Shown here piece after piece: positions 1 through 64,000 of a stretch of DNA of 64,000 nt; positions within the stretch are counted from its first letter, which is position 1; each line of letters begins with the position of its first letter. A program made the position numbers and the translations under genes. Source of the stretch: Octopus sinensis (taxonomy: Eukaryota); assembly GCF_006345805.1 (NCBI RefSeq), contig NC_042998.1, forward strand, positions 202,058,001 through 202,122,000, given 5' to 3'. The notes under the pieces were generated by a model, which did no database searches, had not been told where the DNA came from, and saw nothing but the letters and a program-made list of their open reading frames with translations.

Positions 1-1729
1 CTTGAATATTACAATTATATATATATATATATATATAGATATATACGTGTATGTGTGTATGTGTGCGTTGTGCGTGTGTGTAAATGAGATAAAAAGAGAT
101 AAAAGGTATGATACATGGCACACACCATTTACAACGGTTTTATTGAATATGGAACACTGATACGGGAGAGTTGGATTCAACCTTATAATTGGACCTTACA
201 ATTTCTCAGATATGCTGCAATCATTTTGGAAACGGAAATAGAATATGCAACTTTCTCTCACTAATCTATTAATTCGACCCAAAGCAAAGTTTACTACGGG
301 TTGTATTAAGCTCATGATGCGAATGTACAAAATAAAATACGTTGAGGTATTTTAGTTAATCGCTCTATGAACCATATCACCAACTGTCATATTCCATTGA
401 CTATATTCTTAGAGTTACACGCTGTAATAACTACTTCAGTGTCTCTGAAAGCAACTATAAAATACCACCCGATTATATATTTGTTCATCAATAATTTGTA
501 AAATATAAATTATTGAACATAACCATATTTAAGTAACTACTAATATTTTATTTATTACAAAATACTTAGGTACATTTCTGTAATTTGCTTTCCCTAGCAC
601 TTGATTTAGTCATTAATTATTTTTCGTAATGGTTTTAGATATATATTGAAATATACAGCGATTTTTGTTTCCCAGTAGTAGGAAAAATTACTCATAAATT
701 TTACATCATGTATTTTTCAACATATTCTTCATATCGTAGTCTATTGACTAAGATTTATTTTCAGTTATAACTATTATCTCAGCAGCAAATTTAATATTCA
801 TGGTTTCTTTATCACACAGATCAATCCAGTTCTGTTATAAATTGCTCAAATTCATTTCAGTGTGATGCATTTTAGATACAGATTTCAATGAATAGATAGT
901 GTTAATACTTCATTGGTGAAAGCATAACCATTTATTCGGGAGATTTTATATTTTTCTCCTTCATAGCGTGGAAGAAAATGTAATATTTTGTAAGTAATTC
1001 TCAATATCCATGGCGTCTGGCAAGCATATATCATGTGGACTCTCTTCGATCGATAAATTCTGACATGTTATTCATACAATATTGAGATACAGCATGGCAT
1101 ACTGCCATTGTCTGGTCATCTAATACGATTAAACCGGTTTAATAGACAAATGTATTTTTCGGTAAATGGCATATATCTAATCAAATAGCAATAAAGCCAT
1201 GTTTTATATGATCACAGAAGACATGTGTTCATGTCTAAGTATGTATATATAAATGTGTATATATGTATGCATATATGTATTTGAGAACTGCATAGAATTA
1301 GGTTCTCATTAGGTGGTTGTAGTAATCCATAGTCAGAAAGATATCAGTACTACAAACAACAAAGGTAACTAGTTTCATTGATTTCTTACAAGAAGACCAA
1401 ATGTTACATCTTTCTTTTCCTCATAGGAAAGCAAGGAGATATTTATATTCATAGATATACACATACAAATACACACTTGAAAACAATCGCACACGCAAAC
1501 ATGAACACACGAACACACTCATGCACTTGCACGTACACAGACACAGAAACACACACACAGAGAAACACACAGAAATATGTCTTATACATTCAGAAGAAGA
1601 TTGCTAACAGACAAATATTTCCTTGCAAAATTTTGATAAAGTTGCCCTAATTGTAAATAATGAGTGTAGTGTTAAATTGCTTTTACATAAAACTTCATCT
1701 GCAATCAAACATTAATATATACACGTGTG

Positions 1730-1767
<38 letters not shown>

Positions 1768-2101
1768 AGTATGTATGTATATAAGGATATGATCGCTATT
1801 TTTTTTAAATACCGATCATATCAGCTGGCCAGCATGGGAATAAAAACCTTATAGTAATAATTATTTTTTTAATTATAACCATGGTATCTAAAAGATACGA
1901 CGATTCTAAAGATAGAATTCAAAACTTGACTTTGAAACCACATCAGGTATTCATACAGCACAGACAAACAGACAAATACACTAACATAAAATTAAACCGG
2001 TCGTATGCATACGTACATATGTATGTGTGTATATGCATGTGTATATGTAAGTATTCGTATGTTGTATTTATATATTTGTAATTATGTACTATGTGTGTAT
2101 A

Positions 2102-2155
2102 TCCCACTGATGAGACAGAGTATATTTATGCAATGCCAGAAATCTAGATCAGGGA
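2102..2155 (+). ncRNA. Type I hammerhead ribozyme-like motif in a short element ending in (TA)n at ~2310
   Basis: tccc(a)-CTGATGA(2107-2113)-weak stem II-GAAAT(2139)-CTAG palindromic loop-ATC-(a)ggga; putative cleavage triplet AUC 2148-2150; stem I tccc/ggga. Confidence 0.6.
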
Positions 2156-2484
2156 ATATCCAATAATTTTTTGCTAGTTTATATGTCTATTTGTCTTTTC
2201 TTCTGGTGCTATATGAATACTTCATGTGGTTTTAGAGTTACGTTTCGACTGCTGTCTCTAGCATGGTGGTATCTTTTAAATACCCTTAATTATAATTTTA
2301 AAAATTTATATATATATATATACACGTATATGTATGATTGTATGTATGCATGAATGTATGTATCTATCTATCTATCTACTTATGTATCCATGTATGTATG
2401 TATGTATGTATGTATGTATCAATCTATCTATATATCTATCTATCTATCTATCTCCTTCTCTCTCTCTCTATATATATATATATA

Positions 2485-2602
2485 TCACGTGATCACGTGA
2501 CCGACTAGGCTATCAGATGCTGTTACACATCGCTGGTCACAATGCGCTTCGCATTGTTTTAGCCTTCGAATTACGCCACCCCGCTGGCTAAGCGAGCAGG
2601 CC
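2485..2602 (-). mobile_element. SINE 3' tail fragment (same tail as the SINE at 61181-61415)
   Basis: Reverse complement matches 61299-61415 (ggcctgctcgcttagccagc...ggtcacgtgatcacgtga). Confidence 0.85.
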
Positions 2603-2612
2603 CTCTCTCTCG

Positions 2613-2643
<31 letters not shown>

Positions 2644-3959
2644 ATATCTATATATATATATAATATATATATATATATATAACGGTGTTTCTCGTCGTGA
2701 AAGCGTGATTGAGCGCTTAGTAAATTAAGGCGGTAATAATGTTCCATGGACACGTACGCGTCTCTTGAGGCCTGCTGGTTCTTTGGAAGCATTTTGGCAA
2801 ATTGGACAAATTTACTCCAGTGGTTGTGGATCATTACTACGTCTTTTCTAAAACGGACGTTAAAGCCTACTTTGCTCCGAGCATCAACATCACAATGGCA
2901 GGTAAGGTTTACATTGACAGGGGCGGCGTTTTTCCAACGTGCTTTCTTGGTCTGGTCTTAGCATAATCTACCTAGATTCTTCCCTTTTCCTTAACCAATC
3001 AATGTGCCGATTGCTCAAGCCTACGGAAAGAGCAGTAACTCAAATTTATTAAAATAAAGAAATATCCAGTGACGATTATTTACGCCCATGACTTATACAT
3101 ACACAAACACATACTCACACATACAAACACACATAAATACGCACACACACGTATATGTATATACATACATATTTGTGTGTATATATATATAAATTTATAT
3201 ATATATATATGTGTGTGTGTGTGTGAGAGTGCGTGTATGTGTGTATATATGTATTATGTGTTTGTGTAAATATATATAAGTATGTGTATATATATGAATA
3301 TTCATATATATATATATATATATATATAGGTAAACAGTAAAAATAATTACAGACATGGACAAGAACATGAAACACCACAGAGACGACACAAGAACCACAG
3401 GACGGGACATTCGAAGCCCTCAGTCATCAGTCAAGAACCAGATCATCTTAGCAATTTCGGCTGATTAATCTTGAGATTGCTCCGATATGGCCAGCCCGCC
3501 AAGGGAAATCTAAGCCAAGCGCATTAGATCCCCTGGAAGAAAGCTTCGAATGTATACAACACGAGGACGGAAAACGAACGAAGTACACGAACAAAAATAC
3601 AGAATACGTGACACCAATAAGAATACAAAAACGTAAAAACAATAACGGTAAAAATAAAAATAAACAACAAAACAAAACCAGGACGTAGGACAAGGGTCTT
3701 TCGACAGGACGAGTTGAGTATGGGGCTGGCTTGTGAAGTTGTGCCTAATGCCGCGGGGAGACGAACAAATACGTGTTGCTTCTGCGACTGCTGAAACGAA
3801 AAGAGCGCTCACAGCGGCTAGCGGTCACGTGAGAACAAAAGACAGGAGAAAGGGACAGATGAAAAGAGAGAGAAGGTGGACGAGGGAGGAGAAGAAAGAG
3901 ACAGATCGAGGGGGCTGGAGGTGAGAGAGATAGAGAACGTAGAAGGGGGGGGGGGGAAA

Positions 3960-4220
3960 TATAATATTATTAGAGACAAAACCACTATTTTGCAAAACAA
4001 ACAAGGAAAGACTTAATCAATACAAGAAACAATTGTAGTGGCGGTTTTTTTTTACTTTTTATTAAAATTTTATGTATTGATTAAGTCTTTCCTTGTTTGT
4101 TTTGCAAAATAGTGGTTTTGTCTCTAATAATATTATATAATATTTTACTATAAAATTGGATTTAATCCTAAATCTGATTTTTTCCCTGTAAATTTGGATT
4201 TATATTCCCTAATATTTATT
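3960..4220 (+). mobile_element. Short (TA)n-tailed element with a 5' inverted duplication and the 3' half of a hammerhead
   Basis: 3960-4025 is the reverse complement of ~4073-4138; the spacer begins GAAAC-AATT-GTA (4026-4037); the element runs into (TA)n at ~4220. Confidence 0.7.
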
Positions 4221-4227
4221 ATATATA

Positions 4228-4293
<66 letters not shown>

Positions 4294-4300
<7 letters not shown>

Positions 4301-4517
4301 GTGAATTGAAGAAATGGAGCTGAACGCAGATGCGTTCAGCTCCATTTCTTCAATTCACCAATAATGTTTTAATTTCAATTATCCGCACCAACGCACGGTT
4401 GCAACGCCAGATGGTTGTACCTCCAACCGTGCTGTTCACTGCTGTGATTTTTGCTACTAAGGTATCGGTTAAACTTTTGATTAATCTACTACAAGATTAT
4501 TCATCTTTCTATTTCAC

Positions 4518-4520
<3 letters not shown>
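4294..4520 (+). repeat. Short element between (TA)n tracts with a perfect 35-bp-arm hairpin at its start
   Basis: 4294-4328 and 4331-4365 are exact reverse complements with a 2-nt loop (GA); flanked on both sides by (TA)n. Confidence 0.85.
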
Positions 4521-4558
<38 letters not shown>

Positions 4559-4635
4559 ATTGGGGGATTAGTCAATATGCAGGTATTCTATTTCAGATAA
4601 TACAAAAATAACCTAATGAGTATATCTGACGGTAA

Positions 4636-4702
4636 ACTGAAGGTACCAGTTTGCACATCATGAAATATAAACGTTATCTTTTGGTGGTATCATCAGTTCA
4701 GT
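4636..4702 (-). ncRNA. Degenerate hammerhead-like motif in an element between (TA)n tracts (~4555-5035)
   Basis: Minus strand: actgaa-CTGATGA-tac...gtg-CAAA-CTGG-TA-ccttcagt; G12 altered and stem I offset by 2 nt. Confidence 0.4.
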
Positions 4703-5051
4703 CGTTAATAATCAACGTTTAATGCATCAGCGAGATACCTGCAACATCAGAGTCCTGAAGATATTCTGGTATTCAGCATATCTTCGCCGCCGGATTTCAG
4801 AGGCAATCGGTGACCGGACAGCTTCTACTGATGATTTCCAGTAAAATCAAATACGGGGGTTCCGAGGCACATCATAAGCTGTTCTTTCCAGCTAAGGTCT
4901 ATGCCTGTTCTTTTCTGTACCAAACACCTACATGAGCTGCTCCCTTACGGCGAGTAACACAGTATTCCATGTTCTAACAAGATATCCTAGTTAACTTATA
5001 TATAAATATTAATTTGTGATAGTTATACTGATTGGAAATATATATATATAA

Positions 5052-5119
<68 letters not shown>

Positions 5120-5439
5120 GATATAATATAATATAATATATAATATGCCTGTGTGTGAATATATATATATATATATATATATGTATACATGTATATATAC
5201 ATATACATTTATATGTCTGTATGTGTGTATATGCATATATATATATTAGAAAAATAAGATATTCAGAGATCTGGATGGTTGTACATATACAAATAGTTAT
5301 TAACATGTCATGTTTTTTACAAATCACGAGAAAATATGTGATTTGTAAAAACATATTTGTATATGTACAACCATCCAGAACTTTGAATACCTTCTTTATT
5401 CTAATATATAGTATCTGTACATCACCTCCAAACGTTCTA

Positions 5440-5499
<60 letters not shown>

Positions 5500-5507
<8 letters not shown>

Positions 5508-6945
5508 TCATCTATTTACATAATATCGAGGTCTCTTTCATTCTTTGTTTGTCTTATTTAATCTTCATATATATATACAACCGCCACCGACACGGCTCTG
5601 GGAACATCCGCCGCCATATCTACGACTGCCGGCAATGTCCCGTTTCTTCTCCTCTTCCTCTTTTTCCTTCTTGACTGGGGAAGTTTGCGTCTCCTCCATG
5701 ACCTGGAGATTTGTCTCCCCTCCCTCATCCCAAGGATCCTTCGGTGAGCACCCATTACTGCTCACCTTCTTCTTTTGCGCTTCTTATTTAAGGAGTCCTC
5801 CGTCTCCTCGGCCGCCTTCATTCCCTCCTCTACAGAGGCCTCCGTCAACTGCTCCAGGACTTTGCTTTGCCATTGAGGACAGTTCTTGTTTATATGGCCA
5901 GGCCCCAGACACCGATGACACTTGGAGGGAGGCGTCCTTCAAGCATACTTAGACCCAGCCATTCCCCAAAATCTGGACCCACTAGACTTTTGGTTGACTG
6001 GGTCCATAGGGGGAAAACAGCTTATGATCCCTGCCAGTCAGCCGCAGGCAGAATATTTACGTTGCGAAGTTTGGTGCTACTGCCACCCAGACTCCGGCGG
6101 ATATTATCTCCTATCCACTCGGGCTCAACTCCGGGGGGAAAGCTGCTAACCCAAGCCCTCGTCAACTTCTTGACCTCCCGAGAGATAAACTTAATCGCTG
6201 GCTTAAATTCTGCCAGCTCTCTTTGGATTATGTATATATTTTTTTCAAAAAACGGCAATAGCGTCGGGGGTCCTAGAGTAGATCCTCCAAATAACCGTCT
6301 TACATTCAAGTTCTTTTAACCATCTTTTGGGTGGTATAATTTCCCACTCCACCAACTTTCCTTTGTTATTTGCCATGTGTTTTTACGTTCAAACAATACA
6401 GTTCTTGAATAACAATTATAATTTAGGAAAAAGAAGGAACAGAAAAAAGTCCAAACAAAAAGGAAGTAGAAAAAATTAACATTTCAATAAAGAGTTTTGT
6501 TTTTAATAAAACATAGATGAAGAGAGAGCAACAGTTCAAAACACAGTAAAGGCCACTCGGTACTGCCGGGCAAAATAATACCGCAATTGTTAAACAGTTA
6601 ATTGCTGAAAAATCATTCCATTTTTTTTCTCATAGGTACTCCTTGACAGGAACAATAATGTTGAAATCTTTTTCTAAAAATTCCCACGGAGATATTCTTA
6701 GACAAACACTCTCACCAAAACAATAAACTTCACAATAAACTGAAAGAAATTTTCCCTCAGCCTCAGGCAGACGAGAATCCAGTGAAGATTCTTTGTTTGT
6801 AAAAAAATAATTGCGACAAACAACAGGCACACACTAGACCCAAATAAATCTTATCTTACAGCTGAGTTTCAAAAATCTTCAATTTAAGACGGCTTCAAAA
6901 ACACGTCTTACAGTTTCAGTGTCAAACACAACTCTGATTCGCACA
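5500..6945 (-). mobile_element. Decayed ORF1-only non-LTR-like element (CCHC zinc knuckle)
   Basis: Minus strand ~5940-5865 reads EGR.../KCHRCLGPGHINKNCPQW (CX2CX4HX4C, frameshifted), followed by an E/K-rich tract; upstream fragment RAWVSSFPPGVEPEWI; no EN/RT seen before the (TA)n at ~5500. Confidence 0.6.
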
Positions 6946-6959
6946 TGCGCAATAAGGTA

Positions 6960-6993
6960 GGCAAGCTACTTACCACACAGCCACTTCTGCACC
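6960..6993 (-). mobile_element. SINE head fragment (family of 35712-36122)
   Basis: Minus strand aggtgcagaagtggctgtgtggtaagtagcttgc matches the 5' end of the 35712-36122 SINE. Confidence 0.7.
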
Positions 6994-7306
6994 TATATAC
7001 ATAGTTTTTCTACGTTTTCTCCTAGTGAATCTCATTGCTTTTGGACATACACTTTTCTCATATACATCAGTAATGACATTCTCATTGGTAATGTTCTCGC
7101 TGTGTATTGACCAAATGTAATTCTGTTCCCCAAGTATATTGCACTTCATATTCGAGGCTCCAATGAATAACAACTCGAGATTTTTCGAATACTGGTTTAT
7201 TTATGAACTGATAAATGATCCAAAGAGAATAACATTTCATCAAAACTACTTATATTCAAATATTTTCAATACACACACACACACACACACACATACACAC
7301 ACACAC

Positions 7307-7340
<34 letters not shown>

Positions 7341-7353
7341 TATATATATATAT

Positions 7354-7390
<37 letters not shown>

Positions 7391-7493
7391 CATATTCAGG
7401 CACTCAACTACATCTTATAGACGAAAGCTGCCAGCTACTGAAGTTCATAACACAGCCATTGTTTTTCATGTCACATATTTTCTGCTTTTTCTC

Positions 7494-7542
<49 letters not shown>

Positions 7543-7556
7543 AAATATATATATAT

Positions 7557-7764
7557 AAAGTTAATCCAAACAAGAAAACAAAAACAAAAAAAACAACAAC
7601 GCAAGGACGTGGAACAAATAAAGTATTATTGGACGCTCAGGAAAGAAGGGAAGAAGGAGGGTTTGACGTTTCGAGCTCTTCGTCGGAAACATAGGAGAAG
7701 GAAAGATCCCGAGAAGGGAAGACAGGGGATAAAAATCGCTAGAGGTACAGACGAGGTCACACAC

Positions 7765-7768
<4 letters not shown>
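7557..7768 (-). mobile_element. Short microsatellite-embedded repeat with a minimal hammerhead-like motif (7661-7690)
   Basis: Minus strand gttt-CCGACGA-a-gagctc-GAAACGTC-aaac; second copy at ~37170-37310; flanked by (TA)n. Confidence 0.65.
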
Positions 7769-7828
<60 letters not shown>

Positions 7829-8326
7829 CTATCACTACAGGTTACCGAAGGGTGCAATGGGCACAAACATTGCTAGAAGTAGGAGTCAATGACTCCTTAG
7901 CCAAGAAATGCTATATTTTCTATTTAGAGTGACAAAGGAAACAACATCTCTCCACCGCTGAACGAGCTGTAATAGATTGACATGTTAATTTCGTATAATT
8001 TCTTTTACGAAGTTAACATGTTAATCGAATGCCGTTCGCTCACTGTGGGGGACACGTTGTGACCCCTGTCAGTGCAAACAGAATATGTGATATTTTGTGA
8101 CTAAGGAGTTTTTGAGTGCTATTTCTAGCAAAACTGGTGCTCATTATATCCATTGGTCACTTTTAGCGACAGTGAATTAGATAGATGGACAATAAGATAG
8201 ATAGAAATGTTATATGCATGACATATACATAATTCATAATAAGCTAAAAAGTTCACAGATATCATTAATAGAATTGCTTCGTTGCTAGTCAACTGACAAT
8301 TCACACTTAATCCTTATATATATATA

Positions 8327-8394
<68 letters not shown>

Positions 8395-9099
8395 ATACAT
8401 ACATATACATAAATATATATAAATATACACACACACATATGTATGTATATATATATATACGAACACACACACACATATATATATATATAATATTTGAATA
8501 TAAGTAGTTTTGATGAAATAGTATTTTCTTTGAATCATTTATCAGTTCATAAATAAACTAGTATCCGAAAAATCTTGAGTTGTTATTACTACATAACACT
8601 CACACGCAAGCTCATATGGGTGTGCGCGCGCGCGTGTGTGTGTGTGTATCTGTGCATGTATATGTGTGTACATGTGTGTGTGTGTGTGTTTGGGTGCGTA
8701 TATACATGGGCGTGTTTGTATAAGCGCTCGCGTGTTTACTGAAATACAAAAAGAACGAAGAACAATAAAATATTCATATGTTGTAGAAATAGTGTTCATA
8801 TTGATAAAGAACAAAATATGTCACCGATAAAAAAAAAACAACGAAAACTAAAGCAAATAAAATTAAACAGACTCATCAAAAATTATATTATTGAAATATG
8901 TTCTGCATGTTCTACTCTTTGTAAGATTGCTTCGTTCATAGGAAATAATAAACTCAAGTCACGATTTGCGAAGTACTTCGCTGCCTTTCTATATAATACG
9001 AACGAAATAGCTCTAATTTCAGCAGTGCTTATTACACGCGTTACATTTTTTGTGCACACAGTAATATGGATGTATATGTGTATATATGTGTATATATAC

Positions 9100-9191
<92 letters not shown>

Positions 9192-9247
9192 GTATATATA
9201 TAATATATATATATATTAATATATATATATATATATATACAGATATA

Positions 9248-9632
9248 TATAGCTAAAATTTAGATTCAGATGAATATTGTACTTATGTTGAGGCACCAGA
9301 ATTTAGTACCATATCTTCCATACAATTTCAAAATAAGGTGATTAAGATCAAAACGAGCAACAAGATATCCATATATATAAACGAGATATCCAGAGGTAAT
9401 GCACTACGATCGTTTCACGCAACTCCATTTAGTTCAACAATGCAACCATTACATCAATTTAAGTGCAGAGCTACCCTCAGCTGCACAGATACAAAGAATT
9501 AAATTCATTTAAAACAGATGGACATTGGTATAATTTTACTTAAAATCTCCCAAAAGTTAATGAGATAGACAAAGCACATGCTGCCTTCACTTCAGCTTAG
9601 AAGCTACTAAGGTATCAGGAAGAAAGACTTGT
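9248..9632 (-). mobile_element. Short (TA)n-tailed element with a hammerhead-like motif (9400-9486)
   Basis: Minus strand tgcag-CTGAGGG-tagctc...gagttgcgt-GAAAC-GATC-GTA-gtgca; palindromic loop III; A9 appears mutated. Confidence 0.6.
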
Positions 9633-9658
9633 TACATATATATACACACACACACACA

Positions 9659-9701
<43 letters not shown>

Positions 9702-9724
9702 CACACACATATGTGTGTGCATGT

Positions 9725-9910
9725 TTTTGAGTCTTTGTTTGTCGCTCCGCCATCGCTTGACAACGTTGGCCTGTTTAAGTCCTCGTTTCTTAGCAAGATG
9801 AAATAAGTACTAGGCTTACAAAGAATAAGTCCTGGTGTTGATTGGCTCGACTAAAGTCGGTGATCCAGTATGGTCGCACTTAAATGACTGAAACGAAGAA
9901 AAGAATAAAA
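9725..9910 (+). mobile_element. SINE 3' half (family of 35712-36122)
   Basis: taagtactaggcttacaaagaataagtcc...tgactgaaac matches the minus strand of 35712-35900. Confidence 0.8.
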
Positions 9911-10189
9911 AGAATATATATGTACATACACACATATGTGTGTGTATCTGTTGTCCGTGTGTATGAAATTTCCATAAACTTTTATAGTTTGTGTTCTCCA
10001 GTGGTAATGTGAAAATTATAACTCCCCTGTCATTGCATTGACTTGTGCTATATTGGTGGTTATAAAGAATTTTGACACTTATTGCTAGCAATGTAGTTGT
10101 TCTAATGCACCCTCAGTCTCCATTAAGTGACAGTTGAATTCTTCCTCTTTGGCTTTATACTGCGTCTAACCAAGTTTGTTCTTCATATT

Positions 10190-10482
10190 GTTGCGTCTTC
10201 CTTCTTGATCCATGCCTGGCTCACAAGGGCCAGTTTCATTGGCGTATAGGTTTTTTATCTGGACGGTATACTGGTTCGCCGCATGTGAGATGCTAGATGC
10301 AGGAAGAAAGAGTGACAGAAAGTTGTGGCGAAAGAGTCAGCAGAAGTTCTCCATTACCTTCTGCCGGAACCACATGCAGCTTAGGTTTTTCGCTCATAAA
10401 CACACACAGCGCCCAATCTGAAATTCGAACACATGATTTCTCAACTGCGAGACCGCTGCTCTAACCACTACGACATATGTCT
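10190..10482 (-). mobile_element. Diverged tRNA-derived SINE (head shared with the 13432/52776 family, different tail)
   Basis: Minus strand tagtggttagagcagcggtctcgcag...gttcgaat A/B-box head; gagcgaaaaaacctaagctgc body like 52860-52950. Confidence 0.7.
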
Positions 10483-10501
10483 CAACCTAACCATGTTTGC
10501 C

Positions 10502-10853
10502 ATTTTATAATTTTCACATTACCATTTTAATGAATCAACCATTGATTCTTATGATAAAATCTATATACTGACAATTAGCATTTGACTTTATTTAAATGCG
10601 ATAGAATCGTACTATTGGTGAGCTATAATTTCAAGCAAAATTGTTTTGCTAATTTAGTACCGTCTCTTGCTATCGAGCGCTTGACTCCCCAGTCCATATA
10701 TGGAGTTGTGCTATGTTCGTGGCCACAAGAGATTTTGACTCCTCCCATTTCTAGTAATGTAGGTGCTACAATGCACACTCAGTCACTTGCATTGGCAATA
10801 GAATACCTCTTTTTTTAGTTTTATATTGCTTCTAGCCAACTTTATTATTATTA

Positions 10854-10888
<35 letters not shown>

Positions 10889-11471
10889 GTATCACCATCA
10901 TCATAATTATTATTATTACTATTATTGTAGTATGATTTTCAACAAGTAATATTCATCAGATCAAGAGAATAAAATATATTGTTTTAACAAAATCCACAAA
11001 AAGTTTATACGAATAATCATCAGGTAACACAGACTTGTCGTGGCTGCACATGCAGAGAAAAATTCAAATATCCTCTAGAGCAGTGCTTTTCAAACTATCT
11101 TCATACATGAAGGAGTGGAGGGGTCAATCACTCAGATTAGCTGGTGATGACACACAAATCGGTGAGAAAATTTGTGAAATGGTACCAAAAATTTCTTGTA
11201 CATAGTTGACATATGTATCATGAACTCACATTTTATTTGGCAAATGCTTGGCGGTGTGGTGAATGGATTGACATTCGGGAAATTATTGTTCCGTGAAATG
11301 ATAGAAGCATGATACATGTCTGAATGTACAGATTTTGCTTGAAATTATAGCTCACCAATAGCACGATTCCATCGCGTTTAAATAAAGTCAAATCCTAATT
11401 GTCAGTATATAGATTTTATCATAAGAATCAATGGTTGATTCATTAAAATGGTTATGCGAAAATTATAAAAT
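10502..11471. repeat. ~140-bp inverted repeat pair enclosing ~690 bp (possible MITE)
   Basis: 10502-10641 is a close reverse complement of 11332-11471; the interior contains (ATT)n at ~10843-10925. Confidence 0.85.
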
Positions 11472-11479
11472 CCCCACGT

Positions 11480-12054
11480 CAGACTCTCTCCTCGCCGCAC
11501 GGTGAAGAGACGTGGACATTTTCCGCGACTGTTTTCCTACCACCGCAAAGAAGACAGAGATACACAGTATGTAAAGCAAGACAGAAACGTAATGAAACTA
11601 GACACTATTGTTCACAATGTGGTATGGCACCGTATGTAATACACCTTTTGGAACTCTACCACACTAAAGTCAATTTTTTAATTCACGTGATTGTAAATCC
11701 ATGAAGTTGATCTGAATTGTGCTGTCAAGTGATCTTATTCAGAAGTGATAACCGAATGAGTGTCCTGCACAGGGATAGAATTTAGGTAAAAAACAGTACT
11801 TGTACTAAAACGGTTGACGTAAATATTCGCCGAACGTTATCTCGCAATGAGAGCTGACCTCAATCGACGCGACTACCGTTGCCGCGCGCAGGCAACCGAA
11901 TGAATCACCGCCGTAAACTGGTTAAGGTGGTTCACGGGGTTCATGTAAATATTCGCCGAACCATTGTCGTGCGCTAATTGCTGATCTCAGTCGAGATTAT
12001 TACCGTCAATGCAACCTAGTGGCTTGATTTAAAGAACCGTCGTCATGTGGTTAA
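11480..12054 (+). mobile_element. piggyBac-like transposon 3' end (decayed Cys-rich domain plus terminus)
   Basis: RGHFP...YTVCKARQKRNETRHYCSQCGMAPYVIHLLELYHTKVNF* (stop ~11680) resembles the piggyBac C-terminal domain; downstream repeats end in GGTTAA at ~11925 and 12054. Confidence 0.65.
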
Positions 12055-13431
12055 AGAAGAGAAACTCAGTTACGACTTCAAATGCAATATCCTTTTTTAT
12101 AATAAAACCTATAAAAATGGGTCCAAATCATATTCCATATGCTCGCAGGAAAAACTGTAATTTCAAAATCAATTGAGGATCAACAGTGGTTTGATTATGT
12201 TGGTATAGAATTTCTTAAAAAACAAGAAATAACAATAGTTTTATTAATTTGTTGAATGATTAGGAGCATGGACGGTGTTAGTTTCAGGTGTTCTGGTAAG
12301 CAAACATATAACAACATGAAGTGAGCTACTTCGTTAATTGCCTCATTGCCTAGACATTAAGTATCCCTGCTCCGTGAAAGTGTATATATAATACAGTGTA
12401 CATTTAAACACATTAAGAGGTGTCCATCATAGGACTACCTTACGCTAGAAGGAACAGCTAAAGTTCAAACCACTAATTAGGGATAAATTCTCGAAGGGAA
12501 TGAAATATTAAAAACATTTACCATATATTTCCTGGACCGGTTTCTGATTTTTTTTAGCAAATAAAATAATTAGCTTGGCGAAGTCTTCGTCAACAGGCAC
12601 GCCAAGATTAAATATATAAACACGAAGCCAATCCAGCATGTACCTCTTGCTTACATATTTTAATTCTTTTCAAATCCACCGCGCAAGCGCAGTTTTTTCT
12701 ACATGATTGTGTGTGTGTGTGTGTGTTGTGTATACATATATATTTATATATGGGGTGTGGTATTTCAGTGTATGTGTGTGTGTGTCTGTATGTATATCTT
12801 AATTATGCATGTTCGAGTGTGGAGATATATGTACGCATAGATGTTTATGTATGTACTGTGTATATATTCACCAACACTTTGACATGAGTGTGTAAAAGAC
12901 ACACAAATTTTCCGTTCTTCATTTATTTATCAAATTACTTATTGAACAATATATCGAGCAAAGTGTTTCATATCCATGTGACATTGTATTAAATATTCAT
13001 GAGACGTTGAACTTATAATCTATTCTAGAATTATGCAGAGAAATCCTGTTATCACTGGTTATATAAATCCAGAACTTTAACTAGTTTGGTAAGGGCTAAA
13101 CGAAACTCGCGGCACTTGGGTAACTCTCTTGTTTCTGCTAAACATTAAAATATATATTTTGCGTTTTATTATTATTTTTTTTGTTTGCTTAACTTATATA
13201 AATGCCATTATCATTAGTTACAGGATTGTAACAATACCATTCGCACTGAAAGCACATAGAAGTTTGTTTACAAAAACAACTACGAGCTAATATAGTTCTT
13301 AAATTTAACAGAAACAGAGAGGCTAATTCGCTGGTGTAACACTTAGTCGCGTTAACAAAGGAATACAGGTTAGTGCCCCATGCAGATGGGAAAGCCTACT
13401 TTTTTTCTACTTAAAAATATTGAAACACACA

Positions 13432-13813
13432 TGGAAGCACTCCGTCGGTTACGACGACGAGTGTTCCGGTTGATCCGATCAACGGAACAGCCTACTCGTG
13501 AAATTAACGTGTAAGTGGCTGAGCACTCCACAGACACGTGTACCCTTAACGTAGTTCTCGAGGATATTCAGCGTGACACAGAGAGTGACAAGGCCGGCCC
13601 TTTGAAATACAGGTACAACAGAAACAGGAAATAAGAGTGAGAGAAAGTTGTGGTGAAAGAGTACAGCAGGGATCACCACCATCCCTGCCGGAGCCTCGTG
13701 GAGCTTTAGGTGTTTTCGCTCAATAAACACTCACAACGCCCGGTCTGGGAATCGAAACCGCGATCCTACGACCGCGAGTCCGCTGCCCTAACCACTGGGC
13801 CATTGCGCCTCCA
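13432..13813 (-). mobile_element. Full-length tRNA-derived SINE (octopus OR-like)
   Basis: tRNA-like head ggcgcaatggcccagtggttagggcagcggactcgcg...gtttcgattccc; near-identical inverted copy at 52776-53160. Confidence 0.92.
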
Positions 13814-16368
13814 TACACTGACAAACAAACAAACAAACACACTTATGTAATGTAATGCATGTATGTATGTCAATGCGTTATTGAAGTACACGACGAGATA
13901 CAGTATAATAGTGTTGTGTTCGCGTGTATGATGTAGTAGAGTTTATCATTATCTTATAATATAATAATCCCGTATTGCATTGTGAAATGTGGTTGACTAT
14001 AACAATATTCTGTTCAGGTGTGTGCTGTAGTAAGTATAATAACCATTTAAATAATTTTTACAGGATATCGTTTCTTATTTTGCTTTTATGGCTTTAGCCG
14101 CAAGTCATCTCTGAAGAAGGTCGATTACTGCCTTAGCAGTTCCATGGACTACCATTTTAAGTAGATAAGATATGATACGAACGGGGTGTGTTTCACATTC
14201 TTAATGGGCCGAACAATCAAGTAGGCGATCCATTTTCTGTTCAAATAACTCTTTCATTATTTAAATCTACCGTGCATTTTGTTGTTCAGAAATAATTAAG
14301 GTGCATGTTTTATCCATTGGAATGTGTAACTGGTAATTAAGAAGTTTCCTATGGTGCTACATGGTGCCCAATTGTTTCGAAAATATTTTCCAAAGCGCCA
14401 TTTGTACAGAATTCCATTTACGGGCAAAATCTGGTCAACAGTTAATGTGTGGAACACTGTTAGAGAAACGTTTTATGCTTGTGAGTGGAACAATTAGTCC
14501 GTAGCTAGTTTTAATGCCGAAATTCTGGTCTATAAGTATTTTAAGTAGAAATAAGTTTTATTTCGATCCTTTAACTAATTTTCTGGTCTGTGGATGGCAT
14601 TGTTCCCCACCCTGCTAGTGTTGTAGCCATTTCTTTCTCCAAGCAAGAGAAAATTACTTTACCATTTCATATCAGATCTCCATTTACTTTGTTTTAAATT
14701 TTATATTTTATGCAACGTGTAGGTGTGTTGTTGCTGACTGTAATGGCCTCCCCGATCAGATAAAGTTATTGTGTAGTGGTTATTGCTGACATTATCCATG
14801 TATATGCCTCTAGAAAGCACTTTATAAAGGAGAGATATGCAATGATTTGCCATTATGAAATAAAGATTTGCTTGGAAAATTTGTCTTTAAGAGGAGAGTG
14901 ATTTTTTATTACGAGGAGAGACATTTTGTATTACGAGTCAGTAATAAATTGTTTGGGGTTCGCTTTACACATAATTTGCTTTTGTAAAAGCAATGATGAT
15001 CGATTATAACAGCGCTACTAGTAGAAAAATTAGGCATATATTAGGTTAGTGCAGACTGTCCATGACTGATATTTCACTAATCAGTTAGGTGCCACTATAG
15101 TTTGAGATGCATAATCATAGCAACTATTTTTCCAACTATATATAAAGGCTACTCTCCTCTATTTTATGCTTATGTCTTGTAAATGCCGAACATCATTGCA
15201 TAGCTTATTCTTATTTGGAACCTTCGGAAAAGGGTTGATTTTTCAGACTCAAATAACACCATGATGTTAATAAGTGGAAAAATAGCATCGCAATAATAGC
15301 AAAGGAAACGATATGCATTATTGTACGCTTTATAGTTTAACTGATCAATTTATGTTGCTATAATCTGTCCTCTAAGTTAGCCATTCTCAAGAAGTTTTGG
15401 ATATTATATTTAATTAATATATCTTTAATGTTATCTAGAGATGATCTCAAAATTTCGTGACATTCACTGCAAGTATAAACTAAAAAATATTCCAGTTAGA
15501 AAACAAAATGATTGTATTCAGCCCTCTGTAATTCCAACACCTCTCTGATATTTATCTCCTGAGCAGTAGGTAAATGTCTAAACCTTTATACTGCTGATAA
15601 TCCAAATAATAATGAAAATATCTATACATGGCAATTTGAAAATCATATTAAAGACAAAATTCACTATCACGTGTTAACGTTCAGGCACTCAGGATTTAGT
15701 TTCATTAACTATATATATAAGAATGATGATATTACCAATATCTTGCAATGCAACAGTTATAAAATACGTATCTACCTATTCGAACGTCTCCAGAGAGGAT
15801 GACACCTGTCACTCGTCGAGAAAATAGCATTTTGCAATTTGGATCAAATTACCGAAATAAGTAAAAAATCTCCATAACATTTCCATCGGATTTCCTAGAG
15901 AATATTCCAATTAAAACTTGTAAGAACCACATTTAATGGACTTACTGAAACGCCGAAATGGTATTATATTAAAAGGCAAATATCCAGGTATTCCTCAACT
16001 TTAGCAACAGTAGAAAACTGTGTGTCTAACACATATCACATGAAGTCATAGAAATATCATGCATAAGAATACAAAAATTGTCACTTGACGATCTTTCTTT
16101 TGACCTTTCAGCATGCAATCATATTTCGATGAGTTTGTGAATATTCTTAATAATATGGTGGCACTGTGTGACTCCACTAATCAGAAGACAAAAATCTCGA
16201 GAGGCTCACAGAAGTCATTCTACACCATTCAGCTAGCTATAAGTTATGCAAAATCCTACTTTGTTACGAACACTTTCTCTAGGTTGTGACGCAAAGTGAA
16301 ACATTTCCAAATCCATACCTGCATACAGGGTATGTGTTTGCGGGCTTGTACTACACACACACACACAC

Positions 16369-16457
<89 letters not shown>

Positions 16458-16461
16458 TGTG

Positions 16462-16497
<36 letters not shown>

Positions 16498-16633
16498 AAG
16501 ATAGATAGATAGAGAGATAGATAGGTAGGTAGATAAGGTAAGCAATATATGTAAACACACACATATATTAATAAATTTATACACACACGAAAACGTAAAC
16601 ACATGCACACACAAGCGTACGCATACACACACA

Positions 16634-16681
<48 letters not shown>

Positions 16682-17447
16682 GTATTTTGTACATATTTAT
16701 ATACACGTTGGCATATACCATACACACAGCTAGACATACATATCCTTTCGCATAAGAGTGATATACATTTATCTCTACATACTTAAACTCTCTCTCTCCC
16801 TCTCTCTCCCTCTCTCTCATACACGCACACACACACACACACATCACATACACAGCCATGTGCGTACAGCCATATGTACTTTTCATCCGAATGTGTGCGC
16901 GTATATGTATGTGTATATATGCGCATGTGACTACCTGTGGTTGCATGCGCAACGTATGGAAGGAGAGAGTGTTTGCTTAGCCCGGAGACTCTCAATGCAA
17001 TTACACGCTGTCAGATCATGTCAAGAGAATGTCTAGCAAGCAAACAGATAGAATCAAACAAAATGCTTACTTGACTGAATACAGCTTTTCTCATCATCGT
17101 TTTCTTTGTGTTTTTTTGCTTAATCAGCATTCGACAGCTTTTCATTGTTGCGCTAGATTTAATTGTTGATTATTTTGTCATACGCTATTTTCTCTCCATC
17201 CCAACTTTCCCCACTTACATATGGCTCGATTTGCTGTGGGTAGCTGGTGGCAATTGTTACCTTATACACATCAGCTATGTTATTTTTTTCTCTCTTTTAA
17301 TCTCTCTTTCACTGCAAGTCCTTATCTCTCTACCTGTCTACCTATCTATAATACGTTTCCCTGTCTAATTCTCTATCTCTCCAATACACTTCGTTTTAAT
17401 TTGTTTCTACTTACTATAATCATTGTATGTATATATGATATACATAT

Positions 17448-17505
<58 letters not shown>

Positions 17506-17989
17506 AACATACAGGCAGACACACAGAGATATATAGGTAGGCAGACAAATGGACGGACAGACTGATTTATAAACTACATAGATAAAGAGATAATTATATA
17601 TATATATATATAATATATATATATAGATAGATAATATATAGATATATAGATAGATAGGTAGATAGATAGATATATATATAGACAGACAGATATATAGATA
17701 CATGCATACATATAACATGTTATAATGTATATATAAAAATTAAAAATTGTATAATACAGCAGCATTTTCGAACTTCATTTTTTACAAATATATATATATA
17801 TATATAAGCAATAAAGGGTTTAGCAACGAATTGCCTTACCACATACCGAATTTAGAAATAGCAGTCAAAGAGTTATAGCTATTTCTTCTACTAAAGAGGG
17901 AGATCTCAGTAAAAACAGCAATTGGAAGGCAGACACAAACAGGTAAGAGAGAATGAATTGACGGCAATCTATCATACAATTTTAAGTTA

Positions 17990-18090
17990 TCTACGGACGT
18001 ACGTTTCGAAATCAAGTTTTTAGGAAAGCATAAGAATTAAATATTAAATAATTCTATCTTACCAAAAACTTCTTTTCTCTTCAGCGTAGA
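17990..18090 (-). ncRNA. Type I hammerhead ribozyme (left-arm copy)
   Basis: Reverse complement of the 18875-18976 motif with an intact core. Confidence 0.85.
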
Positions 18091-18874
18091 ATACTATAAT
18101 CATAAATGATTATATATGAATTTTGAGATACTAGAAGGCACCAACTCAACTCAGTATCAGAGCGAGCTAGAATCCGCAACTAGTATCACCAAATTCAATG
18201 TGTGAATGAAAAGATTGTGTCACCAGCCCCTTCCCACCCGCGTGTAGCCAAAACAAGATGCTGTGGTCATCTACTGAGATAAAATATGGTTATCCGTAAT
18301 AATGAAGGGTGAAATTAATTAATTTGGAATAATTATCAATTACACCAAGTAGTCTTCGGCATGTAAAAGCCTCATTCGAGGAAAATTTAAGTAATACTAA
18401 GCAATAAAGGGTTTAGCAACGAATTGCCTTACCACATACCGAATTTAGAAATAGCAGTCAAAGAGTTATAGCTTTTTAGTAGAAGAAAGAATAGCTATAA
18501 CTCTTTGACTGCTATTTCTAAATTCGGTATGTGGTAAGGCAATTCGTTGCTAAACCCTTTATTGCTTAGTATTACTTAAATTTTCCTCGAATGAGGCTTT
18601 TACATGCCGAAGACTACTTGGTGTAATTGATAATTATTCCAAATTAATTAATTTCACCCTTCATTATACGGATAACCATATTTTATCTCAGTAGATGACC
18701 ACAGCATCTTGTTTTGGCTACACGCGGGTGGGAAGGGGCTGGTGACACAATCTTTTCATTCACACATTGAATTTGGTGATACTAGTTGCGGATTCTAGCT
18801 CGCTCTGATACTGAGTTGAGTTGGTGCCTTCTAGTATCTCAAAATTCAATATATAATCATTTATGATTATAGTA

Positions 18875-18976
18875 TTCTACGCTGAAGAGAAAAGAAGTTT
18901 TTGGTAAGATAGAATTATTTAATATTTAATTCTTATGCTTTCCTAAAACTTGATTTCGAAACGTACGTCCGTAGAA
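18875..18976 (+). ncRNA. Type I hammerhead ribozyme
   Basis: Stem I ttctacg(18875-81)/cgtagaa(18970-76); CTGAAGA 18882-88; stem II gaaa...tttc with a long loop; GAAAC 18958-62; GTAC palindromic loop; GTC 18967-69 cleavage triplet. Confidence 0.88.
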
Positions 18977-19272
18977 CTTAAAATTGTATGATAGATTGCC
19001 GTCAATTCATTCTCTCTTACCTGTTTGTGTCTGCCTTCCAATTGCTGTTTTTTACTGAGATCTCCCTTTTAGTAGAGGAAATAGCTATAACTCTTTGACT
19101 GCTATTTCTAAATTCGGTATGTGGTAAGGCAATTCGTTGCTAAACCCTTTATTGCTTAGTATTACTTAAATTTTCCTCGAATGAGGCTTTTACATGCCGA
19201 AGACTACTTGGTGTAATTGATAATTATTCCAAATTAATTAATTTCACCCTTCATTATTACGGATATATATAT

Positions 19273-19316
<44 letters not shown>

Positions 19317-19355
19317 GTGTGTGTCTGTGTATGTATGTATGTATATATATATATA

Positions 19356-19393
<38 letters not shown>

Positions 19394-19674
19394 GGAGAGA
19401 GATCAGCATATTCCCTATTTACTTATCCTTTTAACTATCTGGAATTAATGTATTTTCTGGCATTATTTTTGTACCATTCTACAATTCTTCTGCTTATATA
19501 TTCACTGATTTGTCTTTCTCTCCCTCTCTCTTCCTCTCTCTGTCTCTCTCTCCCCCACTTTATCGTTTTATCAACCTACTTATCTATATACCCATATATG
19601 CATTTTTTATCTCTATATATGCTTTTTTGCGGTATTGGCATACGTCAGTATTTATGTAACACACTCCCTATCTA

Positions 19675-19694
19675 TTTGTCTGTCTGTCTGTGTG

Positions 19695-19781
<87 letters not shown>

Positions 19782-19820
19782 GTCTATCTATCCATCAATC
19801 TGTCTGTCTGTCTATCTATC
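19675..19820 (+). repeat. (TCTA)n/(TCTG)n microsatellite
   Basis: Directly visible. Confidence 0.95.
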
Positions 19821-19827
19821 TACACAC

Positions 19828-19860
<33 letters not shown>

Positions 19861-19953
19861 TATATATATACATCCGTCTATGTCTGGCTGATTGCCTATC
19901 TATATATTTATATCTGCATATTTATCTCTTTATATACATATAAAAAAGAGAGT

Positions 19954-20009
<56 letters not shown>

Positions 20010-22395
20010 TACACAAAAATACATACAGATATGCATACATGCACACACAAAAATTATATACACAAACATACATACACACATGCATACATATTATCAATAC
20101 ACACATACACATACACATATTTGATCTACACACACACACGTATATATACATATATATACATACATACACGCCGGTCTATGTTCCTTATATATGCAGAAAT
20201 GTGTTTTTATTCTGTTTAATGTGTCTATTCGTCCTTTTTTTCCGGTCTTCCATACCTTGCAACGTTCCATCCTACCTTAAATAACTCTACTCTCATATTC
20301 AAACACATACAATGGTCTCTTTTATATTCTCCCTTACTTTTTGTCTACCTGTCTATTATCAATACACACATACACACACATCTATGATCTACACACTAAC
20401 ACACGTACGCCAATATATACAACATTCGCATCTCTATCATCTACCAGCATTAGGTTTTTTTTTTTTTGTTTCTTAATCTCTGAAAACTCCTTCTGAATCC
20501 GTTTTCTCTCATTCGCTTTATCTATCGATTTCTCTTCATATATACTTAACTTCTTCATTCTTGATAATCATGCTTTATTCTATCGAAGTATCTTTCTCTC
20601 TCTCTATTCCATACTGTTGTGCTTACTTCATTTCTTCTTCACCTTCTTCCACTTTATTTCTTTCTGTCATTCTCACAATCTATTTCCTTTGTCTATTTTT
20701 TTTTTCATGCTGACCAAGTCATTTATTTTCCATCTCATATACCTTAACCCCTCACATATCCGCCTTACATCTTCTTCCTCTAAATATATATATCTGCAGA
20801 GCAGCTGCAGATGTTACTGCTCCCGCTATTGCCCTCTCTCTTAGTGCTGCAGCCGCTACTTCCCATCTTCTCTTCCTGCTTCACTTGCCATTTTCTCATG
20901 CTGTCCTGGATATTTTCATTATAATCCTCACAGGTCATTGACAATTTCCTGGTTGTCAGCCTATCATAGCTTCCCTTCGTTGATCGCTGCCGATATTTTT
21001 AATAAATACTCTTTTGTTTCTTGGTTTTTCTACTACCTCTATTTTTTAATTTTTTTTTAGCTCGTGTTATTGACGGCTATCAAAGATGGAAGACCGATAC
21101 TTAAGTATGATTAGTGATTATCGGTGAAGTGATAAAGAAAAAAGAAATAAGCTTAATTCAAACAAAATATAAAAGTAAAGGAAATCGAATGAAAAAAGAA
21201 AAACACAACAGTTTAATAATAAATTATTTCATGTTAGTTTCTTGTTTGTTGTGTTTTATCAAGACCCCCAGGATGTTAATTTAAACAATAAATAATTTCT
21301 TATATAAACAAGTCACAGCCAGAGAAGTTACTAAATAACAAGAATAAAACTGCAAGAGATTCTCTTTACCGATACCGCTTTGTATCCTAATCTTAACAAA
21401 CATACTGTTTTCTTTACAATCAGTGGAGCCACATTTCATCGAGGTAGTCTGCTGGGACGTAGAAGAAACACCTTCTGATGTTATACAATTGTTCTCAATC
21501 CATTTCATAATCATAGAATAAAACTAAAGCATTTTGAAAATGTATAAAGCTGTATACATCAGTTGCGCACATCATCTAATGAAGGTTTTATGACATATAT
21601 TATACTGAATATAGCATATTGTTTCTCAAGAGGTAAAACCAAGGTTTAGTATGTCGTAATGACAGTTTCCTTAATTTTAAAACACGATTAATAAATGCAT
21701 CTGAAACAGAATGTAAACGGAAATTAACCCTAACCCTAACCCTATTTGAAGGAATGTACTCTAAAATGTATGTATCAATTAAATGTCTGAGACAATTTGT
21801 TGTTAATAAGATTATAATTTTTCAAACTAAAGACTAGAGACAGCCCCTTTTAAACTATTTGTGGATTTATAAAGGGTCGTAAATAATACTTCTATAATGA
21901 TAAAAAAAATTTGTAAAGTTTTTATATAGTAAAGACACATTAGTTATTACATTTCAAAGAAACAACTATACGTGTTTGTTATACAAGCTAAAGTCAATGA
22001 AAACAACTCATATTATGTCAACACAGTGAAACGATCCCAAAAACTTTAGATCAACGATGCATCAAATTAAATACTCAGACTTCACAGCGGGATCTCTGTT
22101 TAGATCAAATCTATTTCTTCGTGTTTGCAGAGCAACATGTCTGAGCAAATGATATGAAGACTGTTTTCGCTATCACTGATAATTCTTCAAAGAACGCAAA
22201 CATCAATAAAATGAAATCAACCGTCCTATTCACTATTGTTACGATCATGAACTAACTATCAATGTGGTACAATGTCAACATTGTTACTGACGCAAATATT
22301 TCCTCGGTCAGCGTTTGTCAGGAAAAAAATGCGTGCGTATGTGTTTATATCTATATATACATGTATGCATATTAACATATATATGCATATATGTA

Positions 22396-22466
<71 letters not shown>

Positions 22467-22608
22467 ACATACGTATACGTATTATATGTGAATATATATG
22501 TATATATACGCACACATATATAGGTATATATATATATATATATATATAGGTAGACACACATACGTATATATATACGTATATACATACATTTATATATATA
22601 TCTTATCT

Positions 22609-22664
<56 letters not shown>

Positions 22665-23005
22665 GGGAGAAGAAAATGGATGCAATAACAAGGGAAGAGA
22701 CTTGTCGTTTTCCCTTGTGTGCCTTTAATTTAAATAAGAAATCAAAGAAGGAAGCATCTGTGCTTCCTTCATCTTTGTTTTCTAAATTAATGTCATACCA
22801 GCGAAAACAACGTGACTCCGCTTATTACATTCATTTTCTTCTCCTGTATAACCTAAACTACGGTCTACCAATCGAACCACCTGCTACCGTATAACTTTAC
22901 AAAAGGCTGTACCTACCCAGGTAATAACCAGGTGCGACTTTGGATGTAATTATCCCTTAGAGGTATTAAACTTCTCTACCTGATACCTACAGTATATATA
23001 TATAT

Positions 23006-23195
<190 letters not shown>

Positions 23196-23677
23196 TTATG
23201 TATGTATATATGTATGTATGTATGGATGGATGGGTGGACGTATTGAAGAGGTAAAGATGTTTCACACGAGTCAATTCCTATTAATAAACAAACAAAAGAA
23301 GAAATTGTATTATGAATAAAATATAGAAAGCATTTTCATTTTTGTCATAATATGCATCCAGTTTCAAACTCTCGTAAAGATGATTTCATCACGTTTTAAT
23401 AAAAAAATAAAGGGAATGAAAATAGAATATGTTAAATTAACATATTGGGATACCAGTTCCGGAAATTCACGTTTGTGTTTTTTTTTTGTATCGTTGAGCG
23501 TGAGGAACATTTAGGTTTGGGCAACAGGTATTCAAACGCAAAGAATCGGTTCAGAACATCCACAGCGCATCCATGAATGCCTTTGACACTTCTGAGATCT
23601 AGTTAGCATCCTAGGGTGAAAATGGTTTTCTCTATAGTTAAAATATATCCATATGCCCCTAGCGTATTTGAACTAAT

Positions 23678-23868
23678 TTCTTTATTTACCACAAGGGGCT
23701 AAACATAGAAAGGACAAACAAGGACAGACAAAGGCTTTAAGTCGATTACACCGACCACAGCGTAACTAGTTCTTAATTTATCGACCCCTGCAAGGATGAA
23801 AGGCAAAGTCGACCTCGTCGGAATTTGAACTCCAAACGTAACAGCAGACGAAATACCGACCGGCGTGC
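23678..23868 (-). mobile_element. SINE (family of 28217-28447), partial
   Basis: Minus strand gagttcaaattccgacgaggtcgactttgcctttcatcct...gtcgataaattaag. Confidence 0.85.
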
Positions 23869-23919
23869 TTTTTTTTCTAGTTAATTTTTGTTAATTTCCT
23901 TTTCTTTTAAGATCATTAA

Positions 23920-24603
23920 ATGGATTGTCAAGTTAAGTAAAACGAGCATTTTCGACACCTCTATCCTTTTGCTTTTAATCAAGGTTCTAAGGCCGCAAAA
24001 GCTACTCGCAACATGTGTTCTGTGTATGGAGATGGGGCCATAGCTGAAGGAACCGCTCTTGTTTGGTATGCCAAGTTCAAAAATGGAAATTTTGACCTTA
24101 AAGACGCACCTAGTTCTGGCCATCCAGCTGAGTTCGATGAAGAGTTATTAAACCAACTTTTGCAGGAAAATTCTCGTCAAACGATAAGGGAACTGGTAGA
24201 GAAAATGGAATGCTCCTACACTGCTAGAGAGAAGCATCTTCACTCGATGAGAAAGGTTCAGAAGTATGGAGCACGTGTTCTGCATGCTTTAAGGACAACA
24301 ACAAAAATCAACGAGTCACAATTTCCGCTGGTTTGCTTGCTTGTCACCACTCAGCTCATGGACACAAGCGACGATTTCTTTACCGAATCGGTACTGGTGA
24401 CGAAAAATGGTGCCTGTACATCAATATGAAGCAGCATAAGGAATGACTTAGCCCTGGTAAACAAGCGATACCGCACGTGAAACGAGATCTTCTTCCGCGA
24501 AAAACGATGTTGTGCGTATGGTGGGACTGGGAAGGGATTATCCATTACGAATTGCTTGAACGGAACCAAACGGTCAACGCGGAACTCTGTGTTCAAGAGA
24601 TGT
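23920..24603 (+). pseudogene. mariner (Tc1/mariner) transposase relic, 3'-truncated
   Basis: HTH region (VYGDGAI..WYAKFKNGNFDLKDAPSSGHP), decayed WVPHEL (RVLHAL), then after a frameshift RIGTGDEKWCLY and KTMLCVWWDWEGIIHYELL; contains stops and frameshifts. Confidence 0.93.
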
Positions 24604-25099
24604 AACATAGTAGTTATAAAGAGAAGGTACGTTTGTGTGGTGATGTTAGATTTATTTTGATATTTTAGTATGCAGATGCCAAGAGGGGTATTATGTTTCG
24701 TTAGTTTAACTTTAGTCTGAGCAGGCGTCCCCTCTATGAATTCAGATGTAGAAGGGTAAACAAGTACATCTATTTAGCTGTTCCAGTTCATCGTCACAGT
24801 TTACAAATACTACTCTCTGTAAATATCCTTTTGATTAAATTTGGTGGTGTAATGGTATAACATAAAGCATATGAACATAATGGTTATTTTGTTTAGTTGT
24901 TAATATGCTATCCTTTTGTTCCATTAGATGCTAAATGCGATTAGTGATTTTCTGTTTCAAAATGTTGCTTTTTTAATTCTAGGAATTATGCTTCGCGTTT
25001 TTACTTACATGATATAATTCCTTCGGACTGTCTATTAATGATGTTTTCTCTGGTTGCGATGATCTGATCTCCAGGGTTTTCTCTAGGCATAAATTGCAC

Positions 25100-26010
25100 T
25101 CCCACGATATTACATGGTCGCACCATCAAACGGCGAAGATCGTTAATGTGTGCAATCGCAACGTAAAGGAATCTATGGCGTCGTGAAAGAATGCCGGGAA
25201 GACTAGAACATCTAATGGTATTTTCCTGTGCTGTTATTCAGCTGCAATCGCCCTGTTTATCTCACATATCATGGGACACTCACCTTGTGCTTGAAGACAT
25301 TCTCCCCTATCCCACTCTGTCGGCTCCACTCTATGCATAAACCCTTCAGTGATGCATTTAGTGTGACTTTTTCTTGCATATACTGTCGCCTCTGGAGTAT
25401 TTACCATTTCCAATTCCACCGTTGATCAGTGTTTTGGGGAACTATTTGCCTGTCTTGCAAATTACGTGAGCTCCCATCACAGCTGTAATTGCATCATGAA
25501 CGGGAAGCGTATCTTTGTGTCAGTAATCTCTCCTGCCGCTTGTCCTACGACGTTTTCTGACGTGAGTAGTAATAACGTGATTGATCTTCCTTGCAGACCA
25601 TGCTTGACAGAAATTAAAATGGTTGGTGAAATCTGCCGTTCTATACGCTTTACCATTTGTCTACAAAGTGATGCGATTCCAGTTCCATACATTTTTGTAG
25701 CGTTCTGCTGAATGTATCACAGGCCTAGCATTCTGTCATTGACTTCGGCTTTATTTCCAGATACGTCAACCTCTCCTCCGCATTCAATAGTATGACCAAG
25801 GATGAATAATTTTAGTTTATCGTATGTCTTTACGTGAGATGGCTGATGCCTTAATTCGGTCATCGCTGTACTCATCGCTATTCCATACTGTTAGAGATGA
25901 TAAATTATAACTAAATATTGCTGTGCATGTCATTTTTTGAGAGAGCATTGAGGATAAAGTCATCTGCAAACAAAAGGCCTGTCATACTGATTCTTCGAAG
26001 CTAGGTTTCA
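25100..26010 (-). mobile_element. RTE-clade LINE, decayed RT and 3' part
   Basis: Minus strand GLLFADDFILNALSKNDM at ~25980-25925; later AEVNDR and KNVWNWNRITL*TNGKAYR resemble RTE/BovB RT C-terminal motifs. Confidence 0.75.
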
Positions 26011-26411
26011 AGGTGTTTTTAATGGTGTCTGTCAGCCTGATTAATACCTCGAGACTAAACAATGCCGAAAAATAAATAAACTCTTTCTCCATCGTCACAA
26101 AGTTGGAGACAAAACGGTTTTGACGTTTCGTCTTCATCTTCAATCCTGGCATGTATGACATTGTGTAGCTGTCGTACGTTGGACATGGAATGTTTAGTGT
26201 GTTTCTATGTTGCCGTGATTCTGCAAAGGATTATTTTTATCATCACACAAACACAAACCCATACACACACGCACACAAACACTCATACAAACGCGCTGAC
26301 ACACACACACACATATATATATATATACACATATGTACATATATGTACATATATATATACATATATAGATGTACATATATATATACATATATATATGTAC
26401 ATATATACATT

Positions 26412-26504
<93 letters not shown>

Positions 26505-26750
26505 ATACATAGAAGTAAATATATGGCACAACGAAGTACCGATATTTACTGGAAAATAGCGAACGTAATAAATACGACGCTAATGTATAGCTTCACCGGT
26601 GAAGCTATACTTTAGCGTCGTATTTATTACGTTCGCTATTTTCCAGTAAATATCGGTACTTCGTTGTGCCATATATTTACTTCTATGTATAATTTTCCCT
26701 CACGGGCTATTCTTTACTGGAAAGCAATACTCTCGTATTGCATTACTATT
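26505..26750 (+). repeat. Short (TA)n-embedded element with a 93-bp-arm, zero-loop palindrome
   Basis: 26505-26597 and 26598-26690 are reverse complements (1 mismatch seen), centre ttcacc|ggtgaa; the right arm continues ~60 bp to (TA)n. Confidence 0.9.
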
Positions 26751-26762
26751 TATATATATATA

Positions 26763-27599
26763 CTTGAAAAGGTAGTGGGTAGCGAATTTCTTCACTACTG
26801 CAGGGAGTGACGACTCTGCCTGACACGAGTTCCGGGCTCAGCTGGCTCCGGCTGACAGTACCCGGTATGGGCCCCTATCCAGGGTTACGGAAAGGAGACA
26901 ACCTTCTAAGAAATCCGGAGTGGAGCCCCGTAGGCTGTCTAGTGTTCGACTCGACACTCTTCCGGCAGCTCCTGCAACCAAGCTGGTGCCAAACGTAATG
27001 CACTACACTCCACTGGACTACATCAGCAAGGTCGAGAGAGGAAACCTGACGATTGGGCTACCCAGGACTTTCTTACCTATAGCCCAGGCCTGCGCAAAAC
27101 TGGAGAGCACACTTCAGTGCTGCTGTAAAAAGCTGCAGAAGCAACACGGGGGGTAACAGTCACGAGTGATAAGTCCATTCAGATTGGCGTAAAATATGGG
27201 CGCTACGGGTTACCTCTGACGGTGGGATGGACTTCCGTGTCCTATTGGTTAGCTACTGCCCATCTCAAGCTGGGCAGCCCCCAGTTAATAAGGTGCTGAC
27301 CCGCCACAAGCCGCCTGCTCCATTGGGTGCTTGGAGCTAAGAGTACGACTCGAAAAGCGGCCTGCAACCTCTGCACCAGGCAAGCAACTACAAGTCAAGA
27401 AAACACCAGTTCTGTGGTTGGCAAGCTGGAATGTCAGGAACAGTTTTCGCTACATTTGCGGTACCTGCCAGAGGGAGTGTTTGTCCAGGATAGGACTACA
27501 CAGCCACAGCAGGAAATGTATCAGGACATGAAATATAAAAGCCGGACTAGACTACTTCATGCGCAACTCCATTGTCTCCCGAGACAGAAAGGATGCCAA
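26763..27599 (+). mobile_element. Internally deleted (bipartite) non-autonomous RTE element
   Basis: GC-richer 5'UTR, then ORF 27331-27531 joining the APE start (LASWNVR) directly to the RTE C-terminal motif (CGTCQRECLSRIGLHSH); 3' end gtctcccgagacagaaaggatgccaa followed by (TA)n. Confidence 0.85.
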
Positions 27600-27658
27600 T
27601 ATATATATATATAAATGTTTATTATATATACATTATTATATATTAAAATAGAAATAGA

Positions 27659-27848
27659 AATACAATTTTAATTTTCTATTATAGCGACATTCATTATACT
27701 GCAACTCACAAAGATTTAACGTTGCAATCCCAAAATTTATAAATATATCCTCAGAATATTTAATATAATGTTGTTCCTACCCTTTTGTTATTGCGTATTA
27801 TATACACCATAAACGATTGTCGGTCCTCTTCATCATAGCACTATAAAT

Positions 27849-27885
<37 letters not shown>

Positions 27886-28035
27886 GGTGTATATTATACG
27901 CAATAACAAAAGGGTAGGAACAATATTATATTAAACATTCTGAGAAACTATTTATAAATTTGGGGATTGTAACATTAAATCTTTGTGAGCTGCAGTATAA
28001 TGAATGTCGCTATAATAGAAAATTAAAATTGTGTT
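27659..28035. repeat. Diverged ~155-bp inverted repeat around a (TA)n tract
   Basis: 27659-27813 vs 27881-28035 reverse-complementary with scattered substitutions. Confidence 0.85.
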
Positions 28036-28216
28036 AATACATTATAAGACTGCATTTTTAATAAGTGCAGATTGAGTTATACATTTTAATTCGGAATAGT
28101 ATTTTTGAAACGTCCTATCGGTAGTGTTCATAAAAAACGCATGCGAACAGTTGGTGGTCTCTGATGTTTATACGCGGTGGATTTCGAAGTCCGGTTGTAG
28201 TATTTTCTTGTAAATA

Positions 28217-28447
28217 AAGGCGGCGAGCTGGCATAAATGTTAGCACGCTGGGCGAAATGCGTAGCCGTATTTCGTCTGCCGTTTCGTTCTGAGTTCAAAT
28301 TCTGCCGCGGTTGACTTTGCCTTTCATCCTTTCGGGGTCCATAAATTAAGTACCAGTTACGCACTGGGGTCGATGTAATCGATTTAATCCATTTGACTAC
28401 CCTTATTTGTCTCCTCTATGTTTATCCCCCTGTGGGCAATAAAGAAA
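28217..28447 (+). mobile_element. tRNA-derived SINE
   Basis: ggcggcgagctggc head, gagttcaaattc B-box, central gactttgcctttcatcctttcgggg...taagtaccag; further copies at 23678 and 52292. Confidence 0.88.
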
Positions 28448-30062
28448 CAAATATTTTCTTGTAAATATATGTTTTTGTGTGTTTAAACGCACTTACAATC
28501 ACACACATAAATACAGAAAAGCACACATACTCACACAGAGAAGTGCAAACACGCAGACAAACAAATACAGGTATAGCTGTATGCATGTATGTATATGAAT
28601 ATATATATGCGTATAAAAACAATTCCAAGATATCTTTATTGCCATATATATGTCATTGATAGGGCCATAATGTAGGACTTTTATTAAGATCTTACCGAAT
28701 ATGATTTAGCTGTCAATAAATAACTAAAGTTATACGACTATTGTTGCAACGCCGTCATTGGTTTCACAATTTTAAACAGTGAATAATCTACATAAAACTA
28801 CTTAAATGAAATGCAATTTATAATGCATGATATTCTATTAAAGGCTTCCGAGAAATGTTTTCAGTATATAATGAAATGGAAATGGATACAAATTACATAA
28901 GAAAATAAAAACAAATTCAAGATATACAAACTATTTAAATATTTTTATGTTACTTTCGTTTGTGTGTATCGCAACATTTTCGACTTAATGAATGCTTTCA
29001 AAGAATCCGTATGAAGCAATACGAAATAGAAAATGTGAAATCTGCTGTATTTTTAAATGACGAATGGTGAGAGATATAATTTCAACCTGTTCAATTATAT
29101 CAAATATTTTTTTAATGTTCATGCAAATTCAATTAATACCGATGTTAATTAAGAATTTCAATACTTAAAAGGATGTGATAATTTCATATCAGCGAAAATG
29201 GATTACAAATAATTTGGATAAGTAAGTATTTTAAACACGATAATGTTTAACAAAATTGTGGAGTCATAATTTCAATTAATGACTTCCATACATACGAATA
29301 CTAGGATAAATAAATAGAAAGATGCAGAGGATTATATAAAACAGTGCAACGTACACTACTGTATTATCTGTAATATTTATATGTCTATTATATAAGTTAA
29401 TGTATCAAGCTACAAGCATGATACTATATAACAACAACTTGAAAATAAGTGAATGCGAATTATATATATATACATAATGTCTGGTGACTTTATGAGATAT
29501 TCAGGCTGTGTCTGCACAGCATATACGAATTATAGAATATAGAATAATAGAAAATCGTTGAAAAGTTGAAAAGTTAGTAGAAGATAAATCACATCGGAAA
29601 ACGAAACGAAAAGAAAAAAGAAAAAAAAACCGGGGGGGGGGATTAGAGTTACGTGTCCTTTGTCCTTAAAACCATAATAAGGTTTGAACGCATAACTATC
29701 TATATTACAGTCATTTAATTCGGAGAAATATTTATTTTACAAATCGCCAACAGGAATTTATCCATATATTTCCATCCACTAAACATTTCAGATCTGAAAT
29801 TAAGCAGTGCGGTGGAGTTCTTAGATCTGAAAAGAATCTACGATTTTCAGTTACGCACAGCTTGCATTTTTTCATCCATTAAGATGTCATAGATTTTTGA
29901 GATATTTTCTACTGAATGGTAAGTGGTTAAGTAGCGTGGCGTTAAAATTCAAACCACATACGTGGATCGCAAACTTGGTGGCTTTCTTTTGTCACTATGC
30001 GGGAATGAAGATATGTGGGAGAGCATATCGTCTTTTGAAGTCGACTCAACTGATAAAGTAAA

Positions 30063-30097
<35 letters not shown>

Positions 30098-30929
30098 GAG
30101 AGAGAGAGAGAGAGAGAGAAACCTGCAGTGGTTGTTGAGTTTGTAGTTGGTAAAGGAAACGGAAGATGGATTTAGTACGGATCATTATTCAGAACGACGG
30201 TGGTTCCAACCTATACTGCATCTATCCCATAGGATGTTGTGCATGTGGTTACGTTGCATCATTCAATGCAAATGTTGTCACTTCAGGTGCTTGGTGGAGA
30301 AAAATACCTCACTAGATATATTGAAATATATTTGGCATGTGTTTTAGGTTAGTTTTACATTGGCAGACTAACAGCGTGTTACCGGCCGGCATACCTGTAA
30401 TGTGAATTGTGGATAATTGGCAGCAAATAGTCTAATACACGGCACCTACATTCTGAAATAAAATCTACATTATTTATGTGCACTTGCATACAGGTAATTC
30501 ATTTCAAACGTGTTAATAAAAACCTATTGTTTGCCTATAAAGTCAGTTTTAGGAACATTAATAATACGTATACAGCTTTGATTATATACTAAAAAATGAA
30601 TCGGATCAAGACTTTCCATTTCGAGGTTTTCGTGTACTCCATTAAGCCAGGATACTACACAGAAAATTTATATGAATGCCCAACTTTCAGACCCAATGAG
30701 ACAAGGTATGAATTTGATAGGTTAATCAAACAACATTTGATGGAATATTATTGTATAATAGAGAATTTGTGAAAATGGGCCACTGTGAAAATGGGCAAGT
30801 GCAAGTTTAATTTAAGTTTCAAAAGTGTTGTGCTGTGACTCCCCCTACGAGAATAGACTTGACCTAACGACGATAAATTATTGTAGCGGTCTGAGCAAGA
30901 GACCGAGAGTAGGCGTTCGTATTGAACAG

Positions 30930-32600
30930 GTGGATTGAGTTTTTCATAACGGAGTGTCTTTGTCGTGTGAGATATAATTCATAGTGTTAAATGTTTGTTT
31001 GATTGATTGTTACTGTTCAAATTGTTGCTTTTGTTATTTTGAATAGTTGTATTTTTTGCATTTGGCAAAATGGAGAAAATGCCAGCAGGTGGCCGCTTCA
31101 ACTGGAAAACAGATAGACGCGGAAACGCTGGAAGTATGTCAAATAAAGGTGGAACCACGAAAAATGAAGCAATGTGACAAGATGCTGGAAAGAAACGGAA
31201 ATACACTGAAATTAACGCCGCCTGTGGAATTAACAACTAGTGTAACGAAAAGGACGGTACTATTTAAGACGATGAAGATAGCAACAAGGAAGATAGAAAT
31301 AGCGACAATTGAGGCTATTGAAGAGTGTTTAAAGAGTATTATAAAACTAACCACGTTCATAACAAGAGGGAGAAAGTACGCAGTTGTGGAGGTGCGCTTT
31401 GCATCAGAAGAGGAAACAATTAAGCACTCCCCGGAGGCAATAAGACCGGAGGAATGGGTGCTTGGGCTATCGTACTGTGGCAAACGTGTGATCAGAGTAC
31501 AAGTTGGCAAAAGGCCCACAGAACTGAAAGAAACATGGTTGATGGCAGCCATAATGTACACTATGAATGAGGAGGCCAAGATACTGAAGGCCACAAGGAC
31601 CCAAAGGATACGGAATTGAGTTGACCGTCTAAGCAACAGTGGAAGAATTAACCCGAATTATTGAAGAGATAGTACTGCCCAATGACTCAAGATTGAGAGT
31701 GGTGGTGGAAGGCAGGCCGCCTTTATGTTTTACATGTGGGGAAAAAGGCCACATGAAGGCGAGGTGCCCCCAGGGAGAACAACAAATAGTGTAGACGGTG
31801 AGACAGGAGAGTACGGATCAGGTGGTACAGGTCGAGATAAATGACAAAGCAACGGAGGAGGAATTCACGGTGGTGAAAAAACGAAAGAGAAGTGGGAGAG
31901 TGAGCTCTCCGCCAGAGAAGCAGATAAAGAAAAAATGAAGAGGTGGAAATGGAGGTTGTGACCAAATGAGATAAAATTGTGGTGAATAAAGAAAGGGAAA
32001 AGGAAATTGAAAAAGTGTTCAAGGAAGAGTTACATAAGGAGGAGACAGTAGTGAAGACACCTGTTGTTCCAATGGAGGAGAGAGATTCAGGAGTGCAACT
32101 ATAGAAGGGTGAAATGGAGAGACTGTCCAGAGTGGAGGAAGAGTAGGACAAGGTACCAGGAGTGGAGCAGGAAAAGAGAAAATAAAGAAGTTTCGATGGA
32201 AGTTCGTGACGTACGCGATAAGCAAAGAAAGTGAAAGTAAACTTTCAAACATTTAAACACATCATAAGAGTGAAGTTACCCACGGATGTGTATTCCGAGA
32301 ATGTGAAGAACATCGTGGTTAACAAAGATACTTACAGCAGGCTAAAAGACATGTGTGGAAGCGGGATTGACCCGCCAGGAGTTTTGGTGGAGTTCGACGA
32401 ATTGCCACCAGTAGTGGAGCTTTTCATGAGGTATTGAACAGGAAAAAAGAGTAAAATTGTTTTGCTGAAAAAAAAAGAAATAATTGTTTCAGTTTTAAAA
32501 AAAGAGGAAAAAAACGATGATTAAGAAAAGCAAGAAAAATAGAACGAGTGTAAGTAGTTTATATAAATGTTAAATGTCACTACTTAAAAGGAAGTCTTAT
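30930..32600 (+). mobile_element. Decayed ORF1-only non-LTR-like element (RRM-like + CCHC + C-terminal domain)
   Basis: ORF 31047-31619 (..RGRKYAVVEVRFASEEE..), LRVVVEGRPPLCFTCGEKGHMKARCP at ~31693-31770, E/K-rich linker, C-terminal domain to 32437, A-rich 3' end; no ORF2. Confidence 0.75.
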
Positions 32601-35600
32601 GATGGAAATTTAGCTATTACTGTGAACGCTATAGATACCAACAGCAGAACGGATTTAGTCAGTCATTATCGGTTGAATAATAGTAAGAACTGCCGGATGT
32701 CGCAGGGGACTTACACCAGAAGGAGTGCTTTCTAGAAGCAGCAGGGTAAAATCCGTCAGCCATTGTGCTGGTCTGCAAAAGTTTTTCAGATATATGTAAA
32801 TTTCTGTGAAACATTTAAGCAGATACCGAATAGTATATTTCGTACTTATACTGTAGATATTAAGACTGATTATATTACACGTGTCATAAGCCAAACGAAA
32901 CTCTATGGTATACCCATAAACAATTTAATCACGACTCTTGATCAATAACTTAGGGAACAATAAAAATGTAATTTAAATATTTTAATAGTGATATATTTGT
33001 AATATCACAAGCAGGTAAGCACAGAATTGATGTATTACAGTTTACAAACCTAGTGGTTATTCAAATAGTTAAGTGTAGAGATAAATCAACACAAGATTCA
33101 ACTACAGGTATAATGATATGGAATATTAATTTCAAAACATAGCAACACTAATGCTATCGGCTAGATTCGGAAGCACCTAAAAACAAGTGGGGTATAAAAG
33201 TCAATAGCAATTATAATGATAAAACCAATAAATTCTGACGTAATGTGTTTCAACATGTTGAGCGTGTATAAAGTCCTATACATATATAGATATGAGCAAA
33301 CGTTTGTACCTTATCTAAAACATCTGAAAGAGTTTGGCATGCTGTAAATTTGTATCGTATTTGTATTTTGCTTTACCGAGGTTACACCTCGGCCAAATGC
33401 TTCGTTTTAACTGATGGAGTTACGGGATGACCTGATACATAACGCCATAGCAGTATGTGAAAGCAATGGTTCAGTGTAAGACAAAAAGGGCACTATAAAT
33501 GCATAAATCATATTTAAATTACAAAATATTTAAGGAAAGTTATCGAATATCTCAATAAATGATATTGTTTCTTAAATACCTTTATAACTAACCTTTTAAG
33601 ATAAATACTGCTGATTTTCCTGCTAGGTCACCTCAGAACCAACGTATAATGAATTTTTAAAGAATATGCAGCATATTCATAATCTGTAGCTCATTCTATA
33701 CTAAATTAAAATACATTGTTGTGTTGTTTAAAACACTGGAGATTATATTAAAATCATAGCAACATTGGTTGTAATTCTAGTAAAATACTAATGTCGAGTA
33801 ACCAAATTTAAATATTGTCTTCAAATATAGTCTTTTCTAGACGTTTAACAATTTTTTTCGCAAATGCTTCCGTATACAAAGCGTCATCTGGAAACAAAAT
33901 CTCATACATAATTCAACCTATTAAATATTAACTATCATATTTGACGTATTTAATATATTCTTCTTGAACATCTGTTCGTTATATATTCTTTTTTTTTTTT
34001 TGTTATTTAACTTTACATATCTTATCAACAAATTCTATTCTGTTCTTTGATCCAAACCTAAGATATTTTTTATTTATCGGAAAATCAATTTTTCACCACA
34101 CTTTTGAAGTCACAAGAGGTACGCTGTGATAGTTGCATCACATTTCCAAACAGGAACACGCACACACAAATATACGCACAGAAATATACAAATACACACG
34201 CAAAATATACTAATACATACACACGTATAAATATACAAACACATACACATAAATATAGAAATACACACACACTTATATTAATATATAAAAAAACTACATA
34301 TTTTTTATACACATATATATGTAAGTATATATGTATTTTTGTATGTATACATACCTTACGCAGCAGCAGAGTAGAGCATACAAATAAAGAGAAGTCATTA
34401 CATCTGTGTCGTTGATATGTGTATTACTGCACTACAATGGTGCCAGGTATGAAAGCAAACAGTTAGGTAAGAGAAAACATATCCCTTGTCTCGTATCTGG
34501 AAGCATATTATAACATTTCCTTGTGCATTGTAAAAGCACATTCTGTCTGTCCAACATTGAAACACTTATTTTCAGATTCCAAGGAGAATGTAGCATTATT
34601 AAATGCCTAAAAAATATTTATCCTTACTTTCTCTCAAAATTTTATTTATGAACAAATATTATAAAATGAGCAGTTATGAAATGGATGCAATATGAGCGTC
34701 TAATATATAAGAAAAATATATGATGTGTCTATATTTAACTAACGTTTGGATATATTTCCATTCATTAAGTAGCATATGAAAACTTTACACATATTGCTTT
34801 TTAACATTACAAGGATATAAGTGTATCCCAGAATTAATTACGTATTTCAATAAAATCGGTGAAAGATTTCAAAACTGACAAGATTTTATGTTTATTACTT
34901 AATTATGATACCAAAACAAATAGAATTATAAATCTTACGTCAAAACTTGGTTTTTGTTTTTTGAAATTTGCTCCGTCTGTATTCCTGCAAATTTAAAATA
35001 TTTCAAATCTATCCTTAGTGCTGTGAAGAAACACATTTTGAAGCAGTTCGGGAGTTATTTCTTGCACTACGAAGTGAATGCATTCATTTCGTTCAGCTGA
35101 ACTCTTGGTTCATCATGGGGATGCAATTAGAGAAACTAATTGCGGCCAAATTGAAAAGAAGATGTTGCGGACAGATAAGCGACACCCAAGAGCAATGAAA
35201 ATCAAATTATGAATAACATTGTAAAAAATATAAAATTATAAACAAAATTTTAAAAATTATACACATTTAGCACATTTTAAACACGAGTCAGTTTTTAAAA
35301 TTATTGTCCGATTTCAAAGAAATAGTCAATTCTGGGACAGAGTCTATAGGCAAGAGTAAGTACAATAATAGTGATACATACATACCTACGTACATATATA
35401 TATATATTTATTGGAATTGATATTGTGCAGCGTGAGGTGTACTCTGGCACAATCGTTCAGAATTCTAAACATGGAAGTTAGCACGAAAATACATGCTAGT
35501 TGCACGACCTCATCTTACCAATATCCCTTGAAATTTATAGTGAGGCACGTTGAAATCCATTGTACTGTAAATGCTACTTATTTCACGCGAGATAGAGGAA

Positions 35601-35647
35601 TTCTTTTGTTGCCCTTCATCAATGAATTACATTACATATGAATATAA

Positions 35648-35711
<64 letters not shown>

Positions 35712-36122
35712 TTACTCTTTTACTCTTTTACTTGTTTCAGTCATTTGACTGCGGCCATGCTGGAGCACCGCCTTTAGTCGAGCAAATCGACCACGGGACT
35801 TATTCTTTGTAAGCCCAGTACTTATTCTATCGGTCTCTTTTGCCGAACCGCTAAGTGACGGGGACATAAACACACCAGCATCGGTTGACAAGCAATGCTA
35901 GGGGGACAATCACAGACACACAAACACACACATATATATATATATATATACATAAATACGACAGGCTTCTTTCAGTTTCCGTCTACCAAATCCACTCACA
36001 AGGCATTGGCCGGCCCGGGGCTATAGCAGAAGACACTTGCCCAAGATGCCACGCAGTGGGACTGAACCCGGAACCATGTGGTTGGTTAGCAAGATACTTA
36101 CCACACAGCCACTCCTGCGCCT
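35712..36122 (-). mobile_element. Full-length tRNA-derived SINE with (AAAGAGT)-type tail
   Basis: Head ggcgcaggagtggctgtgtggtaag...gggttcagtccc; internal (TA)/(TG); tail ggtgctccagcatggccgcagtcaaatgactgaaacaagtaaaagagtaaaagag. Confidence 0.9.
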
Positions 36123-36136
36123 ATATATATATATAA

Positions 36137-36380
36137 TTTCAGTAAAACAATTAAGATTCAAGTGAATTCCAATGAATTCAAATGAATGCGGTACTTAACT
36201 TAGATGCACCAGAAATCTTTATGGTATTAACCATAAAATAATGTGGGGGGATTATAAACAAGAAAAAAGCAACAAGAATGGATTAGTTGTTCAGTACAAG
36301 TGTTTCATACGAAGAACAGATTTATTTAAAGCTGCAAATATTGCAGCAAATACAAGTGTCCCGTCTTCATCAGCCAAAAC
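36137..36380 (-). mobile_element. (TA)n-tailed element 3' end with a type I hammerhead (36289-36380)
   Basis: Minus strand ttgg-CTGATGA-agacggg...ttcgtat-GAAAC-ACTT-GTA-ctgaa; the 3' tail shares motifs with the 9248-9632 element; 5' extent unclear. Confidence 0.7.
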
Positions 36381-36540
36381 ACATATGAGTTTTCCAAAGA
36401 TCCTAGGGAGTGAGGCTACACTCATGAAGTATCGAAGAGAGTTCTATGAAAAGCAAAGTTAGGTTGTAAGCAGACTAAAATGTTTTCTAATGATGCACAG
36501 TTTTTAAAAAGATTGTTAGCTTCTCAGAAAAGGTAAATCC

Positions 36541-36651
36541 ATCCATAATAATGCAGGTGTAATTTCCGGAGATATGAGGAAATATTTTATTCACAGAGAA
36601 GATGAATGTATCCATAATAATGCAGATGTAATTTCCTGATATATGAGGAAA
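36541..36651 (+). repeat. 42-bp direct duplication
   Basis: atccataataatgcag(g/a)tgtaatttcc(g/t)ga(g/t)atatgaggaaa at 36541 and 36610. Confidence 0.85.
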
Positions 36652-37169
36652 AGATGTTGATCACACATCTATTCATTTCACAAATTAAGTGTTGGAAGAA
36701 GAGATTGGCTATAGTGGCCAAAAGAAGCCGCCGCAAAAGAAGTCAGTGAAGCAGAAACCGCCCAAATAAGGACATTATGGGAGAATAAGACGGCGTAAGT
36801 ACACTACCTACAAAGGTTAGTTTATTTCTGTGGTGACAGAAAATCTAGGTCAGTGTTGCAGGAATTTAAGATTTATAAGGGAACATTATTTTTGACCAGC
36901 AAACAGCTATTAACTGCCACTCCTACAGAGTTAATGGCAGGATAAAAAATATAAAGAGATCAAAGGAAAGAATTAAAGGGGTCAGAGGCTATCAGTAGAG
37001 GAAGATACAGTAAGAAATTTAAGGGCAACACTAGAACAGAAGGTTATTTATTTATTATTGTTTCTATTATTACTAATGTTTATATATTGTAAGACAGAAT
37101 TTAGGTCAATACCTAGGGGTCAGATAATTTCTATAGTAAATGGTGTGAGAGTTTTGCTTATTCAAAATA

Positions 37170-37310
37170 TAGTGAAAATTATTGGACGCTCAGGAAAGAA
37201 GGAAAGAAGAACGTTTCGAGCGAGGCTGTTCGTCGGAAACATAGGAGAAGGAACGATCCAGAGAAGGGAAGACAGAGGAAAAAAATCGCCAACGGTAAAC
37301 ACGAGGTCAC
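37170..37310 (-). mobile_element. Second copy of the 7557-7768 repeat with a hammerhead-like motif (~37207-37240)
   Basis: ttattggacgctcaggaaagaagg...tttcgagcgaggctgttcgtcggaaacataggagaagg; minus strand CCGACGA...GAAACGTT. Confidence 0.7.
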
Positions 37311-37473
37311 ATTTATTTTATATATATATATATTTACACACAGAGAGAAGTGTGTATATATATGAACTGTTACATGTCACCATATATACATATACTAACA
37401 TTATATACATACAAACATACACGCTGGATTGCGTGTTCGTTTCCCTTTTTGTCATATGTGGTTTTATTTTTGA

Positions 37474-37700
37474 TCTCTCTATCTATAAACGGCAAAATGT
37501 CTGTGTATCTGTGTGTCTGTGTGTCTGTGTGTCCTGTATAAAGATCCACAGTTTTTCATGTAAACGGCTTGCATCTTCTATGGGCTTTCAAAACGGTTTG
37601 AGGGTGGTCGTGAAAATCTTTTCATTTCCCCTGTCACCCCAGAAAGCCATTAAGAAATCGATAAACCGATCCATTATGTCCAACAGTTTAATGCGCGTGC
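37474..37700 (+). mobile_element. Non-autonomous Helitron-like 5' end
   Basis: A|TC start, tctatctataaacggcaaaatgtc followed by a (GTCT/GT)n tract, the layout of HINE/Lep1-type Helitron 5' ends; 3' end not identified. Confidence 0.5.
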
Positions 37701-39448
37701 GCATTTCCAGACAATCTGTGTAACTCAGCGCATTTTTGTGTTTTGCGAAGCCGCGTTATCATGTGGTTTGGCTTTCAAACGTGCAAGCTTCTTTGATTTG
37801 AGAAATGCAGGGAATAATTAAGGAATTAGACCAAGCGAATGGACAAGAGAGCGGGATTTTCATGAAAGACCAAATATGCTTAATATGCTATCATTCCTTA
37901 AGTATGCCATAAAAGAGCTGGAGCCTATTCAATGAATCTATTTAGAAAGGACATTGCATTTATGCTTTCGGTTGATTTAAGTTATCCAGCGAAAGCCTAG
38001 GATGTTTTATACAAGTAGGATTAAAAATGAAAAATGGGTAAGTTGATCCCCTAAGGGACTTTCATAATAAACGTTTATTTGTTTGCATTCAGCTTAAGAT
38101 CGAATCATTTGCTACCTACACGGTAGGGGCATAGGGTTATGAGGGTGATCCTTTTGGTGCAAGAAATCTTGATTTGATTCGAGTTTACCAAAATTGCCAA
38201 TCAATCTGTGGAAACTCAATAAAACTGTCCTTGCGGGTTCCCGCATTCAAATTGACTGCAACCTTTTCTTTTAGCCCTATTTTGAGGTACGAATGACCAA
38301 AGACACCAAGATTTTCTTAAGCGAAATTTCAGGCTTTTGTGTTTTGAGGTACGAGTGAAAATTGAGATGCTAATTAATTTCCGGTCACATTTTTCCGCTC
38401 GCTAGGAAATTTTAAATCCCTTGTCAGCCCTAATTATTCATGTCATTTGTTGGTGAAGGTTTGCTTTCGTGGTGGTCTTTATCGATTTTCTAACATCCTC
38501 CCCCTTCATCTTCAACAAAGCCGCCAAATTTACGATGATTAAATACCCAGTGCAGCTGCACCTCTGGGTGAGGTCAGAAACTACAGAAGCTCAGTCAAAC
38601 GCGTTAAAAAACATATGCGATGGAATGGCGAACATAATTTCCGATAATAAAAAATGAGATTCAGCACAAAATGAAGCAATCTTTATCTGTAAAAAACCTG
38701 AGTTTTGTTCTTACGCCCATTTTATAGCTAACCAAACAGAAGCACACCGGTATCTAAGACAATTAAATGCTAGAACTCACGAGTCATACAGTGTTTCTGC
38801 ACTACCTTGATTAAGTAAGAACTTTTTATTCGAACACTGGAAACGAACAACAAACACATGATATGAAGCTTTCAGTTAGCGGAACTCTGCACATGTCATA
38901 GTCGGATAAAAAGGGAGGAAGAAGAACGCGAAAATCTCAAATTTGACCGCACCATAGCATTATTTTGAAAATACACATAACCATCGTTTGTTGAGTTCGC
39001 ATCCAGCCTGAGGTCAAATCGTTCGCTATCTACACAGTAGGTGACAAGAGTACTGAAGTTATTACTTATGGTGCGTTAATTTGATCAGAGTTTGCCCATA
39101 ACAATCCCTTACGGGCTTACACATTCAAATTGTATTGCAACCGCTTTCTTTTAGCCTTAACTTCCACATAATAAGCTCTCCGTTTGCTACTGCAAATTGA
39201 TTGGGTGTTCCCACTTCACAAATACCCTGTGTTTTTCTAATTTGAATCCACTTTCCATTAATTAATTAGCCCGTGCATCAAATACCGTAAAAAGCGTTTT
39301 CCCGCGTAGACACTTAGTCATTGTGTGCGCGTATATGCGTGAGCGTGGCACTGCGTATGACCTTGCCCGCGTGCGTGTACTGGCCAATGCTGCTGAGGGA
39401 CATACGTAAACGTTTGACATTGGACGCGCGGCCATGGATTTGCACGTA

Positions 39449-40047
39449 CTAGATCATTATCCAACAAGAGAGATACCCAAATACGAACCTGGAAGTACGT
39501 ATAATACTACTACAGGATGGCAGAGGTGAAAGCTGAAGGTGGACGAGCGTAGTAAACACATTCTCTCATCCCAGCTCTGTCCCCGTCTATCGTTTTTTCT
39601 CTCTATCTCTCACATTCTCTGTCTCTCTGTCTCTATCTGTCTCCTCCTCTTCGCTGATATGAGGCCACCCTCATTATGCCACTACCTTTCTCTCAACGGG
39701 CTGTTCATGTGTTGGCGAAAGACATTATCTATAGTGTTATAGTTCAAGTTCCCTATCTCTTTGTCTCCTCCTGTCTCCTCCCCTTCCCTGATATCCGTCA
39801 ACCATCATTATATCACCACATTCCCTCAACGGGCTCTCAACCTAACAATTTCTGCACCGTTTTATATTCATCATATAATAGGCCAAACCCCGTAGGATAC
39901 CCATTACCGATTTTTATTGAAATCCAATTAGCCTATAATTGAACTGGATGTTTGTTCAACATGTATGAAAAGTTTGGTGAAGATTGGTTCGCTGGGTTAG
40001 GCAGCAAGATGGTAACAGACATAGATGAATTGCCATCTATATGTAAG
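39449..40047 (-). mobile_element. Non-autonomous Helitron-like element
   Basis: Minus strand has ccaatcttcaccaaactt near the 5' end and terminates CTAG|T at 39449; internal ~70-bp direct repeats at ~39637 and ~39771; subterminal hairpin poor. Confidence 0.45.
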
Positions 40048-40576
40048 GCATATACACACACGCGCGCGCGCATAGACGTGTATATGTATAAATACATATT
40101 TTGCATAGATGTATGCATATATTTTCAGTTACATACAGTGACGTATTCGTTTTTTCCCCGTATGTGCGCGTGTGAGTGTATGTGTATGTGTAAATATGTG
40201 CGATTTTCAATAGATATAATTCATAACAATATAAAATTTTAAATATTCTCAATTTCCATTCGGAAAAAGTTTATATTAAATGCCATTGAATTAATATATG
40301 ATATACATTAATCTAAGTAAATTATAATTTATTTCATTATACACGCTTAAAATCTCATCAAAAGTTTTGGGTTTTTAAGTTTTAATTGCATACATTAACG
40401 GTGACATAATAAACTTTGATATATTAACTCCGATGTAGATTCGTCATGTATAAATAACAATGCGTATATTACGACGCGCACGTAGTGATGTATACAATGT
40501 CTTCGTACCATAACTTATCAATGAAAGCATATCAAGATCAACGCACACACACATACACGCTCACACACGCGCACGC

Positions 40577-40632
<56 letters not shown>

Positions 40633-40679
40633 TTGTGTGTGTGCGTATATATATATATAGATATATATATATATATATG

Positions 40680-40810
40680 TAGGTCCCGGGTTGAGTCGGG
40701 GTTAACCACAGTAAATAAGGTACTCAATACATAGCAGAGTAAATTAATTTATTTTATAGAAGGAGCTTCTACAGGACTAGAACTGTTTCATTCAAAAGAA
40801 ATCATCAGGA
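40680..40810 (-). mobile_element. Short (TA)n-embedded element starting in a hammerhead (40768-40809)
   Basis: Minus strand CTGATGA-tttcttttgaat-GAAAC-agttcta-GTC-ctgtag; the 5' strand of stem I is replaced by (TA)n. Confidence 0.65.
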
Positions 40811-40913
40811 TATATATATAATGTAGGATAAAAATTTTTTTCGAAAAAAATACTTTTCCAAAAATAATTTTATCAATGGCCAGCATATTAAAAAATACCT
40901 TTAAAGGTATAAA

Positions 40914-41057
40914 CAATTCATAAGGGCAAACGAAAAAATGTCTAATGTCGAATATGCCGAAAAGTTGGACATATTGTCCATTAACCATATAACTTTTCGG
41001 CATATTTGGCATATTTGGCATTAGGGATTTTTCGTTTGCCCTTATTTATGAATTGTA
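40914..41057. repeat. Imperfect inverted repeat between (TA)n tracts
   Basis: acaattcataagggcaaacgaaaaa..atatgccgaaaagtt (40914-40966) vs aacttttcggcatat..ttttcgtttgcccttat..gaattgt (~40991-41057). Confidence 0.8.
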
Positions 41058-41085
41058 TATATATATATATATATATACATATATG

Positions 41086-41134
<49 letters not shown>

Positions 41135-41236
41135 GATGTGTGTTGATATGGAAACAATGATTAGATTTCACGATCGAATCTCCTGCGATGGGATCCCTTG
41201 TCGAGAATGCAAATTTCATTTAATTAAGGGATCTTT

Positions 41237-41320
41237 GGCTTGACAAGTAGCTAGCGGATTAACCCTCATTTGGGTAATTACTACTTCCGAGATTCTGCTA
41301 GACATGAAACATATGTAGCC
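41237..41320 (+). ncRNA. Type I hammerhead-like motif with U3-A8 core variant
   Basis: ggc-TTGACAA-gtagctagcgga...tctgctagacat-GAAAC-ATAT-GTA-gcc; stems I and II pair; palindromic loop III. Confidence 0.7.
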
Positions 41321-41606
41321 TGGATTTTATCAACTCCATTCACTAATTTTCGATTTTCATTCGCACACACAGAAACCCCATCTGCTAACTGTAAACTATA
41401 AAATGATTTTTTTTTCTGATTATCCAACTTCGAAATTCGGAAGATGTACAACCCTCAACGTCAATGAACCACTACCGCGCCTGAAAGTTGTTTGTATACC
41501 TACTAAGGACTATTCCAATCTTACTAACTTCTAATTCCTTGGATATTACCATTACATATTATATACATACATACATACACGCATACATACATGCATATAT
41601 ATATAT

Positions 41607-41654
<48 letters not shown>

Positions 41655-41872
41655 TATATATGCATATATATATAATATATATATATATACATATATATAC
41701 ATATATATATATGCGGGGGCCAGTAAAATTCCCCAGATATATACACTGTGTAGTAGGTGGAGTGGGTTTTGTGTACAGCGCAAGAGCTTCACTGTTAGTG
41801 AGGGAAATCATACTTTCAATGCAGTTACATATCTAGCTTCGAATCGTCAATAATATATCTCTCTCTCTCTCT

Positions 41873-41909
<37 letters not shown>

Positions 41910-42112
41910 TATATATATATATGTGTGTGTGTGTGTTGTGTATGTGTATATGTATGTTTGTGTTACCTATTTTGACCCGCCGCGAAATCCCAAATTTTAT
42001 TTAATTTGCTTTGCGGGAGAAACTGTCTTATCGCAAGCGTATGTTGTTATCGAAAGCTACGCATTCTTCCAAGTAAGTTATATGTATGTAAATATATATA
42101 TATATATATTAT

Positions 42113-42143
<31 letters not shown>

Positions 42144-42149
42144 TAACAC

Positions 42150-42800
42150 CTATCCCCCAGACACACACCGAGACTCAATTTTCACATGGAAACGTACTGT
42201 TTCTGTTTATTAAATTAAGATAGCTGCTTCATCCATAAGAGACTTTGAAAAACATCTAATAATTATATTTTTCATGAAAGATCAGCTTTTCAAGTGGAAA
42301 CAACAGGTGGACGCTTTCACAAGTCCTTCATAAAATATTCCTTCAACACCCCAATCAATTAGCCTCAATCAATTATCGTGTTTTTTTACTATTCACTATG
42401 TTCTATCAGCACTTCTTCATCGACACTCCTTCACTTCCACACTTAGTAACAAATCTCAACCCCATTCCAAAAATACCCTAATCTCTTGTATATAGTATCA
42501 CACAGTGTGACAACCGCTACCGACGAATGTGAGAAATTTCTCCAGAAAAATTAACAAGGAATCTTTAAAAGATATCCCATCGAAGTTAATAAAGAACTTA
42601 CGAGATGCATGAAACAAAAGGTAAAATTACCATTGAAGCTCTCACATGGGCTCAACTCCCCTCCTCTCCTTTCTTTATCTGACACCTATTTCCTCCCTTC
42701 ACTCTTACCCACCTCCTCTCTTCATTGATACCATTTCAAACTAATACACTGCTTTTTGTTCATACGCCTGTCTTCGTCTTTTGTTTTTCTGTAAATTTCA
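42150..42800 (+). mobile_element. Heavily decayed PLE 3' fragment (possible)
   Basis: Weak LISCI..TQCDNRY (~42480-42520) and HGLN (~42645-42657) resemble the PLE GIY-YIG start and C-terminal P.GLN; follows (TA)n. Confidence 0.3.
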
Positions 42801-42802
42801 AC

Positions 42803-43550
42803 GACTTCCCTCAATAATTGTGCTAGATCGTCATAAAACTGCGTTACAGATTCATCAGAATGAGATATTGTTGGTGTATAGATACTGACAACTGTAAGAA
42901 ATGTTCATTTTGTCAGTTTTATGCGGCATGATATGGTTCGTTCAGTTACACCACTTGGAATTTCTGCAATGGAGAGGGCTTATGAATTTTTGGAAGCGAA
43001 CCCAACACCAGATTCTACACTGACCATCAGGTAAGCCTCTCCAGAAGATTATATCCATAAGTAAATTCTATTATTTGACCCTCACCAGACAGACGACTTT
43101 TAGAGAACGCAGCTATATTAAGGGAACACTTTTTAAGCTCACATGCAATAAGTGCAGTACGCTTTTCCGGTCTCATGTTGAAATTATCATCAACAAGTGT
43201 ACGCACATTCTAACAGCCAAAATTCAAGGAATGACCTTAGTAGCACGACGACGACCAAGCTAGACCTGTTCCTTTGGGATTTCCAAGCCTTTTTTGCCAT
43301 TTGCTGAATCTGTTTGCGATATTTTAGAGTAAGTTACAAGTGCATTTTTAGTTTTCTGCCAAACAAATCAAAGATTTTGCTATGATTTTGCGTACAAGAT
43401 AAATAATTTTCAGAGAGTGTAGCTTGCGCTGCACTACCCCCATCTATTGGCTCAAGAATACTCCAAGACCTCAGGCTTTATTTTGGAGATTCCCTTGTCC
43501 TAGGTGGATTATCAACCAAGGTTAAAGAGCTTCTACCTGCCGATGAGTTA
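42803..43550 (-). mobile_element. RTE-clade LINE 5' fragment (APE endonuclease)
   Basis: Minus strand NVRTLVDD..RPEKRTALIACELKKCSLNIAAFSKSRLSGEGQ..ESGVGFA..TVVSIYTPT..QFYDDL, typical of RTE/BovB APE. Confidence 0.88.
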
Positions 43551-43690
43551 AGCTACCTCGTCCCAAACACCAAACAACAACCAAGCGTTCTTTCAAGTGA
43601 CCAAATATCATTCCGATGTCCGAAACGGAGAAGTTCGTTCATACACAAAAAGGGAAATGTAAGACACGTAATTTAAAATATAAATATGAT

Positions 43691-43740
<50 letters not shown>

Positions 43741-43784
43741 CATAATATATATATATATATTATATATATATATATATTATATAT

Positions 43785-43857
<73 letters not shown>

Positions 43858-43878
43858 GATATATATATATATATATAT

Positions 43879-44216
43879 GAAGGCGCATGGCTCAGTGGTT
43901 AGAGCGTCGAGCTTACGATCGTGAGGTTGTGAGCTCGAATCCCGGACGGGGCTGCGTGTTGTGTTCTTGAGCAAGGCACTTTATTTCACGTTGCTCCAGT
44001 TCACTCAGCTGTAGAAATGAGTTGCGACGTCACAGGTGCCAAGCTGTATCGGCCCTTGCCTTTCCCTTGGACAACATCGGTGACGTGAGAGGGGAGGCTG
44101 GTATGCATGGGCGACTGCTGGTCTTCCATAAAACAACCTTGCCCAGACTTGTGCCTCAGAGGGTATCTCTCTAGGTGCAAACCCTTGGTCAGTGCCTGAC
44201 CGAAGGGGTCTTTACC

Positions 44217-44220
<4 letters not shown>
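43879..44220 (+). mobile_element. tRNA-derived SINE inserted in (TA)n
   Basis: ggcgcatggctcagtggttagagcg (A box)...gagctcgaatccc (B box), followed by ttcttgagcaaggcacttt body. Confidence 0.88.
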
Positions 44221-44259
<39 letters not shown>

Positions 44260-44260
44260 A

Positions 44261-44332
<72 letters not shown>

Positions 44333-46402
44333 GTGTGTCTGTATGTGCGTGCATGTATGTATGTATGTTTGAGTGTCTGTGATTTTATATATGTACATCT
44401 GTCTACGTATATATGTATGGATGTGTACATTACTGAATTCGTAAAAAGAAATTATATCTTGTGAGGAAACTATTCAAATAACTGCAACCACCAAACAAAT
44501 ATACACGCATACATAGACATGTTGCATGCACATAGACATACATACACATACAACATGTCTATGTATACGGTTGTTTTTTGTGTGTATCTGTGTCCGTGTA
44601 TGTATGTCTGTGTGTCTGTATATAAATATATATAAAGTTTGTATGCGTCTACCTGTATGCATATAGGTGCGGAGTCGAGTTTTTATGATTTTACAGTTCC
44701 ATAATTTTCACTTGTCATTTGTTATTACAGAAATTTATAATTCCAAGATTTATGTGTTTATTAAAATTACATTTTATTTTTATTTCTAATATTTATGCAT
44801 ACAGAAATGCATATACAGAGTGCGTGTACACTATTATATATTAATTTATACATATTTCTCGGCTTCGTATCTTTGTGTATTTATATATTCGTAATTTACG
44901 CATTCGGCAGTAATAATTTTTATATGTTATTCTCATAGATTTTTCTTTCAAGTAGATTATATCTATTCGAATTTCTAGGTGTGTGTATGCATGTGTATGT
45001 GAATGAGGCAAAACATTCTTTATTTATATCTATTTATCTTTTATGTATACATAAACGCACACATACATATACATGGGTGTTTACGTACATATATAGACAT
45101 GTACATGTATATGTATGTATAAAAATGTCTATAGCACGCGTATATGTGTATGTGTATGTGAGTGCGTGTGTGTGCGTGAGAGAGAGATGGGGAGAGAGAA
45201 AGCGAGAGAGTGTGTGTGTATGTGTGAGTGTGTATATTGTGTGAGTATTTGTATATATTATACTTGATTAAATATCCCAAGAGAATACGCGAAATTACTA
45301 AAATTCTTAAACACATAATTATTTACATTGGGTAATATATTTTCTAATTTTATTTAACATTGCAGCTTTTATATAGAACATTGAATATTTATAATGCAGG
45401 TATTTTCATCCTTGTGAGAATTATTCTAAATGCATACGTGTTTAAATACGCAATTTTGTGAACCACTAATTTCACTTATATCATAACCTTTTGTGGGGCC
45501 AACGAAAAGTTAAGTAACTTTGGTATTGTCTGTGAGAAAAAAAATATTAAGGATATACATAAAAATATACATTGAGCTTGCCTACATTTGAAGTTGCTCC
45601 AAATACTTTGTTTTTAAGGACAGTTTATATAAGATTAGCATCACGGATGCACCTATCTTTTCTAAGGAAGCTGTCCGTGATTAGAAAGTTGGTAATTCTG
45701 ATCAATCATCGTAGATTTTTCTTGTCGCTTCATAAACATCGATATAGTATTCTTTGAAGATTTACGAGAGCAAATTCTACATCTGATTCCTAAGAAACTA
45801 ATCTTTGATTCTATGGACGCAGAATACGTAGAAAGGTAGCCGCTGAGACCATAAAGAAGGAGATTATAACAGAGTACGAAGTAAGTTAGCCGAGGAGATT
45901 ATAAGTGGTATCAGTGCAGAAAAGAATTTAGTACTGTACACTTAAACAGAAGTGAAACTAGTTATGGTAATTACCAGTGTTATGTGAATTTAATAATAAC
46001 TGGTTTACGATATGAACAAATGATGGCGGGGGGAAACTTAAGATAAAATGCTATATTTTTATTCCCAGTTGTTTCTTGGGTAGTCTTGGTTTACCACAAT
46101 TTAATAACTTATGATATTGACACAAGATAAATCATCATTCCTCTTGCGTTAAATCTCAAATATAAAAAAATAATCTCAGAAAATGAGAGAAAGAACGGAG
46201 AGAGATAGAGAGTGAGAGAGAGAGAGAGAGGTGGAGGGTAGAGGTGAGAGTAACACCTCATGTTTCTCAAGTACTTGTTATACAATATGTTGCTTTGAAG
46301 ACTTGGGGATTTTAACGTAAATGATAGTCATACGTAATGATGATACAAGCACCACACGCGCACGCGCACATACACTGGCCCGCATTTTCATATATCAAAA
46401 GG

Positions 46403-46542
46403 ATATCAGCAGCGTATGAGAGACAAAGAGTAGAAGTGTGTGTGTGTGTGTGAGTATGTGTGTGGTTTAGGCTGAGAGGCCCTTGTTTGTGTACCAATTT
46501 TGACCCGCCGCAAAACCCCAAATTTATGTATATATATATATA

Positions 46543-46585
<43 letters not shown>

Positions 46586-46845
46586 CTATACATATATAGA
46601 AGTGTGTGTGTGTATGTGTATGTGTGTGGTTTAGGCTGAGAGGCCCTTGTTTGTGTTACCTATTTTGACCCGCCGCAAAATCCCAAATTTATGTATAGGC
46701 TGTGTGTTTGTATGTGTATGTGTGTGGTTTAGGCTGAGAGGCCCTTGTTTGTGTTACCTATTTTGACCCGCCGCAAAATCCCAAATTTATGTATATATAG
46801 TAGACAAATATCAGCAGCGTATGAGAGACAAATAGTAGAAGTATG
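46403..46845 (+). repeat. Tandem triplication of a ~70-bp module separated by microsatellites
   Basis: gtgtggtttaggctgagaggcccttgtttgtg..ttttgacccgccgcaaaa.cccaaattt at ~46460, ~46624 and ~46722; atatcagcagcgtatgagagacaaa at 46403 and ~46808; partial copy at ~41955-42000. Confidence 0.9.
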
Positions 46846-49049
46846 TAGTGATTCGCTTATATGATGTGTGAATCAGATGAACTCGTACACACATATTTCG
46901 TTTGTAACTTACTAGATTGAACACCAAGAAGAGATGCCACCACATCGAAAATAGAATCCGTTGCAGCATTGTGTGCACCAATTTGTTAGATTGGAAATTA
47001 CTGCTTTGTTCCTGCAAAAAGATTTTCGCATTGTGATTTGCTTGAAATTTACAGTTTTTCGTGATAATGTTTCCCATGACTGACCTAAATCAACCATAAT
47101 TTCATTAAACATTTCGATATTACTACCACTTGGAAATTAAATATCATTTGGAAAAAAAAATATTACGCGAACCAATCAATTGATTAGTCCCGTGTGTAGA
47201 AGGTTAGATACAAAAGAAACAATTTTAGTTGGGTCTTTACTGTAGATAGCTTTTTATATGGAATGACATTACACCAAAATTCGGAAACCCAAAGCGCTAT
47301 CACAATTTTAGTAGTTTCCTAAAAATAAGCGTCGTTTATCTTACATACTTTTGTATGCCATTTTAAGAGGAACCGGAATTCATAATTATCATCTATCAAT
47401 TATTCTCTAAACATGGATTATATAATGAACATTAATACAAAACAATTTTATGATGCATTTATTTGAACACTACGAATAGTCATAACATTTCGTATTGACA
47501 TTTTCCACTGCTCTATATTACTTTGAATAATAATTTTATATAATTTTTACACTAGCTTTTTTGTCTTTTGCTTTAAACTGATCTTTTATATTACTTTCAA
47601 TAACAATTGTCCGACGCGTAGATTGGGCCACGTTTATACACTGCACGTAAGAAATGTCAGAACAATCTCCTAAATACATATAAACGCAATTACTATACAG
47701 TTGTTAAGTTCTGTACGCAGCCACTGGAATTTGACGCTTATGTTCTACACATTAATTAATTAGTTATAAAGTTGTAAAAGCTTAAAGAGATTAGCTCACA
47801 GGAGAACGAAATGAAAGGAGAGACGAAGCAAAAGGGAAATATAAATAAGGAGAATTTTAAATAAGAGAACTGTGTCTGAAGAGTAGAGACGAATGACTAA
47901 ATGCAGGAAATAGAAACATAATCGATAAAATTCAAGTCAAAAGATAAAAATTGTACCGAGTTTATGGAACTAGCGGTTATTAAATATTACAATACACCGA
48001 CCAATATATTGTTTCCATGCAAAATAAAGTGTACATGAGTACGGATTATCTATATAATCGCCCATGCACAGCATACAATTGCTTATCAAGAAGTACAATG
48101 CTTTTTGATGTTCAGAGCATGAAGAGTAAACTGCTAAGTTAAGTCTCAATGTAAAAGCTAAGATAAGAATAGCAAGTGCAATGTAATTTTCGCATTATTA
48201 ATTTAGGAGTTATTAGCATATATGGGTTTTGATGAAGAACTTGCAAATGTAGAATTTATGCACATTTGGCTCCTGAGTTGACAATATGCAAGTGTTACTA
48301 CTGTCACATTTCAATCATTTTTCGAATCTCATAAGCTAATTATTTTTTTATAACCATATACGTTTCAATTTCCATAAATACGTATTATCTTCACTCTTAA
48401 TTGTTGAAATTAACGTTGGGAAGAATTAACTTACAATAGTACAAGTCAGTAGTTCGTACCAAAGGTGATGGAATCTCCATGAAAAACTCTACATTTAGAA
48501 AACACTTCCTCACAAAATGGAGTTAAGTTTACAGAAACTGACTTAAATTTGAAAAAATGCAATACGTGTGCGGAATGTGGAGAAAATGCAAATTTTAAGC
48601 TTCGTAGAGAAAATAGATATTGAATATATCCATGAATATTGAAGGGAAGCATTTAATATGCTATATTAAAAGTTCACTGTCCTTCTCACTATCAGAATGA
48701 ATAGCTATGTCATCGTTCTGATTCTCGCTGTTAACGAGTTATTGTCAAATGGCAGATATCAGCACGCATCAGTAAATAATTTGTTTTCTGAATTTATAAT
48801 CAAGGGCGAGAAATTTTTATTTCATTCACTAGGCTAGGGTAGCATTGGCTGCAAGCAGAAAACGATGTAGAAATACTGGATGTCTTTAATCCTCTTATGC
48901 TCATGAATCGGCTAAGTTACGAATTCATATTCGTCTGTAGGCAGATGTGTTTTTTTTTCAATTACAAAATAGAGAAGTGATTAGCCTGTTTACGTTGGAA
49001 TCTAGAGGAATGCATTAAAAATGAATATGAAAATCAAGGACATTTATTA

Positions 49050-50650
49050 CAGAACATCTTCCATCTAATATAACATTCATAAGTATATGCACTGATATTA
49101 ATTATCAAATTGTGAAGTCATATAATTGAGCTTTGGACTGGAGCTTCTACTGTAAAGGAATGACACATAATAATGGGTTCCTTGTATTCGGTCGAGCTGA
49201 CTATGCTGCTGAGTTTATTACTCATTTCCAAACATTCTAAGTTAATTTCTAGGTTAGTGGAAGGTTTATACGTTGATGATTTTCTTCTAATACTTCGTAA
49301 TTATTCCCCGTTTCGCTTGCAAAGTGTTAGGAAGCAATTACATATTTTTCCGAAATTTTAATTTAGCCATCACGCTCAAAAAATCTATATCAGTGAATTT
49401 TTTGGATGTTACGTTAAATCTAGTCTGTAATTCATTTAACTTATAATATGAACAAAGTGAAAATTTATAGTATATATACAGATTATCAAGTCATACACAT
49501 TAAGATCGGAATAGCTGCTTTATGGAGAATATTTCCATAATAGTTTCCAATTATTTTATCCAGTAAAAATATCTGAAAATAACGCAAAATATTATAATGA
49601 ATCTCTTAAACGCTTTCATATTATGGGAATTAGCAATAATAGGTGTCCTAAAAACGGGTTGACATCAAATACTCTTTATCGAATTACTTGTAATATCTCT
49701 ATTGATCCATAAGCAAAGTACAGCGCCTCTGTCACAAAAAATAAAAGCGCTTTTAATAAATAGAATACTAACATATCAATCGCTAAAAAATTTATCGCCG
49801 CGGAATTTATAATTTATACTAAGACATAGAGCTCTGCAACATATACATATTGTAACATAAGAAGTTATGTTAGAAACGAGGAATATACTGAGATAATATA
49901 CCTTTTGCCAATGATATTTAAACATATGTCCCACTAATTGTATCCTGTCTCCAGAAAGGAATTCCACACTTAACTATAAATATCTTAAATATTTAATAGG
50001 AAAATATTTGAGCTGTCGTATTAAAATAACCCACTATCGTTGCTTCAGATAGCTAATAAAAGATTTTATAGAAGGACACTGCTACACTTCAAAGAGAATG
50101 GTTTGGATTTTTAAATGCAATATGTCGGTCTTTAATTCTCTGAAATATCAATGCATGGGGTGGCCATGTAACTGGGGCTTGTAAGGAAGATGCATGCTTT
50201 TTTATAGTAGTACAGAGAATCTAACCCGTATTTAAACCAACACTATGTGAAATATTAAATTATGAAAACAAATTTATTCATTGGTAACACCTAAATTACA
50301 CACTACTGATGGTAGTACATATTATAAATTACGCTCATTCCCCGAGTAAGAGACAACAGTTCTAATCGTAGTTCTAATAAATACTGTCCTTTAGATGGTG
50401 ACTGAGATTGTATTCTACAACGTTAGTTAGGATTTATAATAATACTCAGTTAGAACAGAGCTACATCTAACCCGGACAAACAAGGAATTTATGTCCACAA
50501 GGATCCTTTTTTTAATAGAAAATTAATATTAACCATATTACTGACAGAACATATTTCTAATATGATATCCAGGAATATACGGTATCATACTAACTTCTCG
50601 AATTGTAGCTTCAACCAAACAATGCCAAGTCAATAGATCTCCCAGAAGAC
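49050..50650 (+). pseudogene. Decayed Penelope-like element of a second clade (RT and GIY-YIG remnants)
   Basis: MGSLYSVEL..GLYVDDFLLIL (49173-49361), VNFLDVTLNL (~49393-49422), NKYCPLDGD (~50376-50402); many stops. Confidence 0.7.
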
Positions 50651-51239
50651 TTTGTTTACTTCGTTCAAAAATATTTCATTAATTAACAGAATTAAAGGAA
50701 GACAATATGTTTAGTGCTGATTGTTAACATAAATATAAATTTACATCCTAACATTATCTTCGGGGAAATGGTTGACACTTCTGTACACGATATAAATGAA
50801 CCTTTTATTTCATGTCCTTCTCTGGTCTCACAACTATATAATACACTACATCAACTGAACACTAAAAGAAAGAAATTAATGCCATATGGATTTTGTATTA
50901 TAACAACTACGTTGCATAAAATCTTCGACTCTAAAATTTGCCCTTTAATAATGCTTTTAATTAGCATATCAATTTGTCATTAACCAGAATGACAAACTAA
51001 TATGAGACTATCATCCATAATTCGAAAATTGTCGAACACTGTGCGCATCTATAATACCGCCACTATTTATTTCCCAGGTACTTTTTCCCCTTTCCAGTGC
51101 CCAATCTACTTTTGGTGTTTCTAGATTTATATAAGTTAATTGATATTTTTTCAATTGTACCGATCTCTCAAAAGTTATACATCGACTCACATTGCTTGGC
51201 ATTGTTTGAAGAATCTGAATTAGTACTTCGACTTAAGAA

Positions 51240-52150
51240 AAATATATGTAATAACTTGAATCTGAAGGAAAAGGATTAAGCAACCAAAGACATACATGGT
51301 GGCATATTTGCTACCTTAGGGGATGACGATCCAGATTTATGGACAGTGCAAAATTCGCGGTCGAATTTATGAGAGGAAGGGTGTATCTTGAAGATGAAAC
51401 AAGATCTGGACGGCTTACAAGGTCTGTCGCCACTGAGGAAAACTTTCATCTTGTCACCACAGAGTGGTGAATGACAGGCAACTAACTAGAAATAAAATTG
51501 CTAATGCTATTATCATATTCCGTGAGACATGAGAGAATATTCTGCTCAATGATTATCACGTGACGGAGGTATCTTCTCGGCTGGTGCCACGTCATCCGAT
51601 ACAGACTGGTCACATCTCTGCGAAGTCTGTCATTGTTTGAGGCAGATCCAGCTGGTTCCCTTGAACGCTTCGTATACCAGGATGAGTGTCAATGGGTTCT
51701 CTATTTTGAACCAGAGACACTCCATACACTGGAAACACCCCTTCTCACCTGCTCCAAAGACGGCCAAGATCGTTCCATGTGCAGGAAGGTAACAGCATCG
51801 GTTTGGGGGGATGCAGCGGTAATTCGGTTAATTGATTATCTTCAAAAGGGCCGCACCATCAATGGAGATTCCTATATCACCGCACTGAGGCAGTTACAAT
51901 AGATTATCGAGACCAAAACCCCGGAAAACTGACGAAAGGGGGTCTTGTTGCATTTGGACAATGCTCTTGCACAAAAGTCATCGGTTTCAATAACTCTGGC
52001 TTGAAACCGGTCGATCAGCTTGCCTACTAACTTGATTCACCCCCATTTGAATATCATCTGTTCCTTTAATAAGAGACAAAAACAACCTCACTTGCAACCA
52101 ATTTCGTAGGGATGATGATGCATATCTTGAAAACTATACCTCATTTGGTC
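51240..52150 (+). pseudogene. mariner transposase relic
   Basis: LEDETRSGR, LVPRH (decayed WVPR), DECQWVLYFEPET, KVTASVWGDAAVIRLIDYLQKGRTING, HLDNA, SPPFEYHLF (decayed YSPDLAPSDYHLF). Confidence 0.88.
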
Positions 52151-52291
52151 ACACTCCATAAGAGTATCTTGTTCAGCCTATGAAATGTTCCACCGATACT
52201 CGTATGTGTCTTCAGTTCCGTGTATTTACTTAAATCTATTTCATCCTTCTCCCAGTCTATGATCACTCATCATTAATATTTGGTCATTCTA

Positions 52292-52650
52292 AGGTGGTAA
52301 TTTGGCAGAATCGTTAGAACGCCAAGCAAAATATTTAGCACTCTATCCATCTTTACGTTCCGAGTTCAAATTCCACCAAGGTCGAATTTGTCTTTAATTC
52401 TTTCTTGGTCTATACAATAAATACTAGTTGATGTAATTGATGTAATTGACTTGATTCTTCCTCGAAATTGCTAACCTTGTGGCAAAAATTGAAACCAATA
52501 TTTGATCTTTCTTAAGTTCTGAGTCCAAATTCTACCGGCTGACTCTACCTTTCACCCTTTTGTTGTCCTTAAAGTAAGGTGAGCACTGAAACTGATATAA
52601 TCGACTTGATCCGTCTTCGAAAATGCTGTCCTTGTAAAAAATTTTCAAGC
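52292..52650 (+). mobile_element. Two adjacent decayed SINE copies (family of 28217-28447)
   Basis: ggtggtaatttggcagaatcgttag..gagttcaaattcc.. at 52292-52500 and gttctgagtccaaattc..ctttcaccctt at ~52515-52650. Confidence 0.75.
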
Positions 52651-52775
52651 TAATATTTAATCGTTCCTTGTAATATACTTAGGCTATTGCATCCGAAGTA
52701 TTCACCCATATTTTTTCGATTTTTCTGTGTTCCTTTTATCCGTGGTGTTTCACCAACCGCATATATCTGGATACG

Positions 52776-53160
52776 TGGAGGCGCAATGGCCCAGTGGTTA
52801 GGGCAGCGGACTCGCGGTCATAGGATCGCGGTTTCGATTCCCAGACCGGGCGTTGTGAGTGTTTATTGAGCGAAAACACCTAAAGCTCCACGAGGCTCCG
52901 GCAGGAGATGGTGGTGATCCCTGCTGTACTTTTTCACCACAACTTTCTCTCACTCTTACTTCCTGTTTCTGTTGTGCCTGTATTTCAAGGGGCCGGCCTT
53001 GTCACTCTCTGTGTAACGCTGAATATCCCCGAGAACTACGTTAAGGGTACACGTGTCTGTGGAGTGCTCAGCCAATTACACGTTAATTTCACGAGCAGGC
53101 TGTTCCGTTGATTCGGATCAACCGGAACCCTCATCGTGGTAACCGACGGAGTGCTTCCAC
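52776..53160 (+). mobile_element. Full-length tRNA-derived SINE with target-site duplication
   Basis: Near-identical to 13432-13813; flanked by atatctggatac (52763-52774) and atatctgtatac (53161-53172). Confidence 0.93.
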
Positions 53161-53524
53161 ATATCTGTATACACGATGTGTGTTTATAACAACTGAACTG
53201 TGTGTTACTTCTACTTTACGACTACATACATGGGATTCGTATGTAGACTGATATACCAGAAATTGGCCATCGAATATGTTCTTTTTTCCTGTGTAACGAT
53301 GTTATTACTGTATAAATATGGCTTAATATATTTTTAAAATCATATTTGTATTGCCCTCATTGTCGTCATTGTGGTATTATCTTTCTTGCCCTTTCTGCTA
53401 TCGCTCCTCTCCTCCTCTATTCAACTGCTATCTCTCTTATCCTTTTGTTTTTCTCTATAATTCTTTGTATGGATTATGTGAATTTTTTCCGGTTAAATCT
53501 ATATACATTAATGTATTTCATTCG

Positions 53525-53592
53525 AAATTGATGGATAAGGATCATACGCTGTAGAATGATGTTATATAACCGCTTGAAACATATGTACCAAA
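53525..53592 (+). ncRNA. Degenerate hammerhead-like motif upstream of a (TA)n tail
   Basis: TTGATGG..aaggatcata...tataaccgctt-GAAAC-ATAT-GTA; stem I not convincing. Confidence 0.35.
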
Positions 53593-53744
53593 TGCATTGG
53601 CAACATCAATAAATTGCTCTGTGATACTTTTCTAATAGCACATAGCTTATGTTAATAGAAATATAACTATTCCTTATTTGAATAAGACGTTTATAACATA
53701 TCCACTAAGTTTACTGCATCAAGGCTTACTACTACATATATATA

Positions 53745-53788
<44 letters not shown>

Positions 53789-53795
53789 TATATAT

Positions 53796-53849
<54 letters not shown>

Positions 53850-53855
53850 TGTATA

Positions 53856-53887
<32 letters not shown>

Positions 53888-53938
53888 GTTATATATATAT
53901 ATGTATATATATATATATGTATATATATATGTATATAT

Positions 53939-53975
<37 letters not shown>

Positions 53976-54021
53976 GCATATGTATATATATATGTATATA
54001 TATAAACATATACATATATAT

Positions 54022-54473
54022 ATTATCGAGTAAGAGAGATGTAATTGATACAAAATAATTTATTAATTAATCAACATATGCACCAACAATTGTTTCATTT
54101 CACAATGAAAATTTCACAATGAAAATTACAAGACACACACACGCACATACATATATATATATAATTTTACATTTTAGATACCTTGTATTCAAAACCATCA
54201 GGGTGTACAAAGGTCAATAAGGATTACATTAGGATACGTTTGGAATACTCAGAAAATTCTGATTATTCCAAACGTATCCTAATGGAATCGTTATTGACCT
54301 TTGTACACCCTGATGAGTTTCGATACAAGGTATCTGAAATGCAAAATTATATTTTTATATATGCCTTGTAATTAGAATTTTGTTTATGAAGTGAAACAAT
54401 TGTAGGTAAATATGTTGAGTAATTAATAAATTAATTTCTATTCGTTAGATCTCTCTGCTTTCTAACTCGATTA
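54022..54473. mobile_element. Diverged head-to-head palindrome of a hammerhead-containing element
   Basis: Centre ~54255; the right arm has acc-CTGATGA(54310-16)-gtttc...gaagt-GAAAC(54393)-AATT-GTA-ggt; the left arm carries the mirrored motif. Confidence 0.8.
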
Positions 54474-54653
54474 TAATGTCTGATATTTTATATAATATAT
54501 TCATTAAAGGAATATCTCTTCAAAATACAATGCATTAAATCTGTGTATCTTGGATAAATATCCCTATAAGAGATTTAAATAAAATATCCTTATTGTGACT
54601 ATATACATACATATGTATGTATGTATGTATGTGTGTATGTGAATGTATATATA

Positions 54654-54689
<36 letters not shown>

Positions 54690-57600
54690 TGCATGTATGT
54701 ATATGTACGTAGTATATTTATATGTTCACGAATATATTTTGAATGTTACGGCATTTAAGTAATATCGGCATCATATTTAAAGACACACACGTACTAATCC
54801 AGTACGCACACCACACAGCATGCATAGAAGTACTTGTTATATACTAAATGAATTATAAAGAATATCTTAAACGTATGATCTGGGAATACATTCACATTCC
54901 AAATATTGTTGTCGATACAGAAATGCATATATATATATATAATATATATATATATATGCATCTATGTATGTATTCCGCATTCGATACATACATACATATA
55001 TTCAAAAATATATACATATACTTGTGACTGCACATGTATTTCGTCTATTTCAACGCATGTGCGTATGTGTATAATTATAAACGTGTATATGCATATTGTT
55101 ATATCTGCATATGTAACTGATTGTGTATACATAAATATAATAACTGTAAATACATGCGGCACGTATCTTCATCTTTTCTCATCATTTTGTAATATGAGAA
55201 GTATTATTAATATTTTTAGAAAATATAAATCTTTTCTTAACGGGTTATATTATTGAATAACTATTTTATTTCCGTGATTTCACAAAAGCCATGCATTGTT
55301 GACTTAGTGTCACGACTTCCGAGTAAGACAGGGGAAGATAAGGAATAATGTAAAAGTATGAATTTTTATGTTCTTCATTAAATTTTGTATTTAATGTTAT
55401 TTAGTTTCAGAGAAAATTGACAAATGACAACACGATATTTTTAGTTAAAAATCGTAAATTTTAGCACTTCAAAAGCACACAAATTGTTCACTGCTAAATC
55501 TTTTGTTAGTAAATCCCCAGACTATGTTGTTGGTGTTCAGAAATTAATAGGACTAAAATGAGAAAACAGAAATAAAACCGAAAACATGAATGGAAAGAAA
55601 GAACAGGACTTATTGGGGAGAAATAAATGACAAATGGCGTTTCAGCCGAAAGGGGACTCATCTCTTTGCACACCAGATTGTCTGAAGAGTCCTTCGATAC
55701 TGGTGACCTTATGAGTTATTGAATGTTTTGACTGCATTTTGTAGCAGACCGAGAGGCAGTGTCGAAATTCCATACACTTGGGTACGTAAACATCTAGAAA
55801 CCTTTGATCTCACTTCTGATTCTCTAATTATTCATGAATTATCAGTGTTTCTCCACACCTCTTTCAGAGTATTAATGCATACTCTAAACAGATTATGTGT
55901 TCATAGTTTTGTTTTTCGTTATGAGCAGAAATGTAAGTAAACACTATTCGTTATGACTTCCACTAAGTTTTAGGAACGAATCCTAACAGTAGTTCAGTGT
56001 TTGCAATTTATTCTCTCATATTGAATCAAATCCCCAAGTTTTAATATTGAATCCGGAAAGACGCACCTCAAATTTGCCAATGCCGTGTTTACAAGTACAA
56101 AAGAAACGAAATGTGTAACCCACGTTAAATTCCAGATAACACAATATACACTATACAACTCTTGAGTAATTAATGAACTGGCGGAGTCCATTATTCTGCC
56201 ATTTTTCTAATGTAATATCAATGCATTTCTCATTTGAACAGAATCGAGATATTTTAGGATGGGTTATAGTTGATAAAGTATCGTTGTTTAACATATAATG
56301 CATGTATTTGTCTGGTATTATAATTTACCGACATTCGAACGACGAAGGGAAGATCGATTATAAAGGGATTAAAACTCAGAAATGTAATTCTGATCATAAA
56401 ATATAATAAAAAATAATTCTGCAATTGTCTTAAGGGCAACAGTATCATAACTACTGTAGGCCAATGATAATAGAACTGTGAAAGGGCGTGTACAACGCTT
56501 TGCAATTATAAATGCTCCAACATATGGAATTATAAATGCAATTGTAAATGCTCCAAAATATGTAAAAATTCACTCACACACACACACACAAACACACACA
56601 TGAGTACACACATATGTATCATTTTAATTACTATTATTTCATTGCGCATTGAGGATGTAGCATACTGGGTTTTCTTGTTACTCCTTGTTGCTGTCACGCA
56701 AGTGCCTTACGCAGAAGCCCGGTTTCAAAAAGCCTTACGCAGAAACACGGTTTCAAAGCAGAATGAGTTTTGGAACGCATGTCTGCTATGACGTGTAATG
56801 TGTCCAGATTGTATTATAGTCTCTGTGGAAACCTATGATGATAAAGGGTATAACGTTCATTGATATGACCCCCATATTCTTGATATAACATACCGAAAAG
56901 TGTTTTAGTTATTGGATTATTGTTTAATCTTTAGTTGGATTTCTCACTGCAACTCACCCCCTGTTCCGCAACAAAGTTTACTATTTCTGACATTCTGTGT
57001 GTCTCTGGGGAGCTCTCATAACTCGTTTTGTTTCCTTCTTATTTTTTTTCATAAATGACAGTTATTTAGTTTTTAACATGAAGTTCTTTCTTCTCTTCAA
57101 GTTTAACCCAAGTTAGTCTACAAAATATTTAAATATATTTTCTTTACACTATGCAATTTTCTTCCCATTCCACGCAATCTGAAATGCTATGTTCTGTACT
57201 TCCATTCGTTCGTTTTATGCATAAACGATTGACATTCGCCTTTGGATACAGCGCTTCATGCATAATTAGGCTTATTCTCGTTTTCCTGTCAATGCATCTA
57301 CTTCATCTTTCTTCCACTTCAAAATTCCAACATCTATAACACATGAGCGTAACTGCCCACATTCCTTGAGTTATGCTTCGAATTCATACAGGCTTTAATC
57401 TCTTCAAACATATAGTTTTCATTTTCCCATTATTTCCATACACATTATAACATTGAGTTACACAGTGACTAGATACTTGTATTCTATACATTGACATTAG
57501 ATTCTGAAATGCATGCACCCCATAAAATTATTTCCATTAAATGGGTTCGCTTTCTTTCTTCACGGATGAAGTCGCAGATTTTGACAAGCCAAACGTCATT

Positions 57601-57930
57601 CCCATATTACTACAGCACGCCTTCATCATTTCACCTCGTGAATTTTTCTCCGTTTTTTTTTTCTTTCTGTAATGCAAATATATATTTATTTAAATATATA
57701 TTTATTCCACACATGAGGAATTTCTGATCTGTCTAAGATGCATTTCTCACTAGTTTTGTAGCCCATGTTGACAATCCAATCCTAATTTCTCATTGAGACA
57801 AGTATTAAATCTGTAACAAATAACACGAGGGAGAAACAATTCTCGTGGAAGATATTTCTTTCAACGCCTACACTTCCATGTCATTTCATGTTTACCACCA
57901 AGTTCTCTTCTCTGTTTATTGCTTCAACAC

Positions 57931-57932
57931 TA

Positions 57933-58012
<80 letters not shown>

Positions 58013-58127
58013 TATATACATATACATATATATATACATATATATACATATATATACATATAATATATATATACATATACATATACATATATATATATAT
58101 ACATATACATATATATATATATATATA

Positions 58128-58220
<93 letters not shown>
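57931..58220 (+). repeat. (TA)n/(TATACA)n microsatellite, target of the PLE
   Basis: Directly visible; one of dozens of (TA)n/(CA)n tracts in the window. Confidence 0.95.
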
Positions 58221-58222
<2 letters not shown>

Positions 58223-60112
58223 CAAAGAGGCCGATAAAGGGAGTGCTGTTGTCTTAATGGACACGACATTTTACATAACTTTGGTACTTTCTATGCTGGA
58301 AGACACAACATACTATGAAAAGGCACAAAACTACAGTCAACAAAAAATAATGAGGGAACTAAAATCTATATTAAACCCATACAAAGCAGGGCTCACCGAC
58401 AAAGAATATGATTATATGACCAATTTCACAAGTAAAACTAGCCAATTCTACGGTATACCTAAGATCCACAAAAGTGAAAAAATAAGCAACGCATGCAAGA
58501 TAGCTACAGACAAAATAATTAAAGTCCCTAATCCTAATGACCTCAAATTGAGACCCATAATAGCAGGTCCCGCATGCGAAACCCACCGCCTCAGAAACTT
58601 TTTAGACACCCTGTTAAAACCACTCCTCAAACATGTCAAAAGCTATATAAGGGACGACTTAGATATGCTCAATCACCTACCGAATACTATAAACAAAAAC
58701 ACCATACTGGTATCCTTCGATGTAGTCAACCTCTACTCCAATATCCCCCACAACCTAGGACTAGAGGCAATCCAATTCTGGCTAGTGAATCACGCCAACG
58801 AACTACCACACCGCATCAAAAAAGAATTTGTGATAGAAGGGGTCAAATTCATCCTGGAAAATAACTTCTTCGCCTTCAATGACAACTTCTACCGACAAAA
58901 ATCGGGGACTGCGATGGGTACACGAATGGCCCCCTCCTTTGCCAACCTAGTCATAGGATACCTAGAGATCAGTCTGTATCGTAAGGTTCTAGAAAGATAT
59001 GGCAGCCCTTTCTCCATCTACATAGAAAACAACTGGAAGAGATATCTAGATGACTGTTTTATCCTTTGGCATAAAAATATAGAAAAACTCATAGAATTCC
59101 AGAAAATTTTAAACGGACTGGACGTAAACATCCAATTCACGATGGAATATAGCCAACAACAACTCCCCTTCCTCGATATCCTCATTAAGAAAGCTAATAA
59201 TATAATAGAAACAGACATATACTATAAGCCTACAGACTCTAAGCAATATTTTCCATTCAATTCATGCCACCCCAGACACACCAAGATGAATATCCCCTTC
59301 AATCTAGCAAAAAGGATATGCACTATAGTCTCTAACGCAAACACCAGAGACACACGACTACAAGAACTAAAAGATACCCTAATGACCAGGAACTATCCAC
59401 CTTCACTTATTGACAAGTGCATTCAACGTGCCCTTCAACTTAACATCAAGGAACTGAGACATCCCAAATCAAAGAAAAACTTACAACCAAAAGCCTTACC
59501 ATACATCTCCACACACAACCCTCTCAATAACGAAGCCTTCGACACCATCCTCCACAACATACCCCTCCTAAAAAAAGACCACAGAATGAACACAATCCTC
59601 CAAACACACACGATCATAAAAAGCAAAAGACAGCCTAGATCCATGAAAAGTCTCCTTACACAAGCCCGAATTCACTCCTCAACACAGAAGCCGACAGTAA
59701 AAAAATGTGGAAGACCCAATTGCGGGATATGCGACTATCTAATGAGGGATCAGAGTTCTCCTTCAAGCAGGGACAACGGTTTACAGTGAAAAGCAACTTC
59801 ACATGTGCTTCGGAGAACCTAATATACTCACTAACCTGCTCCGGGTGTCAAGAGCAGTACATAGGCCAAACAAAAAATGGTTTGCGTAAACGAATGGCCC
59901 TGCACAGATCCCAGATAAAAATTCCCCAAAACAGAAAAATAGCTTTTAGCCAACACATAGATACTTGCGCCAACAAAAAAACACCAAACTTCAGAATTTT
60001 CCCCCTCTACCAATTTAGGGACAATACAACCTCGAGACAACGAATAAGTAAAGAAAATCTCTTTATTACAAAATACAAGCCACTTCTTAACGGGTCTACG
60101 ACAAATAATTAA
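58221..60112 (+). CDS. PLE reverse transcriptase-GIY-YIG endonuclease (N-truncated, one frameshift at ~59742)
   Basis: [76 protein letters not shown], then in the next frame [25 protein letters not shown]...[14 protein letters not shown]. Confidence 0.95.
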
Positions 60113-60244
60113 TATACCTCAACTTTAGAATAAAAGAAAAAAATATATATACACACACAAATATTACACTCCATAGAATCCATTACTAATCAGCCCCTTC
60201 ATAGCTAAACTTACACCCATTCATATTCTCCCTTCTCTGTTTTT

Positions 60245-60248
60245 TTCT

Positions 60249-60283
<35 letters not shown>

Positions 60284-60482
60284 ATCATCATCATTATCAT
60301 CATCATCGTCGTCATCATCATCACCACCATCATCACCACCATCTTCTCCTTCTCCTCCTTCTTCTTCATCATCATCATTATCATCATCATCGTCGTCATA
60401 ATCATCACCACCACCACCATCGTCATCTTCTCCTTCTCCTTCTCCTTCTCCTTCTCCTTCTTCTTCTTCTTCTTCTACTTCT
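60245..60482 (+). repeat. (CTT)n/(CAT)n/(CTCCTT)n compound microsatellite in the PLE 3' region
   Basis: Directly visible. Confidence 0.9.
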
Positions 60483-60837
60483 CCACCCCCTACCCCTTAA
60501 CTTTGTCACTAATGTTTTTTAGTATAACACCTACGCTAATTCTATAAACAAGCCTGTCAATATAAATATTCTCCTGAATTGAACTGAGACTGCCAGCCGC
60601 CACTGACCATTCAAAATACGACCATCAGGGCACTCCCAGATTCTCCCATCCCCCTTTCCCCACCAGCCTTCTTCCTCTACTACCCTTCCAAGAACTCACA
60701 ACGACCTCCGACACACAAGTGCAAACAAGGGAGTCAGAGAAAGGCAGAATGCCACTTAAATCTGAACACTACTATAGAAATATTCTTTTAAAAAAACTTT
60801 TCTTCTAATTTTTCTAAATTTAATTATTTAATCGTTA

Positions 60838-60875
60838 CAGTTGAAAAGGTCTCAAAATGACCGAAACCGGTACTG
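60838..60875 (+). ncRNA. Minimal type I hammerhead ribozyme of the PLE (U3-A8 variant)
   Basis: cag-TTGAAAA-ggtc-tcaaaat-gacc-GAAA-CCGG-TA-ctg; stems I and II perfect; palindromic loop III as known for PLE minimal hammerheads. Confidence 0.85.
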
Positions 60876-60924
60876 AAATGTTCACTATAAAATTATTTTA
60901 GCATTTTCTATTTTTGACTTGTTT

Positions 60925-60957
<33 letters not shown>

Positions 60958-60963
<6 letters not shown>

Positions 60964-61110
60964 GGGTTCAACAAAAAAATTTACTTTACCACACACATAA
61001 CTTTTCGAAATAGCAGCCAAAGAATTTAGCTATTTCCTCTACTATAAGAAGGGTTTCCCAGACAATGTATACTCAAAAACAATTCACGTAGGCATAGAGG
61101 GAAAAATAAC
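60958..61110 (-). mobile_element. Diverged relative of the 17805-19264 unit
   Basis: ttaccacac..gaaatagcagccaaagaatttagctatttcctctacta vs ttaccacat..gaaatagcagtcaaagagttatagctatttcttctacta at ~17835-17893. Confidence 0.75.
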
Positions 61111-61180
61111 AAAAGATCACTCGTACATCGATTACTTGAGAACGCCGTTATTGACAATATATATATATATATATAGACAA

Positions 61181-61415
61181 AATGGCCTAGTGGTTAGTGC
61201 AGCGGACTCGCGGTTTCGATTCCCAGACCAGGCTCCGGCAGGGGTGGTGATCCCTGCTGTACTCTTTCACCACTCTTTCTCCCACTGTTTCTTCTGTTGG
61301 CCTGCTCGCTTAGCCAGCGAGGTGGCGTCATTCGAAATCTAAAGCAATGCGAACGCATTGTGACCAGCGATGTGTAACAACGTCTGATGGTCTGCTCGGT
61401 CACGTGATCACGTGA
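61181..61415 (+). mobile_element. tRNA-derived SINE, same head as 52776 (internally deleted) with a different tail
   Basis: aatggcctagtggttagtgcagcggactcgcggtttcgattcccagacc; tail ends cacgtgatcacgtga. Confidence 0.85.
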
Positions 61416-61467
61416 TATATATGGACAATATATATTATTGACAATATATATATATATATATATATAT

Positions 61468-61650
<183 letters not shown>

Positions 61651-62087
61651 GGTATGTAGGTAAAGATTTTCGTAAAGTTTGTAAAGACTAGTAATATTTT
61701 ATGTTGTGTCGAGGTATTACTTCCTGTCTCGCATGTTTCTACGGAATAAATAAAACGCTAAGACAAACCAACTTCAGAAATAACGAATACTGCATTATAA
61801 TAATTGCTTAATTTCTTGATGAACACATTTTACTGTTAGCAAGGTTTTAACTAACAAACAGCTCATGTGTCACTGATTTTAGTAGAAACTGCTATTACAT
61901 TAAGACAAAGGTCGTCGCTATTTATATATTAATTTATTGTTTTTGTATTGCATGCGCTATAATGAGATGAGTTTACTACAGCAGTATGAAAAATATACGC
62001 CCTCCAGCACTTACTATGAGGACACACAGACACACACATATACACACAAACACACACACGCACACATATATATTTAATTCTTCCACT

Positions 62088-62330
62088 GAATTCAGCCAGT
62101 GACTAGGGCCATGCTGGAGCACCACCTTTCCGTGTTTTGGGGTCTCGTTTCGATACGCCTTTTGGTGAACAGGTGAACTGGACGGAGCTGGTCTTCTTTG
62201 TAACACCTGGCGTAATGTGGGCTCATCAGAAATTTGTCCAGGTGTTTTTTGCAACGCTTCCACAGGTTCCTTGATTGGATATTAATTAGATGTGGTTCCC
62301 TGAAACCCAAGCTGTTGCAATACTGAGTTC
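62088..62330 (-). mobile_element. CR1/L2-group LINE 3' end
   Basis: Minus strand YCNSLGFREPHLIN..KKHLDKFL / DEPT resembles CR1-type ORF2 C-termini; the 3'UTR ends ggtggtgctccagcatggccctagtcactggctgaa. Confidence 0.65.
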
Positions 62331-62450
62331 TTATCTGAGATCATATTCTTATACTCAGATAATGAAGAAAAGAAGGAAAAGGATGAAGAGAGAATACGAA
62401 AAATGAGTACAAGACTATATGCGCACACAGACAAACACACACACACCACA

Positions 62451-62545
<95 letters not shown>

Positions 62546-62739
62546 ACACACATATATATCGCCTAAGATATTGTTTTTATGTGTCTGCATGTATGTATGA
62601 ATATATATTTTAGACAGCGCTTTGTTTAGAATATATTTTATAATTGAGAAGATAGATGAATTCTTTGTTGCATTTTGTATTCAATATACAACAAGAACGC
62701 GAAAGCAAGTACAATTTCACCTTTGAAGAACGTGTTCAC

Positions 62740-63970
62740 ATGATATTTCGAATCATGTTATTATCAGTAAGGAAGAGGTTCGGAGGTGTGAACAGTACCT
62801 GAGAAGGGAGGAAGATAGCATTAAGCTGATCCTTCCCACACAGTCAACAGAGGAAAAGCACCTCAAGACAGTTGTGTATAGAACACAGGCGGTGGAGACA
62901 AAGAAAATTGAATGGATAAAAAAGGAAGAAATTGAAGAGTGCGTAGGAGAGGCAAAGAAAAAGGCAACTTATGTTAGAAGAGGGAAAAAATTCGGTACGG
63001 TGGAGGTGAGGTTTGCCACAAAGGAAGAGGCGGACACGCGTCAGAGTTAAGATTTCGAGAGTGCTACGAGAAATAAAAACGAAATGGTTGGTTGCAGTGG
63101 TACTGGCGTCTACAGAGGACGAACCGAAACTGGGACCAGTTGGTGAAGCAAATACGTTGAACTAGCGGGGATTTGGAGTGGAAATGTGGCTCGTCGCCAC
63201 AATCGAAGACATCGAGATAATCCCCTACCACATCGTGGTTGAGAACGAAACGATGTTAAATGTTGTAGTGGAGAGAAGGAGACCTAATTGCTATCTATGT
63301 GGAGTACGAGGACGCATAAGCACCGAGAGTCCCTTATATGAATTCAAACAAAGCGAAGAGACAGTGGAAAAGGAACAAAAGAAAGAACAGATGCAGGTGA
63401 AAGTACAAACAGAAGCATAACAATTAGACAAGGACTGTACCCAAAATGATAAAGACCACAAAAAATGTGAAATGAAAGAATCAAAGGCGGAGAGCGAGGG
63501 AGTTATTAGCCCCCAAAGAAGAAAGAGATCAAAGACAAGGGAACACTCAGAAGAAAACAAAAAATATAAGGAGAAATTTGAAGCTAAGAAAAGGCAAGAG
63601 GAAGAAACAGAAAATGAACCGTATAAATTTAAGGGAGCATTTATAACATACAAAAACAATTCGGACACAGAGAGAAGAATAGCGAAAATGAAGGGACTGG
63701 TAAAAGTAAGGCTGTCGGGAGACACTTCTGACTCAAATGATGGCGGTATTTTAGTACCTGAGGAAAGTTACGACAAATTCATGGAGGGCTTCGCAAAGAA
63801 CATAAAACTGGTGAAATGGTGTCGGCTACATGAACGCCCGCCTACCATAAGGGACTATGAGAGACTAAAAAGACAAATTCAATTGTAATTTTTGTGAAAT
63901 TCATTTATGAAAAAGGGAAAGAAAATTGTCGAAATGTAACCACTCGACTTCGGGGATCGAGTGGGCATTG
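62740..63970 (+). mobile_element. Decayed ORF1-only element homologous to 30930-32600
   Basis: ..EEIEECVGEAKKKATYVRRGKKFGTVEVRFATKEEA (~62925-63035), LNVVVERRRPNCYLCGVRG, charged linker, C-terminal domain ending 63888, hairpin ccactcga/tcgagtgg at ~63940-63964. Confidence 0.75.
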
Positions 63971-64000
63971 AGCCTCATTTATATCTTTTCATATTTTCAT

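Follow-up and report, generated by a model that had tools for sequence, protein, structure and literature searches.

A head-to-head hammerhead palindrome in an octopus genome, probably formed by PLE-dependent insertion of a retrozyme-like unit

The window analysed here, a 64,000-nucleotide stretch of the Octopus sinensis genome, contains a 1.46-kb palindrome, confirmed in the window sequence, in which two arms built from a non-coding unit of about 590 nt lie head to head and point outward. We hold with considerable confidence that the palindrome belongs to the class of retrozyme-like insertions that depend on Penelope-like elements (PLEs). For its formation we propose, with a probability of roughly 0.6, one exact route: priming from a (TA)n run at a fixed 3′ end, read-through of an uncut ribozyme site, fold-back of the cDNA and closure at the TA run. 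A PLE route is proposed because a head-to-head inverted 5′-truncated copy, a partial tandem, a one-sided tail and a TA target have been described for PLEs, and the enzyme class is present in the host genome, since a PLE with reverse transcriptase (RT) and GIY-YIG domains sits in the same window. The palindrome adds one more example to a known kind of element and does not prove a new circular RNA.

The right, main arm (18474..19265, + strand) is a partial tandem of about 791 nt, or 1.34 units. The left arm (17805..18473, − strand) is inverted and shorter, with 669 nt or 1.13 units, and falls entirely inside the unit sequence covered by the right arm. With a repeat period of 590 nt in the right arm and 593 nt in the left, these values agree with the 1.3 and 1.1 units of the original prediction, which had also described the arms as near-identical. 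Indeed, the reverse complement of the left arm pairs with 18493-19158 with only eight differing columns, or seven events, namely a single substitution plus six indels 1-2 nt long, position 17886 being among them. The arms end at points about 106 nt apart within the unit, again as claimed, and it is the right arm that reaches further. Its exclusive extension (19159..19265, +; about 106 nt) is tail-like and stops at the recurrent (TA)n-joined end of the family described below. The centre of the palindrome is occupied by a non-palindromic spacer of 19 nt (18474..18492, +) made of right-arm unit sequence with a 3-nt insertion. The left-arm redundancy (17805..17880, −) is identical to 18398-18473 at 76 of 76 positions. 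That of the right arm, a second, partial and pseudo-LTR-like unit (19067..19265, +), repeats 18474-18673, and these approximately 200 nt differ in three events, two of them inside the central spacer. The predicted structure of 19067..19265 (+) comprises a hairpin at 19077-19109, a multiloop and a terminal hairpin. Both outer ends of the palindrome are fused to (TA)n: on the left a (TA)9 run (17789..17806), whose last TA, 17805-17806, is common to run and unit, and on the right a run at 19263..19310 that shares ATA 19263-19265 with the unit. In none of the six frames of the right arm does a stretch without stops exceed 46 codons, in line with the stated lack of a protein ORF. The GC content of the unit is 34.7%, and the host window is itself AT-rich (0.29-0.41 GC per 2 kb), with many microsatellites and few ORFs, which suggests a nuclear genome of animal type. 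A reading as MITE or DNA transposon was rejected, the termini of the palindrome not being inverted copies of one end. The (TA)n at both outer ends, the spacer and the restriction to a single ribozyme per arm are features beyond the original prediction.

A strict type I descriptor found one hammerhead motif in each arm and no other on either strand of the 64 kb. The right copy (18875..18976, +) has its core CUGAAGA at 18882-18888 and GAAAC-GUAC-GUC at 18958-18969 (+), with a predicted cleavage position after 18969; in the left copy (17990..18090, −) the core lies at 18084-18078 and cleavage is predicted between 17996 and 17995. The left copy has a 6-bp stem I and a 70-nt helix II. In the right copy stem I has 7 bp (18875-18881 with 18970-18976) and helix II has a G-C base and a 69-nt extension; with the right arm folded alone, the pair probabilities are 0.59-0.98 for stem I and mostly above 0.9 for stem I and the base of helix II together. 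In the sense of a motif with a predicted fold, the hammerheads are thus intact in both arms, as had been stated. Helix III of the right copy consists of 2 bp and a palindromic GUAC loop, with a pair probability of at most 0.04 as a monomer. The 8-nt palindrome around it is predicted to pair with another copy of itself at −9.8 kcal/mol and with a common family variant at 18000 at −8.8 kcal/mol; a short palindromic helix III and dimeric activation have been described for metazoan hammerheads (PMC4209133). Over the window, Rfam gave no match at gathering score, and its 30 matches at E ≤ 5 did not include a hammerhead family; the 69-70-nt extension of helix II is the probable reason. The Rfam matches to miRNA families correspond to the palindrome centre and to microsatellites and were rejected. 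A pattern scan for the 3′ half of the ribozyme returned none in viral contigs, and its sole match, 21 nt in a metagenome contig (L001) with a GC content of 51.5% and no other similarity, was attributed to chance.

As each strand has a single ribozyme, a monomer RNA of 590 nt cannot come from the locus itself. For the same reason the palindrome is not an 'active' non-LTR retrozyme locus, which a 2026 preprint defines by two consecutive units with complete hammerheads. On the other hand, the double-stranded RNA of about 665 bp suggested for read-through transcription is well reproduced by folding: the whole 1461-nt RNA forms 664 predicted inter-arm pairs that consume stem I and the core, so that both ribozymes would be buried in the duplex. 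With single ribozymes on each strand, and both predicted to be buried, the palindromic copy would be a dead end; if transcribed, it would be a source of the ~665-bp dsRNA.

The unit belongs to an abundant repeat family. Contigs of four public runs were surveyed at 90% likeness or more to a single unit with the left flank; positions 17700-17816 were passed over as repeat, which places the left end and its flank outside the coverage of the survey. The family is present in all four runs (5088, 1986, 148 and 89 contigs), its contigs cover 26 of the 26 non-skipped bins, and 116, 36, 2 and 2 of them overrun the ends of the query stretch. Two of the runs, X9 and X19, were guessed to be RNA; depth along the unit was left aside, as contigs cannot show level. 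In run X2 single family contigs reach depths of 9667 and 3994 against 38-167 for the listed pieces, from which we infer hundreds of copies or more, summed depth giving no copy number. Three of the loose ends listed (24 of 169) are joined to (TA)n and all of them fall at 18284-18298: at 18284 in run X1 (16 contigs) and run X19 (2 contigs), and at 18298 in run X9 (1 contig). Among the same listed ends, they bracket within 7 nt position 18291, the equivalent of the end of the right arm, so that three of the four runs show a (TA)n junction there; no (TA)n-joined end is among those listed for X2. This recurrence points to a fixed start of reverse transcription and not to random circular permutation, and the expectation that copy ends would be circularly permuted is contradicted by all three (TA)n-joined ends listed.

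Family variation was compared with the palindrome. At all seven arm differences the allele of the left arm is the one that predominates in X1 and X2, and the right-arm alleles at 17896, 18017 and 18116/7 are listed family variants, the other four being unlisted. Helix II contains five of the 12 listed family indels; the 15 core nucleotides are free of listed substitutions, but with about 0.7 expected by chance this count is uninformative. No piece joining two ribozymes is among the family pieces listed. In run X1 a joint at 17998/18334, on one contig with a depth of 64.7 and orientation not given, is a strand switch 2-3 nt from the cleavage position and could be a cDNA that ended on cleaved RNA. 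In run X2 sense-like sequence follows a loose end at 17895 (consensus of four contigs, 0.86 agreement), and there is a joint at 17881-17845 whose kind is unstated.

In the proposed route, the GIY-YIG endonuclease of a PLE would nick the (TA)n run, and reverse transcription would start at an internal fixed site, 19265, with a 3-nt ATA match to the primer. This site is 296 nt downstream of the right-copy cleavage position. Published PLE biochemistry describes an internal start of RT at two fixed sites that delimit a tail, a protein that cuts AT-rich DNA and cuts and extends both strands, and uncleaved RNA as the main RT substrate in vitro (PMC11167929). The enzyme would then pass the ribozyme site on an uncut template. 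Here the original proposal of reverse transcription around a circular or multimeric RNA stands in part: the right arm extends across the cleavage site and for another 496 nt, so that an uncut template longer than the unit is likely, but the redundancy does not single out a circle, because a partial tandem with an inverted 5′ copy is an ordinary form of PLE insertion (PMC8557442, PMC3846280). A circular template is possible and an uncut tandem transcript fits equally; we would give the uncleaved tandem transcript a slight advantage over the ligated circle and very little credit to an RT jump between monomers. After about 791 nt, the 3′ end of the cDNA would snap back, leaving a loop of 19 nt, and copy itself for 669 nt. 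The nesting of the inverted arm in the main arm and the short spacer fit what self-copying requires, and head-to-head inverted pLTRs with junction palindromes have been attributed to self-priming (PMC3846280). Finally, the new end would join the TA run on its far side by a TA match of 2 nt. Several observations speak against this route. Fold-back predicts identical arms, yet seven events differ, as two templates or errors of sequencing could explain; the junction 18473|18474 is absent from the family joints listed, and the fold-back offers the primer little pairing. Nor was homology found between the unit and the neighbouring PLE. The tail has about 106 nt instead of 30-40, and the ribozyme lies outside the duplicated part, unlike in a canonical pLTR.

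A possible but clearly less probable reading keeps the PLE enzyme and places the circle at the centre. An abundant ~590-nt circRNA, with a hammerhead of 69-nt helix II, would be rounded by a TA-targeting PLE enzyme from two fixed starts about 106 nt apart, leaving inverted insertions. If so, tail, inversion and target would be a locus-level footprint tying retrozyme circles to PLE RT, and the 3′ structure of about 190 nt would be marked as a cis-acting signal.

The differences between the arms speak for twin priming, which we regard as unlikely. There, a PLE complex would nick both strands of the (TA)n and prime two family RNAs, the main one at 19265 and a second about 106 nt upstream (17805), and the cDNAs, both stalling near the same hairpin, would be joined head to head. 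Seven events, three of them matching family alleles, are what two templates could leave, and the solo relative at 60960 described below stops within about 7 nt of the left-arm end point; moreover, cutting and extension of both strands and two RT start sites are described for the PAc protein, which is predicted to form a dimer (PMC11167929). However, independent cDNAs need not stop 19 nt apart, and both had already passed the same hairpin once. Six of the seven differences are 1-2-nt indels, typical of read error, and the accuracy of nanopore sequencing falls in inverted duplicates (PMC7229812), which would apply here if that platform was used.

Fold-back from a fixed start, the preferred reading, also has to be set against the model originally put forward, in which RT rolls round a monomeric ~590-nt circRNA from arbitrary points and leaves permuted, redundant arms. 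RT did cross the cleavage site in both arms, the left-arm redundancy is perfect, the unit is predicted to fold strongly as a circle with stem I formed, and retrozyme circRNAs have been shown in coral, mussel and axolotl (PMC7229834). Nevertheless this model is improbable: among the ends listed the (TA)n junctions cluster at one end point, tandem transcripts would give the same redundancy, and the inversion is left unexplained. The three events in the right-arm redundancy argue weakly against a template that was a single monomeric circle. Furthermore, only one of nine predicted Xenopus dimers was cleaved in vitro (bioRxiv 10.64898/2026.07.22.740005), and the PAc RNA-seq described in PMC11167929 is without ends at the cleavage site.

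Slightly less probable still is an assembly or library artefact, a fold-back chimera or a mis-join within a high-copy repeat. The indel-rich differences all lie on one arm, the family survey confirms neither the central junction nor the left flank, and inverted PLE structures are known to trouble assemblies (PMC8557442). Against this, the flanks of the palindrome are not mirrored, its arms are of unequal length, and the right end is a natural end of the family; independent contigs show further strand switches within the family (X1 17998/18334; X2 17895), and a small element of the same layout lies at 26504-26750. The palindrome is very probably real as a genomic feature. The least probable of these explanations, a plain 1.34-unit insertion to which a replication or repair template switch later added the inverted arm, should give the same nested geometry and short spacer and would allow separate arm histories, but the switch must fall within 19 nt of the 5′ end of the element and return exactly at the TA run, and the layout is already a routine PLE product.

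Folding of the unit suggests, as far as energy models go, that its RNA structure is under selection. Folded as a circle it reaches −156 to −159 kcal/mol (z −6.4 and −6.5), a value attained by none of 60 shuffles, and its antisense strand has z −4.2. From 70 candidate stretches 27 served as controls, 26 of which gave z between +1.4 and −3.1; the remaining one, at z −11, is a perfect DNA palindrome. The suggestion of selection comes from the 28 listed family substitutions, which change the energy by −0.16 kcal/mol on average compared with 0.91 ± 0.37 for random changes of the same type (P ~ 0.002, overstated because the substitutions are partly linked on one contig). The count of broken pairs among family variants, 8 against 11.7 expected, was not significant (P 0.08). 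The linear unit folds as well as the circle (−163 kcal/mol), so that the strong fold gives no guide to whether the RNA is a circle or a tandem transcript.

The PLE of the window (58221..60929, +) is of the autonomous type, 5′-truncated and frameshifted near 59745; it lies between TA runs and shows RVT_1 (E 6.7e-9) and GIY-YIG (E 3.8e-5) matches in two frames. It has a CX4CxxC linker, of the kind given for Neptune/Nematis (PMC8557442), and a degenerate hammerhead at about 60833-60880 with core UUGAAAA and a palindromic ACCGGU helix III. A 633-aa ORF at 57888 is in part translated microsatellite. A search between this PLE and the unit found no homology. A diverged solo relative of the unit (60960..61150, −; 79% over 87 nt, E 4e-14), also between TA runs, stops on (TA)n near the left-arm end point. 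It lies tail to tail with the PLE in the same TA run, and keeps an 8-bp hairpin stem with a changed loop; a similar variant is a loose end in run X9. The sequence that follows at about 61175-61435 (+) may be SINE-like, beginning in a manner reminiscent of a tRNA, and a duplication of 13 nt (61148-61160 = 61435-61447) flanks it.

Other inverted structures of the window were also considered. The small palindromic element at 26504..26750 has perfect 94-bp arms, a one-sided extension of about 60 nt and TA at both ends, and its predicted fold resembles the 3′ part of the unit (z −5.5). Homology between 26598-26750 and the unit is not claimed, the kinship in sequence not being significant: with two lenient scoring schemes 3 and 15 of 2000 shuffles matched the score, with a strict one 1168 of 2000; it was exceeded by unrelated stretches of the window, and MAFFT/RNAalifold did not align both in register. 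A motif common to both was picked after inspection of the two, so that its chance figure has no value as a test. Three further inverted repeats (27659-28035, 10502-11471 and 54151-54360, with arms of 155, 140 and 104 nt and 89-96% complementarity) are suggested to be MITE-like or older fold-back insertions. An ORF at 24013-24429 (+) with a Mos1-type HTH_48 match (E 3e-6) is a mariner transposase remnant.

The enzyme that mobilises animal retrozymes has so far been argued from co-occurrence and from pLTR phylogeny. A retrozyme-like unit that bears the PLE signature of inverted 5′ copy, one-sided tail, TA target and fixed start would give independent structural support. Moreover, the abundance of the family allows end-mapping that could distinguish circular from tandem templates, and fold-back from twin priming. 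The findings on the palindrome imply no new kind of system.

Among known systems, metazoan non-LTR retrozymes are the first to be compared. They have been published as PLE-dependent and as sources of circRNAs, have been reported as PLE derivatives and kin to pLTRs (bioRxiv 10.64898/2026.07.22.740005), and their published model is a circle-templated insertion (PMC7229834). The unit resembles them in being non-coding, low in GC (below the test threshold of 45-50%) and high in copy number, in having one type I hammerhead per unit with a 2-bp helix III and palindromic tetraloop, in a predicted strong self-pairing of its RNA, and in its co-occurrence with a hammerhead-bearing PLE. Its 590 nt exceed the 150-450 bp given in PMC7229834 and lie within the consensus lengths of 51-972 bp in bioRxiv 10.64898/2026.07.22.740005. 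It differs in its long helix II, in its 1.1-1.3 units per arm with no two-ribozyme tandem, and in its head-to-head layout, of which no description was found in what these two sources offered. In the literature searched, neither head-to-head retrozymes nor a cephalopod retrozyme family is described; Repbase, Dfam and supplements may hold the family.

The insertion form is that of PLEs, which leave partial tandems in microsatellite targets, often with an inverted 5′-truncated copy, and with a tail of 30-40 bp on one side (PMC8557442). With endonuclease-positive PLEs (TA targeting of the Neptune/Naiad type, layout of Pen2a of Adineta) it shares the partial tandem, the inverted 5′-truncated copy at the 5′ end, offset by 19 nt here and by 15 bp in Pen2a, the extension at one end and a (TA)n target with no readable target-site duplication (PMC8557442, PMC3846280). 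In contrast to endonuclease-positive PLEs, it has no RT or GIY-YIG ORF, its ribozyme is outside the duplicated part, its one-sided extension is longer, and its inverted arm exceeds one whole unit; the lack of an ORF for RT and GIY-YIG and the position of the ribozyme led us to reject its identity as an autonomous PLE. Non-autonomous PLEs, such as the Chlamys-dependent MRC1, are likewise non-coding, with pLTR-like redundancy and head-to-tail copies (PMC8557442). As a rule their 3′ end is similar to that of the autonomous partner, and most have no canonical hammerhead (PMC8557442), whereas our unit shows no kinship to the one PLE of the window. Taken together, the palindrome works like a PLE-mobilised non-LTR retrozyme, and its membership in the retrozyme family is probable.
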